Of a stretch of DNA of 64,000 nucleotides, positions 1 to 64,000 are shown piece after piece. The DNA is taken from NCBI RefSeq assembly GCF_000142905.1, contig NW_013657674.1, positions 156,709-220,708 of the forward strand. Reading direction: 5' to 3'. Made by a program: the position numbers and the translations under genes. The stretch's first letter is position 1; the number at the start of each line of letters is the position of its first letter. The notes under the pieces are model-generated. The model saw only the letters and a program-made list of their open reading frames with translations. It was not told the origin of the DNA and made no database searches. Origin of the DNA: Thecamonas trahens ATCC 50062. Taxonomy: Eukaryota > Protista > Apusomonadida.

Positions 1-143
1 AGAGGATCGTGTATGGATGTGCGGTTATGGGGTGGGTGCTTGGTTGTGGAGGATGGATGATGGATGGTGGTATGGGGTGGGGTGGGGGGGGGGGGTGGAT
101 GATGGTGGCTGGATGTGTGCTTGTGGGCAGGACTGCTCACCAT
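1..143 (-). CDS. Probable start of a minus-strand gene that runs off the window: ATG-only first exon followed by an intron
   Basis: Minus strand reads ...cccaacATG|gtgagc (ATG 143-141, donor at 140), then a C-rich tract like those in the other introns here. Confidence 0.4.
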   Translation of the reverse strand, partial: MVSSPAHKHTSSHHHPPPPPTPPHTTIHHPSSTTKHPPHNRTSIHDP

Positions 144-314
144 GTTGGGCCACTGGCAGGCTGGGCTGGCTATCGGGCGTGGTGTGGCCGGCTGGTGACG
201 GAGAGAGGGTGGTGGTGTGGTGAGACATGCTGGCTGGTCATGGGAGCGGTGGGCGGCGGCTGTTTAGCGACGACGGCGCTGGCGTGCGCACTCCTCGTCT
301 CACAACCCGACAGG

Positions 315-860
315 ATGGGCAAGAAGAGCAAGGCCGGGAGCAAGGGTGGAGCAGCGGGCAAGGGTGGCGGGAGCAAGGCGGCGGGCGGGGATGGGGCGTC
401 GGGCAAGGGGACAGCGAGTGAGGCTGGGAGCGACGGGCCTCCGCGGGTGGTGTTCCTGAAGGACGCGACGTTTGTGCGGCCGGCGGCGTCGGTGATGCTG
501 GTGCTGGCGGTGATGTCGGCCGGCGTGGCCGGGTATCGGTTCCTGCACGGCGCGGATGACGGCAGCGAGATGCCGACGGGGCTCAAGCTGTGGCACGGCT
601 CCGATCTGGTGGTAGCCTTTCCGACCGCGCTGTGCGGCCTGGGCCTCTACGGCTTTGACCGCAAGGCCGTCATCCTCACTCGCAAGCTCTTCTACTACTT
701 TGCGGTTGTTGTCCCGGCCGTCGCCCTCATTCTCGCAGCTGATGACGCTCTCGACCGCCGCACGCTCGAGCTCCTCGCACTCCGCATCGGCTTCTGGGCC
801 GCGGCGGCCTGGTACACCGAGCAGTTTGAGCAGAAGATCAAGGGCTTGAAGGAGTTGTAG
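315..860 (+). CDS. Small multi-pass membrane protein (about 4 TM) with a Lys/Gly-rich N-terminus; function unknown
   Basis: ATG at 315 (MGKKSKAGSK...), GC3-biased codons, hydrophobic segments; AATAAA at ~888 after the stop. Confidence 0.7.
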   Translation: MGKKSKAGSKGGAAGKGGGSKAAGGDGASGKGTASEAGSDGPPRVVFLKDATFVRPAASVMLVLAVMSAGVAGYRFLHGADDGSEMPTGLKLWHGSDLVVAFPTALCGLGLYGFDRKAVILTRKLFYYFAVVVPAVALILAADDALDRRTLELLALRIGFWAAAAWYTEQFEQKIKGLKEL

Positions 861-935
861 CTTGCGCTCGCATGGCTGGCAACAAACAATAAACAGCGGC
901 TCTTGGCTGGCATCACACGTCGCGGCGCAGGTTGG

Positions 936-1443
936 TCACGTTGCAGGCGCAATTGCATCGCAGGCGGCCAGCACAGCCGGGACGAGCGCGACGCTTGCGC
1001 CGCGAAAGGGTGAGTCCGGCTCGCGGAGCGCAGTGCGCAGCGGAGCCAGGGCGCCGTCGGCGGCACGGGATGGCGCAAGGGCGACGATTAGAGCCAGGAC
1101 GCGATGGCCGAGCCTGCGGATGCCATCATGGGCGGCGTCTGCTTCCATCAGCGCTGCTGCCGCCGCGTGTTTGGCTGCCAGCAGCTGGAGCGAGCGGGCG
1201 CGGAGATCAGCCTCTGCGCGCTCGGCCCTTGCCCTTGCCACCGCCGCCCGCGCGGCCGCCACCACCGCCACCAGCACAGCACCTGCCGCGGTCAGCACCC
1301 ATGGCAGTAGCGGAAGCGCCGTCCGCGCTGCCGCCACTATGCGCGCCGCCGCCGATGGAGCCACCAGCAGCCGCCAGACTGCTGCCGGAATGGCAGCCAC
1401 CAGCCGGGCAAGCCGAGCAGTGGCCGCCTGCAGAGCAGTCATG
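936..1443 (-). CDS. Hypothetical Ala-rich protein with one TM segment and a coiled coil
   Basis: ORF MTALQAATARLARL..., hydrophobic LLPWVLTAAGAVLVAVVAA; divergent from the penta-EF-hand gene. Confidence 0.5.
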
Positions 1444-1552
1444 GCGAGGGAGAGCGGTGCGTGTGGTTTGTGTGTTTGTGTGTGTGTTGCTGTCGGCGTC
1501 GGTGCAGCGGCCACTTGACTACGGCCGCGACAGGCACGATAGCCGGGAGAGC

Positions 1553-2271
1553 ATGGCCGACGAGCAGTTGCGGGGATTCTTTGATGCGGTATGGGATGGA
1601 AGGGAGAGGGCCACTATGGGGGCGGGCGCGTGGCTCACGGGGCGGGGTAGGCACGTGTGCAGCACGGGGAGGAGAGAAGGGGGTGGTTCCCGCGAGCAAG
1701 CGCGGCTACGATGGGCGATGCGGATGCTGGTCAAGACCATCACTTATAGGGCGGACGATGGGGGGCGGACGATGGAAAGGTCGATGTTGATCGGTCGGGA
1801 CATATCGATGCGCGCGAGCTGGCTCAGGCGCTCTCGGCTCAGGGATTCACCTTTACCACAGAGACGGCCGGCCTGCTGATCCGGACGTATGACACCCGCG
1901 GCGAGTCGACGATTACCTTTGATGAGTTTGCGGCTATGCATCACTTTATCATGGCGGCGCAGGCGGCGTTTGGTGCTGGCGACGCCGATGGCTCGGGTGT
2001 CATCGAGTACGCCGAGATCAAGGCGGCTCTGGCGGCGTGCGGGTTCAACATGACCGAGACGAGCATGAACATCCTGCTGCGGCGGATGATGGCGCCGTCG
2101 GGCCTGTACGCCGACAGCGGAGCAGGGCTCACCTTTCCGCAGTTTGTCGACCTCTGCGCCTACTGCGCGCTCGCCCGTAGGGTCTTCTCGTGGCACGACA
2201 CCGATCTCGACGCTACCGCCACCATCACGCTGGACGACTTTATGGGCATGGTCATGGTGATCAAGCCGTGA
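1553..2271 (+). CDS. Penta-EF-hand Ca2+-binding protein (ALG-2/peflin/sorcin family), 2 exons: 1553-1588 and 1780-2271
   Basis: Splicing GTATGG(1589)..AAG(1779) gives MADEQLRGFFDA-VDVDRSGHIDARELAQAL; further EF loops DADGSGVIEYAE and DTDLDATATITLDDF. Confidence 0.85.
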
Positions 2272-2310
2272 CGCCTGTCCGGAAATAACAACTCAACAAC
2301 TCAACACATA

Positions 2311-3813
2311 CTACTCGGCTGCCGGAGCCGGGGCGGCGTCGCCGGCAGGCGNNNNNNNNNNNNNNNNNNNNNNNNNNNNNNNNNNNNNNNNNNNNNNNNN
2401 NNNNNNNNNNNNNNNNNNNNNNNNNNNNNNNNNNNNNNNNNNNNNNNNNNNNNNNNNNNNNNNNNNNNNNNNNNNNNNNNNNNNNNNNNNNNNNNNNNNN
2501 NNNNNNNNNNNNNNNNNNNNNNNNNNNNNNNNNNNNNNNNNNNNNNNNNNNNNNNNNNNNNNNNNNNNNNNNNNNNNNNNNNNNNNNNNNNNNNNNNNNN
2601 NNNNNNNNNNNNNNNNNNNNNNNNNNNNNNNNNNNNNNNNNNNNNNNNNNNNNNNNNNNNNNNNNNNNNNNNNNNNNNNNNNNNNNNNNNNNNNNNAGCG
2701 TTCGCTGCCGCGAGTCACCGCCGCGGTCGTAGCCGCGGTAGCCGTAGACAACCGGCCGGGCGCCGGAGCAAGCGGGCGCAGGCGCAGGCGCATCGTAGCC
2801 GCGGTCGCCGGCCCGGCGCACCGTAGCCGCCGCGGTCGTCGTAGCCGCGGGTTGCCGCCGCGGCTGTAGCCACGGTCGCCTCCACGGTCGTAGCCGCGGT
2901 CGCCGCCGCCGTAGCCACGGTCACCAGCAGGAGGGCCACGGTCGCCGTAGCCGCCGCGGTCGCCGCCGCCGTAGCCGCCGCGGTCGCCGTAGCCGCCGCG
3001 GTCGCCGTAGCCGCCGCGGTCGCCGTAGCCGCCTCGTGATCCGTAGCCGCTGCGGTAACCATAGCCGCCGCGGTCGCCAAAAACCATAGCAAAACGCGGT
3101 CGCCACCGCCATAGCCGCCGCGATCGCCGTAGCCACCACGACCGCCGCCGTAGCCACCGCGATCGCCGCCACGGCCACCGCGATCGCCGCCGCCGCGCGG
3201 GTTGGTCGGGCACTGGTAGGAGAAGTGGCCGAGCTGGCCACAGGCGTAGCACTCGGTGTTGGGCGGGGCCTGGCGCTGGGGCTTGAGAGGGCAGCGCCGA
3301 GCAATGTGGCCATGCTCTCCGCACGAGAAGCAGGCACCCGAGTCAGCAGATGCCGCATCGCCCGTGGCAAACTCGACATTGATGACGCACCGGCCGACTT
3401 GGGCTCCCGTCTCGGCCAGCGCCGCCTCGGCCTCGGCCTCGGTTTCGAACGAGACAAACCCAAACTTGCCGCCACGGGCCACAAAGGTCCGAGTCAGTCG
3501 GCCGTACCTATGCAGAGCGACGAGAGGAGGGTGGCGGGGTAGAGGGGGTGAGTCGGGGAGGTAGGGGGCGGGGTGGGGGTGGGTGGGGGGGGTGGGGGTG
3601 GGGGTGGGGTAGCAGTGTGCTTGTCGGTCATCCCGCGCCCGGGCAGGGAGCAGCAACAGTGGGGTGGGGAAGGGTGGGGGGGGGGGGGGGGGGGGAATGG
3701 GCTGGGGTGGGCACGGCGTACTTGGCAAAGGCGTCATTGAGGTCCCGGTCGGTGACAGAGCCGTCAAGACCGCCAATGAAGAGCTGCACGCGGGGGGGAG
3801 GGGGGGCTGCCAT
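2311..3813 (-). CDS. Glycine-rich RNA-binding protein: RRM, two CCHC zinc knuckles and a (GGYGDR)n tail; intron 3508-3721; frame breaks and an N-gap in the tail
   Basis: RNP2 LFIGGL, RNP1 KFGFVSF, CFSCGEHGHIARRC and CYACGQLGHFSYQC; intron GTACGC..TAG joins AFAK-YGRL. Confidence 0.85.
2820..3190 (-). repeat. Coding tandem repeat (ggcggctacggcgaccgc)n encoding GGYGDR
   Basis: Directly visible imperfect 18-24 nt repeats. Confidence 0.85.
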
Positions 3814-3995
3814 GGGTGGTGGCAGGGGGTGGGGTGGGCGACGCTGCCCCGAGCAGCAGCCAGTCGCCGCCGGCTGGCGGTCGAGCCACAGCTGGCGATG
3901 ACGCAAGTCCGACGCATGCATGGCCGGACGGCGCGGGGTGCCGATCTATTATTCTTTTCCCCGTTTGATGTGCGATTTGCTGAAGAGGTTTATCT

Positions 3996-6347
3996 CTACC
4001 AAAAGGGGAATCCGCTGCCGAGGGACCGGCCGCGGCTTGGCTGGCGGCCCCAGAGCGGATATGCGGGCCGGGCGGCCTGGGCGCGGTGCTGGGATGTCGG
4101 ACGGGATTGCGGCGGGCGGATGACGACGCGCAGAACATCGTCCTTGTACGAGCCCGAGATGTGGCGCTGGGTGGTGTGTTCTGGGAGAACGTACGACTGG
4201 GTAAAGGTGCCGAAACGCCCGTCGCCAAGGCGGAGCATGACGGCATCGAAGAGGGTGGCAGTGTCGGCGGCGGGGCCCCAGCGGGCGGCAAGGCGCGGGA
4301 GCTGGGCACGGGCGACGGCGGCCATGCGCTCGAGCTGTTCGGCCGACGGCTCAACCACGCCACGGATGGTAAGAATTGGCCGGTTGTACGCGTCGGCCGA
4401 GACATTGATGGCTACGTCCCTGCGGTTCATGCCGGGGATGACCGCCGAGATCGCTGTCGCGCCGCCAGCCATCTTGCTCACCTCAAACTGCGGCTCGATG
4501 TCGAGCTCGCGCCACTGTTGCGCGAGCCGCTCGACGGCGCCGGCGCAGAGCTTGTTCAGCTCAGCCTCGAGATCGTAGCCTGCGTCATCCTCGATCGGAG
4601 TGGCGTCGACGACCGGGATGACTCCGTCCTCGGCCTCGGCCAGGTCGTTCTTGGGCGAGGCCGCCACATCGATCGGGATGGCTGCCTCGTTGTCGGAGAC
4701 CGGCTCAAGGTCCGGGATCTGTTCCGGCTCTGGTGTGGGCTGCGGCATGGCAACAGCCTGCACACGCTCGGCGAGCCGCTCTTCGAGCATCTGGATGTGG
4801 CGTCGGAGCTTGGTCTTGACGGCATCGGCCTCGTCTAGCAGGCGCTGGATGTCGGCGACCGTGTCCTTGCGCTGAGCGCGGACCTCGGGCCCGAGGCCAG
4901 TGATGGAGTCAAGCGCGAGCAAGTCACGCATCAGCTCCTCGGTGTAGGCAATTGACTTGGTCTGCATCCGCTTCAGCAGCGCGAGCGTCTGCTCCGGATC
5001 GGCGGTCACATCCTCGAGCTCTGGCAGCGCAGCCGTCAGCTCGTCAAGATGGTGGATGTGGTCCGTGAGCAGCGTGACGTCGTTGTGAATGTTGGAGATT
5101 TTGATCGTGGCCTCATTGTCCGACTCGGAGAGCTCCGAGTGCGGCGACGAGAGTGCTTCGTCGTCGTCGTCGTTGGCAGCGAAATCGTTGTTGTCGTCGT
5201 CGACAGGCTCGCCCTCGATTTCAACAGCAGGCTCGTCCTTTGGAACAGGCTCGGCCTCGACCTCAGCCTCGGCCTCGACCTCGGCCTCCATTTCAGGAAC
5301 AGGATCGGCCTCGACCTCAGCCTCGGCCTCGATCTCGGCCTCCATTTCAGGAACAGGCTCGGCCTCGACCCCAGCCTTGGCCTCAATCTCGGCCTCCATT
5401 TCGGGAACAGGCTCGGCCTCGACCTCAGCCTCGGCCTCGACCTCGGCCTCCATTTCAGGAACAGGCTCGGCCTCGACCCCAGCCTTGGCCTCGATCTCGG
5501 CCTCCATTTCGGGAACAGGCTCGGCCTCGACCTCAGCCTCCATTTCGGGAACAGGCTCGACTTCAGAAACAGGCTCGACTTCGGAAACAGGCTCGGCCTC
5601 GACCTCAACCTTGTCAACCTTGCTTCGCAGCACAAGCTCGGGCTCGTGGACACACTCGGTACTCTCGGATGAGCCGAGTGGCTCATGCGCCTCCACCAGC
5701 CCAGCGACCACTGCCGCGCACTCACGCATCATGTTGACCGCCCGCCGCAAATCCGCCACCTGATGCGGCCCGGTTCCGCCGTGCGCCTGATCGGCCTGAA
5801 GATGGCTGACCCGATCGGCGAGCCGCGCCCACTCGACCTCAAATGCCGTCGTCAGCGCGTCGTGCTCGATCGCCGCCTCGCGCGTCAGCGCCGCCAGGAT
5901 CTCACCAACATACCCATCGATCGCCTCGCTCGACAACTCGTCCACGTCAGAGAGCGTGGCGTGGACTAGCCCACGCACAAACTTGTCTTCGTCGCCGGGC
6001 ACAGTGTCCATAGACCACAGGTATTCGCGCGCGCTGCCGCCGCAAAGCGACGCCGAAAACCCGGGCACAAGCGCGTCGAGGTGCCATCGCACGCGTACCA
6101 CAATGTCGGCGGCTTTGCTCAACGCCACGCGCATCCGCTTGTCGGCCTCGATACCTTTGCTCAGCCGCACATGGTCCCAGAACGCGAGGTACGTCTCCAG
6201 CACTCCGCGCTGCGCCCGGATCATCGCTGCGTCGGCCGTCGCCAAATACGGCGGCTGCGATCGTGGCGTCGCCGCGGCAACCTCCATGCTCTTCTTGCTT
6301 CCACCTAGGGCTTCCATTCGTGTTTCTACTGCCAGCGGACTCGACAT
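3996..6347 (-). CDS. BAG domain plus Hsp20/alpha-crystallin domain co-chaperone with an acidic repeat region
   Basis: BAG-like YTEELMRDLLALDSITGLGPEVRAQRKDTVADIQRLLDEAD (~4810-5095); ACD-like AVIPGMNRRDVAINV...LTIRG...RFGTFTQSYVLPE...ISGSYKDDVLRVVI (~4120-4500). Confidence 0.8.
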   Translation of the reverse strand: MSSPLAVETRMEALGGSKKSMEVAAATPRSQPPYLATADAAMIRAQRGVLETYLAFWDHVRLSKGIEADKRMRVALSKAADIVVRVRWHLDALVPGFSASLCGGSAREYLWSMDTVPGDEDKFVRGLVHATLSDVDELSSEAIDGYVGEILAALTREAAIEHDALTTAFEVEWARLADRVSHLQADQAHGGTGPHQVADLRRAVNMMRECAAVVAGLVEAHEPLGSSESTECVHEPELVLRSKVDKVEVEAEPVSEVEPVSEVEPVPEMEAEVEAEPVPEMEAEIEAKAGVEAEPVPEMEAEVEAEAEVEAEPVPEMEAEIEAKAGVEAEPVPEMEAEIEAEAEVEADPVPEMEAEVEAEAEVEAEPVPKDEPAVEIEGEPVDDDNNDFAANDDDDEALSSPHSELSESDNEATIKISNIHNDVTLLTDHIHHLDELTAALPELEDVTADPEQTLALLKRMQTKSIAYTEELMRDLLALDSITGLGPEVRAQRKDTVADIQRLLDEADAVKTKLRRHIQMLEERLAERVQAVAMPQPTPEPEQIPDLEPVSDNEAAIPIDVAASPKNDLAEAEDGVIPVVDATPIEDDAGYDLEAELNKLCAGAVERLAQQWRELDIEPQFEVSKMAGGATAISAVIPGMNRRDVAINVSADAYNRPILTIRGVVEPSAEQLERMAAVARAQLPRLAARWGPAADTATLFDAVMLRLGDGRFGTFTQSYVLPEHTTQRHISGSYKDDVLRVVIRPPQSRPTSQHRAQAARPAYPLWGRQPSRGRSLGSGFPFW
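5240..5610 (-). repeat. 54-nt coding minisatellite: 5 full copies of AEPVPEMEAE(V/I)EA(E/K)A(E/G)VE plus partial units
   Basis: Visible in both the DNA and the translation. Confidence 0.9.
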
Positions 6348-6710
6348 CGCTGTGTCTGCTGACGATGACTGTTCTCTGGCCTAGCACGCCAGCCCGGTGT
6401 CGCCGAATCTTCGCCGCCTTTTTGTTCCGGTTCTTCCATCTGCCCGAATCCTTCATGAATGCCAGTACGACCCCACGACCTTCGCGAAGTCCCTTCCGAC
6501 GCATCAGTCACCCCCACCCACCGCCTGCCCCCTCTCGACCACTTGCATACCATGTCCTCATGCCCTATCCTTCCTGTCACTCACTACCCGCTCACTGCCC
6601 ACTCATGTTCATCCTTATGACGCAACTGCGCGCCACACGCGCCTCCTGCACCCGACCCAAAATTATCCACTTCTGCCACCACCTCACTGCAAACCACACG
6701 CCACCACCGT

Positions 6711-7814
6711 ATGCCACCGCTCGTCGATTCGGCTGCGCTCTCTGGCCTCGCTCTCTTCGCCATTGTTCTCACCTTTGCATCAGCATTGCCCCCGCCTGCT
6801 CCTACGCTCACCTTTGCCTCCCTCATCGCTCCCGCCCCGCCTCTACGCCACGATGCCTGCGCTGTCTGGATCGCCGCCCCGCACACGCCCTGCTTTGACC
6901 TCACCGACACGCCTTGCGCGCCAGACACCATGCCTCCCGCCCTCACCGATGCCTTCTCGATGGGCGGCGCAGTCGACACCAGCCACTCGATGGTCATCGA
7001 TGACACCATGGGCGGAAAGGGCTCACGCTACGGTGCGTCTGAGGAGAGTGTCACCGCTCTGGCTCTCGCCGCCTCGGCCCGCCACGCCCGCCTCGCCGCT
7101 GCCGCTGCCGCCGCCGGCTCCTACCATGCCCTCGCCGCCTCGCTCTCCGCCACCGGCTTTCACGACCGCAAGGACCTCCTCCGTATTGCCCTCCTTGCCG
7201 TTAACGCCTCGCGACCAGGCGGCCTCGCCGCCCTCGCCCCAGCCGCTGTCTTTGGCTCCATGTCGCCATGGATCGAGGCCGAGCTCCTCGCCCTTGGCCT
7301 CGACGCCGTCACCACGGTCGAGTACAACACCCTCAACTACCGCGCGACTTCCATTACCACCCTCACGCCCGACCAACTCGCGACCAACATCGCAGACGGT
7401 ACTCACACCCCGTTTGGCCTTGCCATCTCGCTCTCGTCCTTTGACCACGACGGCCTCGGCCGCTACGGCGACCCGCTTAGCCCGTCCGCGGACCTAGACA
7501 TTATGGCTGCCCTCGCAGACTGCATCCTTGCCCCTCATGGTGTCCTCGTTGTCTCGGTCCCGGTCGGCAGTGATCAGCTCGTCTGGAACATGCACCGCCG
7601 CTACGGCCCGGCACGCCTCCCGTCCCTCCTCGCACCCTTCCTCCCTGCCCTCGACCCTTCGCCGCTCATTCCGCTCGTCGACGCCTCGTCGGTTCTTGGC
7701 TGGGACTCGGACGCCCGCCTCTCCCAGGACCGGCCCTTCACCTCTTCGTACGAGCCCGTATTTATTCTCTCGCCTCTGGACCAAGCCCCGCTACACACCG
7801 ACCGCGAGCTGTAG
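6711..7814 (+). CDS. DUF268-family protein (methyltransferase-like fold) with a signal peptide or anchor
   Basis: AVFGSMSPWIEA...VTTVEYN, SSFDHDGLGRYGDPL, VPVGSDQLVWNMHRRYG motifs. Confidence 0.75.
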   Translation: MPPLVDSAALSGLALFAIVLTFASALPPPAPTLTFASLIAPAPPLRHDACAVWIAAPHTPCFDLTDTPCAPDTMPPALTDAFSMGGAVDTSHSMVIDDTMGGKGSRYGASEESVTALALAASARHARLAAAAAAAGSYHALAASLSATGFHDRKDLLRIALLAVNASRPGGLAALAPAAVFGSMSPWIEAELLALGLDAVTTVEYNTLNYRATSITTLTPDQLATNIADGTHTPFGLAISLSSFDHDGLGRYGDPLSPSADLDIMAALADCILAPHGVLVVSVPVGSDQLVWNMHRRYGPARLPSLLAPFLPALDPSPLIPLVDASSVLGWDSDARLSQDRPFTSSYEPVFILSPLDQAPLHTDREL

Positions 7815-7824
7815 CGCGACCCAA

Positions 7825-10800
7825 TCACCACGACCCAACAGAGCTCGATTCGCTGACGCGCGTTGACAAGCTTCCGGTCCAAACTTCGACTGCGCCCTCG
7901 GAACTGGCCAGCGACTCCGAGTGCCCAACCCGTGTCCATCCGCGCCGCTTGCCGCACGCTCTGCTCAGCCGACGACACATCGACTCGGCTTGCGAGCCGC
8001 ACCGAGACGCCAAAACGTAGCCAGCCAACCCGAGCAGCAGTACGAGCAGCGCGATCCAACGCAAGTCCTTCTCCACGTGAACTTCGGTCGCCACTTCGCA
8101 CATGTCGCTGCTGCCGTCCCTCCCTCCGGCAGGCCGAACAGAGTACCAGTACTTGCGCCCGGTCTGCAACGAGCCGGACTCGTCCACAAAGCCGCCCATG
8201 CTGGTCAGCCCTACCACAGCTCCGTCACGGAGCACCTCCATCGGATACGCCTCGCAGCACGCCCTCGCCTGCATGCATGGCTCCCACGAGACCCGCACCT
8301 TGCCAGCAGACGTACCAAAGCTCCACACAGACTGCTCCACCGATGCAGCTACCCACCGCGGCGCAGGTGGCCTCGGGCACCGCACTGATACCCTCACCTC
8401 GACGCCACCGGTGTGCGCCCACACTCCAGCCACACCAGTCACATTCCACGACATCGTCGTGTTGCCTGGCACCACAGCGCTGAGGTCGATCTCAAGCTCG
8501 GCACTCGCGTTGACCCGTCCACCACCAGCGAGCATACCCAGCCGCAACGCGCGCACCACCCGCACCCCAGACGGCAGCGGCCCGATGCCAAGCACGCTTA
8601 CTACACTCGCGTTGCATGCCACAGAGTCGTTTGAGCTGACCACGAGGTCAAACACCAGCCGCGCCACAGATCCTGGATCTTCAGGGACGTGTCCCCACGG
8701 CCCAATAACCACGGTCGCAACTGCCCCGTCTGACCCTTGCTCAATGTCCGCTGCAACAGTTGGCCTACTTGTCGAGACCACAGACGCGATGCTCATGTTG
8801 AGCTTGCGGTAGATGCAGCCGTCGCCTCCTCCCCACGCCATCACCGTCGCATTAGACTCGTGCACAGCATACTCGACAAGGCCTCGGTTGCCTACGTCAC
8901 GTGCCACCACGCTCGCGTTGTGCAGCCCTTGCACGCCACCCTCGTTCGGCACAAGATAGCTGATCCGGAACGGCAGTGACCACCCGCCGCGCCCGGCCCA
9001 AGCCCAGGTTGGGGAGACTGACACCGGTTGCCCGTCGCTCCCCGAGACCACGGCAGCCTGCGTCCAGTACGGACAAGGCTTCGGGTCGTTGCTCCGAACA
9101 TACGCAGTATACTTCAGCACCGAGCCTGGCGCGCCCGAGCCAGCCGCCATCACCACATCGGATCGGCAGCCAGCCGGTGCTTGCCCGGCCGCCACCTCGG
9201 GCCAGCCGGGCACCAAACACATCGAGAGCTGGACCGGCACGCACACTCGCGGCTCCACAAGCAAACTATGTGCAAGCGGAGCCCGGGGTATGTCGCTGGC
9301 GACCTCCTTTGCCACAATGGCAAACTCATAACCACCCCAAGTCGCCACATTCCCTGCCGGAAGCGCAGCTAGCGCATCACTATCAACCCGGACAATCGCA
9401 GACGTAGTCCAAGAGCGGAACGCATCAGCCGCAATCAACGCCTGATTCGGCAACAGCTCGATGTTTGTCACGGCGCGCGCAGGATGGTCCACAACTACAG
9501 GCACTAGCTCCAGCTCGACCTTGCTGGGCGGACACGACCAGCTTGAGCTGGACCGCAGCACAATGTCGCACACAAACATGCTGATTCGCGGAGAGAGCCG
9601 CCGCGGACAGCCAGCCTGCACAACATTGAGCTCACCGCGGACACACGGCTCGGCCACAAGCACTGCTCCGTCGCGGGGCCAGCTCACTACCGCCTCGGCG
9701 CCATCCACAGCCACCAGCTGCGCCGGGTGGCGCCATCCGCCACCCGAGACCGAAAACCACGGACTTTCAGCCGCGCCTGCCCACGTCCGGGGCCTGATGG
9801 GCCGCGCGGGCCCACATACACACTCAGCGCCCCACGAACACTCGAGTGCCCGTCAACGACGCGTTTCTCCGCCGCCAGCGGCCAGAGCTGGACATGCGTG
9901 GTCGCCGGCGATGCTGTCTTGTCCACCTCGACCTCGATCTGCATCGCGGCACAAGCCCCAATGCCTTCCGCAACAACCGCAAAGCTCGTCGTCACAGCCT
10001 CCTGAGCCGTAACCACGCTCGTGGTCATGTTGCCATGCTCGACTTCCACCGCCAACAGTGGCTGCTGCTCGCGGAGAAGGAGCTCCTCGGTGCATGGGAC
10101 GTCGACAGTCACGCTCACTTCGTGCCGACTTCCATTGCAGGCCAGCTCAATCACGACAAGTCCCCATCGCGAGTCCAACGACGGCCCGCGCCCGAGTATA
10201 CTCCGCCGCGAGACCCGCGCCACCCTGACTGCAATCCGCATTCTCGACCCTAGCAGGCCGCGAGCAGGTGAGTTCGGTGAATTGGAGAACAGCGGCGACG
10301 AGGCATCGTCCGCCAGACGAGCGTCAACGCTCACAGCTCCGCCCAGACATTGCGCCACTTCCTGACCAGCTGCATTTGGTACCAGGTCGAGAACCAGCTC
10401 TCCAGCATCGGCGTCCAGCTGCTCGTCCAGCCATGCCAGCGGAATGCTGCCATTGCCTGGAGATGCAGGGTGAACAACGACCGCTGCATAACTGGAAAGC
10501 GCACCGGTGATAGTCCCGCACCCCATGTTGTCCACTCTTGTGTCATCGTGGACTGGCGCAAGAACGTCAGACACGCCGACATCGCGGGCAACAGCACCGC
10601 CCGCAAATCCTTCTTGCACAACTGGCGAGGTACACGTCGACGCCGCGCCGGCCCACGCGAACTGCTTGTCTGCGTCCGACAACTCAAAGGCCGTCGGCGG
10701 ACACGCAGCAGAGTCCATGTTTGACAGCGCGAGCAATCCCTCGCCCATCGCACTCAGCCTCGGTGGGTACCGAATGCAGCCAAGCTCAACACTGACCCGC

Positions 10801-12158
10801 AGCGCGCCGCGGACTACGTCGGGGTGCCAACGGAACGAGAGCGAACCCGTCGGAACCGCCCACGAGTTGACAGGCTTGCGAAGAGGAAGCAGTGCCACCA
10901 GGTATGACATGGTCGAGCGTCGATCGGCGTAGTGGATGGCCACCGCCGCCTCAAAGGTGGGACTGACAAAGCCATCACCAAGAAACGAGACGTAGTAGGT
11001 AATGAACGACGCGAGTGGATCGAGAACCACCACTGCGAATGGCCCGGCGCCGGTCGGCACACCTTCCAGTGGGTGAACGAGGCCGCTTGCGGTGGGCATA
11101 CTCGGCTTGGGCACCAGTCTTGCAGCATCGAGCCATCCGAGTTCGTCAAGGTGCGGCGCGTTAAAGTGCAATGGGAGGCCGGGCGAGTACCCGCCGTCGT
11201 GGTTGCCCATAATGGCGGTAGCGTCGCCGTAGTCGGCCGGCGCGCCATCCATGTTGGGTTGGAGCGCCGCGTGCTGGAGCCCCATGTTGTGTCCAAGCTC
11301 ATGGAGGAGGACGTCAACGGCGTCGCACCTGATCGACCATAGTCTGCACCATGCCCCGCACCCAACGTTGCCAAGGCCGTCCCACCCGCACGCGCCGACG
11401 ATGTCGTCGCCATGCGGGAGAAGATATGCCAGGTGCGAGTACGCTGCAAGATTGACACCTGCGTTAGTGGCCGCGGCATCGGCGGCGCGCGCCCACCCGT
11501 CCGGATCGCAGCGGCCTTTCGTGTTGTACGGAATCGGATACGGCCCAAAGACTGCCGGCTTCGGCGCCAGCACCGCCCGCCCGCCCGAGAGCGCGGCCAC
11601 ATGGCCAGCCACCGACCCACGCCCGCCCCACATTACCTCGGCGACCCACTCGGACTTGCACCGGAACGACTCGTCATCGAACGACACCAGGATGACCGCT
11701 AGATTGATGGTCTGGCTGTCGTCAGAGCCGGCATCGCCCGCCAGCTGGCCCTCGCCTCCGCCACAAGGCTCAGCGGTGCCAACAGCCAGGACTTTGCCGT
11801 CGACTACCTCAACCTCTATCCGATACTTGCCCACCGCTGCAGCTTCCAACGCGTCTACCAGCCCAGCTGCCGCACCCAAAGCGAGCCATGTCTCTTCATT
11901 CTGCGGTGAGCACCGGTCGGGCACGAGCGTGTAGTGCCTGGCGGCAGGTGATGCGTCCAGCTGCCCAGCGGCTCGGCGGTGGAGGGTGCCAAGTGAGACA
12001 ACGACGCGGCCGGAGAGACGCAGTCGGCCATACTCGCCCACAGTTGGATGGGTAGAAGGCGCGAAAGAGGCGCCCCTGGCTGCATCCGCGGTGGCGAGGA
12101 CAACCGCCCCGGTGCCAGCGAGCAGCAGCCAATGCAGCAGAATGGCGCTCGCGGGCAT
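7825..12158 (-). CDS. Type I membrane metalloprotease of the gametolysin/peptidase M11 type with beta-sandwich repeats; two ORFs joined by a 47-nt intron (9718-9764) or a frameshift
   Basis: Signal peptide, HELGHNMGLQHA zinc motif, Met-turn YGDATAIMG, C-terminal FN3-like segment and TM (WIALLVLLLGLAGYVLA); GTCCGT..CAG joins QARLK-LVAVDG in frame. Confidence 0.7.
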
Positions 12159-12212
12159 GGGCCGACTTGGGGGAGTTTGGAGAGAAATGGGCGGACTGCA
12201 GTCAGGTTGTTA

Positions 12213-15200
12213 CTAGGTCGGCAGGGAGCTGATATGCGGCGACGAGGTTGGCGAGCTTCCCACCAGCGAGCCGGCGCCGATCGAGCCGAGGCCATGCGGT
12301 GGAGCAGGGACAATGTCGCCTGTGTACGGCGAGAACACAAGTGCGTCGGCGAGTGAGTGGTCGGCCATGGCCGGCGAGCGCGAGCCTGAATCGGAGGACG
12401 AGTCTGAACACGAGTGCGCCAGCGAGCTGCTGCGCTGGGCTCGCTCAGACGATGGCGATGATGATGCCGTCGACGACGAGCTACACGCGCCTATGGCTGC
12501 CCGCAAGCAAGGAAGGGTGTCTGATGACGCCGATTGGGAAGCCGACGCGGGCTCCGCGCTGGGACCGCGGAGTTGCGACCGCGCGCGGATCGAGAGTGAA
12601 GAGAGCTCAACATCACTCGAGCGATCGTGCGAATCGTCATACTGACCGTGTGTGGTAACTCGTCGCGAGCGACCGTGTCCCAAGCCCTGGACCGACCTCG
12701 GCGGCGTTCGGACCGATGCACAGCGAGGTCGGCCCGGCGACGGCGACGCCCGGGATGCCGATCGCTTGCGGGCTGGTATCGGCGAGAGCGAGGCATCTGT
12801 GGGAGTGACGCTCGAGCGACGACGGCGGCGGGAGAACTTTGTTCGCGCACGAGCTTGGCGGCTGCTGAGTCGTGCGGCGAAAACTGAACTCGAGACGGCG
12901 CCTCCAGTCAGGTCTGTTCGGGCCGCGCGTCCGTTGCGGAGCAGATACGAGACGGACTTGTGATTGTGGGCGTCGGCGAGAGGGATCTGGTCGACGGTTT
13001 CGTCGTCATGAACTGTCGGCAGATGAGTTGTATCCGGGAACGATTGCGAGAATTGCAATTGGTACACACCGCCGTTGGGAAAGGTGTTCGCCTGATCGGA
13101 GATATCGTCGTCGTCCGAGCTCTCATCCATCATCGAGGCGTAGAACGGCGAGTCCATTGACGAAACCTCGTCATGCGACGCATACTTGGAGGCGAGCGCA
13201 ATGAGGCCGGTCGAGGTTGGCATCCGCTTGGTTTGCGAGAGCGAGAGTGCAACGGCGTCAGCCACCGATGTGAGCTGCACCAAGTCGCTGTCGGAGCAGA
13301 TGGAGAGGTAGCGCATAAACGCGGCCCGCGAGACCTGCAGCGACTCCAGCAGCGGCGCCATGGACGGGGTGTACGCGATGTGGCGCCGGGCAAAGAGATC
13401 CTTGGTCGAAGACTCAGAGTTGACTGGCTTGTCAGTCGCCAGCCGCCGCAGCTCAAGAAGCATGATGCGCGCCATGAACAAGCACGAGATGATGATGAGC
13501 GTGAGCGAGATGACAACGACAATTTCCCAGACTCCACGGGTGGCAAACCTGTCGATGTAGAAGAGGACGCCACAGAGGAGTAGCAGAAGGTGCATCGAGG
13601 CGAGGAACCAGTCGACTTGGTTGTGCTGCCGCAGCCGGTACGGCGAGTACAGCAGCTGGACCACGATACCAACAAAAAGCACCATGAGCGAGCCCATGGC
13701 CTGGACAAGCGGCGCGGTCGGGAACGAGGCAATGACCACAGAAATAACAAGCTTGCGTCCCATGATGATAAACATCCACCACCGGAATGACCGCTTGAAC
13801 TTGAAGACGACTGAAGAGAAGCGCGACCAAGCCAGGAAGTGCTCATCGTTCATCGTCGGCTCGGTCTTGTGGATCTTGCGAATGCCGTAGAGGAGGACCG
13901 CCGGAAGGCAGACGAGGTAGATGATGCCGGCAACGAGGGTGGTCGGGAAGAGATGCGCCCACCACGCCGACGAGAAGCATTCTATCTGCGGATTGGCGAC
14001 GAGCGTGAGCTGGCCATACGCACCCGACATGCAGCCGACGACTTCAAACAGCGTCGTTACAATGTAAATGAAGAAGATCTCGCAGAAAAGCAGGACCGCG
14101 TTGAACGAGCCGGCCAGAGTGAGCGGAGTATGGACAGTGAGGAACTTGCCGATTGTCTTTCGGAGCCAGGCGTCGATCCGCATACCTGCCGTTGCTGTCG
14201 CCGACCGTAGCACAGCCCGGTGCTGCTCCACAGCCATCAGTGACGGTGCGACTGAATGACAGCTGGCTTCAAGAGAGAGACCATGATAGGATGAAGCGTC
14301 GCATGAAGAAGGTGATAGGCGGCGTAAAAGCCAGCCACAAAGATCGGGACCGCAACACGCAGTGCGTACGAGATCTCGTACGGGACCAAAACCGCACACG
14401 ACGGCGTGAACGCGTCCCAGTCGAGGTTGGCATACGCCATCTGATCAAGCACCGCCTGAGTGGTCGACGGCCAGTTGACGGAGAATGACGCAAAGAGGTC
14501 GGCAAACTGAAGGTACTGGATCCAGATGCCAAACGAGGTGCCGAGGCCAAGTGTCGACCGCAGGTTGTCGTTGACATTCATGTTTGCAATGTAGCGGAGG
14601 ATGAGAAGCGCAATACAGCCAAAGACAATGCCGATGCTGAGCGCGGCCTTGTTCGCCGCCGAGCACTGCTTGCATGTGCCGTGGAGAGAGGCAAAGTAGC
14701 CTATCGGACAGAGTGAACAGAGAGTTCCGACCCGCCCGCCGCCACACACGCCCGGCTCGCCTCCAGGACAGGCCTCGGATTCGATGCACTTGAGGAAGAC
14801 AAGCGGATCCTTGGGTGAAGCCCAGTAGCCCGGCTTGGCATGGGGCACAACCATGCCGCCGGTGCACACGGCGCCGTTCGGGCACGGCACGCACGCAATG
14901 CCGTGAGTCACACTCACGTTGTGCTGATGGGCAGCGTAGACCTGCGGATGATACGATCCTGGCGCACACAAGCACTCAGTGACCTGGGTAGCACCAAGGT
15001 ACGGAGTCCGGGTCAGCGCCGGGCACGTCTCGCATGCTTTCGAGCCCGAGAGAGGTGCGTAGCCAGTGACGTCGCACCGGGCGCACGCAGACGAAGCGTT
15101 TTGGGCTGCAAAGTATCCCGGCGGACAAACAGCACATGACGAGAGGCCATCACGGCCGGAAAAATGGCCAGCCGGGCAGACGTCGCACGCGGTGGCGCCT

Positions 15201-16850
15201 TCGACGGAGGTGGCGGTACCCGCCAGGCACGCGGAGCACGAGATCGATCCCGCGAGCGGCGCAAAGAACCCAACTGGACAGAGCTGACATGAGGTTGAAT
15301 CCCGGGTTGACGAGAACGAGCCAGGTGGACACGGCGTGCACCGCGGCGTCACCCACGAGTCGGGCTCGTAGTCCAGCGCGACCGTGTCGATGAATGAGCC
15401 GGCCGGACAGCCGAGCGTAAAGAGTTCGAGGTCAAAGCCGAACGAGACCTTGTTGCTCGGCTCCTCGATAAAGAGCTCGACAGGCGCATAAGGAAGATCC
15501 AGAGACGGCGGGAGTGTCCGGCCCGAGAAACTGCGCGAGGTTTGACCAGGCGCGTGCGAGGTGACAATGAGTGGTACATCCGGATCGATGTCCATCCAAT
15601 TGATGACGAGGCGGATGCCGTCGCCGGGAGTATTCGGATGGAAGACCCAGGTGCAATTGGCCGAGGGCGCAAGCGGGAGGTGCCGCGGCGTACCGTCGGT
15701 GAGTCGGCCACCAAAGCCGGTACGGACAGCCCGCTCCGCACACCCGTGTTCACACGCCGCGCCGTAGAACGAGTCTGAGCACTCGCACGCCGGGCCTCCG
15801 AGCATCGACGAGCCGGTGCACGAGCCACGGCCAGAGCACGAAGCAATCGGGTCGGCCGGCGAGCAGGCCACAGGCCCACACGGCGGCGCCCACTCGACGA
15901 CAGTCACCAGCGAGTAGCCAACAAGCGACGAGCCCGAAGCGTACACAATGTAAAAGGTGCCTGGATGGACAATCTCAAAGGTTAGCGCACCCGAGTCAAG
16001 CGGCTTGGACGGGATGGAGTTTCGCTCGTTGTTGAGAAACTTGATGTCGGTAAAAGCAAACGTGAAGAGATCCACAACGATGGCAACGCCAGTGTCGGCC
16101 GGGTCGAGATCATCCGGCAGACCAAGGTCGAGGGTAATGACGCCTGGGCAAGAGACCGGCGACTCGGGCGGAAAGTTGACGAGCCCGAGCCCGAATCGAC
16201 CAGAGCAATCGTCGCCGACATATCCTGCATCGCACGTGCAGCCGTGGTACGGTGCGAGCGGAAGCATCTCGCATACCCCATGCCCAGAGCAGTCGTTAAG
16301 TGCGGCGCACGAGGCCGCCGGCACCTTGCACAAAACCTCAAAGGTGATGACGATGGTATCGGCGGCGCCGGTGCTGTCCGCCACCGCCACAAACACCGTT
16401 GCCACCTCTTTGGGTGAGCTTGGGTCAAACGCCGCGGGCGTGGTGTCGGCGCAGTCGATGGAGATGTCAACAAGCGCCGGCGTGCCGGGGGTAAGCGGCG
16501 TCCAGCCATCTGGGGCCACCGCGATGGGGCTCCCCAGCCGACGTGCGAGCCGCTGGTCCACCACGGCGGAGGCTCGGGCCCGCGCGCCAGTCGCCTCGGT
16601 CAACAACGAAAGCGTCACCGTCGAGTCTGGGAGTGCAGCGAGAGAAATGGGCGAGAGACCGGCATTGGTCACCATCGAAGCATTGACCACCGTGATTGTG
16701 GTGGTGTTTGGGTACGTCAGCATGGCCGGGAGCACCACGTCGATGTCGACGCCGACGTTGTTCGCCGCCACCGATAGAGTGAAACAAGCGAGAAAAAAGC
16801 GGCTGAGAAAGTGCGGAGCGGAAAGCGGAACAGGGACACCATTGTCAGCC
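12213..16850 (-). CDS. Large surface receptor-like protein: EGF repeats, CUB domain, Cys-rich GCC2/GCC3 (ephrin-receptor-like) repeats, multi-pass TM region and Ser/Arg-rich tail; frame break near 14250; 5' end unresolved
   Basis: CSGHGVC..CTCDAGYVGDDC, CSGRGSC..CECSDSFYGAAC, CTWVFHP (CUB), repeated CxxCPxGxF; the TM helices continue in ORF 12213-14399. Confidence 0.7.
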
Positions 16851-17554
16851 TACACAAGTGCAGACGCTTGCGTGGCGAGAGAGAGCAACAAGAGGGGAAA
16901 CCTTGCGTGCACGGGCACACACGCCTGGATAGCGGGTCACGTTCCAATGGAGGAAGGTCGGCTCGGGAGAGGGGTGAGGCCACGGGGGTGATTCGGGGCG
17001 AAGCGGGTAGGCGCGCTGACTCAAGTAGGAAACGAGTTGAAAGTGCGGCAAGAAGCGACCTCCACCACCGACCACACACCCTCCAATAACCCACACATCA
17101 TCTCACAGCGATGTCAGAGAGTATACCTCGTCTAGCAAGCATGGAGCAAGCGGGCCTTACATAGGTTATGCGAGACGTTGCGGAAAGTGATCCTGGTGGG
17201 CTCATTGCGGCAGGTGACCACGAAGGCTTGCGGAGGAAACATCTACGTGCACGTGTTAGGCGGAGGCACGCGAGTGTGACAAATTGGCGGAGAGGAAGAA
17301 ACAGCTGAGCCGCTCTTAGCGAGTGACACAAGCCAGGCTGTCCGAGCCACATCCGCATACTCGTCTCCAGTCGCATATCGAGTATGCTTGCCACCCGGCG
17401 ATGGCGGGGCGTGCCATGCCCAGACGCTGACATCTGCGTCCGCCGCCCGCTGTGCCCCTTCCGCCATGTTCCTGCCGAGTCGTCCGCAAGGAGCAGACCG
17501 GGTTCCACGCCGCAACCAACGACGGCAACAGAATCAGCGACGACGACGCTGGGA

Positions 17555-18145
17555 ATGGGCGACGCCGCGCCGCCGCCGATCCGGTATTCGCTTGCCGAGG
17601 AGCGGGCGCGTCTGGCGCAGTCCCGCAAGGCGCGCGAGGCCTCACGAGCTGCCGCTGAGGCAGCCGCGGCGACCGACGAGAGTGGGCGCCGGCAGCGACG
17701 GCCGACGCCTCCACGACCACCGTCGCCTCTCATTGCGGACGCTGCCCCAGCCGGCGAGGGCGAGAAGGCGGCGGCGAAGATTGCTGCATTCCTTCCGCCG
17801 TCACCCGAGCCGGAAGGCGACGATAGCGCTGCGCCGCAGCCGGCGCTGTCCCCCGAGCCTGAGCCGGTGCTCTTCAAGCCGGACGCGCGAGTCATCGCGT
17901 GCAAGTATCCACGGGCACTGCGGGAAAAGTATGTTCGGCTGCTGTTTGAGGCGCTGATGGGCCAAATGGCGGACGCGGTGGCAGGCCTCGACTCGGATAG
18001 GGCCAAGAGAGTCCGCGCCAAGCGGTTTGCGGCGCAGCAGGCGCTGGACATCGAGCGTGCTGCCTACGACGGATCGGTGAGCAAGAACAACTACAAATCG
18101 CTCTGTACCACCCGCATCCTCTTCATTCGCAACCCGCTACGCTAG
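17555..18145 (+). CDS. Protein with a Pro-rich linker and a C-terminal helical domain resembling the pre-nuclease helical region of REXO1/EloA-BP1
   Basis: KYPRALREKYVRLLFEAL...ALDIERAAYDGSVSKNNYKSLC pattern; GC3 codon bias. Confidence 0.55.
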   Translation: MGDAAPPPIRYSLAEERARLAQSRKAREASRAAAEAAAATDESGRRQRRPTPPRPPSPLIADAAPAGEGEKAAAKIAAFLPPSPEPEGDDSAAPQPALSPEPEPVLFKPDARVIACKYPRALREKYVRLLFEALMGQMADAVAGLDSDRAKRVRAKRFAAQQALDIERAAYDGSVSKNNYKSLCTTRILFIRNPLR

Positions 18146-18189
18146 CAGCCAGTCGTGTCCTGCTCTGCACACAGGTAAAGGCGTGTGTG

Positions 18190-19311
18190 TTATTCATGAC
18201 GACGAGCCCAAGGACGACGAGCCGGTCGACGAGCCGGTCGACGAGCCGGACGACGAGCTGGTCGACGAGCCAGTCGACAAGCCCGATGACGACGTAGTCG
18301 ACGAGCCAGACGAGCCGGACGACGACGAGACGACGACGAGCCGACTGCCGCAAAGGTGACCGAGCCCACGTGTCCGCTGGCCTGCCCCCGCTGTTCACGC
18401 CGAGCCCTGCGCGCAGCCTTGCGCTCCATGCGCAGTCGGAGGCGTTCCTCGTCACGCTGCTCAAGGATGATGCTAAGTGCACGCAGCTGCGAGGGTAGGG
18501 TTAGGGTAGGGGTAGGGGGTGAGTGGATGGGAGAGCGGGTAAGGAAGGGCAGGCGAGGGAAAGAGAGGAAGAGAGGGGGGTGGGGGGGGGGGGGGTGGGG
18601 GGGGGTGGGGGTGGGGTGGGGTGGGGGCGTCATGTCCNNNNNNNNNNNNNNNNNNNNNNNNNNNNNNNNNNNNNNNNNNNNNNNNNNNNNNNNNNNNNNN
18701 NNNNNNNNNNNNNNNNNNNNNNNNNNNNNNNNNNNNNTTAAGGGGGGGGGGGGAGTGTGATCAGCTGGCTCACATGCTCAACTATCTCGACCCTGATCAT
18801 GGCGGCCGCGGCGAGCGGCGGCCGGTCGTCGGCCAACCTCTTCACCAAAGACTGTTTACCACACTCACACAGCCGCCGCCACTGCCGTCATTGCCACTAT
18901 AACCTTCATCGGCACCGTTATCGACATCAGTATCGGCATGGGCATGGGCATGGGCATCGGAATAGGAATCGTCATCACCACTTGCAACATCTCTCACGGA
19001 CTTGGACCTGTGCTCTTGCCTCTGCCTCCACTTGCTCCGCCTCCTTCCGCCGCTGCCTCGGCCCGCTCCTTGGCAATCTGCTCAGCGCGCCACTGGAGCC
19101 GCTTCTTGTCGCGGATGGGGCCCTTACGCATGTCCTGCTCTCTCCCTCCCACACCCATGTCGCCCATCCTATGCATGAGTCCACGTGCTATGGCGTGGCG
19201 CCCTTCCTCTCCCCAGCTCACCGTCGACGTACTCTGCGCTCCTGCTGCTGCATGCGGTGGACTTGGAGGACGATCCCTGCCGTGACCACGCCCATGCCCA
19301 CCAGCGCCCAT
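18190..19311 (-). CDS. Hypothetical protein; frame break near 19003; intron 18487-18773 spans the N-gap
   Basis: GTGAGC(18773)..CAG(18487) joins MIRVEIVEH-LRALSIILEQRDEERLR into one continuous helix. Confidence 0.45.
18199..18340. repeat. Imperfect 12-nt tandem repeat (gacgagccggtc)n
   Basis: Directly visible. Confidence 0.8.
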
Positions 19312-19433
19312 CCAGACGCTCGCATGGCTAGCTATCCACCACCGCCTGCTGTTTGATGGCCCGAGTACTCGGCTTCAACTACGATGGGAAGCCGTCAAGG
19401 GCTGGCGACAAGTGGCGTCCCGCCGGCGCGTCA

Positions 19434-20945
19434 TCACTCGACCACTACCGCAAAGGTCGTCACCGCCGGCTGGAGTGCGCGCTCAAAGGCATCGCGAGTA
19501 GGGGCATCCGGTGCGAGCGAGATCGGAATTCGCCCATACACATCGCGGGCCGCCAGATCCGCGCCGGCGCGGCACAGCAGGTAGACAGTGTCTGCCGCGC
19601 CCGCGGCTGCCGCCAGGTGTAGTGGCGTCGACCACTCGTGCTGCTCGGTCGGCGAGATCGGTGCGCCTGCGCGGATGAGCAGTTCGATCACCGCTGGGTG
19701 ACCCGACTCGACTGCCATGTGTAGTGCAGACCGACCGTCTGGCCCGGTCGTGTTGACCGACGCGCCGGCTTGCAGCAATGTGTGGACGACTTCGATGTGT
19801 CCGCGCCGCGCCGCAATCATCAGCGCCGTCATACCCGACGCGTCCTTGCGGTCCAGAAACGCCATGACCAGCTGGTTGCGGTCACGGGTCTCGCGCCAGC
19901 TCTCGCCACCGCTCTTGTCGCCGCGCCACCCACGCCCGCGCACGATCCGCCCGCTGCGGCTCCGCCCATGGATCGACGCCCGCGACCTTGCCTGTGATCG
20001 CGCCCGCATCAGCGCCACAGATCGCGACCGAAACGCGTCCTCACTTGAACTCGGTGCACCTGTCAGCGGCACACCCAATGCCGACGTTGACCGGTCACCG
20101 CCTCTGAGTTGTCCCCGCAACGAGCCGGGCGACGAGCTCTGCGACTGCGACTTTGACTGCGAGCCAGACCGCCGCCCCCGATTGCCATCGTCAGACTTGT
20201 CAAATCCGCTCTCACCGTCACTGCTTCTGCTTGATCCCGGCACAGGGCCAGAGTCCGAGTCAGTGCCCGAGTCGGAGCTACTCGCTCTGCCATCCACTAT
20301 CGGGCTACTCAACACCGAATTGATAAGCAGGCGGACGACGTTGGGCGCCTCGTACGTCGCCGCCACATGCATCGCATCGAGCGGAGACACACCAGCAGCC
20401 CGGGCCTGCTCCGGTGTCAGCGCTGGAAGGATGCGGCCGCGAGTCAACAAGTCCTCCACCGCCTGTGGATCGTCGATGCAGCACGCGTTGGCGTACTCTT
20501 CAAACAGCCGCGAGTGCGAGAGCACCGACGCCGCCCGTGGTCCCGAGCTCAGCAACTCCTCCGACTCGGCCACCAGGATCTTAAAGTTGAGCTCGACCAT
20601 GTCCTCCACCATGCCCTTGTAATACGCCTTGGACTTGGTCGGCATCTGCTCCACCGGTTGGACTGGCCACGCCACCGAGCCCATCCCATCCAGCCCTCCT
20701 CCAGTCTCATATCCCTCGCCATTCCCACGATGATCGTCACGACCATGCCGATGGTGGCGAAGATGGTGGCGGTGGTGTTGGTGATGCTGATGATGGTCTA
20801 CGCCCGCCCGTGCCTTCCGCAGCTGCGGCTCTCCTCCGCCGCCCGTCCTTGCCCACCCACGGCGCCCACCACCACCACCGCCAATGCTACCACCACTACC
20901 ACCACCAGCATCAACCCCCACCCGGCCATGTCTCTTCATGCCCAA
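19434..20945 (-). CDS. Ankyrin-repeat protein with a Ser/Arg-rich insertion; start uncertain
   Basis: GMTALMIAARRGHIEVVHTLL, GRSALHMAVESGH, STPLHLAAAAG. Confidence 0.8.
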   Translation of the reverse strand: MGMKRHGRVGVDAGGGSGGSIGGGGGGRRGWARTGGGGEPQLRKARAGVDHHQHHQHHRHHLRHHRHGRDDHRGNGEGYETGGGLDGMGSVAWPVQPVEQMPTKSKAYYKGMVEDMVELNFKILVAESEELLSSGPRAASVLSHSRLFEEYANACCIDDPQAVEDLLTRGRILPALTPEQARAAGVSPLDAMHVAATYEAPNVVRLLINSVLSSPIVDGRASSSDSGTDSDSGPVPGSSRSSDGESGFDKSDDGNRGRRSGSQSKSQSQSSSPGSLRGQLRGGDRSTSALGVPLTGAPSSSEDAFRSRSVALMRARSQARSRASIHGRSRSGRIVRGRGWRGDKSGGESWRETRDRNQLVMAFLDRKDASGMTALMIAARRGHIEVVHTLLQAGASVNTTGPDGRSALHMAVESGHPAVIELLIRAGAPISPTEQHEWSTPLHLAAAAGAADTVYLLCRAGADLAARDVYGRIPISLAPDAPTRDAFERALQPAVTTFAVVVE

Positions 20946-21303
20946 CCCTCTCCCTCCACGACAAGTGGCTGCTGCCCCTCTCCGCCCCCAGCCTACAACC
21001 GTTACTCCTCTCCACCCCCTTCCTCACCCGGCCCGCCCGACCTACTGGNNNNNNNNNNNNNNNNNNNNNNNNNNNNNNNNNNNNNNNNNNNNNNNNNNNN
21101 NNNNNNNNNNNNNNNNNNNNNNNNNNNNNNNNNNNNNNNNNNNNNNNNNNNNNNNNNNNNNNNNNNNNNNNNNNNNNNNNNNNNNNNNNNNNNNNNNNNN
21201 NNNNNNNNNNNNNNNATTCGAGACACTACTCCCACCCCCTCCCTCCCCCACCCCCCCCCCCCACCCCCCCCACCCACACACACACAGACACACTACACAG
21301 ACC

Positions 21304-22485
21304 ATGTCATTCACCCACAAGTCGGTCGTCTCAAACTCAGGGGCCGCGTTCTCCTCCCGCTCGGCCTGGCGCAAGGCCCACGGCCTACCGGCCACTCGTC
21401 GGCCACCACGGAAGAGCCCAAAGCCATCGTCGTTGTCATCGTCACCACTGCCGTCAGCTGGGCAAAACGCCTCGCCACCAAGACATCCGCCAGGCTCAGT
21501 CGCCTCGCCGTACACTGCGGGAGGTTCCCGCTCGCCACTGCGGGCAGTGGGTGCTGCTGCTGCCGCCGCCGCCGCCGCCGACGCCGCTGCAGCATCCTCT
21601 CGGTCACCGGTTATCAAGCCGTCGCCCAAGGCTGACGCTGTAGCGTTGACGCTTTGCGATACGCTGCTCCGCCATGTGCAGCCGATGTCGCCGCTGCTCC
21701 CGCTGATGCACTCGCTTGGCCCGCACATTGTGGCCCAACTCGCCGTCTTGCGGACTCGGCTCTCACCACTGGAGAAGGACGTGTGGGACGAGGCGGTCGA
21801 CGATCTGGTCGACGTGCTCAACGATCCCGCCTTTCTCGTGCCGAGTCCGCCACGCACGCGCTTTGAAGCTGCCGCGCTACCGCTTGCAGACGACATTGTG
21901 CTCGATATCGACCAGGCTCCGCCAGCTCGCAAGGTCTCGTTCAGCCGCCGCCCACCACCCGCACCGCTTGCTGCTCTCCGGCGCGAATCGCCGCTTCGCT
22001 CTTCGAGCTCCGAGCCGGCCATGGCCACTTCCCATGCCCGAGGCAAGAACCAGATCCTCCAGCTTGAAGGCCGCATCATGCTCCAGCTCAACAAGATCCG
22101 TGCCCACGAGCGCGAGCTCCTCGAGCTTCGTACCCTCTTTGAGGACATCGTCAACACCGAGTCGGGGCTTGCCACCCGGCTCTCTCGAGACAACTCTGCT
22201 CTCTCGGACCGCCTCATGTACCTCACTGCTGCCACGCAGGACAAGGCCGCCGCCGCCGAAGAGCATGTCAATGAGCTTCGCACCCTCGAGGCCTCCCGCG
22301 CCCGTCTCCTGGCCAAGATCCAGCACCTCGAACAGCGTATCGGCGAAAAGTACGCCGCAGAGCTTGCCCGCCGCGCTGCAGAGGACGAGTACGCCCACCG
22401 CGCCGCCCTCGACGCCGCCAACTCGTCCGCTGACCACCTGTTCTTCTGGCAGCGCCACGAGCGGTCCGTCATCGACAACCTCTGA
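21304..22485 (+). CDS. Hypothetical coiled-coil protein
   Basis: ATG after a C/CA-rich leader, strong codon bias, C-terminal heptad repeats. Confidence 0.65.
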   Translation: MSFTHKSVVSNSGAAFSSRSAWRKAHGLPATRRPPRKSPKPSSLSSSPLPSAGQNASPPRHPPGSVASPYTAGGSRSPLRAVGAAAAAAAAADAAAASSRSPVIKPSPKADAVALTLCDTLLRHVQPMSPLLPLMHSLGPHIVAQLAVLRTRLSPLEKDVWDEAVDDLVDVLNDPAFLVPSPPRTRFEAAALPLADDIVLDIDQAPPARKVSFSRRPPPAPLAALRRESPLRSSSSEPAMATSHARGKNQILQLEGRIMLQLNKIRAHERELLELRTLFEDIVNTESGLATRLSRDNSALSDRLMYLTAATQDKAAAAEEHVNELRTLEASRARLLAKIQHLEQRIGEKYAAELARRAAEDEYAHRAALDAANSSADHLFFWQRHERSVIDNL

Positions 22486-22738
22486 TCTTTGATCACTCAC
22501 CGCCGACTGCCGTCAGTCACCTGCCGCTTGCCACTTGCCACTTGCCACCTGTCGCCTGCCACCTGTTGTCGGGTGTGCCGATGCGTGCAAACGAGTGAAT
22601 TCGCTCGAAAACCCCACCCACGACACCAGCCTCCGTCACCACCACCGCCCCTCGCCCTCCCTCTCCCTCCCTTGCTCCCCCGCTCCCTCCCTCGCTCCCT
22701 CCCCACTCTGACATTCCACTCTCCGGCACCCCTTAACC

Positions 22739-23474
22739 ATGCCAACCCTCAACCATATCTGCTCCTGCCTCATGCTTACCCTCTCCTTTGTGGCCATCAT
22801 TGTACGCCCCGCCCACCCCAGCCCCCCGTCCCCGTGCATGCACCTGGCGCACTGGTTTATCTCACCCCCCACCCCCCCACCCCACCCCCCCACCCCCCCA
22901 CCCCCCCCACCCCCCCACCCCCCCCCACCCCACCCACCCACCCACACTCTCTCTGCTACAGATCGCACTGGCCACCGTGGACTACGGCCGCAAGTGGGTG
23001 GACCAGGCACCGCTACCGGGGCAAAAGCTGAGGGTCAGAGTAGGCGTTGTCCAGTTCTGTACTGTGGTGGAGGGCTCCAAGGAAGAGTGCCACAACCTCA
23101 AGAACGACGACGGGAGCAAGAAGCTGTACCAGGGCGGCAGGCTCGTCCTCGGCTTTGGCCTCTTGGCTCTCTTCTCCGTCATCGGCGGCATGGTCATGGT
23201 CATTCTCCTGGCTGTCGGCTGCGAGTCGGCATGCCTCTCCGACCAAGCCCGCGCACGCAAGATCGCCATGGGCATCTGCCTCGCCGCCTGCTTCTTCATC
23301 TCGCTGGCATGGGTCCTCTACGCCGCCATTGTCTTCCCTTCGGACGACTGGAAGAAGGCCTCCGCCGGCAATGGCCGCCAGTTTGAGTTTGACATCTCCT
23401 GGTCGTGGATCGGCTTGATCCCAGTCACCCTCATGACCGCAAACGCCGGCCTCCTCATCAACCGCGAGGACTAG
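22739..23474 (+). CDS. Claudin/PMP22-superfamily four-TM protein, 2 exons: 22739-22801 and 22962-23474
   Basis: Intron GTACGC..CAG; TM1 followed by W...VGVVQFC...EC (a W-GLW-C-C-like loop), then 3 more TM helices. Confidence 0.65.
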
Positions 23475-23522
23475 CCTCTCTCGCTGCAAAGTACACACAT
23501 TGTCTCTCACTTGCTCTCTTGC

Positions 23523-25601
23523 TCACAGATTGACCACCGGTAGCGCCAGCGACGCCCCGCGGTGGTACACCCGCTGCTGCTGCACCACCATTCGCTCCGC
23601 GCTCACAAGCGGGTCGTCGTACCCGAGATTGCGCATCAGCCGCGGATGCGCGCCCGAGCACACCTGCAGCCGGATCCGGTGTCCACGACAAAATGTGTAC
23701 CCGACAGCCCCAAGCCGCTTGCCGGAAATCGCGAAATGGTTGAGCCCGCTCGCGCCATCGGCCTCTCCCTCGCTCTCCACACTTAACCGGATGTTCGACT
23801 CGGAGACGTTGTACGAGACGCCGTCGGCGTCGACGTCGCAGAGCCGAAATACAAAATCGGTCGAGCCTGGCGCGTTGCTCGCCACCCGCATCGACAGCTC
23901 TGGGTAGCCCACCACCGAGATGTCTTCGCCGAGGGGGACAGAGGTAAAAACAAGAACGTCGTCGCGGGCCTCGACTCCGTTCTGTGCCACACGTCCAGCG
24001 TTAAGGTTGTGGAACGATGGCCCGCCAACCGCCGGCGTCGGGTTCGCCGGATCGTACACGTACTCTGAATGCGGGTCGTCGCCGCCGATGCCGTCAGCCG
24101 CGGGGCCGGCCGTGAGCACTCCGTGGCCAGAGAGGTAGAGCGGGACTCGCTGCGAAGGCGGCGGCCACGAAGCGTATCGCACCCACCGTTCCGAGCCCTG
24201 GACGTACAGCCGGACAGGGAAGGCGAGCGTCATCACCGAGCCGCGATCAGCCTCGGCCTCCGACCTGAGCACCGAGTCGTCAAGCTGCGCCCCATCTAGC
24301 TCGTCGGGTGCGTGCGTCAGGTGCTGAGTAAACCACGCCAGCGCGTCGCGCATGAGCATCGGACGATAGTCAAAGACTGACCAGTGCGCAAACGGGCCGA
24401 TGGTGAGCGCTGTCGTCGCGCCGGCCGCACTTGCGGCTTCGTAGTCTTTCAGCTGCTCCTCAAGGAAAAAGTCGTGCCAGCCACCCACAAGATGGACCGG
24501 CGGGATCGCAACCGATCCCAGGTCGGCCAGCTCGTTCTTGTCGGCCCAGAACTCGGCGTCGTGCTCGAGCGAAGGGTGCGAGAGCCCGTCACGGATAAAG
24601 TCGATGCGCTCGCCGGGCGGGCCGACAAGCGTGTCGACCGTGGCCAGCGGCAGATGACTAAGCGCATCGATGTACCGCTGCTCCGGCGAGACAAAGCCGT
24701 TCCACGCCATTCGCCACGCCGGCCCTGCCGCGAGCCCCATCACTAGATACGACCATCGGAGGACAAGCTCGAGCGCCGGCGCACCGCCCGGAAACAGGAT
24801 CGGATGCAAGTGGGTGGCGCAAAGCGCAGGCACAACCGCCTTGAGCACGCCTCGCTTGGCGCCGACCGCCGCCCACGCATTCATGCCCATGTACGAGATG
24901 CCGTACATGCCGACCGCACCCGAACACCAATCCTGGGCTGCGATCCAGTCGAGGGTCGCGCCCGAGTCGGCCCGCTCGTGCGCAATGGGGAAAAAGTCAC
25001 CACCAGAGTCGGCCCGCCCGCGCGAGTCCTGCGTCACCACTGCAAACCCGCGCTCAGCGAGCATGTACGCCGAGCCGACGAGGTTGCGCCGATCGTACGG
25101 CGTACGGATGAGGACAACTGGGAACTTGCCGCGACGCATCGCTGCCTCGGCCGTGTCCGGATGCGGAAAGACTGCCGCCACCCGCGCCCGCACCGCATCG
25201 TCCTCGACGTCCGGAAGAAAGAGCGAGGCCGAGCTCGGGACGCCGTCGCCGAGCGGAATGACCACGGATGGGGTGGGGCGAACCCCGCAGAGCGGGTCGT
25301 GCAGCCGGTACATCCGCCCGACACACATCCGCGCCACCTTCTTTAGCACGCCCACCCGCCGGAAGCTCGCCTTGTAGCCAAGCTTGGCCAAGTGAAAGGC
25401 AGCGAACCAGGCGAGGCTCAGCAGCCATCGCGCACGGTACGTCGAAGGTACCGCCAGTGACCTCGCCACGCCCCACGTCCACTTCCAACCCTTGACCGCC
25501 ACCGCCAGCCACGCCAGCGGCAGCAGCGCAAACACCACGCCCACTCCCCACGGCAGCACCACAGTCCATGCAACAACTCGCTCCAGCATTGTCGGCGTCA
25601 T
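23523..25601 (-). CDS. CocE/NonD family serine hydrolase (peptidase S15-like) with N-terminal membrane segments
   Basis: PVVLIRTPY, QDSRGRADSGG, nucleophile YGISYMG, GGWHDFF, GPFAHW, PepX C-terminal YVYDPANPTP...RIRLQV. Confidence 0.88.
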   Translation of the reverse strand: MTPTMLERVVAWTVVLPWGVGVVFALLPLAWLAVAVKGWKWTWGVARSLAVPSTYRARWLLSLAWFAAFHLAKLGYKASFRRVGVLKKVARMCVGRMYRLHDPLCGVRPTPSVVIPLGDGVPSSASLFLPDVEDDAVRARVAAVFPHPDTAEAAMRRGKFPVVLIRTPYDRRNLVGSAYMLAERGFAVVTQDSRGRADSGGDFFPIAHERADSGATLDWIAAQDWCSGAVGMYGISYMGMNAWAAVGAKRGVLKAVVPALCATHLHPILFPGGAPALELVLRWSYLVMGLAAGPAWRMAWNGFVSPEQRYIDALSHLPLATVDTLVGPPGERIDFIRDGLSHPSLEHDAEFWADKNELADLGSVAIPPVHLVGGWHDFFLEEQLKDYEAASAAGATTALTIGPFAHWSVFDYRPMLMRDALAWFTQHLTHAPDELDGAQLDDSVLRSEAEADRGSVMTLAFPVRLYVQGSERWVRYASWPPPSQRVPLYLSGHGVLTAGPAADGIGGDDPHSEYVYDPANPTPAVGGPSFHNLNAGRVAQNGVEARDDVLVFTSVPLGEDISVVGYPELSMRVASNAPGSTDFVFRLCDVDADGVSYNVSESNIRLSVESEGEADGASGLNHFAISGKRLGAVGYTFCRGHRIRLQVCSGAHPRLMRNLGYDDPLVSAERMVVQQQRVYHRGASLALPVVNL

Positions 25602-25769
25602 AACGCCACTGCCTCTTGCTCGCCACCGAGTCAGGTGCCCCGACACCCTGCCGCGCTTGACACGTGGCCGCCACTCACCCGCTGGTGGCCCGCGCAGCCA
25701 GCGCCACCAGCGGCAGTCTTTTACGAAACTCTTTGGCGGCCGGGAGCCGGTTGGATCAAGCTCTCCGCA

Positions 25770-28028
25770 TCAATCTTTGCTCGCTCGAGTCCGGGCAGAC
25801 TCGCGGCTCCGGGGCAGGTTGCGGGTCACCGGCAGCGCCACGTCGCAGCAGGCTGGCGCGTGGGGCGGGTGCTCTGGCTCGGGGAGCCGCGCCACCAGCG
25901 CCTTCAGTGCCTGCGGCAGCGGCATGTCGGGGAAGACCCGGAGCGCGACCTCGATGAGCGCTTCGCAAAGGCCACCAAACGATATCCGGTGCGTTCCGGA
26001 TCCCTCTTCCATGTTGATCTGCATGAAGAGCAGGTCGGCGTCCATCGAGGTGAACCGCCGCGAGAGCACGTCTGCCGACCGAAGCAGCTTCTTGAAGTTC
26101 TGCGAGCCCATCGGATATCGGTCGGCTAGGAACCGCTTCCAGCAGCACGACCGGAAGGCGTGCGCGAGCTTGGCGCTGCCAAACACAGACGAGTGCGAGT
26201 ACTCGGCAACTTCGGCAGGCGTCGGCGGGCAGACCCGCTCCCAGTTGCCGACGTGGCCGTCCTCGTACATGCGCTTGACCCGTGCCCGATACTGCGCCCG
26301 CCGCAGCGCCGTCGCCGACGAGCTACTCCCGGCAATGGCCTCGCGCGCCGCCGCGAGCGAGGCCGACCGCGACGGCGGGCCAATGTTGAGCAGCTTGAAC
26401 GCGTCCTCAAGCATCGGCAGCTTCACGTCCCAATCGACATCCATCGAACACTGCAGCGATGGCGAGTGATTCACCTCAAGAAGCCATGGATTGAGCTCGT
26501 CGTCGACCATGATGTCAAAGCCAAGAACGTGAAAGCAGTGCGAGCCGTCTGCCTCGGGCGCGACCACCGCCCGGTACTGGGTCTTGAGAGGTGTGTGGAG
26601 CGCATGGAGCGTCTTGCCCACAATGGCCTTGATCTGCCACCACAGCAAGTCGACATCGTGCCCGAGATCCTCGAGCTCGTCAAAAAGCGTTGTCATTAGC
26701 CGCTTGGTGGCTCCGGGGCTGCTCCCGCGCTCCGACTCGGACTCGTCGCCGTCCTCGTCCTCGCCAAACTCGTCAGCGCCAGTCTCCTCGTCCACAAACC
26801 GCGCCGAGTGGCGGTTGACTGAAAAGTTGGTGAGATGCATAAAGGCCTTGCTGGCGTTGCTGGCGCTCGGCGCCTCGTAGGGCGTGGTGGCAAACCGGGC
26901 GAGGCCCTCCCGATAGAGAAAGACCGAGAGCGGGTCAACGCTTGTCACTAAGACGTAGATCCGGAGGTCCCACTTGAGCCCGCAGAGCAGCAGCGGATTG
27001 TCGATGTACTCTTGCGCCACCATGTCGCCAATGTCGGTCGGCAGCTCGCCCGGCGTCGTTGCCAGGAAAATACCGCGCCCGCAAGACCCCCCCGACGGCT
27101 TGCAGATCATTGCCTCGCCGTACGTGTCCATGTACTCGATGCATTCATCACGCTCGTCGGGCAGCGACCAAGAACGCGGATAAAAGTCGTACGCCTCCGG
27201 CTCGGCAAGCTTGGCCCGGTGCATATACGCCGAGAACTGACCCTTGCGCGTCAGTGCCGCCAGGCCCGGCAGCCGGTTCATCTTCTGGTGCTCCGCCAGC
27301 CGCGCCAGCCGCTCTGTCGTCCCGGCTCGGTCCAGCCAGATCACACCGCAGTTTGGATCGCTCTTGGAAGTGAGCTCAACGTCGAGCCCGCGCATTGCCT
27401 CGGCAACCACTGCCCGCCGCCGCCGTTCAAACGCAAACGATGCCGCCATTGGCGCAGACAAACTCGCGCCCGCGCCTGCCCGCGCCCGCGCCCGTGAACC
27501 TCGCTCGGTCCGCGGCGCCTTGCCTGCTTGCTGCTTCTTGCCCCGCTTGCTGCTTCGATTCTCTGCCGTGCGGCTCCCGCTCTTCCGCGCCTTGCTGGTC
27601 CGGGAAGCGAACGACGACTTGCGCGCCTCGGGACTTGCCCGCGCCCCGCGCGACGTCGCCGGACGGTCGGGAACCACAGTCCATGCACCGCGCGCGCCAG
27701 TCAGTCGCGCGATGGTCAGCGGCGACGACGACTCGGGTTTCCCGCTTACGCGCTGCCAGCTGCTGCTCCCGGCCCGCGCTGGGTACGCCCGCCGCCCGCC
27801 GCCGCTGTCGGGCGAGTCAGCGTATCGGTCTGGCGAGTACGAGGCCAGCCGACGGCCGCCCTGCACCGCCCCCGCCGTTGCCGGACGTGTTCCGCTGCCA
27901 CACTTGCCACGCTTGCCAAGTCTTCCGTCATGGTCTGCCAAGCCACCCGTCCGCGCACTGCTTGCCTGCCCTCCGCCGCGCCGCCGTCCGCCAGGCACCG
28001 CCCACGCCGCCACGCCCGCGCTCGCCAT
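25770..28028 (-). CDS. TTLL11: Tubulin polyglutamylase, TTLL11-like
   Basis: KPSGGSCGRGI, QEYIDNPLL..KWDLRIYVLV, HLTNFSVN, GFDIMVD..PWLLEVNHSPS; C-terminal helical domain as in TTLL11. Confidence 0.8.
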   Translation of the reverse strand: MASAGVAAWAVPGGRRRGGGQASSARTGGLADHDGRLGKRGKCGSGTRPATAGAVQGGRRLASYSPDRYADSPDSGGGRRAYPARAGSSSWQRVSGKPESSSPLTIARLTGARGAWTVVPDRPATSRGARASPEARKSSFASRTSKARKSGSRTAENRSSKRGKKQQAGKAPRTERGSRARARAGAGASLSAPMAASFAFERRRRAVVAEAMRGLDVELTSKSDPNCGVIWLDRAGTTERLARLAEHQKMNRLPGLAALTRKGQFSAYMHRAKLAEPEAYDFYPRSWSLPDERDECIEYMDTYGEAMICKPSGGSCGRGIFLATTPGELPTDIGDMVAQEYIDNPLLLCGLKWDLRIYVLVTSVDPLSVFLYREGLARFATTPYEAPSASNASKAFMHLTNFSVNRHSARFVDEETGADEFGEDEDGDESESERGSSPGATKRLMTTLFDELEDLGHDVDLLWWQIKAIVGKTLHALHTPLKTQYRAVVAPEADGSHCFHVLGFDIMVDDELNPWLLEVNHSPSLQCSMDVDWDVKLPMLEDAFKLLNIGPPSRSASLAAAREAIAGSSSSATALRRAQYRARVKRMYEDGHVGNWERVCPPTPAEVAEYSHSSVFGSAKLAHAFRSCCWKRFLADRYPMGSQNFKKLLRSADVLSRRFTSMDADLLFMQINMEEGSGTHRISFGGLCEALIEVALRVFPDMPLPQALKALVARLPEPEHPPHAPACCDVALPVTRNLPRSRESARTRASKD

Positions 28029-28269
28029 CTGCCTACTTGAAAAGTCAGTTGTAGCAGGACAACGTCTCTTCCTAGCTGTGGTGAGCGGGCAGTGTGGCGT
28101 GTGTGTGCGTGTGTGCGTGGGAGAGAGAGAAGTGCGGGCGAGTGCAACTCATACAGTAGGCCACAAAGGTGGGGGAAGTAGGGGGTGAGTCGGAGGTGGT
28201 GAGTGACACAGTGCACACATTTGGTTCGATCGCTGAGTTGGGCGGTTGTCGGTTGGGCCCCCTTTTCCC

Positions 28270-28300
<31 letters not shown>

Positions 28301-28430
28301 ATGCACACACCTGCCTCCACTCACCCCTCGCCCTTCCACCATTGCACGTGTCGAGTACACACATCTCCATTAGTTGACCTGTTGCCTTCTTTGTTGCCAT
28401 CTCCGACGATTTCTCCGACAACGGTCAACC

Positions 28431-29444
28431 ATGAGCGTCCGCGACATGTACATCTCCCAGTACACGGCCGAGCACTCGGAGGCCAACGCAGAGCCCAACG
28501 TGCCGAATGTGCTCCGCCAGCCAAAAGCTGTGTCGGCGCATAGGGGCACTCCGTCGCAGGTGGCGTGGCCCGAGCGGCATCCGAGCGCAGCGCTGCGGCT
28601 GGCGTCCATCCGCGGCCTCGAGGCCCAGACGTCGTACGGTGACGGCTTCGGCAGCATCACCGGTGGTGACGCCAAGACTGCCGACAAGACTGATGGTGGG
28701 CGTGCTGTGCCAGACAACGTGGTGGTTGTCCCGTCGGGTTACTCAGCGAACAATGCCAACACCATGGCGAGCCATGCGCTTGGCTACGGCGGCGATGGTG
28801 AACGGTGGCAGCAGTCGTCACGCCTGGCAAGCGCGGGCGTCGAGGCGCTCGACTACGGCGCGTCGGCGACGCGGTCCGGCCGGGTGGCACCGGACATTGT
28901 CAAGACTGCCTCGGGCTTTACCATCAACTGCCCGCCGCCGGCGGTGTCTGCCGGCCAGGGCACCACCCAGCCGACAGGCGTCTCGGTCTACACGGCGTCG
29001 TTTGATGGTGAGGCGACCAAGGACGCGATCGCGGACGCCGCCGCTCGCCCGGTCCCGCTAGTCAACTTCGTCGAAGACTCGTCGTTTGCGCGATCGATCA
29101 CAACCCAGCCGCCGTTTGTGCAGGGCGTCGAGTGGGCGTCGACGTCGCGGTCGGCAGATGCGCTCGCCGCTGCCGCCCGCGCGCGCCGCTCCACCACAGA
29201 GCTCGCAGCGCAGGCCGCAGTCGAGAGCCTCCGCGCCCGGCCGACAAGTTCCAAGCAGAGGGCGGCACGGGTCACCGCCCGCCTGCTAGGCGTCCAAACC
29301 CGGATCATGCCGCACTCGCCGGGCGCCTCCCTGGCGACTGCGGGTGAGACCGAGTACGGCGAGCACTACGTCGACGTCAACAGCGAGTTCCCCGCCGCGT
29401 CACCAAACGCCTACGCGGCCGCACACGTCGCAAGCATGGGCTGA
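28431..29444 (+). CDS. Hypothetical low-complexity protein with spaced (S/T)xYxxx(F/Y/H) motifs; possible axonemal microtubule-inner protein
   Basis: SQYTAEH, TSYGDGF, SVYTASF, TEYGEHY; strong codon bias. Confidence 0.6.
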   Translation: MSVRDMYISQYTAEHSEANAEPNVPNVLRQPKAVSAHRGTPSQVAWPERHPSAALRLASIRGLEAQTSYGDGFGSITGGDAKTADKTDGGRAVPDNVVVVPSGYSANNANTMASHALGYGGDGERWQQSSRLASAGVEALDYGASATRSGRVAPDIVKTASGFTINCPPPAVSAGQGTTQPTGVSVYTASFDGEATKDAIADAAARPVPLVNFVEDSSFARSITTQPPFVQGVEWASTSRSADALAAAARARRSTTELAAQAAVESLRARPTSSKQRAARVTARLLGVQTRIMPHSPGASLATAGETEYGEHYVDVNSEFPAASPNAYAAAHVASMG

Positions 29445-29466
29445 ATGAAGGACGTGCACTCGAAGC

Positions 29467-30624
<1,158 letters not shown>

Positions 30625-30672
30625 GGTGTGGAGCAAGAGTCGGGTGGAGTGGCAGCTAGCTGTGATTGGCTT

Positions 30673-31998
30673 TTACAGCGAGCTCGCGGGAAGAATCTGG
30701 TCGCGGACCCACTGCGAGAGGTCAAAGTTGGGGTCACGACCGGTGAGGAACGGGTGGGCAGCGAGCTCGGCGGCGGTGGCGCGGGCGGTTTGATCGCGGA
30801 CGAGGCAGCGGGCGACAAAGTCGCGAAAGGGTCCCGGCGTCGACGACGGCGGCAGCCACGAGTCAAGCGGCGGGTCTGACTCGCACACGAGGTTCATGTG
30901 GTCCAGCAGCTGCTCCGGGTTGGTGGCCGGGTACGGGTACTTGCCAATGGCGCATTCGACAAGGATGATGCCGAGCGACCAGATGTCAGCGGCGTAGTTG
31001 TAGCCGGCAACGGCGCGTAGCGTGTCGATGCGCTCCGGCGACATGTAGGTGAGCGTGCCGACAAATGTGTTGCAGTTGGCGAGCGTCGACTCGACCTCCT
31101 TGGAAACGCCAAAGTCGGTGATCTTGACCGTCCCGTCGGACGAGAGGAGGATGTTCTCGGGCTTGAGGTCGCGGTGGACCAGGTGCCGCTCGGCATGGAG
31201 ATAGTCCAGGCCGTTGACAATCTGGTGGGCGACGGCTGCTAGCAGCTGCATCTTCACCTCGTTCGTCTCGCCAGCCACCGCTGCCCGGTGGCTCAGCAGC
31301 GAGCCGCCGTCCATGTACTCGAGGACAATCTTGATCATGCCCTCGTCCACAAACGTGCCGTACGACGACACAATGTTGATGCACTCGGCGGTGAGGTATG
31401 TTTTGACCTCGGTAACAAGCTTAGCCCGCTTGGCCCGCGTCTCCGGCTCCGTCTCTGACGTCGGATCGAGCCGAATGTGCTTGACCGCCATGACCACGCC
31501 GGTCGGCTCGTGAACCACGCGGGTGACAAAGCCCTGCGCGCCCTCGCCGAGCACGCCGTCGTCCACCAGATCCGCCAGAACAACCTGGACCTTCCCGCCG
31601 CCTTTGCCGGCCTCTCCATCCTTACCGCGCCCGCGCGCCACCGCATCCAGCAGCGATGCCACGGTCGCTTCGGGCGACGTCGCGGACCGCATCGGCTTGG
31701 TCCCAGCCAGCGTGGTCGGCTTGAGCTGCAAATGCCCGCGTGCCCGCCTTGCCTTGAGCCCCATCCGCTTGTGCGCAATCAGCGGCTGTAGCAGCACGTC
31801 GGCACCGCCACTCCCACCACTCCCACCACAGCTGCCTCCCTCTACGCCGCCGCGCCCCGCACCCGATCCGTCTCCAGCCCCTGCGTCGGTGTCGGACCGC
31901 GGCGGCACGACTGGCCGCTGCCCACCGACCCCCAGCCCCGCGCTGTCTCCCGACGACGACGACGAGCCCGAGTCCGACCCGTATCTCTGCGACGCCAT
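30673..31998 (-). CDS. MAP kinase kinase (STE7/MKK family); an upstream exon is possible (acceptor at 32004)
   Basis: GEGAQG, MAVK, HRDLKPENILL, DFG, TFVGTLTYMSPERI, DIWSLG. Confidence 0.9.
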   Translation of the reverse strand: MASQRYGSDSGSSSSSGDSAGLGVGGQRPVVPPRSDTDAGAGDGSGAGRGGVEGGSCGGSGGSGGADVLLQPLIAHKRMGLKARRARGHLQLKPTTLAGTKPMRSATSPEATVASLLDAVARGRGKDGEAGKGGGKVQVVLADLVDDGVLGEGAQGFVTRVVHEPTGVVMAVKHIRLDPTSETEPETRAKRAKLVTEVKTYLTAECINIVSSYGTFVDEGMIKIVLEYMDGGSLLSHRAAVAGETNEVKMQLLAAVAHQIVNGLDYLHAERHLVHRDLKPENILLSSDGTVKITDFGVSKEVESTLANCNTFVGTLTYMSPERIDTLRAVAGYNYAADIWSLGIILVECAIGKYPYPATNPEQLLDHMNLVCESDPPLDSWLPPSSTPGPFRDFVARCLVRDQTARATAAELAAHPFLTGRDPNFDLSQWVRDQILPASSL

Positions 31999-32565
31999 AT
32001 ATCCTATGTAGGTGTGTTGCCTTAGGGTGAGGTGTGTGGGAAGGGGGTTGCGCGAGCGCCCGAGAAGGGGGGTGGGGTAGGGGGAAGGGGGGGGGGGGGT
32101 CGAAGGGGCTTTGCTCAATTGGGCGTCGATGCGACCAGAGACGAAAGAGGGAGCAGCTGGAGGGGGGGGGGATCATCACATCCAAGGGCATGTGAAGGCG
32201 GTATATAACTTGCCGTGCTTGATGACGTGGGTGGTGATGGAGTGGCTATTGCTGCAGCCACAGCAGCGAAGACCATGGCCCTGTTCCTCATACCCCCTCC
32301 CCCCCTCCCCCTCCCCCCCCACCCCCTCCCCTCTGATGAGAGTTCTCGAGAACGACGCACCTGTGACGGGCGGGTGAGGGAAGCGGTCAGCCGGGTTCGG
32401 CGGCGGTGGCCAGCCGCACCAACACACAGCCTCGAACAGACAGCCTCGAGCCGCCAGCGTTGAGCAAAGAGTCCCCTCTTGACTCTCTCTTCCACCACAC
32501 CCAACACATCTCGCCAGAGTGAGGCATAGTCGTGCTGTGCTGCTGCCCTTGCTACCGCCACTACC

Positions 32566-33734
32566 ATGGACGCCTCTGCCCTCGAGCCGGTCACCTTTGC
32601 CTGTAAGGTACGTCGAACGTCGCTCCCTTCCCTCCCCTCCCCCTCCCCTCCTCCCTACATCCATCCCTCCCTACACTCACCTGTCGCGCGGTGTCGTGCA
32701 TTGTGCAGCTGGTCATCTCCAAGTGGTCGCGGGTCGATGCCGAGCTGACAATCGACAAGAACGGGGTGGACATCCGCCAGATCAAGAGCGGCGAGCGATG
32801 GTTCATGCCGTACGAGCTCATCAAGAACTACGCGTCGTGGGTGGTCAAGGGCTTCCTCGGCCTCACAGGCCGGACTCAGTACGAGTCGACCCAGCGGGTG
32901 GTCATGCTCGTCTTCACCAAGGCCAACAAGGACAATGCGCACAAGGCCGAACTCGCCATCTCCATCTTTATCCGCCACAAACTCGAGGATCTCAAGCGCG
33001 AGAACCAGTACGTCGAGTCTCTCGAGGCCGGCACGACCTCGGCGCAGGATCCATCCGAGTTTGGCGCCCAGTTTGAACAGACAGCCGATGACGAGACGTT
33101 CTCGTCGGCCCAGACACCGCCGCCGGCCGGCGCGCCAGCCCGGCCGGCACGCTCAAGCCGTGCCGGCCGCTCGGCCACCGTCGGCGACATGGCTCCTATC
33201 GGCAAGATTGCTCCGCCGCCGTCGTCTGGCCGCCGCCGCGCCTCGACTCGAAACTTTGATCAGGCCAAGGCCATGTTCATCCCGCCGCCGCGCCCGGCCA
33301 CAGGCACAACATCGCCCGAGGCCCAGGCCTCGCTCGAGTCGCAGTTTGCCTCCAACGCCGCCGCCGCTGCCAGCACACCCTCGCTCATCGACATGTTTTC
33401 TGCACCTGCCGCCGCGCCTGCACCTGCCCCTGCACCTGCGCTTGCCACCGCGCAGCCTGTCTCCGATGACGCCTTTTTCGCCGCCTTTGCCTCGTCTCGT
33501 GCCACCTCGGGTACCAGCAGCGGACCGTCCGGCTTTGCTGCCGCGCTTGCCGCTCCACCCGCTTCCATTCCAGCTGCTGCGCCACCTGCCGCAGCTCCAG
33601 CTCCAGCTCCGGGCGTCTTTGACTTTTCGGCGCTCTCGGCTGCCACGCCGGCCATCGCGCCCCCGCAGTCGACCCAGACTCTCAACGCGGCAAGCCAACC
33701 ACGCAAAACATCAACACCGCTTATTCTCCTTTGA
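32566..33734 (+). CDS. Protein with a PH/PTB-like N-terminal domain and a disordered tail carrying acidic-Phe motifs; 2 exons: 32566-32607 and 32709-33734
   Basis: Intron GTACGT..CAG in frame; beta-strands plus a C-terminal helix; tail motifs LIDMF, DDAFF, VFDF. Confidence 0.65.
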
Positions 33735-33943
33735 ACCTCGCAGCTGTTGCACCCACCGTGCCCGCCAAGCCGAATTGATGACGATGGCCGTGTCAAGCGG
33801 CGGGCGGACGAAAAAATCAAACTTTCGCAGACCAGCGCAGCTCCACGCCACTCAACGCTCGCCCAGGCCACCACTCCTCACCACACTGCACTCACCCCCT
33901 CTTCGCTCTTTTTCTCTCTTGCTGTCTATCTCCTGTGCTAGCC

Positions 33944-34796
33944 ATGGAATGGGACCAGGTTCGGCTGTTCGACTCGACCCCATGCCGCACACACGACCCG
34001 CTGTTCGACTTTGACTGTCCACAGTACGTTGAGCTCACCGGCTCGCCGCAGACAACGGCCTTCTTGTCCGGCGACACGGCGCTCGGCTCGCCATCAACGC
34101 CCGATAGCCGCCGTGGACGGCGCGGCTCGTCAGCCTCGCTACTTTCGCCTTCATTATCGCCCGAGTCGCGGGCGGCGGCCGATGCTGCCCTCGCCGCCGA
34201 CAACGCCGCCTGGTGGTCGGCGCCGCGCCCGTTCCACGAGCCGTCGCAGACGGCGGCACTGCGCCGCCGCGCCATGGCCTCATCGGTCTCGCTCAAGCGG
34301 GTAGGAGGCGCCGCCTATTGCGTATTCTTGGAAAACAAGCACTCCACGCCGGACTCCGCTTAAGCGCGCAGCCATCAACACGGCCAGTCCAGCGCCGCAG
34401 ACGCCGCGCACCAAGCCGCGCCGCGGTGCTGGTGCAGAGAACAACCCCGGCACACCCATCGCCACACCTGCCGGGAGCCCGTACACTACCCCGCGCCGCA
34501 AGACCGGCGCTGGCCGCTCGCTGCTGCGGACGCCGGCCTCGCGGGTCAAGGCTTCGCGGTCGACAGCCCGCAAGCCGCAGCGACCGACCACCATCGCACT
34601 TCTTCGGGCGCGCGCAGCCAACACCCCGTCGCGCCGGGTCCGCTCCGGCCTCACGCCGCACATCAGCCACACGCATGCCAAGCCGTCTATCCGGTTCAAC
34701 TCGCTGAGGGCAGCCGAGGACGACGACGACGACGACGACGACAACGACAATGCCCCTGCCGCCGAGCCCGTTGCCAAGGCGCTCAACTTTGCGTAG
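33944..34796 (+). CDS. Cell-cycle protein with a TPX2-like N-terminal motif and many S/T-P sites; needs an intron (candidate 34301-34364) or a +1 shift
   Basis: DPLFDFDCPQYVEL...NAAWW resembles the Aurora-binding (Y/F)xFDAPxFxDF...W motif; the downstream frame reads TPRRTPLKR...KALNFA*. Confidence 0.55.
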
Positions 34797-35250
34797 CCGC
34801 ACCGGCGCCGCCAGCCGCAGCATCTGCCGCGCGAGCCTTTGCGGCCATCTGGGCACGGGCGCGGGCCTTACCAACCTTGAACAGCAGACCAGCCGCTTCG
34901 CGGAGGGAGCAGAGCAGCATAGCCAGGCAGATAAGGAGGAGCGGAGCCGAAACGATGATAGAGAGGAACGCGCCGTTGGCATCAAAGTAGTTCTGCGAGG
35001 CAAACGAGGCCCAGTTGTCGGCTGCCCACTTGTTGATTCGCTCCATGCTGTACACGATGCCGAGTGCGAGGACGTAGATGCTCGCTTGTCCGACTTGCGA
35101 GCTGCGCGAGGTGAGCGCAGCGAGTGCCACCGCCACGTGGCCACCCACCACCGCCAGCAGCCACGGCTCAGACCAGTCCACCGCGTGCACAAAGCCCATG
35201 ACCATCTCGTACGAGCTGGCGGTCTGGAACTGTGGTGGCTGGTGCGTCAT
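34783..35250 (-). CDS. TMEM18: Transmembrane protein 18
   Basis: AVDWSEPWL, ERINKWAADNWASFASQNYFDANGAFLS. Confidence 0.9.
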   Translation of the reverse strand: MTHQPPQFQTASSYEMVMGFVHAVDWSEPWLLAVVGGHVAVALAALTSRSSQVGQASIYVLALGIVYSMERINKWAADNWASFASQNYFDANGAFLSIIVSAPLLLICLAMLLCSLREAAGLLFKVGKARARAQMAAKARAADAAAGGAGAATQS

Positions 35251-35397
35251 GGTCTCAGGAGGGGGGAGGACGACAAGTGTCGTGAGCGTGGCGGCGACCC
35301 TGCCGTCCGCAACATCCGTCGCCTACTTTGGCGTCAACCGCATGATCAACTCTCTGCCCGCGCTTCCTGTTTAACCATACGATTGGGCGACGCTCGG

Positions 35398-36188
35398 CTA
35401 CAAGGCGGCATCGACGGCAGTGCTCGTGGTAGTACCCTTGGTGCTGCGGCTTCTGGATTCTGTAGGCTTGGCTGCGGGCGCCTGGCTGCTCGAGTACTGG
35501 CCTGAGAGCTCGATTGAGAGCTCGTGACGGAGATCAAGAGCGGCGCGGGTCTCGACAACGTAGGCGACAAGAAGGAGGATGATGGCTGCCAGCATGAGGC
35601 CGACCACCAGTGCCGTGGCCTCAAACATGCGGAGGCGGAGCGAGGTGTGGGCGAGAACGCCCGAGGAGCATGCCGGGCGGGTGGCGTCGTTGACATTGCA
35701 CGACGGCCCGGGCAAATGGGCGTACGAGTTCCAGCCGCAGCATGCAAACTTGGCCTGGATCTTGTCGCGGACATCCGGCGAGGCCTCCTCCCACCCGTTC
35801 TGCATCACCTGCGCAAGATGCCGCGAGTGCCAGAGCGCGGCGCAGGCGACGGCGGCGACGGCGGCGTAGGCAACAAAGGCGAGGCCTGCTGCCACTACAT
35901 GGACATGCCACGCCGTCTCATGCCACACAAGGAGGTAGGTGAGGCAGAGCGCGCCCAGGAAGACCACCAGACCAAAGACGATGAGCGCGCCGGGAATCGG
36001 CATGGTGAGCAGGCCGAGGCCAAACTCGACGTCGCCGTACACCAGCGCCGCGCCGACGAGCACCCCGCCACGCCGGTCACCAGGGCCAGAACCAGCATAC
36101 CCATCAGAACCCGCTGCACCCGCTTGGCACGCTCTATATGCAAGCGCAGCTGCCGCTGTGCCGGTGCCTCTTCCCGCCCTCCAGCCAT
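35398..36188 (-). CDS. Tetraspanin (TSPAN13/31-like); a single-base frame break at the G-run 36063-36066
   Basis: IQAKFACCGW plus further Cys in the large loop; TM1 lies in ORF 35895-36188 (RVLMGMLVLALVTGVA) and joins GVLVGAALV if one G is added. Confidence 0.8.
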
Positions 36189-36236
36189 AACCGAGTCGGG
36201 TGTTGGGCTTGGAGACGCGCTCTGAGGCTGTGCAGT

Positions 36237-37568
36237 TCATTCGAGCTTGCGCCGGGAACCGCAGTCGTCATGGCGGCAGAGCCGCTCGCCCTCGGCAGGC
36301 CCGACAAAGAGGCCGACGAGAAGGAGGGTGTGGGCGGCAGCGAGGATGCCTGACGAAGCGGTGGTGGCCGGAAAGACATTAAAGGCGTACTCGATGGCGG
36401 CGAAAATGGCGAGGCGGGCCACAAGAGGGAGCGGCGTCGCCCAGAGGAGGAACGGGAGCGTGTGAAAGTACCACGAGTAGAACTGATAGTGGAGCGTCCG
36501 CGCAAAGACGACGCCGATAAAGTTGGAGACAAAGAGCATGCGTACCATGTGGTACGGCGAGAGTGGCGGCGCATCGGCTGGCGGCGCAGTCCGCAGCAGC
36601 CGCCACACGCCCGCGAGCCCGCCGCCCTGCGCGTGGAGCCACCGGGTGAGGATGAAGAGTGCCAGAACACCAGCGTGTCCAGCAAGAAGCACTGCCGCCG
36701 TTGTCTTGGAAACAAAGATGGGCTCTGGGAGGAACTTGAGGTTCACCGTCCACTTGTACTCAAAGACCCGCGAGAGGTCAAAGGCGCGTCCGATGTAGCC
36801 CTCGGCATTGGCGGTGAGGAACGGCCAAGCGAGGCCGACTTGGACCGCTGCCGCCACCGCCAGCCGTGGGATCGTCCACAGCATTCCCACGCGCTTGACC
36901 ATGATGATGCCGAGCGCAGGCGCAAAGAGGAGCGCGTTCATCTTGACCGAGACTCCGAGGGAGAACAGCGCCATGACCAAGTAGTCGGAGCCACGGGAGA
37001 CAAGGACCGCGATCGAGGCGTAGACAAAGAACATGGCCACTGGGTCGTTGAACAGTCGCAGTGCAAAGATCGAGTGGATCCGGTGTGAGGCCGCAAGGAG
37101 AACGAGGACGAGCGGCGGGAGGATGGCCTCGCCTGCGCCGCGCCGCGGAAAGAGCTTCAGCGCCGGGTGGTCGTGTTTGTGCGCCCGCCCAGCCACACTG
37201 TAGATGTACGCCACCAGACCATACGTCGCCACATGGAGGCCAGCAAAGAAGATCTGGATGGGCAGCAGCGAGGCCACACCGTCGGTCCCATCGGCCACCG
37301 AGCAAAGCGCCGTGTACGCCCACACATACCCCGCGGGGTACGGGCACGGCCCGGTATCACCACGCAGCGCCAGATAGTTACGCTCGCCACCAGAAACCAA
37401 CGCAACCTGCTGACAGTATGTAGTGTAGTCGATCTCCGTGTACGGGACCTTGGCCACCACCACCGCGTTGAGCACAACCTCAGCGAGCCCCACCACCACC
37501 GCCACCACCAACCACCACCGAGGCGAGAACGCAACCTCAGTCAGTCGCTCCCACACCAACCTCAGCAT
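36237..37568 (-). CDS. ALG3: Dol-P-Man:Man5GlcNAc2-PP-Dol alpha-1,3-mannosyltransferase
   Basis: VPYTEIDY, GDTGPCPYPAG, HSIFALRLFND, SVKMNALL, RTLHYQFYSWY. Confidence 0.95.
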   Translation of the reverse strand: MLRLVWERLTEVAFSPRWWLVVAVVVGLAEVVLNAVVVAKVPYTEIDYTTYCQQVALVSGGERNYLALRGDTGPCPYPAGYVWAYTALCSVADGTDGVASLLPIQIFFAGLHVATYGLVAYIYSVAGRAHKHDHPALKLFPRRGAGEAILPPLVLVLLAASHRIHSIFALRLFNDPVAMFFVYASIAVLVSRGSDYLVMALFSLGVSVKMNALLFAPALGIIMVKRVGMLWTIPRLAVAAAVQVGLAWPFLTANAEGYIGRAFDLSRVFEYKWTVNLKFLPEPIFVSKTTAAVLLAGHAGVLALFILTRWLHAQGGGLAGVWRLLRTAPPADAPPLSPYHMVRMLFVSNFIGVVFARTLHYQFYSWYFHTLPFLLWATPLPLVARLAIFAAIEYAFNVFPATTASSGILAAAHTLLLVGLFVGPAEGERLCRHDDCGSRRKLE

Positions 37569-37927
37569 GATACAGGAAAGGGAGGGTGGGGGGGGGGGGG
37601 GGGGAGGGGGGGGGGGAGGGGGAGGGAGGGAGGGAGGGTGTACGTCGGTTGGTCTCGTTTGGTCGNNNNNNNNNNNNNNNNNNNNNNNNNNNNNNNNNNN
37701 NNNNNNNNNNNNNNNNNNNNNNNNNNNNNNNNNNNNNNNNNNNNNNNNNNNNNNNNNNNNNNNNNGAGGGGAGGTAGAGTAGAGTTCAGTGTTCCGGCCT
37801 CAGCCCCGTCCCCCCCCCCCCCCCCCCCCCACACCCACACCCACACACGTCTCACGCCCGCACTACCACACACACACTCTCTCTCTCGCACATCCATACA
37901 CATACCATACAGACATACACAGCCGCA

Positions 37928-40842
37928 ATGGCCCTCGACTCGGTCTCCGAGATCCTTCAACAGGAGATGGTCAAGTCGGCCACCATTGTGGTACGCTCCC
38001 TCCCTCCCCCCCTCCCACCCACCCACCAACCAACCAACCGTGGCACCCTCACACACTCACCACCACCTCATTCTCTTCTCATCGACAGGAGGTACCTGCT
38101 ATGCCAACCCACCTCACTATCGTCACGGAAGACGGAGAGAGCGACGACTCGCCGTCGCCGTCGCCGCTCGGTGCGCACCTGCCTGACACCAGCTCGCCGA
38201 CCTCGGCAAACGGCTTGGTCCCGCCACCAGTCTCCCGCTCGTCGTCGGCACCGCACCTCAACGGCTCGGTGCCATCGCTGGCAGTGGCAGATGCTAACCT
38301 CACGCCGCTACAGAAGCGACTCTCGCTGACAAAGGCTGCCCGCTCGGCGGCCATTGCCGCCGTCGAGTCGCAGATGGCCGCAGAGGCCAAGACCACGCCG
38401 CTCTTCCAGTTCCTCTTCTTCCATCTCGTCTCCATGCAGGAGAGCTTGCAAGAGTCACAGGCACTGCTCAAAGATGGCGACGAGGTCATCTCGACTGTCG
38501 CCCGTGCCATGCTCTCGTGCCAGGCGCTTGTCGTGCAAGCCGGCAAGCTCGCCGCCGTCGTCTTTGCCTCGGATGTCGACAACGTCAAAGGCGCGCTCCG
38601 CGCCTTTGTCAAGTGCATCAAGGAGGTGCTCGGTGCAGGCAAGGCCCTGGCCAACTCGGAGCCGTCGGCCCGCGCTGAGCTCATGCGTCACTTGCGCCAC
38701 GTGCGCGACGCGTCGACCTCGGTGGTCCAGGCCACGCCGACGTGTACACTCACCGGCGATGAAAACGCCGAGCTCGCCACCCTCATGCGAGTCCTCATCA
38801 AGGTCATTGCCTCAGTCTTCAACTTTGTGCCCACCATTGCATCCAACTCGTCGGCCGAGGTCCGCAAGAAGCGCGCCGCCACCCAGTTTGTCGCCCAGAT
38901 GCTCCGGCGCATGGCTATCGAGTACTACAATCCCGGCGAGACGATTGTGTCCAAGGGCGAGCGCGGCAAGTGCATGTACTTTATCACCTCGGGCGAGGTC
39001 GAGATCATCTTGCCATCCACTTCCAAGCGCAAGAAAGACAAGGACGTCGAGCCGCGCGAGAACCCACGCCTCGGCGTTGGTGCCTTTTTCGGCGAAATCG
39101 CCCTGTTTCTCTCCAAGAAGCGGACCGCCACCGTCCGTGCCCTCACCCAGGTGGATCTCGCCGTCCTCACCAAGGAGGCGTGCGAATCGATGCTTGAGAA
39201 GTTCCCTGACATCTACAACGACTTTAAGCGCATGGGTGAAGCCCGCCTCATGGGCACCATGAAGCGGCACTCGTCGTCCAAGACCTCTGAGGTCCCCGAG
39301 TGGTTCTCTGACGTCTCGCGCCGCGTTGCCTCGCTCACCGCCAAGCCCGTCCTCAAGATCTACACCCCGCACCGCGCCCTCATCCTCGACTCACTCTTCA
39401 AGTCGACCGACGACGAGTTTGTCTCGAAGCTCCTCGCAAAGCCGGAAGAGACCGTCGGCATCCTCGCCTCAGTCTGCACCCGCGAGGAGATGGAGCTCCT
39501 TGTCCCGCATCTCATCTGCCTCTACGACGCCCGCAAGGCCATCGTCACTCTCGTCGAGTTCTGTATCACCTTTGAGGTCGAGCGCACCCCGCTCGACATG
39601 GCCACCTCGCTCATGCGTGGCTCGTCGTTTGGCCCAAAGGTCCTCACCGCCCTCCTCGCCGCCGTCGGCGACGACTACACACACACCGTCTGTGCCCCGG
39701 GCTTTGCCGCCCTCAACGCCGCTGCGCCGGCTCTCGTCGCTCTCACCGACCCGCTTGCTCTCGACGAGATGCCAGGGCCTCAGTTTGATGCCCTCGTCTC
39801 GCAGCTTGTCTCGGTACTCGACGTTTTTGTCGCATCCATCTTTGCGCCGTCGGCGGTCCGCGCGTGTCCCATCATTGTTCGTATTGCCTGTCACATCCTC
39901 ATGATCGCCGCCGAAGCCCGCTTTGGCCAGTTTGAGACCATCATTGGCGGCGTCCTCTTCCTCCGCCTCATCTGCCCGTCCATCCTCAACCAGTCGCAGC
40001 GATTTGGCTACGACCCGCGCCCGGCTCCCAACCGCAAGCTCCTCATCCTCATTTCCAAGGTGTTGCAGAACCTCTCCAACCGCACCACCTTTCCACCCAT
40101 CCACCGCTACTCTCCGGCCCTCAACGACTGGCTCTCTTCCAAGGACGTCGACCGCCTCGCCTTTATGTCGGACATTGTTGATCTGCCGTTCTCCACTTCG
40201 ACCCGCGGCACTTGCATCCAGACTTTCAAGTCCAAGCGCAACGAGGAGCTTCCGCTCGAGCTCGGTTGTACCATCGACGACATCAAGACCACCTCGTCGC
40301 CCTCGTGGCTCTTTGGTGTCCGCGGAGATCACTCAGGCTTCTTCCCCGCAAATCACGTCACCGTCGCCTCCCACCATGTCTACGTCGGCGCAGACGCTCA
40401 TCACCTCGGTGACTACGGCTCTGCTCCCGCCGCGCCTGCTGCGCTTGCTACGCCTGCCACTGCAAAGCGCCGTGCCGCTGCTTCTGCATCGGCTTCGGGC
40501 TCTGCCTCCGCCTCGGCCTCTGCATCTGCCTCGTCGGCCTCCTCCTCATCGTCGTCATCGTCCTCGTCGGACTCTTCAGATTCATCAGACTCGTCGTCCT
40601 CGTCGTCGTCATCCGACGCTCCAAAGGCCACCAAGAAGGCCAAGACCAATCCGGCTTTGGCTGCCACTTCTGCACCCAAGTCTGTACCCGCTAAGCCGCC
40701 CGCTGCCGCCACCGGCTCTAACGGCAAGGTCAAGACCACGCTTGTGCTGAGCGAGGACCCGTCCGAGAACGTCGCCTACATCCGCCAGCTCGCTAACTCG
40801 AAGGAGCGTGAGATTTATGCCTTTGTTGAAAAGGAACTGTGA
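37928..40842 (+). CDS. Helical bundle, cyclic-nucleotide-binding, RasGAP and SH3 domain protein; 2 exons: 37928-37990 and 38089-40842
   Basis: cNMP: MYFITSGEV..FFGEIAL..RTATVRA; RasGAP: LMRGSS, LFLRLICPSI, KVLQNLSN; SH3: EELPL..WLFG..GFFPANHV. Confidence 0.85.
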
Positions 40843-40872
40843 ACAAACACGACCCTGCACACAACCGCAGTC

Positions 40873-43800
40873 CTACACCGGCTGGTTGCCCAGCACACGC
40901 TCGTACGGCACCGGCTTGGCCGAGAACGAGCCGCGGGGCGGTGGCGCGTCTTCCAGCATCAGTGACCGCGCGTACGAGACGTTGGCATGGTTGTGGACGT
41001 AGATCGAGTTGATGACCGCCATGATCGGCTCGACTCGGTGCAAGTGGTACGAGAACTCGGACATTGCCGAGAGCTGCGGCACGTGGTCCGCCAGCACGCT
41101 GGCGCGCTCCTCGGCGCTGCCGTCCGCCGCCGCGTTGGTCACCTGAGCCGTCATAACCTGCAGGTGGATCTGGATGGCTGGCACTAGTGGTGCTGGCATG
41201 CCATCGATGGCCGCAAAGTACGCTGCAAAACTCTCAGTTGGATCCACCAGTGGCAAGAGCTTGTCGCGGAGCTGGACTTTGATGGCGTGCGGGACGGCGG
41301 CCCAGGTTTCGGTCATCCGCTGAATGGCGGGTGACTGTAGGCCGAGGAGCACTGCGGTCGCCGTGAAAAAGTTGTTGAGTAGCTTTGCGCCGTGTGCTAC
41401 CTCGAGGAGGAAGCAAATGGTCCACGCCCGATGCTCCGCCGATGCCTCCTGCCCGATCACTGCCGACGTCGCCCACCGCACTCGATAGTTGTACCGGGTG
41501 AGGAGCTCGTCGACTTGGGGCTGGCTCTCGGCCTTGCCGCCACCCACCACGTACGCCACGTACGCCTCGGGCGCGACGTTGGCAAACGCATCAAAGTCCT
41601 CCAGCGTCAGCTGGCGTGCCACCTCGAGTGGATGAAGCTTAAGCAGCGGGTCGAGCTCAAACGGCGGTGGCGTGATCGATGCCAGTGGACTCGGGTATGA
41701 CTCGGGCGTGTACACCACGTTAGCATCAAACTGGCCGCCGGCACCATCGTAGAACCCGGAAGTGCTTGCCGCTGCTGCCAGCTTGTCCGGTAGCACCGGC
41801 TCGCCCTCAGGTTGGTTCCAGAACGTAGCCTTGGTCAGGGTCGATGGGTCGTAGGTCGGATCCTCGTAGCTGATCGGCTTGCCTGGTTTGGGCTTGGCGC
41901 CGCGTGCCTGCAGCTCGAGCGACCGTGCCCGGCCGCCCGTCTGGTCGAGCACTTCGCCAGCCTGCAGGAGCGCAAGCACTTGCTCGATTGGCTGGATGGC
42001 ATACTCGGCGTATGGCGATCGGAGCTTAATGAGCACGTCAACGGCTTTGGCCATGATGGAGAGCTTGTCGATGTTGACCAGCCCATTCGGCTCGAGAAAC
42101 GTGTCCTGCGCGTCGTCGGTCGAGATGATGTCGCCGAGCCATGGCGCGATAAATGGCACGCACGGTGCAACTGTTTGCTTCAGCCGCATGCGGTAGATCT
42201 TGAACTTACCCAGCACGTCCATCATCGTCTCGAGGTCGTGCAGCTTCTCCCGGTACGTGTCCGGAAGCATCGAGAACAGCCGCACTAGCCGCGAAATGTT
42301 GGCCGACGACAGCGCCACAATGACCGCCTGCATCGAAAAGTAGTTGTCGAGCCCACGACAGCAGAGCGCCACGTCGATAAACTTGCACGCCAGCCGCGCA
42401 CGTTCGGTCCAGCTCTCAGCGAGCAGGATCCGCGACGAAAACCAGGTCATCACCTTGTTGAACCGCGCAGAGTACGCCTGTGTCGATTCTGCAGGCACAG
42501 AGTCTTTGGCGAGGTAGTCAGCAGGCCGAATGGAGTAAAACACCTTGTAGTCTTCCAGCGTCAGCTGCCGTGCAAGCTCCACCGGCGAGACATCAAAGAC
42601 AGACTTGATTGAGTTAAGCTCTGCTGGGAGGAGTGGCGGCGGAATGTGCTGGGCAAAGCTCCGTGGGTCGTACTGCTTGATATACTCGGTCGCCGCATGC
42701 GCTTCCTTGTGCCGCGCAAGCTGGATGACAAACGCGAGCTCGTCCTCCAGCTCGCCGCTCACCTCGCTGGCCCGTGTCTCGAGCACGTCGATCCACGCAC
42801 GGAGCACGTCACGGACAAGCAAGACGGGGCCGCGCTCGTCCGAGCTGCCGTCGTCGGTCTGGCTCTCTCCGGTCGGTCTTGCGCTCTCGACAAGCGACGC
42901 CATGCAGCTCGAGTCGACCTCGGCCGGTGGATGGCACCATGCCTCGTCCATGTCCGAGTAAAAGCCGACGAGCCATGCACAGAGGAGCGAGAGGAGTTTG
43001 GAGCGAATAGCAGGGAGGGTGACGGCGGTAAACTCGAGATCGTCGACGTCGGGCGCGAGCTGTGCGTCATACCGCTGCACAAGGAGCGTGAGCAGCGTTG
43101 ACGACGAGAGAATCTTGACCCGCGTGATGAGGAAGATGCGGGTGAGGACTGGATCGTCATGATTCGGCTGCAGGATCTTGCGGAGAAGTAACTCCAGATG
43201 GATGGCATGGATCGAGACCGCCACTAGCGACGTCGAGTAGAGGGCGACAAAGTAGGGAAAGTAGACTGCAAGGCTCAGTCGCGACTCGTCAAAGACGGCC
43301 GAAATGCCATCGGCCCGCCGCGGCCGGCTCGACGACGCTGCCGATGTATCGTTCCAGCCCGCTGGCTCGGCAGACTCTGCCAAGTCTGCGTACTCTTTGT
43401 ACTTGAGATAGACAGGTAGGATGCGCTCGGCCGATGCCCGCGCGGCGCGCAGCGCCGCCAGCTGCTCCTTGAGCGCCTGCTTTTTGGCCACGACACCAGC
43501 ACGCGTCAACGGGACAGGCGACGGAGGGACGCCATGAAGTGAGTTGGCGAGTGCGAGCTTGAGCGCCTCGCCGGTGCGGTCGCGGGCGTCAAGCGCAATC
43601 CACCACGCCTTGAACGCTTCCCGCGGCAGCGGCGCACTCGTCGGCCGCCCCGCACGCGCAGCGATCGACTCGAACACACCGGCAGCCAGCCGTCCGTCTA
43701 TCCATGACGGTCCCATGGCCAACGCGGCAGCCACAAAGGCATCGGCCGAGACCGAGCCTGTCCGCTGCGGATCGAGTAGCTTGAACGCTGCCGTGGCATC

Positions 43801-44085
43801 GAACGCCTTGCGCTGTGCCACCAGTGCCGACAGCTGGCGGTACTTGGCGTGGACCGGCTCGATCTCGTCGGGCGGCGCGTGCTGTGCCTTGCGAGACAGC
43901 ACCTCCGACTTGACCGCGTCCTTCAGCTCAACTAGTTCGACCAGCGTGAGCGATGCGTACGCCTGCGGCGGGCTCTCTGCCTGCGACTGGCCGGTCGAGT
44001 CGACAGGCGCCCGTGTCTGAGCCAGCTCCATGAGCGGTGGAGGCCGACCCCGTCCGCCATGTCGGCCCAACTCGGTGTCTGCCAT
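40873..44085 (-). CDS. Ras guanine-nucleotide exchange factor with an EF-hand-like N-terminus, a REM domain and two tandem CDC25 domains
   Basis: PVELARQLTLED..NYFSMQAVIVAL..PCVPFI..NGLVNIDK, and a second PLEVARQLTLED..NNFFTATAVLLGL; DPQRTGSVSADAF loop. Confidence 0.85.
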   Translation of the reverse strand: MADTELGRHGGRGRPPPLMELAQTRAPVDSTGQSQAESPPQAYASLTLVELVELKDAVKSEVLSRKAQHAPPDEIEPVHAKYRQLSALVAQRKAFDATAAFKLLDPQRTGSVSADAFVAAALAMGPSWIDGRLAAGVFESIAARAGRPTSAPLPREAFKAWWIALDARDRTGEALKLALANSLHGVPPSPVPLTRAGVVAKKQALKEQLAALRAARASAERILPVYLKYKEYADLAESAEPAGWNDTSAASSSRPRRADGISAVFDESRLSLAVYFPYFVALYSTSLVAVSIHAIHLELLLRKILQPNHDDPVLTRIFLITRVKILSSSTLLTLLVQRYDAQLAPDVDDLEFTAVTLPAIRSKLLSLLCAWLVGFYSDMDEAWCHPPAEVDSSCMASLVESARPTGESQTDDGSSDERGPVLLVRDVLRAWIDVLETRASEVSGELEDELAFVIQLARHKEAHAATEYIKQYDPRSFAQHIPPPLLPAELNSIKSVFDVSPVELARQLTLEDYKVFYSIRPADYLAKDSVPAESTQAYSARFNKVMTWFSSRILLAESWTERARLACKFIDVALCCRGLDNYFSMQAVIVALSSANISRLVRLFSMLPDTYREKLHDLETMMDVLGKFKIYRMRLKQTVAPCVPFIAPWLGDIISTDDAQDTFLEPNGLVNIDKLSIMAKAVDVLIKLRSPYAEYAIQPIEQVLALLQAGEVLDQTGGRARSLELQARGAKPKPGKPISYEDPTYDPSTLTKATFWNQPEGEPVLPDKLAAAASTSGFYDGAGGQFDANVVYTPESYPSPLASITPPPFELDPLLKLHPLEVARQLTLEDFDAFANVAPEAYVAYVVGGGKAESQPQVDELLTRYNYRVRWATSAVIGQEASAEHRAWTICFLLEVAHGAKLLNNFFTATAVLLGLQSPAIQRMTETWAAVPHAIKVQLRDKLLPLVDPTESFAAYFAAIDGMPAPLVPAIQIHLQVMTAQVTNAAADGSAEERASVLADHVPQLSAMSEFSYHLHRVEPIMAVINSIYVHNHANVSYARSLMLEDAPPPRGSFSAKPVPYERVLGNQPV

Positions 44086-44433
44086 ATTAAGATTGCACAC
44101 AGGAGGGGGGGGGGGGGGGGGGGGGGGTGAGGTGGTTTGCTCTCGTTCCCGATTTTCGTGTCGCGCGGCCGCCTCCGTCGCCGTTCGTTCAGAGTTGTCG
44201 GTTGGCGGGCGGAGCTGGCGGGCGGAGCTGGCGGGTGGGCGGGCGGGTGGGTGGCGGGCAATGGCGCCAGAGCACCAAGTCACCACCACCACACACACAC
44301 ACACACGAACCCCGAAGCCTCCAGCGAGGCAACACACCACCACATATACCGCCTCCTCACACCACCACCACGCGAACCCGCGCACACAGCCACATATACA
44401 CAGCCACAGCCACTACTTTGCACAGCAAGGGCC

Positions 44434-47400
44434 ATGGCCGACGACATGGAGGACGTGTTCGAGGCGCTGCCGGCGTTTGCCAACGACGAGAACAAGGCGC
44501 TCGACACCGAGCTGCGGGAGAAGGAGCGGTCGCTGCTGGGGCTCACGTACGATGTGGAGGACAATCACGAGCGGATTCGGGTCATGCTGGAGCACCTCAA
44601 GAATGTACGTGCCGAGCTGGCGAGCTCGCAGAAGCTGCTGGCGGCCAAGAACAAGGAGACCGAGACCGAGGACCACATGAAGCGGCTGGCGGAGCGCGAG
44701 ACCGGGCGGCTCAACATTGAGCTGCGCAAGACTGAGGCACGGGCACGTGAGTTGCGCGAGCGCATCAACCGGACCAAGAACGCCATTTTCAAGGGAGAGA
44801 AAAAGGTCGAGGCCATCCGTGACCAGATGAACTGGGACCAGGACGAACTCGACCAGTGGCTTGTCGCCTCCCGCCAAAAGGAGGAGGACTCGCTCCTGCT
44901 CCGCAAATACGCCAAGATCGACGACGCCAAGGTTCGCGAGCTCACGCTCCGGGTCGAGAAGCAGGCCAAAGCGGTCCAGGCCAAGCGCAAGGCGCTCGAG
45001 TTGGAGGTGACCGAGACCCAGGCGGCGCAGATCGAGCTCGACAAGACCGCCGAGGCCTTCCGCGCACTCCATGCCGAGCGGCAGAACCTCATTGTGCAGC
45101 TCGAAGAAGCGCTGGCCGCCGTCGAGGCCCGCGATGGCTCGCTCGAGTCGACAGCCACCAAGCTCGCCGACGTCAATGGCGCCGTCCGAGCCAAAGAGCG
45201 CGTGGTGGCCGAAAAGCGTGAGTTTCACGAGGCCGAGGTCTCCGCCAACGCCACCCTGCAAAAGGAGACCGACGCCGTCAACCGCGACGTCGGCGCGCTC
45301 CGCATCGCTATTCTCGACGGCAGGGCGGCTGTGACCGAGATGCAGGACCAGATCGAGACGCTCAAGGCCCACGTCACCGGCACCGCGTCCGATCTCTTCG
45401 CCAAGCGTGCTGAAGTCAAGGCCCTGACCGAGGAACTGGCTTCGGGCAAGACTCTCATCGAGGCCCGCAAGGTTGCCCGCGAGGCCGCCCGTGTCCGCTT
45501 TGAGCAGTCGTCGCTGGAGACCATGTCCATGGAGGACCGCGTCGCCGCCATCGAGCGCAACCACGAGGCTGAGGAGGCCCGGCTGGCCAAGCTCGACAAG
45601 GGCATCCACGACCAGAAGGACACGCTCTTCCGCGAGTCGCAGGTGCTCTTCAAGCTCCGTCAGACTGAGTCCAACCGCATTGCGGAGATCCAAGGGGCAC
45701 AGACGTCCAAGAAGACCCTCCTGGCCTCCATCAACAAGCTCGACGCGCAGTCGCTCAAGCAGCAAGAGCTCATCTACAACCAAGAGTTTCAGCTGCAGCA
45801 GCTCGAGCGCAAGGTCTCGCGTGCCCAGGGCGAGCGCTCCGACGAGGAGAAGATCGAGCTCAATGCACGCATCGCCGAGCTGCAGAAGGAGCTCGACGAG
45901 CAGAACTCGGTCAAGGCGCTCCTTCAGTCGCAGCTCAAAAAGGCCGAGAACGAAGCCCGCCGCGGGAAGCGCGCGCTCGAGGCCGGCACCAAGGAGGCCT
46001 CGGGCCTCACTACACGCATCGAAGAGCTGCAGCTCGACAACGCCTCGGCCGAGCGCATCGTCCGTGCTGCCGTCGAGCGCAAGGAGGAGCTCATGGTCCA
46101 GGTCAATCTCCTCAAACTCGACGTCAAGAAGATGGGCGAGATTCTGGCCGCCCGCGGTGATGAAGTCTTTGGCCTCGAGAATCGGAAGGAGCAGCTCCGC
46201 CTCTCCATGATCGAACGCATGGCGGAGATCAAGGCCGAGACCGACACCCTCCGCGCCCGCGCCAAGGTCGCAGAGGAGGAGCGCCATCGCGCCAAGCTCG
46301 AGCTCCGCGACAGACTCGTCCGCATCGAGAAGCTCTCGTCCAAGTACGACATTCTCTCCACAAAGTTTGCCGTGGCGCCTGGTGAGGAGGAGCGTTCGCA
46401 GGCGTTTTACGTCATCAAGGCTGCCCAAGACCGCGAAAAGCTGCTTCGTGAGGGTGACGAGATCAATGCCAAGATTGTGACGGCCGAAGCAGACATTGCC
46501 GCCCTCGAGGCGACCATGGCCGCCCTCTCGGCCTCCAACGAGAACTTCCAGGCCTCACTCCGCAAGGTCGACTCGTCCTCAGAAGAGTACGAGGCCAAGA
46601 TCGCCAAGGAGGACCAGTTCCGTGCTGTTGTCGACACTTACAAGCGTAAGCGCCGCCAGGTCCGCGACATGCAGGAGGAGCTCGCCGCGCTCGAAGACAC
46701 GCTTAGCCAGTGGCAGTCAACACACGCCGCCATGCTTGCAGACTACGACAGCGCCAACGCCGAGCTGGCCGACTACGACGCGCTCTTTGCCGATCAGGCC
46801 GCCAAGGAGGCCCGCGCCGTCAAGGCCATGAAGGACGCCGCCAAGTCGCACCGCGCTGACGCAGGCGCGCCAGCCGACGAGCAGACTATTGAGGAGCGTG
46901 ACTTTCTTCTCCGCGAGCTCAAGTCGTTCAACGCCGACATGCTCGCGTCGCTCAAGTCGCTCGTCGCCGCCTCACCCGCCCTCGCCGCCACCATCGAGGC
47001 TGACCTTATCATGCTCGGCATCGCCCTCCCGCCGGGTGAGCCGGCTCCGATCCGTAATCCGCTCGCCCGCGGCGACGCCGATGCCACCCGTCGCACACCG
47101 GCGAGCTCGACCTCGCGCTCCCGCTCGCGCTCGCACTCTTCCAGCTCGTCGTCGCGCGACTCGAGAGATCCCGGTCGCACCCGACGGACTCCTGCTCGCC
47201 CGACCTCGGCCTCGTCGTCGCGGTCGTTGTCGTCATCCCGTGGCCGCTCTGGCTCACGCCCGACCTCGGCCACTCGTCCGCCGTCGGGCTCGCGCCCGCG
47301 CTCTCGTGGCCGCTCACGCAGTCGTGGCCGCGGTCAGTCGGCCCCCCGCGGCCGCACCAGCTCGCGTTCGGCTTCGGCCTCAGGCTCGGCCTCAGGCTCG

Positions 47401-47556
47401 GCCTCAGGCTCGCGCTCGGCCACTCGCCGCGGCCGCGGCCGTGGCCGTGGCGCACGCCGCAAGCCGTCGTCGTCGTCGCGCCGCTCCTCACTCTCCTCGC
47501 AGGGATCAGCCTCGTCGACCAAGTCGGCTGTCTCGGTCGTCGATCTGCAGCTGTAG
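44434..47556 (+). CDS. CCDC39: Coiled-coil domain protein 39 (axonemal 96-nm ruler, FAP59)
   Basis: PAFANDENKAL, ETQAAQIELDKTAE, QQELIYNQEFQLQQLERK, SQAFYVIKAAQDREKL. Confidence 0.92.
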   Translation: MADDMEDVFEALPAFANDENKALDTELREKERSLLGLTYDVEDNHERIRVMLEHLKNVRAELASSQKLLAAKNKETETEDHMKRLAERETGRLNIELRKTEARARELRERINRTKNAIFKGEKKVEAIRDQMNWDQDELDQWLVASRQKEEDSLLLRKYAKIDDAKVRELTLRVEKQAKAVQAKRKALELEVTETQAAQIELDKTAEAFRALHAERQNLIVQLEEALAAVEARDGSLESTATKLADVNGAVRAKERVVAEKREFHEAEVSANATLQKETDAVNRDVGALRIAILDGRAAVTEMQDQIETLKAHVTGTASDLFAKRAEVKALTEELASGKTLIEARKVAREAARVRFEQSSLETMSMEDRVAAIERNHEAEEARLAKLDKGIHDQKDTLFRESQVLFKLRQTESNRIAEIQGAQTSKKTLLASINKLDAQSLKQQELIYNQEFQLQQLERKVSRAQGERSDEEKIELNARIAELQKELDEQNSVKALLQSQLKKAENEARRGKRALEAGTKEASGLTTRIEELQLDNASAERIVRAAVERKEELMVQVNLLKLDVKKMGEILAARGDEVFGLENRKEQLRLSMIERMAEIKAETDTLRARAKVAEEERHRAKLELRDRLVRIEKLSSKYDILSTKFAVAPGEEERSQAFYVIKAAQDREKLLREGDEINAKIVTAEADIAALEATMAALSASNENFQASLRKVDSSSEEYEAKIAKEDQFRAVVDTYKRKRRQVRDMQEELAALEDTLSQWQSTHAAMLADYDSANAELADYDALFADQAAKEARAVKAMKDAAKSHRADAGAPADEQTIEERDFLLRELKSFNADMLASLKSLVAASPALAATIEADLIMLGIALPPGEPAPIRNPLARGDADATRRTPASSTSRSRSRSHSSSSSSRDSRDPGRTRRTPARPTSASSSRSLSSSRGRSGSRPTSATRPPSGSRPRSRGRSRSRGRGQSAPRGRTSSRSASASGSASGSASGSRSATRRGRGRGRGARRKPSSSSRRSSLSSQGSASSTKSAVSVVDLQL

Positions 47557-47659
47557 CCCGTCTCGTCCGAGTAGTGAACAACAGGCGAGCACAGACACGC
47601 ACTCACTTGCCTCGCTGTCGCTGTTGGTTTGGCCAGCCAACACGCACCGCCGCAACGGT

Positions 47660-48880
47660 ATGGCTACACTCCGCAAGGCACTGTTCAATGCAACCGGCTA
47701 CGCCATGGCCATTCCGGGCATGTCTTTGGTCTACGCGCCGCGGACCGAACCGCGCAGCTCACGTGTGAGCGAAGCCGTGTTTGGTCACCGCAACGACGCG
47801 CCGTCGTGGTCCGATGACGGCTCCGAGATCGGCTCGGGTCTCGATCCGGACGCCATTCAGTCGTTACCTGCTCACGGGTGGGCCTGGGAGCCTGAGATCG
47901 ATGCGTGGACGCCGGCGCTCGCGCAGTTGGATGGTGGTCTTTCGGCCGAGGATCCGCTGCGCGTCGTCTCGTTCAACGTGCTCATGGACATGTTTGAGAA
48001 GTGGGTCTCGGGTGTGATACGCACACCTGAGAGGCACACGGCCATTGTGGCGTGGCTTGCCACGCTTGGTGCGCATGTGATCGTGCTCAACGAGGCTACG
48101 CCCGAGTTTGTCGCTCTTGTCGTAGCCGATCCTTACCTGCAGGCCAACTTTCGGCTCACCGAGGTCGACGGGGAGGCGCTGCACCCGCACGGTGTCCTCG
48201 TCCTTGTCGCCCACTCCATACCTGTGATATCGGTCCACAAGGTCTACTCGATGCTACTCTTGCGCAAGCGGTGCAGGATCAAGGAAAAGGCAGCACGGCC
48301 GGTGGTGGTGGTCAGGATCGCGCTGCCATCCGGCCTTGTCCTCGGCGTGTGCGGCGTCCACCTTGCGTCGCGAGTGAAGGAGATTGCGCAGCGTCGACAG
48401 CAGCTCCGAGATCTGTTCCGGCTCTTTGCGCTTGGCACATCACCGACCGGGGGCGATGGGCCGGGAGTCCTCGGTGTACACCAAGCGCTCATCGTCGGCG
48501 ATCTCAACATGCACAGCGAGGGTGAGAACACTATGATTGCAGCTCCGTACGCCGACGCATGGCTGGCCGTCAACGAGGAGGTGCCACTCACAGCCTCGTG
48601 CACTTGGGATGGCGAGACAAATAAGCTCATTCAGGCAATGCTCCTCGGGACTGACAAGCGCAAGATGCGGCTCGATCGCATGCTCTTGTCGGCTCCACTC
48701 GCCCCGGCCGATGATGGCAGCGGCCGAGCGCCAGGGCAGGCTCTCGAAGTCACCGCCATGGAGATCATCGGCAGAGAAGAGCGAGTCCCTGATACTGATC
48801 TGACGCTCTCGGACCACTATGGCCTCCTCGCCGAGTTCTCCATTGCGCCCGTCGCCCCATCCGACAACAACGACCATTGA
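47660..48880 (+). CDS. Endonuclease/exonuclease/phosphatase family enzyme, TDP2-like
   Basis: VVSFNVL, VLNEAT, GVHLAS, IVGDLN, TWD..RLDR, SDHYGL. Confidence 0.85.
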   Translation: MATLRKALFNATGYAMAIPGMSLVYAPRTEPRSSRVSEAVFGHRNDAPSWSDDGSEIGSGLDPDAIQSLPAHGWAWEPEIDAWTPALAQLDGGLSAEDPLRVVSFNVLMDMFEKWVSGVIRTPERHTAIVAWLATLGAHVIVLNEATPEFVALVVADPYLQANFRLTEVDGEALHPHGVLVLVAHSIPVISVHKVYSMLLLRKRCRIKEKAARPVVVVRIALPSGLVLGVCGVHLASRVKEIAQRRQQLRDLFRLFALGTSPTGGDGPGVLGVHQALIVGDLNMHSEGENTMIAAPYADAWLAVNEEVPLTASCTWDGETNKLIQAMLLGTDKRKMRLDRMLLSAPLAPADDGSGRAPGQALEVTAMEIIGREERVPDTDLTLSDHYGLLAEFSIAPVAPSDNNDH

Positions 48881-48990
48881 ACTGGCTCACCAAGTGTCTT
48901 GCCCTGCCCAGTCCGAGCCAACTCGCTCGCACTTGGCCACACACACACACGATCACAACTCAAACCACGCACCTCACTCGCCATCCTCCT

Positions 48991-50337
48991 ATGGACGACG
49001 CATGGCGAGAGGCCCGCGAGGCACACGTGGCTGGGCTCAGCGGCTCACCACTCTGGGTCGTTTGTGCGGTCTCGCTGGTCCTCCCTGTGGCGGCGGCGGC
49101 GTCGATGGCTATGAGCCGCTGGCCGGTGGCGGCGTACGCGGTCCGGGTCTTCCTGCTCCCACCGGGCCTGCTGCAAGCAGGAGTAATTGTTGCTGTTGCA
49201 GTATGCGCGTGGGCTGGAGGCGGTCGCCTCGGCCTGGTGCCTGTGGCACGTGGGAAGGTGGCGGCACTCTCGACGTACCGGGCTATGGTGATGGTGGCGA
49301 CGGCGGTGGCCATCCTCGCCGTCGACTTTGACGCCTTTCCGCGGATGTATGCCAAGACCGAAGTCCACGGTGTCTCGCTGATGGATGTGGGCGTGGGATC
49401 GTTTGTCTTTTCCAAGGGCATGGTCACGCCGCCGGAGCGCAAGGCCACGCTGGGTGCCTTTGTCGCCAACCTCGCGCCACTCCTGGTCATGGCCAACATC
49501 CGCCTGGTTGTCCACAAGGCCATTGGCTACCAGGAGCATGTCTCCGAGTATGGAGTCCACCTCTCGTTCTACCACACCCTCTGTGGCATCCTCGTGGTGG
49601 CTTGGACTCTGCCGCGCATGTCGCGCGCCGCCGCCGCCGCTCTCGGCCTCGCCGCCGCCGCTGCCTACCAGCTGGCGTTGACCGGCTACGACTCCGGTGC
49701 GCTGCAGGCGTATCTGCTGGACCCGGATCCGGTGTCGCGGACTACCTCGTTTGCTGCCGCCAACCGCGAGGGCCTCTACTCGCTCGGCGGCTATGCCGGC
49801 CTCTTGCTGCTGGGCATGGGCGTGGGTGCTGGGCGGAACCTGGCGTCGCCGCGGCGGCTACTTGCCATCGCCGCTGCCGCTTGGGCCGTATATGCCGGTC
49901 TGGTTCTTGGCTTTGGTCTGCAGGCCTCGCGCCGCCTGGCCAATGGGCCGTACATTGCGTGGATCGTGGCCCACAACGTCTCGCTCCTGGCGGCGCTCGT
50001 CGCGCTCCACGCCTACGGCGGCCGCGGCGCGTGGAAGCAAGCCATCTCGCCTGCTGTGGCCTTTGTCAACGGCCACCAGCTGCTCTTTTTCATCCTCGCC
50101 AACCTCGGCACCGGCATCGTCAACCTCTCCATTGACACCCTCTCTTTCGGGCCAACCTTTGCTCTGATCGTTGTCTCCTGCTACATCCTAGCGGTGCCTC
50201 TGGTCGTATCCGCAGCCTCCTCCGCCATCGGCCTCGTCTTCTCCACGCCTACCTCCACACCCACCAGCCCAATCTATACTTCTCCAGCTACCGACTGCCG
50301 CGGTCCCGGCAGCGGCCAAAAGAAGCGGAATACATGA
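48991..50337 (+). CDS. PIGW: GPI inositol acyltransferase (GWT1)
   Basis: AILAVDF..FPRMYAKTE..SLMDVGVGSFVFS, YQEHVSEYGVH, ANREG, SRRLAN. Confidence 0.92.
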   Translation: MDDAWREAREAHVAGLSGSPLWVVCAVSLVLPVAAAASMAMSRWPVAAYAVRVFLLPPGLLQAGVIVAVAVCAWAGGGRLGLVPVARGKVAALSTYRAMVMVATAVAILAVDFDAFPRMYAKTEVHGVSLMDVGVGSFVFSKGMVTPPERKATLGAFVANLAPLLVMANIRLVVHKAIGYQEHVSEYGVHLSFYHTLCGILVVAWTLPRMSRAAAAALGLAAAAAYQLALTGYDSGALQAYLLDPDPVSRTTSFAAANREGLYSLGGYAGLLLLGMGVGAGRNLASPRRLLAIAAAAWAVYAGLVLGFGLQASRRLANGPYIAWIVAHNVSLLAALVALHAYGGRGAWKQAISPAVAFVNGHQLLFFILANLGTGIVNLSIDTLSFGPTFALIVVSCYILAVPLVVSAASSAIGLVFSTPTSTPTSPIYTSPATDCRGPGSGQKKRNT

Positions 50338-50591
50338 CCCATACGTGCCCCCCCCCCCCCCTCCATCCCATCTAAAGGGAAAATTGCGCCGCCCGAAGAT
50401 AATAATTACTCGTGAGCAATGATGAATGGAAACCAACGCCCTCACGTGCCAACCAGATCCTCTCCTCCCCGCATACCACACCACCGACCCACCCCAACCA
50501 CATCCAAACACCCACCCCGACAACCATAATCACACTTGACCCGAACACACACACACACACGCACACACACATACACATACCCGTTCTGCTC

Positions 50592-52123
50592 ATGGCATCC
50601 GTCGGTGGCGGTGGAAGCGGCAGCGGTGGCGGGGCACGGGGCAGGGTGGGCGGAAGCAGCCGGCTTTCGGGCGAGGAGCATCACGGGCAAGGTGGAGAGA
50701 GGGCATTGGCAACAGAGTCTGAGCATTACGTACAACCACGTATGTCCTGGAGAATGACAGAAGACTCGGACACAGGCCAGCCGTGGGCCTCAACCGCTCC
50801 GCTGGCGGTGCCGACGCACACAGAACCGGTCGTGCCGCCGGCTGGCGTACTCCAGCCGCAGCCCAACCCGGCGTACCTCTCAGAAGACGATGATGGCATG
50901 GATTATGCTGGTGCATCTGATGCACCCCAAGCAAGTACGGGCCCGAGCGCCGGTCTGGGTGGAGCAGACAGAGCAGCGGCCCCGCTGGCGGTGGCGGCAG
51001 CGGCGGCGGCTCCGGGTGAACGCCGCACCGGGGAGCTGGGCGCGGCCGCGCCAGCGGCGGATGGCAATGAGGTGCAGGAGCCTGTGAGCGCAGTGGATGC
51101 CACGGTCGGGTTCCTGAAGCGGACGCTGTTCTTCCTCTTTCTGCTGGGCGTCTCGCAGATGGCGATCAACGTGGCGTACACGTACCTCACCGGCGAGGAC
51201 GCGACGCAAACCTTGCTCTCTGTCCTCTCTCCGATCCTGGTGACGATTGGCTATGTGGGGGTGCGGTCGCGGTCGCAGATCACCATCATGGTCTGGCTCT
51301 GCATCCAGTCGTGCACACTCTGCTGTTCCATCATGGCGCTTGTCGCGCTGCTGGCAGCCATTGTCTCGTACGCGTCACCTGTCGACTCGGGCTCCAACTC
51401 TCAGGACCTGACGCCAACCCACGACAAGTCGCCAGACGAGCGGACTGACGCTGCGCTCGGCGTGGCCGAGATTTTTATTGCAATTGCTTCGTTCCTCCTG
51501 CAGTCGATGGCGTGCATGATGGGCCTGCGCCTCAACGGGCTGCTCTCCGCGCCGGCTACCGGCACACTGACGCAAGCCACACTGACCATCAACTGGCCAG
51601 CGTTCGCCGGCGGCATGGCGGCGGCCTCTGGCGGCCGCCACCTCTCGCGGTACATGACGGTACTCGGCGACCAGATCCCTTTGCAGCGCCGTATCAGGCG
51701 AACGCCGACAACGACGCCGACGACGCCGCGGGCGTCACGCCGGAATGTGCTCCCCTGCTGGCGCTTCCGCCTCCCGCGCCCATCACAGTCTACGGCCCGG
51801 GCTCCCAGCTCCTTGGCCTCGCCGACGCGACTTGGCAGCAGGCCGCCGACCCGCTGCTCATTCCTGACTCACGCATGGGCGAGTACTTTGCGGCCAAGAG
51901 CGCAAGCCACGCACCGGCCACTCCTGACGTCGCAGCTGCCAGCAACGACACCGGCCTGGTGCCAGCTCTGGAGAGCGAGCCTTTCGGCGACGATGATGAT
52001 GATCTGGTGGCGAACACCTCTCGCTTTGAGTCGCTGTCATGCTCGGACGAGTCGGCCGAGTCAGATTTGAAGGCGGCGCCTCTCTCGGCCTCGACGCTGT
52101 TTGTGACTATACAAGACGAATGA
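50592..52123 (+). CDS. Four-TM membrane protein with acidic disordered termini; frame break near 51677
   Basis: Four hydrophobic helices; the coding-biased frame switches to PFAAPYQANADND...TIQDE* if one base is added at ccc/ttt. Confidence 0.55.
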
Positions 52124-52138
52124 AGCAGTGCCTTTCAT

Positions 52139-54430
52139 TCAAAACGCGAGGGAGTCCTGGCGTGGGACCAGCGGGCCCGTACCCGAGCCCGGCGCGGCGT
52201 TGACCGACGCCCGGCCGGTAGCGATCCGCAGCGGAGAACGGCCGATTTGCTCCTGCTGCTGCTGGTGCTGCGACGCCAGAAACTGAAGCCGCCGGTCGTC
52301 ATCAGCGAGTTCGTCTTCGATGGAGCGAATGGCCTTGGACGGTGTGCCGGTCGACTCCGACGGCGCCGAGCCGAGGCCGACCGGTGCGCGGTACCACGGC
52401 GAGGCGTGGCTTGCGGGTGGGTCGTGACTGGGAGCGGGACGATGCGATGACGACCGCGAGCTGCGGTGGCGTGATGACCGGTGCGATGAGCCGTGATGAT
52501 GTGTGCGACGCGACGATGACGAGCTCTTGTCCTTAGCCTTGGCTTTGTGCGAGCGCGAGCTGCGCGAGCGCGACTTGCGCGAGCGAGAGCTGCGCGAATG
52601 CGACTTGCGCGAGCGAGTGTGCGAGTGCGAGTGGGTGTGGGTGTGCGACGGAGTCTTGACCTGCGGAGGCGACGACGCTGTCGACGACGAGGAGGCCCGA
52701 CGCGGAGCCTGTGCCGGAGTGAGCGGGGTAGCGGTCTCGAGCGGAACCGGCCGCTGCGGCGGCGTGGTCGGGTTGAGCGTCGAGGTCCGGACGGCATCGA
52801 TGCCGGGTGACGTATCGTCGTCAAACGACCAGAGCGCGGCGCCGGCGCTTGGGGAAGCCACGAGCGCAACCTGGGCAGGTGAGAGCGGCGGGGCCGTGCG
52901 GACCGCCTCCTTCAGCGGAGGCCGGAACGCCGACGGCGAGAGCGCAGCGAGCTGGGCTAGCGCCTGGCGCTCGCGGGCGGCGGCAACGAGCGCGTCGCGG
53001 GCGCGGACGGCGACAGCGTCGGCAGCGCGGAGGACAGCGTCGGCCTTGCCCGGCGAGACGCGGCGTGACGGAGAAGCCGCCGGCGAGGCTCGGATCTGGG
53101 CGCGGAGCGCCTCGTTCTCGGCCACCAGCAGCTCGATCTCATGCTCGAGCTGGGCGTTTGTCTCGAGGAGCTCAAACTCGGAGCGAGAGGGTGAGACCAC
53201 GCGGCGGACGGGCGAGGTGGCGACAGCGTGGAGCCGGGCCTCGAGGCGCGACTTGGCCTGCTCGAGGGCGCGGATGCGGTCGCGGGCGGCGTTGAGCTCG
53301 GCGTGGGCCGAGGCGAGGCGGGCAGCCATGGACTTGTCAGCGTCGGTCTCGTCGTAGTTGATGTGGGCGCGGGCCTCGACCCGCATGGCGCGCTGGCCAA
53401 ACTGCAGTGAGCTGACCGACTCGTGGGCCGAGGTCACGGCCGGCCCAATGTTGACGATGAGGGCGGTGACGCAGTTGCCGCCAAGCGAGTCCTGGAGAAG
53501 GCGGGTGAGCTTGGAGTCGCGATAGGGAATGTAGCTGACACCGGGGTCGGCGAGCGAGGCGATGACGTTGCCGAGCGCTGTGAGCGACTTGTTGATAAAC
53601 TTGGCCTCGTCGAGACGGGCGCCGCGGGAGCGCGACTTTTTGACTCGCTCCGAGCCTGCAAGGTCGACGCAAGTAAAGACGCCGTGGGTTCGCGAGCCGC
53701 TAAATGGGTCGCGTCGCGAGACCTCGAGCCGCAGAATGGTGTGCGCCCGCGACGAGACATCGTTGAGCCGGGTCGACTCGATAGCGCGGCGCGCGTAGCC
53801 AATGTCGAGCAGCTCGAGGACGGCGTCGACCGAGTCGACCGGATGCTTGGACAATCCCTGGACGTAGACGGCGCCGCCCTTGAGCTGGCGGATAGAGAGC
53901 GGCGGGGCGGTGTCAGGCGCGCGGCGAGCGAGCAAGTCCTGCGGCGCGTCGCGATAGAGCTGGAGCAGCGAGAGAACGACACGGACGTCCTGGTCAGGGT
54001 GCGCGGCGGCGTAGGAGAAGATGTGGGCCACAGCGCGCGGAATAATGCCGGCCTCGGCGAGTGGCTCGAGCTTGGCCAGCGTGTGGGTCTTGCCGGTCCC
54101 GGTCTGGCCGTAGGCAAGGACAGTCCCATTGCGGCCTTCGAGGACAGCCTCGACGACGGGGGCGGCGACGGCGGCGTACACCGCATCCTGCGGCGTGGTG
54201 GTATCAAACACAGCATCGTAGGCAAACGAGTAGACCCGCGCATCCCACGGCGTCTCCAGCGCAAGCGACGCTGATGCAGGCTCCAGCACCACGCACTTGT
54301 GTGCCTTGCCGCCGTCGGGCCCGCCGGCCAGCTCCACGCCCACCAGCGGGCGGACACGGACAAAGACAGAGACCCGGTCGTCCGAGTTGGCCAGTGCCCT
54401 CGCAGACGTCGACACTCTTCCGCGCCGCAT
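52139..54430 (-). CDS. Kinesin with an N-terminal motor, a coiled coil and an RS/His-rich tail
   Basis: VFVRVRP, YGQTGTGKT, SSRAH, DLAGSER, IPYRDSKLTRLLQDSLGG. Confidence 0.92.
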   Translation of the reverse strand: MRRGRVSTSARALANSDDRVSVFVRVRPLVGVELAGGPDGGKAHKCVVLEPASASLALETPWDARVYSFAYDAVFDTTTPQDAVYAAVAAPVVEAVLEGRNGTVLAYGQTGTGKTHTLAKLEPLAEAGIIPRAVAHIFSYAAAHPDQDVRVVLSLLQLYRDAPQDLLARRAPDTAPPLSIRQLKGGAVYVQGLSKHPVDSVDAVLELLDIGYARRAIESTRLNDVSSRAHTILRLEVSRRDPFSGSRTHGVFTCVDLAGSERVKKSRSRGARLDEAKFINKSLTALGNVIASLADPGVSYIPYRDSKLTRLLQDSLGGNCVTALIVNIGPAVTSAHESVSSLQFGQRAMRVEARAHINYDETDADKSMAARLASAHAELNAARDRIRALEQAKSRLEARLHAVATSPVRRVVSPSRSEFELLETNAQLEHEIELLVAENEALRAQIRASPAASPSRRVSPGKADAVLRAADAVAVRARDALVAAARERQALAQLAALSPSAFRPPLKEAVRTAPPLSPAQVALVASPSAGAALWSFDDDTSPGIDAVRTSTLNPTTPPQRPVPLETATPLTPAQAPRRASSSSTASSPPQVKTPSHTHTHSHSHTRSRKSHSRSSRSRKSRSRSSRSHKAKAKDKSSSSSRRTHHHGSSHRSSRHRSSRSSSHRPAPSHDPPASHASPWYRAPVGLGSAPSESTGTPSKAIRSIEDELADDDRRLQFLASQHQQQQEQIGRSPLRIATGRASVNAAPGSGTGPLVPRQDSLAF

Positions 54431-54545
54431 GCTGTCCTTGGTGTTGAGAGTGCGTGCCAGCGTGCAGAGTGAGCTGGCCAGGCTGAGGCTAGGGTTACCC
54501 CCCCCCCCCCCCCCCCCCCCCCCGGGCCTCTACCTGGCGCGATAG

Positions 54546-54579
54546 CCGGCCGCCAAACCGGCCGCCAAACCGGCCGCCA
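54546..54579. promoter_or_regulatory. Three-copy 12-nt repeat (ccggccgccaaa) containing E2F-like TTTGGCGG on the minus strand
   Basis: Lies between the divergent kinesin and uL11m genes. Confidence 0.3.
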
Positions 54580-54862
54580 TACCAACCAGCACACGAGACG
54601 GTCAACAGTACTGATGGCCAGTGTCTGTGCCGGTACACATGCATGTCCACACATCTAGAAGAACTGCTACATAAAAAGTACACGTCGGGGCTGTGCGTAG
54701 AGTCTTCCACCCCACCCGATGGTGGGTGCAGCTTGATTGTGGTCGCCGCCGGCGTGGCTGCCGTAGTAAGGGGAGGTGGTCACCCGCTGGTGTCAGTCCC
54801 AAGACTCCCCCGCCAGCCCGCAGAGGGATACTCTCGTCTTCGCATCCCCCACTGGCAACAGG

Positions 54863-55591
54863 ATGGCGCGTCGTGCGGCAGCAGCCCTCAAGAGCCTGCT
54901 GAAGCTGCGTATCCCTGCAGGCGGCGCATCTGCAGCTCCACCGACAGGCCCTGCCCTCGGTCAGGCCGGTGTCAACATCATGGAGTTCTGCAAGGACTTC
55001 AATGCCCGCTCGGGGCATCTGGTGAAGGACACGCCCGTGCCCGTCGTCGTCAAGGTCTTCGAGGACAGGACCTTTGAGTTCACCACAGGTCCCCCTCCCA
55101 CCTCCTTCTTCCTCAAGCGCGTACGTCCCTCTCCTTTCAGCCCCTCTCCTGCCATGCCCACTCCCTGTGCCCCCCTATCCCCGCCCTCGCTCGCCCCGTG
55201 GTGGATCGTGCTGCGTCGCCTCGCCTCGCCCTCGGCCTACTTTGCCCGCCTGCCGCCGCCCGCGAGCACCCCCCCCCCCCCTCGCTCGCTCATGGCTCTT
55301 GATTGGTGTTTTCTGGAGCAGCAAGGTTTGGGCTCGGTGTTAGCACAGGGCGATGATGCGGGTTGCAGACGCAATGGTACTCACGCGGGCGGATGATGAG
55401 CTGTGTAGGCGGCCGGGATCGACAAGGGTGCGTCCAAGCCAGGACACGAGGTGGCTGGACAAGTCTCGCTCAAGCAGGTCTACGAGATCGCCAAGATCAA
55501 GCACACAGACCCGCGCCAGTCGCTGGAGGGCCTCTGCCGCTCAATCATCGGTTCGGCGCGGTCCATGGGCATCGAGGTCATCCGCAAGTAG
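54863..55591 (+). CDS. MRPL11: Mitochondrial ribosomal protein uL11m, 2 exons: 54863-55120 and 55409-55591
   Basis: [22 protein letters not shown]; splicing GTACGT..TAG gives FFLKR-AAGIDKG; [15 protein letters not shown]. Confidence 0.93.
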
Positions 55592-55928
55592 TAGTAGGCG
55601 TCACAGCAAACGACGTAGGCCACCCCAAACACAAACGCGAACACGAACAAGACGGACGTGGACACGGACACCACAAACATAGGCACGGACACAAACACGG
55701 ACGCGATCCGCTCTGTCGCCCACTCAGGCCGCCATACTTCTAGATCTTGAATCTCCACCAAACTCACCCCTCCCCCCCCCTTCCTCCCCGGCTGCCTTTG
55801 TCATGCCAAAAACCATTCAAACTTTAGCGGTGCGCTGCCCGCCACCACCCCCCGCGCACCCCACCCTACCCCAAGCCCAAGACCAAGCTCTACACATCCC
55901 CACACTTCTCCCTACCACCCTCACAGCC

Positions 55929-57059
55929 ATGGACTCGGTCGATGCCTTTGCGGCCGTCATGGAGGCTCTCTCCGAGCGTATTCGTGCCCTCAAGGGACTC
56001 ATGATGTTCCGTACCTCAGGTACGCGCCCAAACCCCCCCCCCCCCCCCCCCGCCCCCCCCGCCCCGCCCATCTCCTTCCCGTACCATGTCTCACTCACCT
56101 GCTTGTCATGGAGGGGGGGGGCTTTAGAGACGAGCGATGCCGGAGCCTTTCTCAGCAAGCTCGACGGTGCAGTCGGCGAGATGGAAGGCCAGATTCAGGA
56201 CCTAGAGGCGTACATCGCAGGCGAGGAGGCTGCGCTGAGCGAGCTGGACCAGGTCCGCGCCGAGATGCGTGCGCAGGCGGCGTCAGTCGACGTTGCGGTG
56301 GCTGCCGCCCGCCCGACCCGCCCGCTTCGCGCCACGCGGCCAAAACCCGCCCAGGCCCCGGCTCGCCACATCGAAAAGGTGTATGTCGATCCTCAGCTTG
56401 CCGAGATCGACGATGGAGCGCAGGCCGAGCGATATGCGTCCAACTCGAACGCCCGCGAGTCGCGCGCGCTGCGGTCGTCCCTGCGGTCGTCGATGGGAGG
56501 GAACCGGCCAGCGGCCGGAAAGACGCCGCGGACCGCTCGCCGCAAGAGCTCGATGGGCGGGTCGCGGCGGCGGTCGTCGGCGGCAGGCCCGGGCTCGCTC
56601 CGCTCCTCGCTCCGTTCATCGATGGGCTCGTCGGTCCGCCCCTCGTCCATCTTTGACACCGCCGACGCCACCGGCACGGACCAGGTCTGGATCGAGCCGC
56701 TCGAGGACGAGGAGATCGACGCCATCCCGCACTACCTCCGCGGCCGGCTGACCAAGGAGAAGATCAACGCCGCCGCTGCCGAGCTGTCGGCCTTTATCCA
56801 GTCCAAGTACGAGCTCATGGCGACGTCGACGAGGGCCATGTCCAACGCCCAGCTCCACCAGTACAAGGCCTACCGCTCGTATGAGATCCACGGCAAGACC
56901 GAGGGAGAAAAGTTCTTTGTCGAGGCCGACATTCGCAACTTTTCCCACATCAAGGTCGACCGCACCGGCCGCTCCATCCTTCACATTCTGCGGACAACTG
57001 GTCGCCTCCGCGAGATCCGCGACACCAACTGTGTCCGCTATGCGGTCACCATCTACTGA
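55929..57059 (+). CDS. SKA1: Spindle and kinetochore-associated protein 1; probable in-frame intron 56020-56127
   Basis: N-terminal coiled coil; C-terminal microtubule-binding domain IPHYLRGRL...KYE...FFVEADI...ILHILR..GRLREIR. Confidence 0.85.
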   Translation: MDSVDAFAAVMEALSERIRALKGLMMFRTSGTRPNPPPPPPAPPAPPISFPYHVSLTCLSWRGGALETSDAGAFLSKLDGAVGEMEGQIQDLEAYIAGEEAALSELDQVRAEMRAQAASVDVAVAAARPTRPLRATRPKPAQAPARHIEKVYVDPQLAEIDDGAQAERYASNSNARESRALRSSLRSSMGGNRPAAGKTPRTARRKSSMGGSRRRSSAAGPGSLRSSLRSSMGSSVRPSSIFDTADATGTDQVWIEPLEDEEIDAIPHYLRGRLTKEKINAAAAELSAFIQSKYELMATSTRAMSNAQLHQYKAYRSYEIHGKTEGEKFFVEADIRNFSHIKVDRTGRSILHILRTTGRLREIRDTNCVRYAVTIY

Positions 57060-57093
57060 TGCCCCAGGCTCCCATAAACTGTATCATGACCAT

Positions 57094-57724
57094 TCATCGC
57101 GCCACCGGCGTGGCACACGCCTCTTCGCTCACTCGCAACCCAGCCCGCAGCAGGCTGCTCGCATCGAGCGCCCGCCGTTTGGTCGGTCCGCCCTCGCCGG
57201 CAGCCTCGGCGTACGCATCATCGCGGGCCTCGCCAGAGAGCAGCGGATTGATGTGCGCGCGATCAAGGACCGAGGCGTACGCCAACGAGCCGAGGCCTTT
57301 CTCCTCCACGGCGCGGACCGCATACGCACACATGGCCCGCGGCACGTCGAGCTCGCTCACAGAGCTGGCCGCCTCGAGCGCCAACACGTGCTCCAGCGTG
57401 ATCTGCCGGAGATCACACCGTTTGCCGGCGAGTCGGCCTTTGGTCCGGCCCGGCCCCGCTTGCGCTTTCCCGCTCCCGCAGACGGACCGCCGGCGAGTGA
57501 TGCCGGATCCCTGTCTTTGCCCTTGTCCTTGGCCTTGTCCTTGCCCTCACCTTTGCCTCTGTCTCTGCTCTTGCCTCTGCCCGACCCACGACGCGAGCTG
57601 GCCGGCCTGCCTCTGCCACTGCCGCCCGAGCTCGAACCGGACGATAGCGTGCCGTCGGACGACGACGACGGCGAGTCCGATGCGTTAGGATCCCATGTCG
57701 ACGCCGACGATGAGTCCGACGACA

Positions 57725-57758
<34 letters not shown>

Positions 57759-58759
57759 TGGGCCCGAGCCTGAGAAGGTTGCAGCGTCAAGGCTGCGGAT
57801 GCAGGCTCGCGCGTCAAGCGACGCCCGCCGGGCCGCCCGCCGCTTGGTGGCGGCGAGGCCGACGACAGTTGACGGGCTCTCCGGCCCGGTTTCTTTTCGC
57901 GCTGCAATGTAGCTAGTGTGATGGTGATGCCACTCATCTCCAGCGCGCTCAAATTGCGGCCATGTCCGCGCGATCTGCCGCCAGTACTTGATCATTGCCT
58001 TGCGGTGCTGGCTGGCGGTGAGCAAACCAGCGTTGGGCGCGCTGAGGCAGGCGAGCAAGTAAAACACGTGCTCCGAGAACGAGATGGGTGGGTCAATCCG
58101 AGCATTACGCACGCCAGCAACAGGCTCGGCCTCGGCGTAGTGGACCAGATACGCCTGGAGCTCCTTGAATAGGACGGCCGATGCCGGATCGCCTGGGGCA
58201 TCCCGCGCAGCAAGCACATCCTCCAGATCGATGTCTTCTGCGCTGCTTCGCGCTGCCAGCGGCAGCTTGCTCCGCGGCGCCTCGCGCCACGCCGCCAGAT
58301 ACTTGCGGCAGTGTGCGGTGACCTGGGCCATGGTCCGCGACTTGACAAAACGGCGCGCGACGTGGCGGAGACTACCCTCGCCGTAGACCTGCAAGCCAAG
58401 CAGCAGCGCACAGTGCTCGGCCATAGCCCACGGGATACGGATCTTGCCGTGGCCGATGGCACGTGGACCCGGGCCAGCACGCTCGCCGCCCTCGCCTCGG
58501 CAGCCTCGGCCTCGCGAGCCTCGGCCCTCCGCCGCTCCACCTCCAGCCATCGCATGCCGCCGCCCCAGCCCATTCCCCCACTTGCCTCTGCCTCGTCCGC
58601 CGCCTGCGCCATCCGCAGCACCCGAGCCGCTGCCGCCTGCGCCCTCCGGACATGCGGATCCAGATCACCACCGCCCAGCTCGAGCACCGCCAGGCCGTCC
58701 TCGGCTCCCCTGCGGCCAGCATGTCGCGCCTTGGTCTTGCCCCCCGCAGCAGCAGCCAT
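57094..58759 (-). CDS. Myb/SANT (SHAQKYF-class) domain protein; frame breaks near 58450 and 57421
   Basis: PWAMAEHCALLLGLQVYGEG..VARRFVKSRTMAQVTAHCRKY; flanking ORFs 57992-58777 and 57094-57387 join by -1 shifts. Confidence 0.55.
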
Positions 58760-58917
58760 AACGAACGAGCCCCTCACACGCCAGCCAGTCAGTCCAGTAC
58801 ACGTTCACCTGGCCACAAACGTTACAGCAACCGCAACCGCAACCGCAACCGTGATCACGATCACCCGGGTTGAGTGGGGTGGAGGTGGACGAGGGGGGTA
58901 GCCGACCAGACGACAAA

Positions 58918-58972
58918 GCCGCCAGCCGCCAGCCGCCAGCCGCCAGCCGCCAGCCGACCAGTCGCCAGCCGC
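58918..58972. repeat. Tandem (gccagccgcc)-type repeats in a divergent intergenic region
   Basis: Directly visible. Confidence 0.7.
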
Positions 58973-59397
58973 CAACCATCCTCCTCCTCACTCACCCAAC
59001 TCCTCTAACCCCCCCCANNNNNNNNNNNNNNNNNNNNNNNNNNNNNNNNNNNNNNNNNNNNNNNNNNNNNNNNNNNNNNNNNNNNNNNNNNNNNNNNNNN
59101 NNNNNNNNNNNNNNNNNNNNNNNNNNNNNNNNNNNNNNNNNNNNNNNNNNNNNNNNNNNNNNNNNNNNNNNNNNNNNNNNNNNNNNNNNNNNNNNNNNNN
59201 NNNNNNNNNNNNNNNNNNNNNNNNNNNNNNNNNNNNNNNNNNNNNNNNNNNNNNNNNNNNNNNNNNNNNNNNNNNNNNNNNNNNNNNNNNNNNNNNNNNN
59301 NNNNNNNNNNNNNNNNNNNNNNNNNNNNNNNNNNNNNGACCCCCTCCCACCACCACCACCACCACTCTCTCTCTCTCTCCCTCTCTCTCTCTCACCT

Positions 59398-60852
59398 ATG
59401 GCTGCGGCTGACCCGTCGCGCAAGCGCAAGCGTGACGACGACGGACCGCCGGACACCAAGAGGGCACACAGCCTGGCATCTGCTGCGGCCGCAAGCAGCA
59501 GCAACACCGACAATTGGCTGCTGCAGGTCCCGCGGCACATGCGCCGGGTGGCGCAGACAACTGCCTCACGGATCACCACCCTCGTGCTCGAGCATAGGCT
59601 GCACGCCGTCTCCAAGACCTCAGACATCACCGCCCTGCGGACCCGATCGGCTGCCGACGCTGCGCTCTTTCGCCACTTTATGGGCGCACTGGTGTGGGAC
59701 GAGGCCGTCATCGCCATTGTTCTCACTGCCGTGCTGGCTGCTGTCCGCCCGAGGTCAAAGCTACTGACAACCGCAGCATCGGCGACGACGTCGTCGGCCA
59801 TCGCCGCAGCCGCCGCCAATGCCCCGCTCGCCGCGCACATAGCCTCGCTCACCGCTCGCACCTCGTCGTCGCTGGCTGAGACGCTGGCCAAGTCGGGCGT
59901 GAAAGTGCCGCCGCCGACTGCGGCATCTCTTGCGCCGCCTACGTCGTCAAGCACTGTCGCCTCACATCTCGTCGATGGCTCGGCGCCGTACGTGCTGGCG
60001 CTCATCGAGCTTGTTCGCGGGTGCGCCAAACAGGTTCTGCTCCTTGCGCAGCCGCTGGTCTCGTGCCTGCAGGAGGCGATCAACGTTGCGGCGAGCAGCC
60101 CTGGCGCCACGCCTTGGGTCGCTGCGCCACTGCAGGCGCGCATGCCCGACTCGCTGCTGCCGGCCATGACGCTGAATGGTCTGTGCGCGCCGCGGCTGGT
60201 GCACGACGCGGCGCTCCTTGCCCCGCAACTGGTTGCGGTCAACGCGCTCATGTCGACAGAGCTTCCGCCGATTGTGCTGTACGAGGTGGAGGATGACGTC
60301 GAGGCCGGAAGCCCGTGCGCGCGCGAGTCGTGGCCGGCGCTGTTCTCGCGTATCGGCCCGGTTGTCGCCTTCCGGGCTGCGTCGGAGCGGGCGTCCGACG
60401 CAAACATGGCACTCTTTCTCGACGGCCTGCTCCGCGAGACAGCGCGAGTCTTCCCCGGCCCGGTCCTCCTTGTCGCCCGCTCCGAGTCGGTCCTTCCGCT
60501 GACCAAAGCACTGGCTGGCGCGTGCGTCGAGTCTGGCACCGCCAAGCTGGTCGCCGGCGTGGTGGCCATCAGCCTGCCGGCCGGCCCGGCAGACGATACC
60601 GAGCACCTGGCAGCGCTGCCGGTTCCAGTCCTCGCTCTTCATGGCGCCAACGTGCTGCCGCACTTGTACGACGTGGCGGCACTCGCCAGCGTGCCCAACG
60701 TCACGCTCAAGATCGTGGCCGACGGCGATGCCAACCTCGACCGCTGCGACTCGTTCCTCCGCCGTCACGCGCTCTCCCAGTCGATGGCCCGCCAGCGCGT
60801 CCTCTCTGCCGTCCTGCACTTTGTCAAGACGGAGACCAAGGTTTACTCGTGA
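59398..60852 (+). CDS. KANSL3/NSL3-like protein with a degenerate alpha/beta-hydrolase fold
   Basis: FRHFMGALVWD...PYVLALIEL helical region; FPGPVLLVARS, LPVPVLALHG, IVADGDANL. Confidence 0.6.
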   Translation: MAAADPSRKRKRDDDGPPDTKRAHSLASAAAASSSNTDNWLLQVPRHMRRVAQTTASRITTLVLEHRLHAVSKTSDITALRTRSAADAALFRHFMGALVWDEAVIAIVLTAVLAAVRPRSKLLTTAASATTSSAIAAAAANAPLAAHIASLTARTSSSLAETLAKSGVKVPPPTAASLAPPTSSSTVASHLVDGSAPYVLALIELVRGCAKQVLLLAQPLVSCLQEAINVAASSPGATPWVAAPLQARMPDSLLPAMTLNGLCAPRLVHDAALLAPQLVAVNALMSTELPPIVLYEVEDDVEAGSPCARESWPALFSRIGPVVAFRAASERASDANMALFLDGLLRETARVFPGPVLLVARSESVLPLTKALAGACVESGTAKLVAGVVAISLPAGPADDTEHLAALPVPVLALHGANVLPHLYDVAALASVPNVTLKIVADGDANLDRCDSFLRRHALSQSMARQRVLSAVLHFVKTETKVYS

Positions 60853-60888
60853 CTCTCCATCGCATCGCTCGCCTTTGCAATCGCAGCC

Positions 60889-62187
60889 TCAGTGCGGCCC
60901 GGCGTGGGCGTGCCCGCACTCGGCGAAAGCGGTCGCGGCGACCGCCGCCGACGCGACCGCCGCAAACGCCGGGCCGCGGCGCTGGGTCATGCACCCTGTT
61001 GGGGTGCAGATTGTCACCACCTTGCCAAACTCCTCGTCCGGCTCGGCGTAGCTCGCCAAGTCCGGCGGAAAGGCAAAGCCGCTCTGCAGCGTCTGCGAGA
61101 GCGGTGGGATAAAGTTCTTCTTGCGCGAGACGCGGTCACCAAGGTCCAGTGTCGAAGACGCGGCTTCAACACTCCCACCATACGTCGCGACCGCCAACGC
61201 CGCCTCGCGCGGCCCGCAGAGCAGCAGCTCCGACCGAAGGTTGGCGATGTCGACGAGCGCGAGAAAGGCCATGTCGAGCGATTCCTCTTTCTTGAGCGCG
61301 CGGCACTCAAAGAGGAGCTCGTCACGTCGCGCGCGCATCGCCTCCACATCGGTCGTCTCAACCACGCCAAAGCCGACAGTGAGGCTGGTTCCATCCGCAC
61401 ATCCGAGATCAAACGTCTTCTGGTCGCCGCGGACAAGCTGGTGTGCCGAAAGCAACGAGAGTGTCCGCGATTTGGCCTTGAACAGCGACTTGGCAAGCGC
61501 GTTCGGGTCGTCGAGCTCCAGTACTGTGCAGAGGAGCGCCACCATGACCGCGTCGTGCCGGGTCGATGTCGGCGACCGCAGGTTAAGCGTGTCCGACAAG
61601 ATGCCGCACAGCAGCAGCGCTGCCGTCGGCCGCGAGATCGGCCGGTTGAGCGTGACAAAGGTGTGCGCAATGATGGTGCACGCCGAGCCCCACGGGCGGA
61701 TGTCGATGTAGATGGGCAGGTCGGTGGTGAGCGTCGACGCCTGCAGCGCGTGGTGATCGATGATGCCCACTACCGTTGCCGGATCCACAGCCGCGTTCAT
61801 CTGCGTCGTCTGGCAATGGTCGACAAGCACAACCTTGGCGTCGTTGCCGGCGGCGACGACCGCGTCCTCGAACCGCGGCGGGAGCGCCACGCCAAAGGTC
61901 TCCAACGCGTACGCAGTCTCCGAGTTGATCTCGGACGCCCGCGTCGCCGTCCCGCCAAACAACTCCGCCGCGCCCACCGCCGATCCGATCGAGTCCATGT
62001 CGGTCGCCAAATGGCCCACAAACAGAGCGCCAGCCAGCTCGGCCTGATACGGCTCCAACTCGTTGTCAGGCGTGAGCAACAGTGCGACCTTGGTCTTCGC
62101 AGCCTCTTCCCCATGCGCAGCCACCGCAGCATCGAGCGGCGACAAGCGCGGCTTCAGCAAGCCGTCACAGGGCGCAGTGTCTGACAT
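60889..62187 (-). CDS. ppaC: Mn2+-dependent family II inorganic pyrophosphatase (PpaC-type, DHH plus DHHA2)
   Basis: GHLATDMDSI, VLVDH, IIDHH, PWGSACTI, ILSDTLNLRSPT, SRKKNFIP. Confidence 0.88.
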   Translation of the reverse strand: MSDTAPCDGLLKPRLSPLDAAVAAHGEEAAKTKVALLLTPDNELEPYQAELAGALFVGHLATDMDSIGSAVGAAELFGGTATRASEINSETAYALETFGVALPPRFEDAVVAAGNDAKVVLVDHCQTTQMNAAVDPATVVGIIDHHALQASTLTTDLPIYIDIRPWGSACTIIAHTFVTLNRPISRPTAALLLCGILSDTLNLRSPTSTRHDAVMVALLCTVLELDDPNALAKSLFKAKSRTLSLLSAHQLVRGDQKTFDLGCADGTSLTVGFGVVETTDVEAMRARRDELLFECRALKKEESLDMAFLALVDIANLRSELLLCGPREAALAVATYGGSVEAASSTLDLGDRVSRKKNFIPPLSQTLQSGFAFPPDLASYAEPDEEFGKVVTICTPTGCMTQRRGPAFAAVASAAVAATAFAECGHAHAGPH

Positions 62188-62396
62188 ATCTGTCCGCAAG
62201 ACAAGTGTGCGTGCGCGTGTACGCGTGCCCACAAAGGGTCAAGCCTATGGCAGGTGCCAGCCAAGTCAGGTGCCTCCGGCAACACCAGCACCAGCCAGGG
62301 TGGTGGGGCATTGCTCGGCGACAGGCCACCACACCCGTCCCTCCCCCCCCCCCCATACATACTTCCTCCCTCTCTAACTACACAGAATCTCGACTT

Positions 62397-63569
62397 ATGG
62401 CAGACCTGGGCATGGGCATGTCGTCGCTCTCGCCGTCGTCGCAAGACGTCCATGGTCTGGCGCCTCCGCCGCTGGAGCGACTCGACGGACTGACTGATGA
62501 TGATGACAATGATCATGCTGATGCCTTTGATGCAGATGGCAGCTTAGGTGATGGACGCTATGGCGAGTATGCTGCTGGACCGAGAAGGTCGGGAGCGCGG
62601 GCGGAAGCTGGCTGGGACAACAGTGGTGATGATGATCCGCCTGTGCTGCCACCGCGGAGGCAGTATCCCGGGTTTGATCATGGTGGCGAGTCTTCGGATG
62701 GCGATGAGGTTGGGGGTCATTCGATGGCGTACGGTGTGGCCGCCCCGAGGCGGCATGCAAGAGTTGCTGAACATGAGCTGCGGCGGGTGGTGCGGATGCC
62801 GGCGCTGCAGCCGAGCACGCTGCCAGCGGTCGGGGCTGGCGTGCTGGTGGCGACTGTGGGCGCGACGTTTGTGCTCTCGTTTGGCTACGGTCACAGCTCG
62901 ACTTCAGGTGGCCTGCCGCCGATCTCGGCCACCGGTGTGGCGGCGCCCGAGTCGGGCATCTTTTCGGCAGGCATGACGGTGCTGGCGGTCCTGCTGGGCT
63001 TGGCGGCGTACGTGCTGCATCAGTACATTGCTGCCGCTCACGGCCAGCTCATTGCTGCCGGGCGTGGGCTGCGACTGGTAGGCTTTTCGACGCTCACAAG
63101 CTGGAACACTTGCCTGCTCGCCGTCTCGTACGCCTCGGTCGTCTTTCTGGCAGTGCTGGGCAACGTCTCGCTCCGCGACGCGTTCTGGGTCCACCAGGCA
63201 GCCGCCGCGCTGTTCTTCTACACCGCCTTTGCGCAGGCGTGGATCTCGACGTACCTGCTGCACAAGCTCAACCCGCGCCCGCTCCGGTCTGCGCACGCCA
63301 AGTGGTGGCTGGCGTTCAAGAAGAACATGGTCATTGCCATCGGCGTCACCATGGTACCGCTCCGCGTCGCCGGCGCCATCGCCATCTCGACCATGGCCTC
63401 AAAAGCGTCACAGCAAGCCGCGCTTACCACCTTTGGCTCGCTCACCCAGTACCTTCTTGTCTCCTTGCTTGCTGCCTTTGTCTACTCGTTCCGCCACGAG
63501 TTTGCTTCAGTCTCGGCCGTCCTCACCATCTCGACCGCAGCCTACACCGCCCCGCCGATCTCGCCCTAG
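62397..63569 (+). CDS. Frag1/DRAM/Sfk1 family membrane protein
   Basis: LPPISATGVAAPESGIFS, VHQAAAALFF, about 6 TM helices. Confidence 0.8.
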   Translation: MADLGMGMSSLSPSSQDVHGLAPPPLERLDGLTDDDDNDHADAFDADGSLGDGRYGEYAAGPRRSGARAEAGWDNSGDDDPPVLPPRRQYPGFDHGGESSDGDEVGGHSMAYGVAAPRRHARVAEHELRRVVRMPALQPSTLPAVGAGVLVATVGATFVLSFGYGHSSTSGGLPPISATGVAAPESGIFSAGMTVLAVLLGLAAYVLHQYIAAAHGQLIAAGRGLRLVGFSTLTSWNTCLLAVSYASVVFLAVLGNVSLRDAFWVHQAAAALFFYTAFAQAWISTYLLHKLNPRPLRSAHAKWWLAFKKNMVIAIGVTMVPLRVAGAIAISTMASKASQQAALTTFGSLTQYLLVSLLAAFVYSFRHEFASVSAVLTISTAAYTAPPISP

Positions 63570-63716
63570 CTACGCACACTAAACGTACCTGAATCGTTGC
63601 ACCGCACAACATCGCAGCCATTTCTATCCCCAAGCCGTGCACGGGCGTCGCCTTTTCCTCCATAAACGCCGTGGAATCGTCCATCATGCCCATCGGCCCG
63701 CCGGTCGTTCGACCCG

Positions 63717-64000
63717 ATGTCCACCGAACACCGCCAGACCTCGCTCCACCTGTGGTCGACCATGTCATCGTCGTCAACCAAGGGAGTGCGCCAACGGCGC
63801 AAGACGGTCGAGAAGACATCCAAGGAGCCGACAGAGGAGACCAAGGTGGGTGAGAGTGAGCCCGAGTCGCCAACGTCCTCGGTGCTGCCGTCGTCGCATG
63901 CCCCCGCCGACATCCAGGCCGAGGTGGTGGCCGAGCTCCGCGGCAAGATCCTGTTCCGGCACGAGCTTGTCTTTGTCCTCTCGTGCATCAATGTCTTTGC
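63717..64000 (+). CDS. 5' part of a membrane-protein gene that runs off the window (weak resemblance to the Gpc1/GPCAT N-terminus)
   Basis: Open codon-biased frame MSTEHRQ..MSSSSTKGVRQR...KILFRHELVFVLSCINVF. Confidence 0.5.
   Translation, partial: MSTEHRQTSLHLWSTMSSSSTKGVRQRRKTVEKTSKEPTEETKVGESEPESPTSSVLPSSHAPADIQAEVVAELRGKILFRHELVFVLSCINVF

Follow-up and report, generated by a model that had tools for sequence, protein, structure and literature searches.

The 783-residue protein encoded on the reverse strand of a 64-kb stretch of Thecamonas trahens DNA (hereafter the window) unites a BAG domain and a divergent alpha-crystallin domain (ACD) within one polypeptide, and it probably belongs to a co-chaperone family in which a holdase is coupled to an Hsp70 exchange factor. 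The domain architecture is new and is built of known parts. Judged from sequence comparison, the family is a large and widespread eukaryotic one that is apparently undescribed.

Family and occurrence

A profile search retrieved 1083 cluster representatives at E ≤ 1e-3 and 287 at E ≤ 1e-10; many representatives comprise about 600–750 aa and are matched continuously from BAG through ACD. Among 70 aligned members, 67 carry a Pfam HSP20 match (E ≤ 0.001) and 50 a Pfam BAG match. The named members (from Dermamoeba, Thecamoeba, Cavostelium, Balamuthia, Stygamoeba, Mastigella, Mastigamoeba, Euglena longa and Ploeotia) represent Amoebozoa and Euglenida, several of them being derived from transcriptomes. 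Complete transcriptome ORFs of other species carry the same BAG-ACD fusion, and a genomic example is provided by Balamuthia (KAL6074879.1). Since BAG and ACD truly reside in one polypeptide and this architecture is conserved, it is reasonable to take up the Rosetta-stone argument of the first-pass annotation for a functional link of an sHSP with an exchange factor of Hsp70.

A word search with the whole protein yielded one true homologue, the remaining matches being due to an acidic repeat, and word searches with residues 415–783 or with the family alignment returned no match. An exact-sequence look-up of the protein starting at Met21 likewise gave no record. In Atlas look-ups, the only BAG cluster returned was weak (score 0.84), and the structural neighbours were generic HSP20 proteins. 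In the full-text literature, no paper was found that describes BAG plus HSP20/ACD in one protein, and a survey of kinetoplastid ACD proteins does not mention BAG (PMC6197667).

The same genome encodes a 588-aa paralogue, which groups with the window protein as its sister (SH-aLRT 95). Canonical sHSPs are encoded at six loci at least, and there is just one further BAG gene. A separate WW+IQ+BAG protein, the layout of which is closer to that of BAG3, is encoded in this genome.

Gene and domain organization

The coding sequence forms a single ORF without interruption, with Met11, Met21 and Met42 as alternative starts; the Atlas record begins at Met21. The first-pass annotation had read a BAG domain, IPI/IPV motifs and an Hsp20 domain as parts of one chain, which holds for this 783-aa frame. 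Across the family the layout is fixed (Table 1): (i) an N-terminal helical domain, (ii) an acidic disordered spacer, (iii) the BAG domain, (iv) a variable linker, (v) the ACD with a two-helix insertion, and (vi) a G/R/P-rich tail with an aromatic end. The acidic linker of the window protein contains a tandem repeat (5242–5611) with a period of 54 nt, which encodes EAEPVPEMEAEVEA-type units (TRF: 5.5 copies, 92 % match). A three-unit heat-shock element was found neither upstream of the gene nor elsewhere in the 64-kb window; stress induction of the gene is therefore unsupported.

Table 1 Features of the BAG-ACD gene and its product (positions refer to the window)
Feature	Position	Strand	Residues	Remarks
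Whole CDS	3996..6347	(-)	783 aa	Stop codon at 3996-3998
N-terminal all-helical domain	5685..6239	(-)	~37-221	~190 aa; conserved (conservation profile)
Acidic linker	5127..5684	(-)	~222-407	Low alignment occupancy
BAG helical bundle	4749..5126	(-)	408-533	AF2 confident; Pfam core at residues 441-509 (4821-5027)
BAG-ACD linker	4572..4748	(-)	534-592	Unconserved, predicted disordered; pLDDT below 50-60
Helix before ACD	4506..4571	(-)	593-614	AF2 fragment helix 189-210, pLDDT 85-97
Alpha-crystallin domain	4110..4505	(-)	~615-746	Start about 612
Two-helix insertion in ACD	4221..4349	(-)	667-709	43 aa between P667 and G710
G/R/P-rich C-terminal tail	3999..4109	(-)	747-783	Ends GFPFW

BAG domain

The BAG-like helical bundle suspected at about 4810–5095 lies within the bundle predicted by AF2, and comparison with the Pfam BAG family, which had been proposed as a check, gave a score well above the curated cutoff (PF02179, E 6.7e-10; 39.8 vs 23.4 bits with the whole protein, 42.7 bits with the BAG segment scanned alone). 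Three helices are modelled (4–35, 37–76 with one break, and 83–129 in fragment numbering; pLDDT mostly >90), and the family profile matches the solved BAG bundles 4hwc, 1m62, 1uk5 and 1hx1_B. The assignment of a BAG three-helix bundle fold is based on these AF2 helices and profile matches, the Foldseek list being filled by matches of the ACD. A BAG-only profile likewise matches the solved domains of BAG1, BAG3 and BAG4 (E 6e-5 to 6e-4), and nearly every residue of the helix 2/3 motif can be aligned with its counterpart in BAG3 and BAG4. In a single-sequence search against the PDB the BAG segment gave weak matches (E about 0.05), the family profile being needed.

By alignment and spacing (10 and 8 residues), E470, D480, R493 and Q501 correspond to Glu212, Asp222, Arg237 and Gln245 of hBag1, which were reported to be essential for Hsp70 binding (PMC6013550). 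These contact residues are largely kept among 80 family members, i.e., E in 56, D in 77, R in 72 (plus 7 with K) and Q in 55. At these positions the paralogue has G, D, K and G, two of the four contact residues being lost, which indicates that BAG function can decay in the Thecamonas lineage.

Alpha-crystallin domain

The ACD that had been predicted downstream of the linker is corroborated at family level by profile matches to solved sHSP ACDs (E down to 3e-17), and the family signatures PG..DI, L.I.G.R.P[TS], G.GRFG.F...LP and GVL.V..PK are present. The AF2 strands (pLDDT 92–98) form a beta-sandwich fold, and sHSP ACDs account for all top Foldseek matches of the model (E 3e-5 to 1e-3; TM by target 0.6–0.77). 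The Pfam HSP20 score (PF00011) is 17.7 bits for the whole window protein, as compared to a cutoff of 20.8, and covers only profile positions 55–95 (last strands), whereas scanning the C-terminal 193 aa alone gave 21.9 bits. With the ACD segment as a single sequence, the PDB search gave weak matches (E about 0.23), and the family profile was required. From the family consensus the window ACD departs at several positions (V665 for R, D737 for G and R744 for P). The tryptophan at the end of the preceding helix (W612) is nearly invariant (W in 78/80 members).

Within the ACD, a helical insertion of about 40 aa had been noticed already from the sequence; its actual length is 43 aa, forming two AF2 helices (residues 669–690 and 696–708, pLDDT 92–97) in the loop that leads from the strand ending ILTIRGVVE to the strand FGTFTQSYVLP. 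The insertion occurs family-wide with a length of 30–51 aa (median 41). Its site corresponds to the beta5-beta7 loop of canonical sHSPs, which in non-metazoan sHSPs harbours the beta6 dimerisation strand. Owing to the replacement of this dimerisation loop by helices, sHSP-like assembly is not assured.

N-terminal domain and C-terminal tail

The N-terminal domain is characterised across the family by the motifs Y..FW, LL..AAE.V.RIR, G.A.E.LW and FVR.LVHATF and is modelled by AF2 with a pLDDT of 89.4 and a pTM of 0.77. Foldseek against the PDB yielded no match at E ≤ 0.001, and the best VIA-align hit (HCMV IE1, Z 7.0, 97 aa, rmsd 4.0) is below the noise level of the tool for helical proteins. 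Likewise, no Pfam family matched this domain in 70 members, and an Atlas look-up returned nothing for it. An origin as a degenerate BAG repeat was considered and rejected (hhalign probability 1.5 %).

The C-terminal tail of the family conforms approximately to F-F-x-D-x-D-hydrophobic-[WF]-W-COOH, with a terminal W in 76 % of the members; the copy of the window protein is degenerate. Both the window protein and its 650-aa homologue P0001 end with FW-stop. The tail contains no [IV]x[IV] motif in the window protein, the paralogue or P0001, and in the AF2 model of the window protein it has a pLDDT of about 52–56 and is undocked on the ACD. Both the helical domain at the N-terminus and the aromatic tail are family-defining parts that had escaped the first-pass annotation.

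Linker motifs and alternative readings

The motifs AAIPIDV and GVIPVVD, previously placed at about 4671–4679 and 4611–4622 in the BAG-ACD linker, are present at these positions as IPI (residues 557–559; 4671–4679) and IPV (residues 577–579; 4611–4619). One may envisage that they are accommodated by the beta4/beta8 groove of an ACD, which could belong to the same chain, to an adjacent protomer or to one of the stand-alone sHSPs of the genome, and that such docking would regulate client hand-off in cis or in trans in a BAG3-HSPB8-like manner, a reading which we regard as rather unlikely. Compatible with it are the occurrence of two [IV]P[IV] motifs in the disordered acidic linker, which is reached in 1.3 % of composition-preserving shuffles of the 96-aa linker, the VPV just ahead of the ACD in the sister paralogue, the at least six stand-alone sHSP loci as possible trans partners, and the presence of exactly two IPV motifs in BAG3 as well (residues 96–98 and 208–210; PMC8047445). 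However, 74 of the 80 family linkers lack [IV]P[IV], as does that of the closest homologue P0001, the six carriers belong to only three clades, one of which has the motif in a proline-rich VPVP context, and the generic [IV]x[IV] occurs at chance level (18 of 80 linkers vs 18.7 expected). Moreover, the VPV of the paralogue does not align with either motif of the window protein, and both motifs are disordered (pLDDT <50) and undocked on the ACD in the AF2 monomer. A weak or missing aromatic tail in 5 of the 6 carriers vs 14 of the 74 non-carriers hints at a substitution of the tail by the motifs; this inverse relation looks suggestive, but it is based on three independent events in three clades. 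A lack of conservation of the IxI/V motifs in homologues had been named beforehand as an outcome that would refute the proposal, and at family level the motifs are not conserved. Of the BAG3-HSPB8-like module originally proposed, the conserved BAG/ACD fusion is supported, and the role of the IPI/IPV motifs as its docking device is unsupported; these motifs may represent at most an addition specific to the Thecamonas lineage.

A different role of the ACD, namely as an assembly or localisation module devoid of holdase activity, would turn the protein into a multivalent BAG exchange factor, the choice of client or site being left to the N-terminal domain or a partner of the tail, comparable to the UBL of BAG1 or the WW and PxxP regions of BAG3. 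This possibility appears distinctly unlikely. It is favoured by the conserved helical hairpin in place of the beta5-beta7 loop, by the helix plus BAG in place of the disordered N-terminal region of sHSPs, by the presence of two more conserved modules (N-terminal domain and tail), and by the fact that BAG proteins are typically adaptors (PMC4753570). On the other hand, PG..DI, GRFG.F..LP and GVL.V..PK are strongly conserved, like in functional sHSPs, and holdase and assembly roles are not mutually exclusive. In several sHSPs the ACDs themselves bind clients, which also counts against a mere assembly module. Even less has to be conceded to an assembly or annotation error joining adjacent BAG and sHSP genes, or to a pseudogene: assembly gaps (runs of N) do occur in the window, and a recent tandem repeat is located mid-ORF, but all N runs are outside 3996–6347, the frame is unbroken from the conserved N-terminal domain through the conserved terminal W and stop, P0001 is collinear with the window protein over 95 % of its length, and the fusion recurs in complete ORFs from transcripts, dozens of them independent, as well as in genomic records such as that of Balamuthia. 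This extremely improbable explanation is effectively refuted by the unbroken frame, the collinear homologue and the transcript-derived ORFs.

Proposed function

As a BAG/ACD co-chaperone, the window protein would bind the ATPase domain of Hsp70 via its BAG domain and speed ADP release, while the ACD would hold non-native clients and/or drive oligomerisation. The covalent link may then serve to deliver sHSP-bound clients to Hsp70, or to load Hsp70 onto sHSP-client assemblies, a job which animal BAG3 performs non-covalently together with HSPB8, HSPB6 or HSP27. As conserved elements for coupling or assembly, the aromatic tail and the N-terminal domain are more probable candidates than the IPI/IPV motifs.

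Several observations speak against this co-chaperone function, i.e., the marginal HSP20 score of the window protein, the departures of its ACD from the family consensus, the beta6 loop replaced by helices and the loss of contact residues in the paralogue, as well as the tail and IPV motifs being undocked in AF2 and the lack of a three-unit heat-shock element in the window.

Tentatively, one may go further and speculate that the family represents the first described natural chaperone with a holdase-to-Hsp70 hand-off in one chain, dating back to an early eukaryotic ancestor. The aromatic C-terminus could then be a new anchor replacing IxI, either in the ACD groove or for partner recruitment, the N-terminal domain could be a new fold selecting clients or the cellular site, and the animal BAG3-sHSP pairing could be the non-covalent counterpart, or a descendant, of a more ancient covalent arrangement. 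The occurrence behind such an ancestral origin comprises Amoebozoa, an apusomonad-like genome and Euglenida.

The passage of clients from sHSPs to Hsp70 is known in detail mainly via animal BAG3. A covalent BAG-ACD fusion, conserved over hundreds of protist sequences with retained Hsp70-contact residues, provides independent evolutionary evidence that the coupling of sHSPs with an Hsp70 exchange factor has been selected well outside animals. The fusion also lends itself to in vitro studies of hand-off, being a compact system made of a single protein, and the search for new chaperone interactions has concrete targets in its N-terminal helical domain and its aromatic tail. In Balamuthia, other amoebae and euglenids, the family belongs to the proteostasis network as a component that lacks annotation.

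Comparison with known systems

As in BAG1 and plant BAG proteins (UBL-BAG, IQ-BAG), a modular BAG adaptor of the C-terminal three-helix type, with the E/D/R/Q set of Hsp70-contact residues, is joined to a specificity domain. Different from these proteins, the partner of BAG is an ACD, a combination not found described, and BAG occupies an internal position in the chain instead of the C-terminus.

With canonical sHSPs (e.g., wheat Hsp16.9, 1gme; Xanthomonas HspA, 3gla), the window protein shares the beta-sandwich of the ACD, the signatures PG..DI, G.F.R.F.LP and GVL.I..PK, and a flexible C-terminal extension. In contrast to them, the beta5-beta7 loop of the family is a helical hairpin of about 41 aa, the tail lacks IxI/V in the window protein, its paralogue and P0001 and ends, in the family, with a terminal aromatic cluster, and the protein is 4–5 times longer with BAG located upstream of the ACD. 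Typical of sHSPs are a size of 12–43 kDa, large oligomers with holdase activity, and an ACD immediately preceded by a disordered N-terminal region; in size and layout the window protein differs, comprising 783 aa and having BAG, linker and helix at this place.

A close parallel is offered by BAG3 together with HSPB8/HSPB6/HSP27 (CASA module), in which BAG and an sHSP ACD are likewise combined in one functional unit; BAG3 bridges sHSPs to Hsp70, and the ternary complex permits substrate transfer (PMC8047445). The window protein is set apart from the sHSPs of this module by the helical insertion of its ACD and by the aromatic tail. In comparison to BAG3 itself, it has no WW or PxxP region and possesses a helical domain as an additional part at the N-terminus. 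Both proteins carry two I-P-[IV] motifs within a disordered region, but those of the window protein are located C-terminal to BAG, as opposed to N-terminal in BAG3, and are not conserved in its family. BAG helix 2/3 is very close in both (..LLALDS..VRAQRK....IQ in the window protein vs ..LLALDSV..VRQARR....VQ in BAG3), and the connection to the ACD, which is a pairing of separate proteins in case of BAG3 and sHSPs, is covalent in the window protein.

Fusion of BAG and alpha-crystallin domains

The BAG-ACD fusion (ACD, alpha-crystallin domain) is real and constitutes a family. In the window, it is encoded by a single-exon gene, and the first-pass reading of both domains in one chain is borne out by an uninterrupted ORF of 783 codons together with the same layout in homologues; all positions given with that reading proved right to within a few bases. 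The claimed BAG domain matches Pfam above the curated cutoff (see table). The HSP20 match is marginal for the whole protein (17.7 bits vs cutoff 20.8, profile positions 55-95 only) and exceeds the cutoff (21.9 bits) with the last 193 aa alone. An acidic EAEPVPEMEAEVEA spacer, encoded by a recent tandem expansion, separates the BAG domain from the N-terminal part. Acidic spacers are common to the homologues, from which the repeat of the window gene is absent. A 162-nt super-period is also present in the repeat.

Features of the BAG-ACD protein, its gene and related loci
Feature	Residues	Window or locus position	Strand	Remarks
BAG-ACD gene	1-783	3996-6347	-	single ORF
BAG domain	441-509	4821-5027	-	Pfam, E 6.7e-10, 39.8 bits (curated cutoff 23.4)
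IPI	557-559	4671-4679	-	linker motif
IPV	577-579	4611-4619	-	linker motif
54-nt-period tandem repeat		5242-5611		5.5 copies, 92% match; encodes acidic EAEPVPEMEAEVEA units
Helical BAG bundle	408-533			AF2, pLDDT mostly >90
Disordered linker with IPI and IPV	~534-592			AF2, pLDDT <50
Helix before ACD	593-614			AF2
ACD beta-sandwich, two inserted helices	669-690, 696-708 (helices)			AF2, pLDDT 92-97
C-terminal tail				AF2, low confidence, pLDDT ~52-56
Paralogue L013	588 aa	L013:1561-3324, contig C36	-	collinear
Other Pfam-BAG gene (L002)	450 aa	L002:892-2244, contig C48:187088-188440	+	WW + IQ + BAG
Stand-alone sHSP (L007)		contig C44:308690-308998 region		canonical

A word search retrieved the closest homologue, P0001 (650 aa, 2.3-kb Logan contig of run ERR1719230), which shares 27% identity over 95% of the query and has the same order of conserved N-terminal region, acidic spacer, BAG domain (Pfam E 8.7e-9), linker and HSP20 domain (E 1e-7) with the same insertion; terminal FW directly precedes the stop in both proteins. 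Profile A1, built from the BAG-to-C-terminus half of two sequences and searched against 1.84 billion cluster representatives, matched 1083 proteins at E<=1e-3 (287 at E<=1e-10, 56 at E<=1e-30), many of them 560-840 aa long with one continuous match from BAG to ACD. Among 70 aligned members, Pfam (E<=0.001) recognizes HSP20 in 67 and BAG in 50, and covers the N-terminal region in none.

Named members, with taxon names available for about 12/30 clusters looked up, belong to Amoebozoa (Dermamoeba algensis, Thecamoeba quadrilineata, Cavostelium apophysatum, Stygamoeba regulata, Mastigella eilhardi, Mastigamoeba balamuthi and Balamuthia mandrillaris, the last as hypothetical protein KAL6074879.1) and Euglenida (Euglena longa, Ploeotia vitrea). 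Since several of these are Trinity ORFs flagged complete, the fusion is carried on a single transcript in other species. The remaining members are environmental transcripts or contigs, some of them automatically named "HSP20 family molecular chaperone IbpA".

Predicted structure and Hsp70-contact residues

Residues 405-783 were modelled with AF2 using a 90-sequence family alignment (mean pLDDT 83.6). Best Foldseek matches to this model were exclusively ACD cores of sHSPs (TM by target 0.6-0.77), i.e., those of M. marinum, S. pombe (Hsp16), pea (Hsp17.7 and 18.1), Xanthomonas (HspA), wheat (Hsp16.9) and E. histolytica (Hsp18.5). The family profile matched solved sHSPs with E down to 3e-17 and solved BAG domains with E 1e-7 to 6e-5, one of the latter being the Bag1 chain in its complex with Hsc70 (1hx1). 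The predicted helical insertion of about 40 aa in the ACD was recovered as 43 aa with two AF2 helices, bounded by invariant P667 and G710 and present across the family (30-51 aa, median 41). In non-metazoan sHSPs, the beta5-beta7 loop carries the beta6 dimerisation strand; judged by its position, the insertion takes the place of this loop.

With a BAG-only profile, the helix 2/3 motif aligns nearly residue for residue with BAG3 and BAG4 (EELMRDLLALDSITG..EVRAQRKDTVADIQRLL vs EEYLTKELLALDSVDP..DVRQARRDGVRKVQTIL of mouse BAG3). Hsp70 binding by human Bag1 is reported to require Glu212, Asp222, Arg237 and Gln245 (PMC6013550), the counterparts of which, by spacing and alignment, are E470, D480, R493 and Q501. 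Within the family, E is conserved in 56/80, D in 77/80, R in 72/80 (plus 7 K) and Q in 55/80 members. In the window protein, the Hsp70-contact set of the BAG domain is intact.

N-terminal domain, C-terminal tail and linker motifs

Two conserved parts, an N-terminal domain and an aromatic tail, extend beyond those recognized in the first-pass annotation. The former (residues ~37-221) displays strongly conserved Y..FW, LL..AAE.V.RIR, G.A.E.LW and FVR.LVHATF motifs and is all-helical in a confident AF2 model (pLDDT 89.4, pTM 0.77). Foldseek yielded no match to its fold at E<=0.001, and the best VIA-align hit (Z 7.0) is noise for helical proteins by the tool's own rating. A degenerate BAG domain was ruled out (hhalign probability 1.5%). 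The family tail is G/R/P-rich before its terminal aromatic cluster, the last ten positions over 146 members approximating [G/F]-F-[F/G/Y]-x-D-x-D-[F/L]-[F/W]-W; the last residue is W in 76% and aromatic in 88% of them, and the last two are both aromatic in 64%. In the window protein, this cluster is degenerate (...GSGFPFW).

IPI and IPV were proposed as sHSP-docking motifs, a reading to be refuted by non-conservation in homologues; both are present as located, and at family level they are indeed not conserved. When 80 full-length members were aligned, the BAG-ACD linkers of 6 contained [IV]P[IV] (shuffle mean 1.65; 6 reached in 3/500 shuffles), the carriers (window protein, L013, P0015, P0101, P0110, P0131) represent three clades (window protein plus L013, an EVPVP-type proline-rich clade, and P0015), and generic [IV]x[IV] is at the expected level (18/80 vs 18.7). 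Thus, [IV]P[IV] is not a family feature. Two such motifs within the 96-aa linker of the window protein are reached in only 1.3% of shuffles, and aromatic tails are weak, short, degenerate or missing in 5/6 carriers vs 14/74 non-carriers. Because of this rarity and the weak tails of the carriers, a lineage-specific substitution of IPV for the aromatic tail as docking element is possible, with only three independent events or clades to draw on.

Paralogue and further BAG and sHSP genes

In the genome assembly (28.7 Mb, 131 contigs), two BAG loci are Pfam-detectable, and canonical HSP20 loci number at least six. Searching it in six frames with the window protein as query retrieved the paralogue L013, with similarity in ACD plus insertion (E 4e-8), a BAG-like segment (E 2e-6) and, faintly, the N-terminal region. 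Its BAG segment is below Pfam recognition and retains only two of the four Hsp70-contact residues; AAVPVIS (VPV) directly precedes the ACD, and the protein stops 3 aa past it, lacking a C-terminal tail. The six-frame match runs on for 19 codons beyond the TGA stop. Grouping of both proteins (SH-aLRT 95) in a quick maximum-likelihood tree (short search, single-matrix model) points to a lineage-specific duplication, indicated rather than proven since the L013 branch is long.

L002 (Pfam WW 36, IQ 24, BAG 50 bits) has an acidic C-terminal half ending ...KTYVININDVDE, with an IxI-like INI close to the C-terminus. The stand-alone sHSP L007 ends ...GVLLIRIRKAAAVAAAKPAIKLNFGGNAGH; since this tail contains an IxI-like IKL, the organism probably has ordinary sHSP assembly of the IxI type.

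Downstream of the BAG-ACD gene, 78 bp from its stop, a same-strand ORF (2715-3917, -) resembles an RNA-binding protein with RRM, CCHC zinc-knuckle and RGG/GYG-rich parts; it is broken by an assembly gap (N run 2352-2696).

Proposed function and comparison with known systems

What the family conserves is the combination, in a single chain, of an sHSP-type ACD and a BAG domain whose Hsp70-contact set is intact. The BAG domain would recruit Hsp70 and promote nucleotide exchange, while the ACD may serve client holding and/or oligomerisation. BAG3 forms a ternary complex that links HSP27 or HSPB8 with Hsp70 and permits substrate transfer (PMC8047445; PMC4753570); by analogy with this non-covalent system, the covalent fusion could tie client holding to the Hsp70 step. 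For assembly or partner docking, the aromatic tail is the leading candidate; selection of clients or of a site may fall to the N-terminal domain. No three-unit heat-shock element was found anywhere in the 64-kb window, which counts against stress induction; a two-unit HSE-like GAAgaTTC (6405-6412) precedes the first ATG by 58 nt.

Full-text searches turned up no paper on a BAG-ACD protein; the architecture does show up in automatic domain tables, e.g., the precomputed Pfam list of P0001. The family has a conserved and apparently undescribed architecture, made up of known domains plus two unexplained conserved modules. The window protein shows the BAG-domain characteristics tested and shares the ACD fold of sHSPs, but differs from these in size and layout and lacks an IxI tail. 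Its likeness to BAG3 is confined to the BAG domain and two IPV-type motifs; L002, joining a feature of animal BAG3 (WW) with one of plant BAG5-7 (IQ), is closer to the BAG3 layout.
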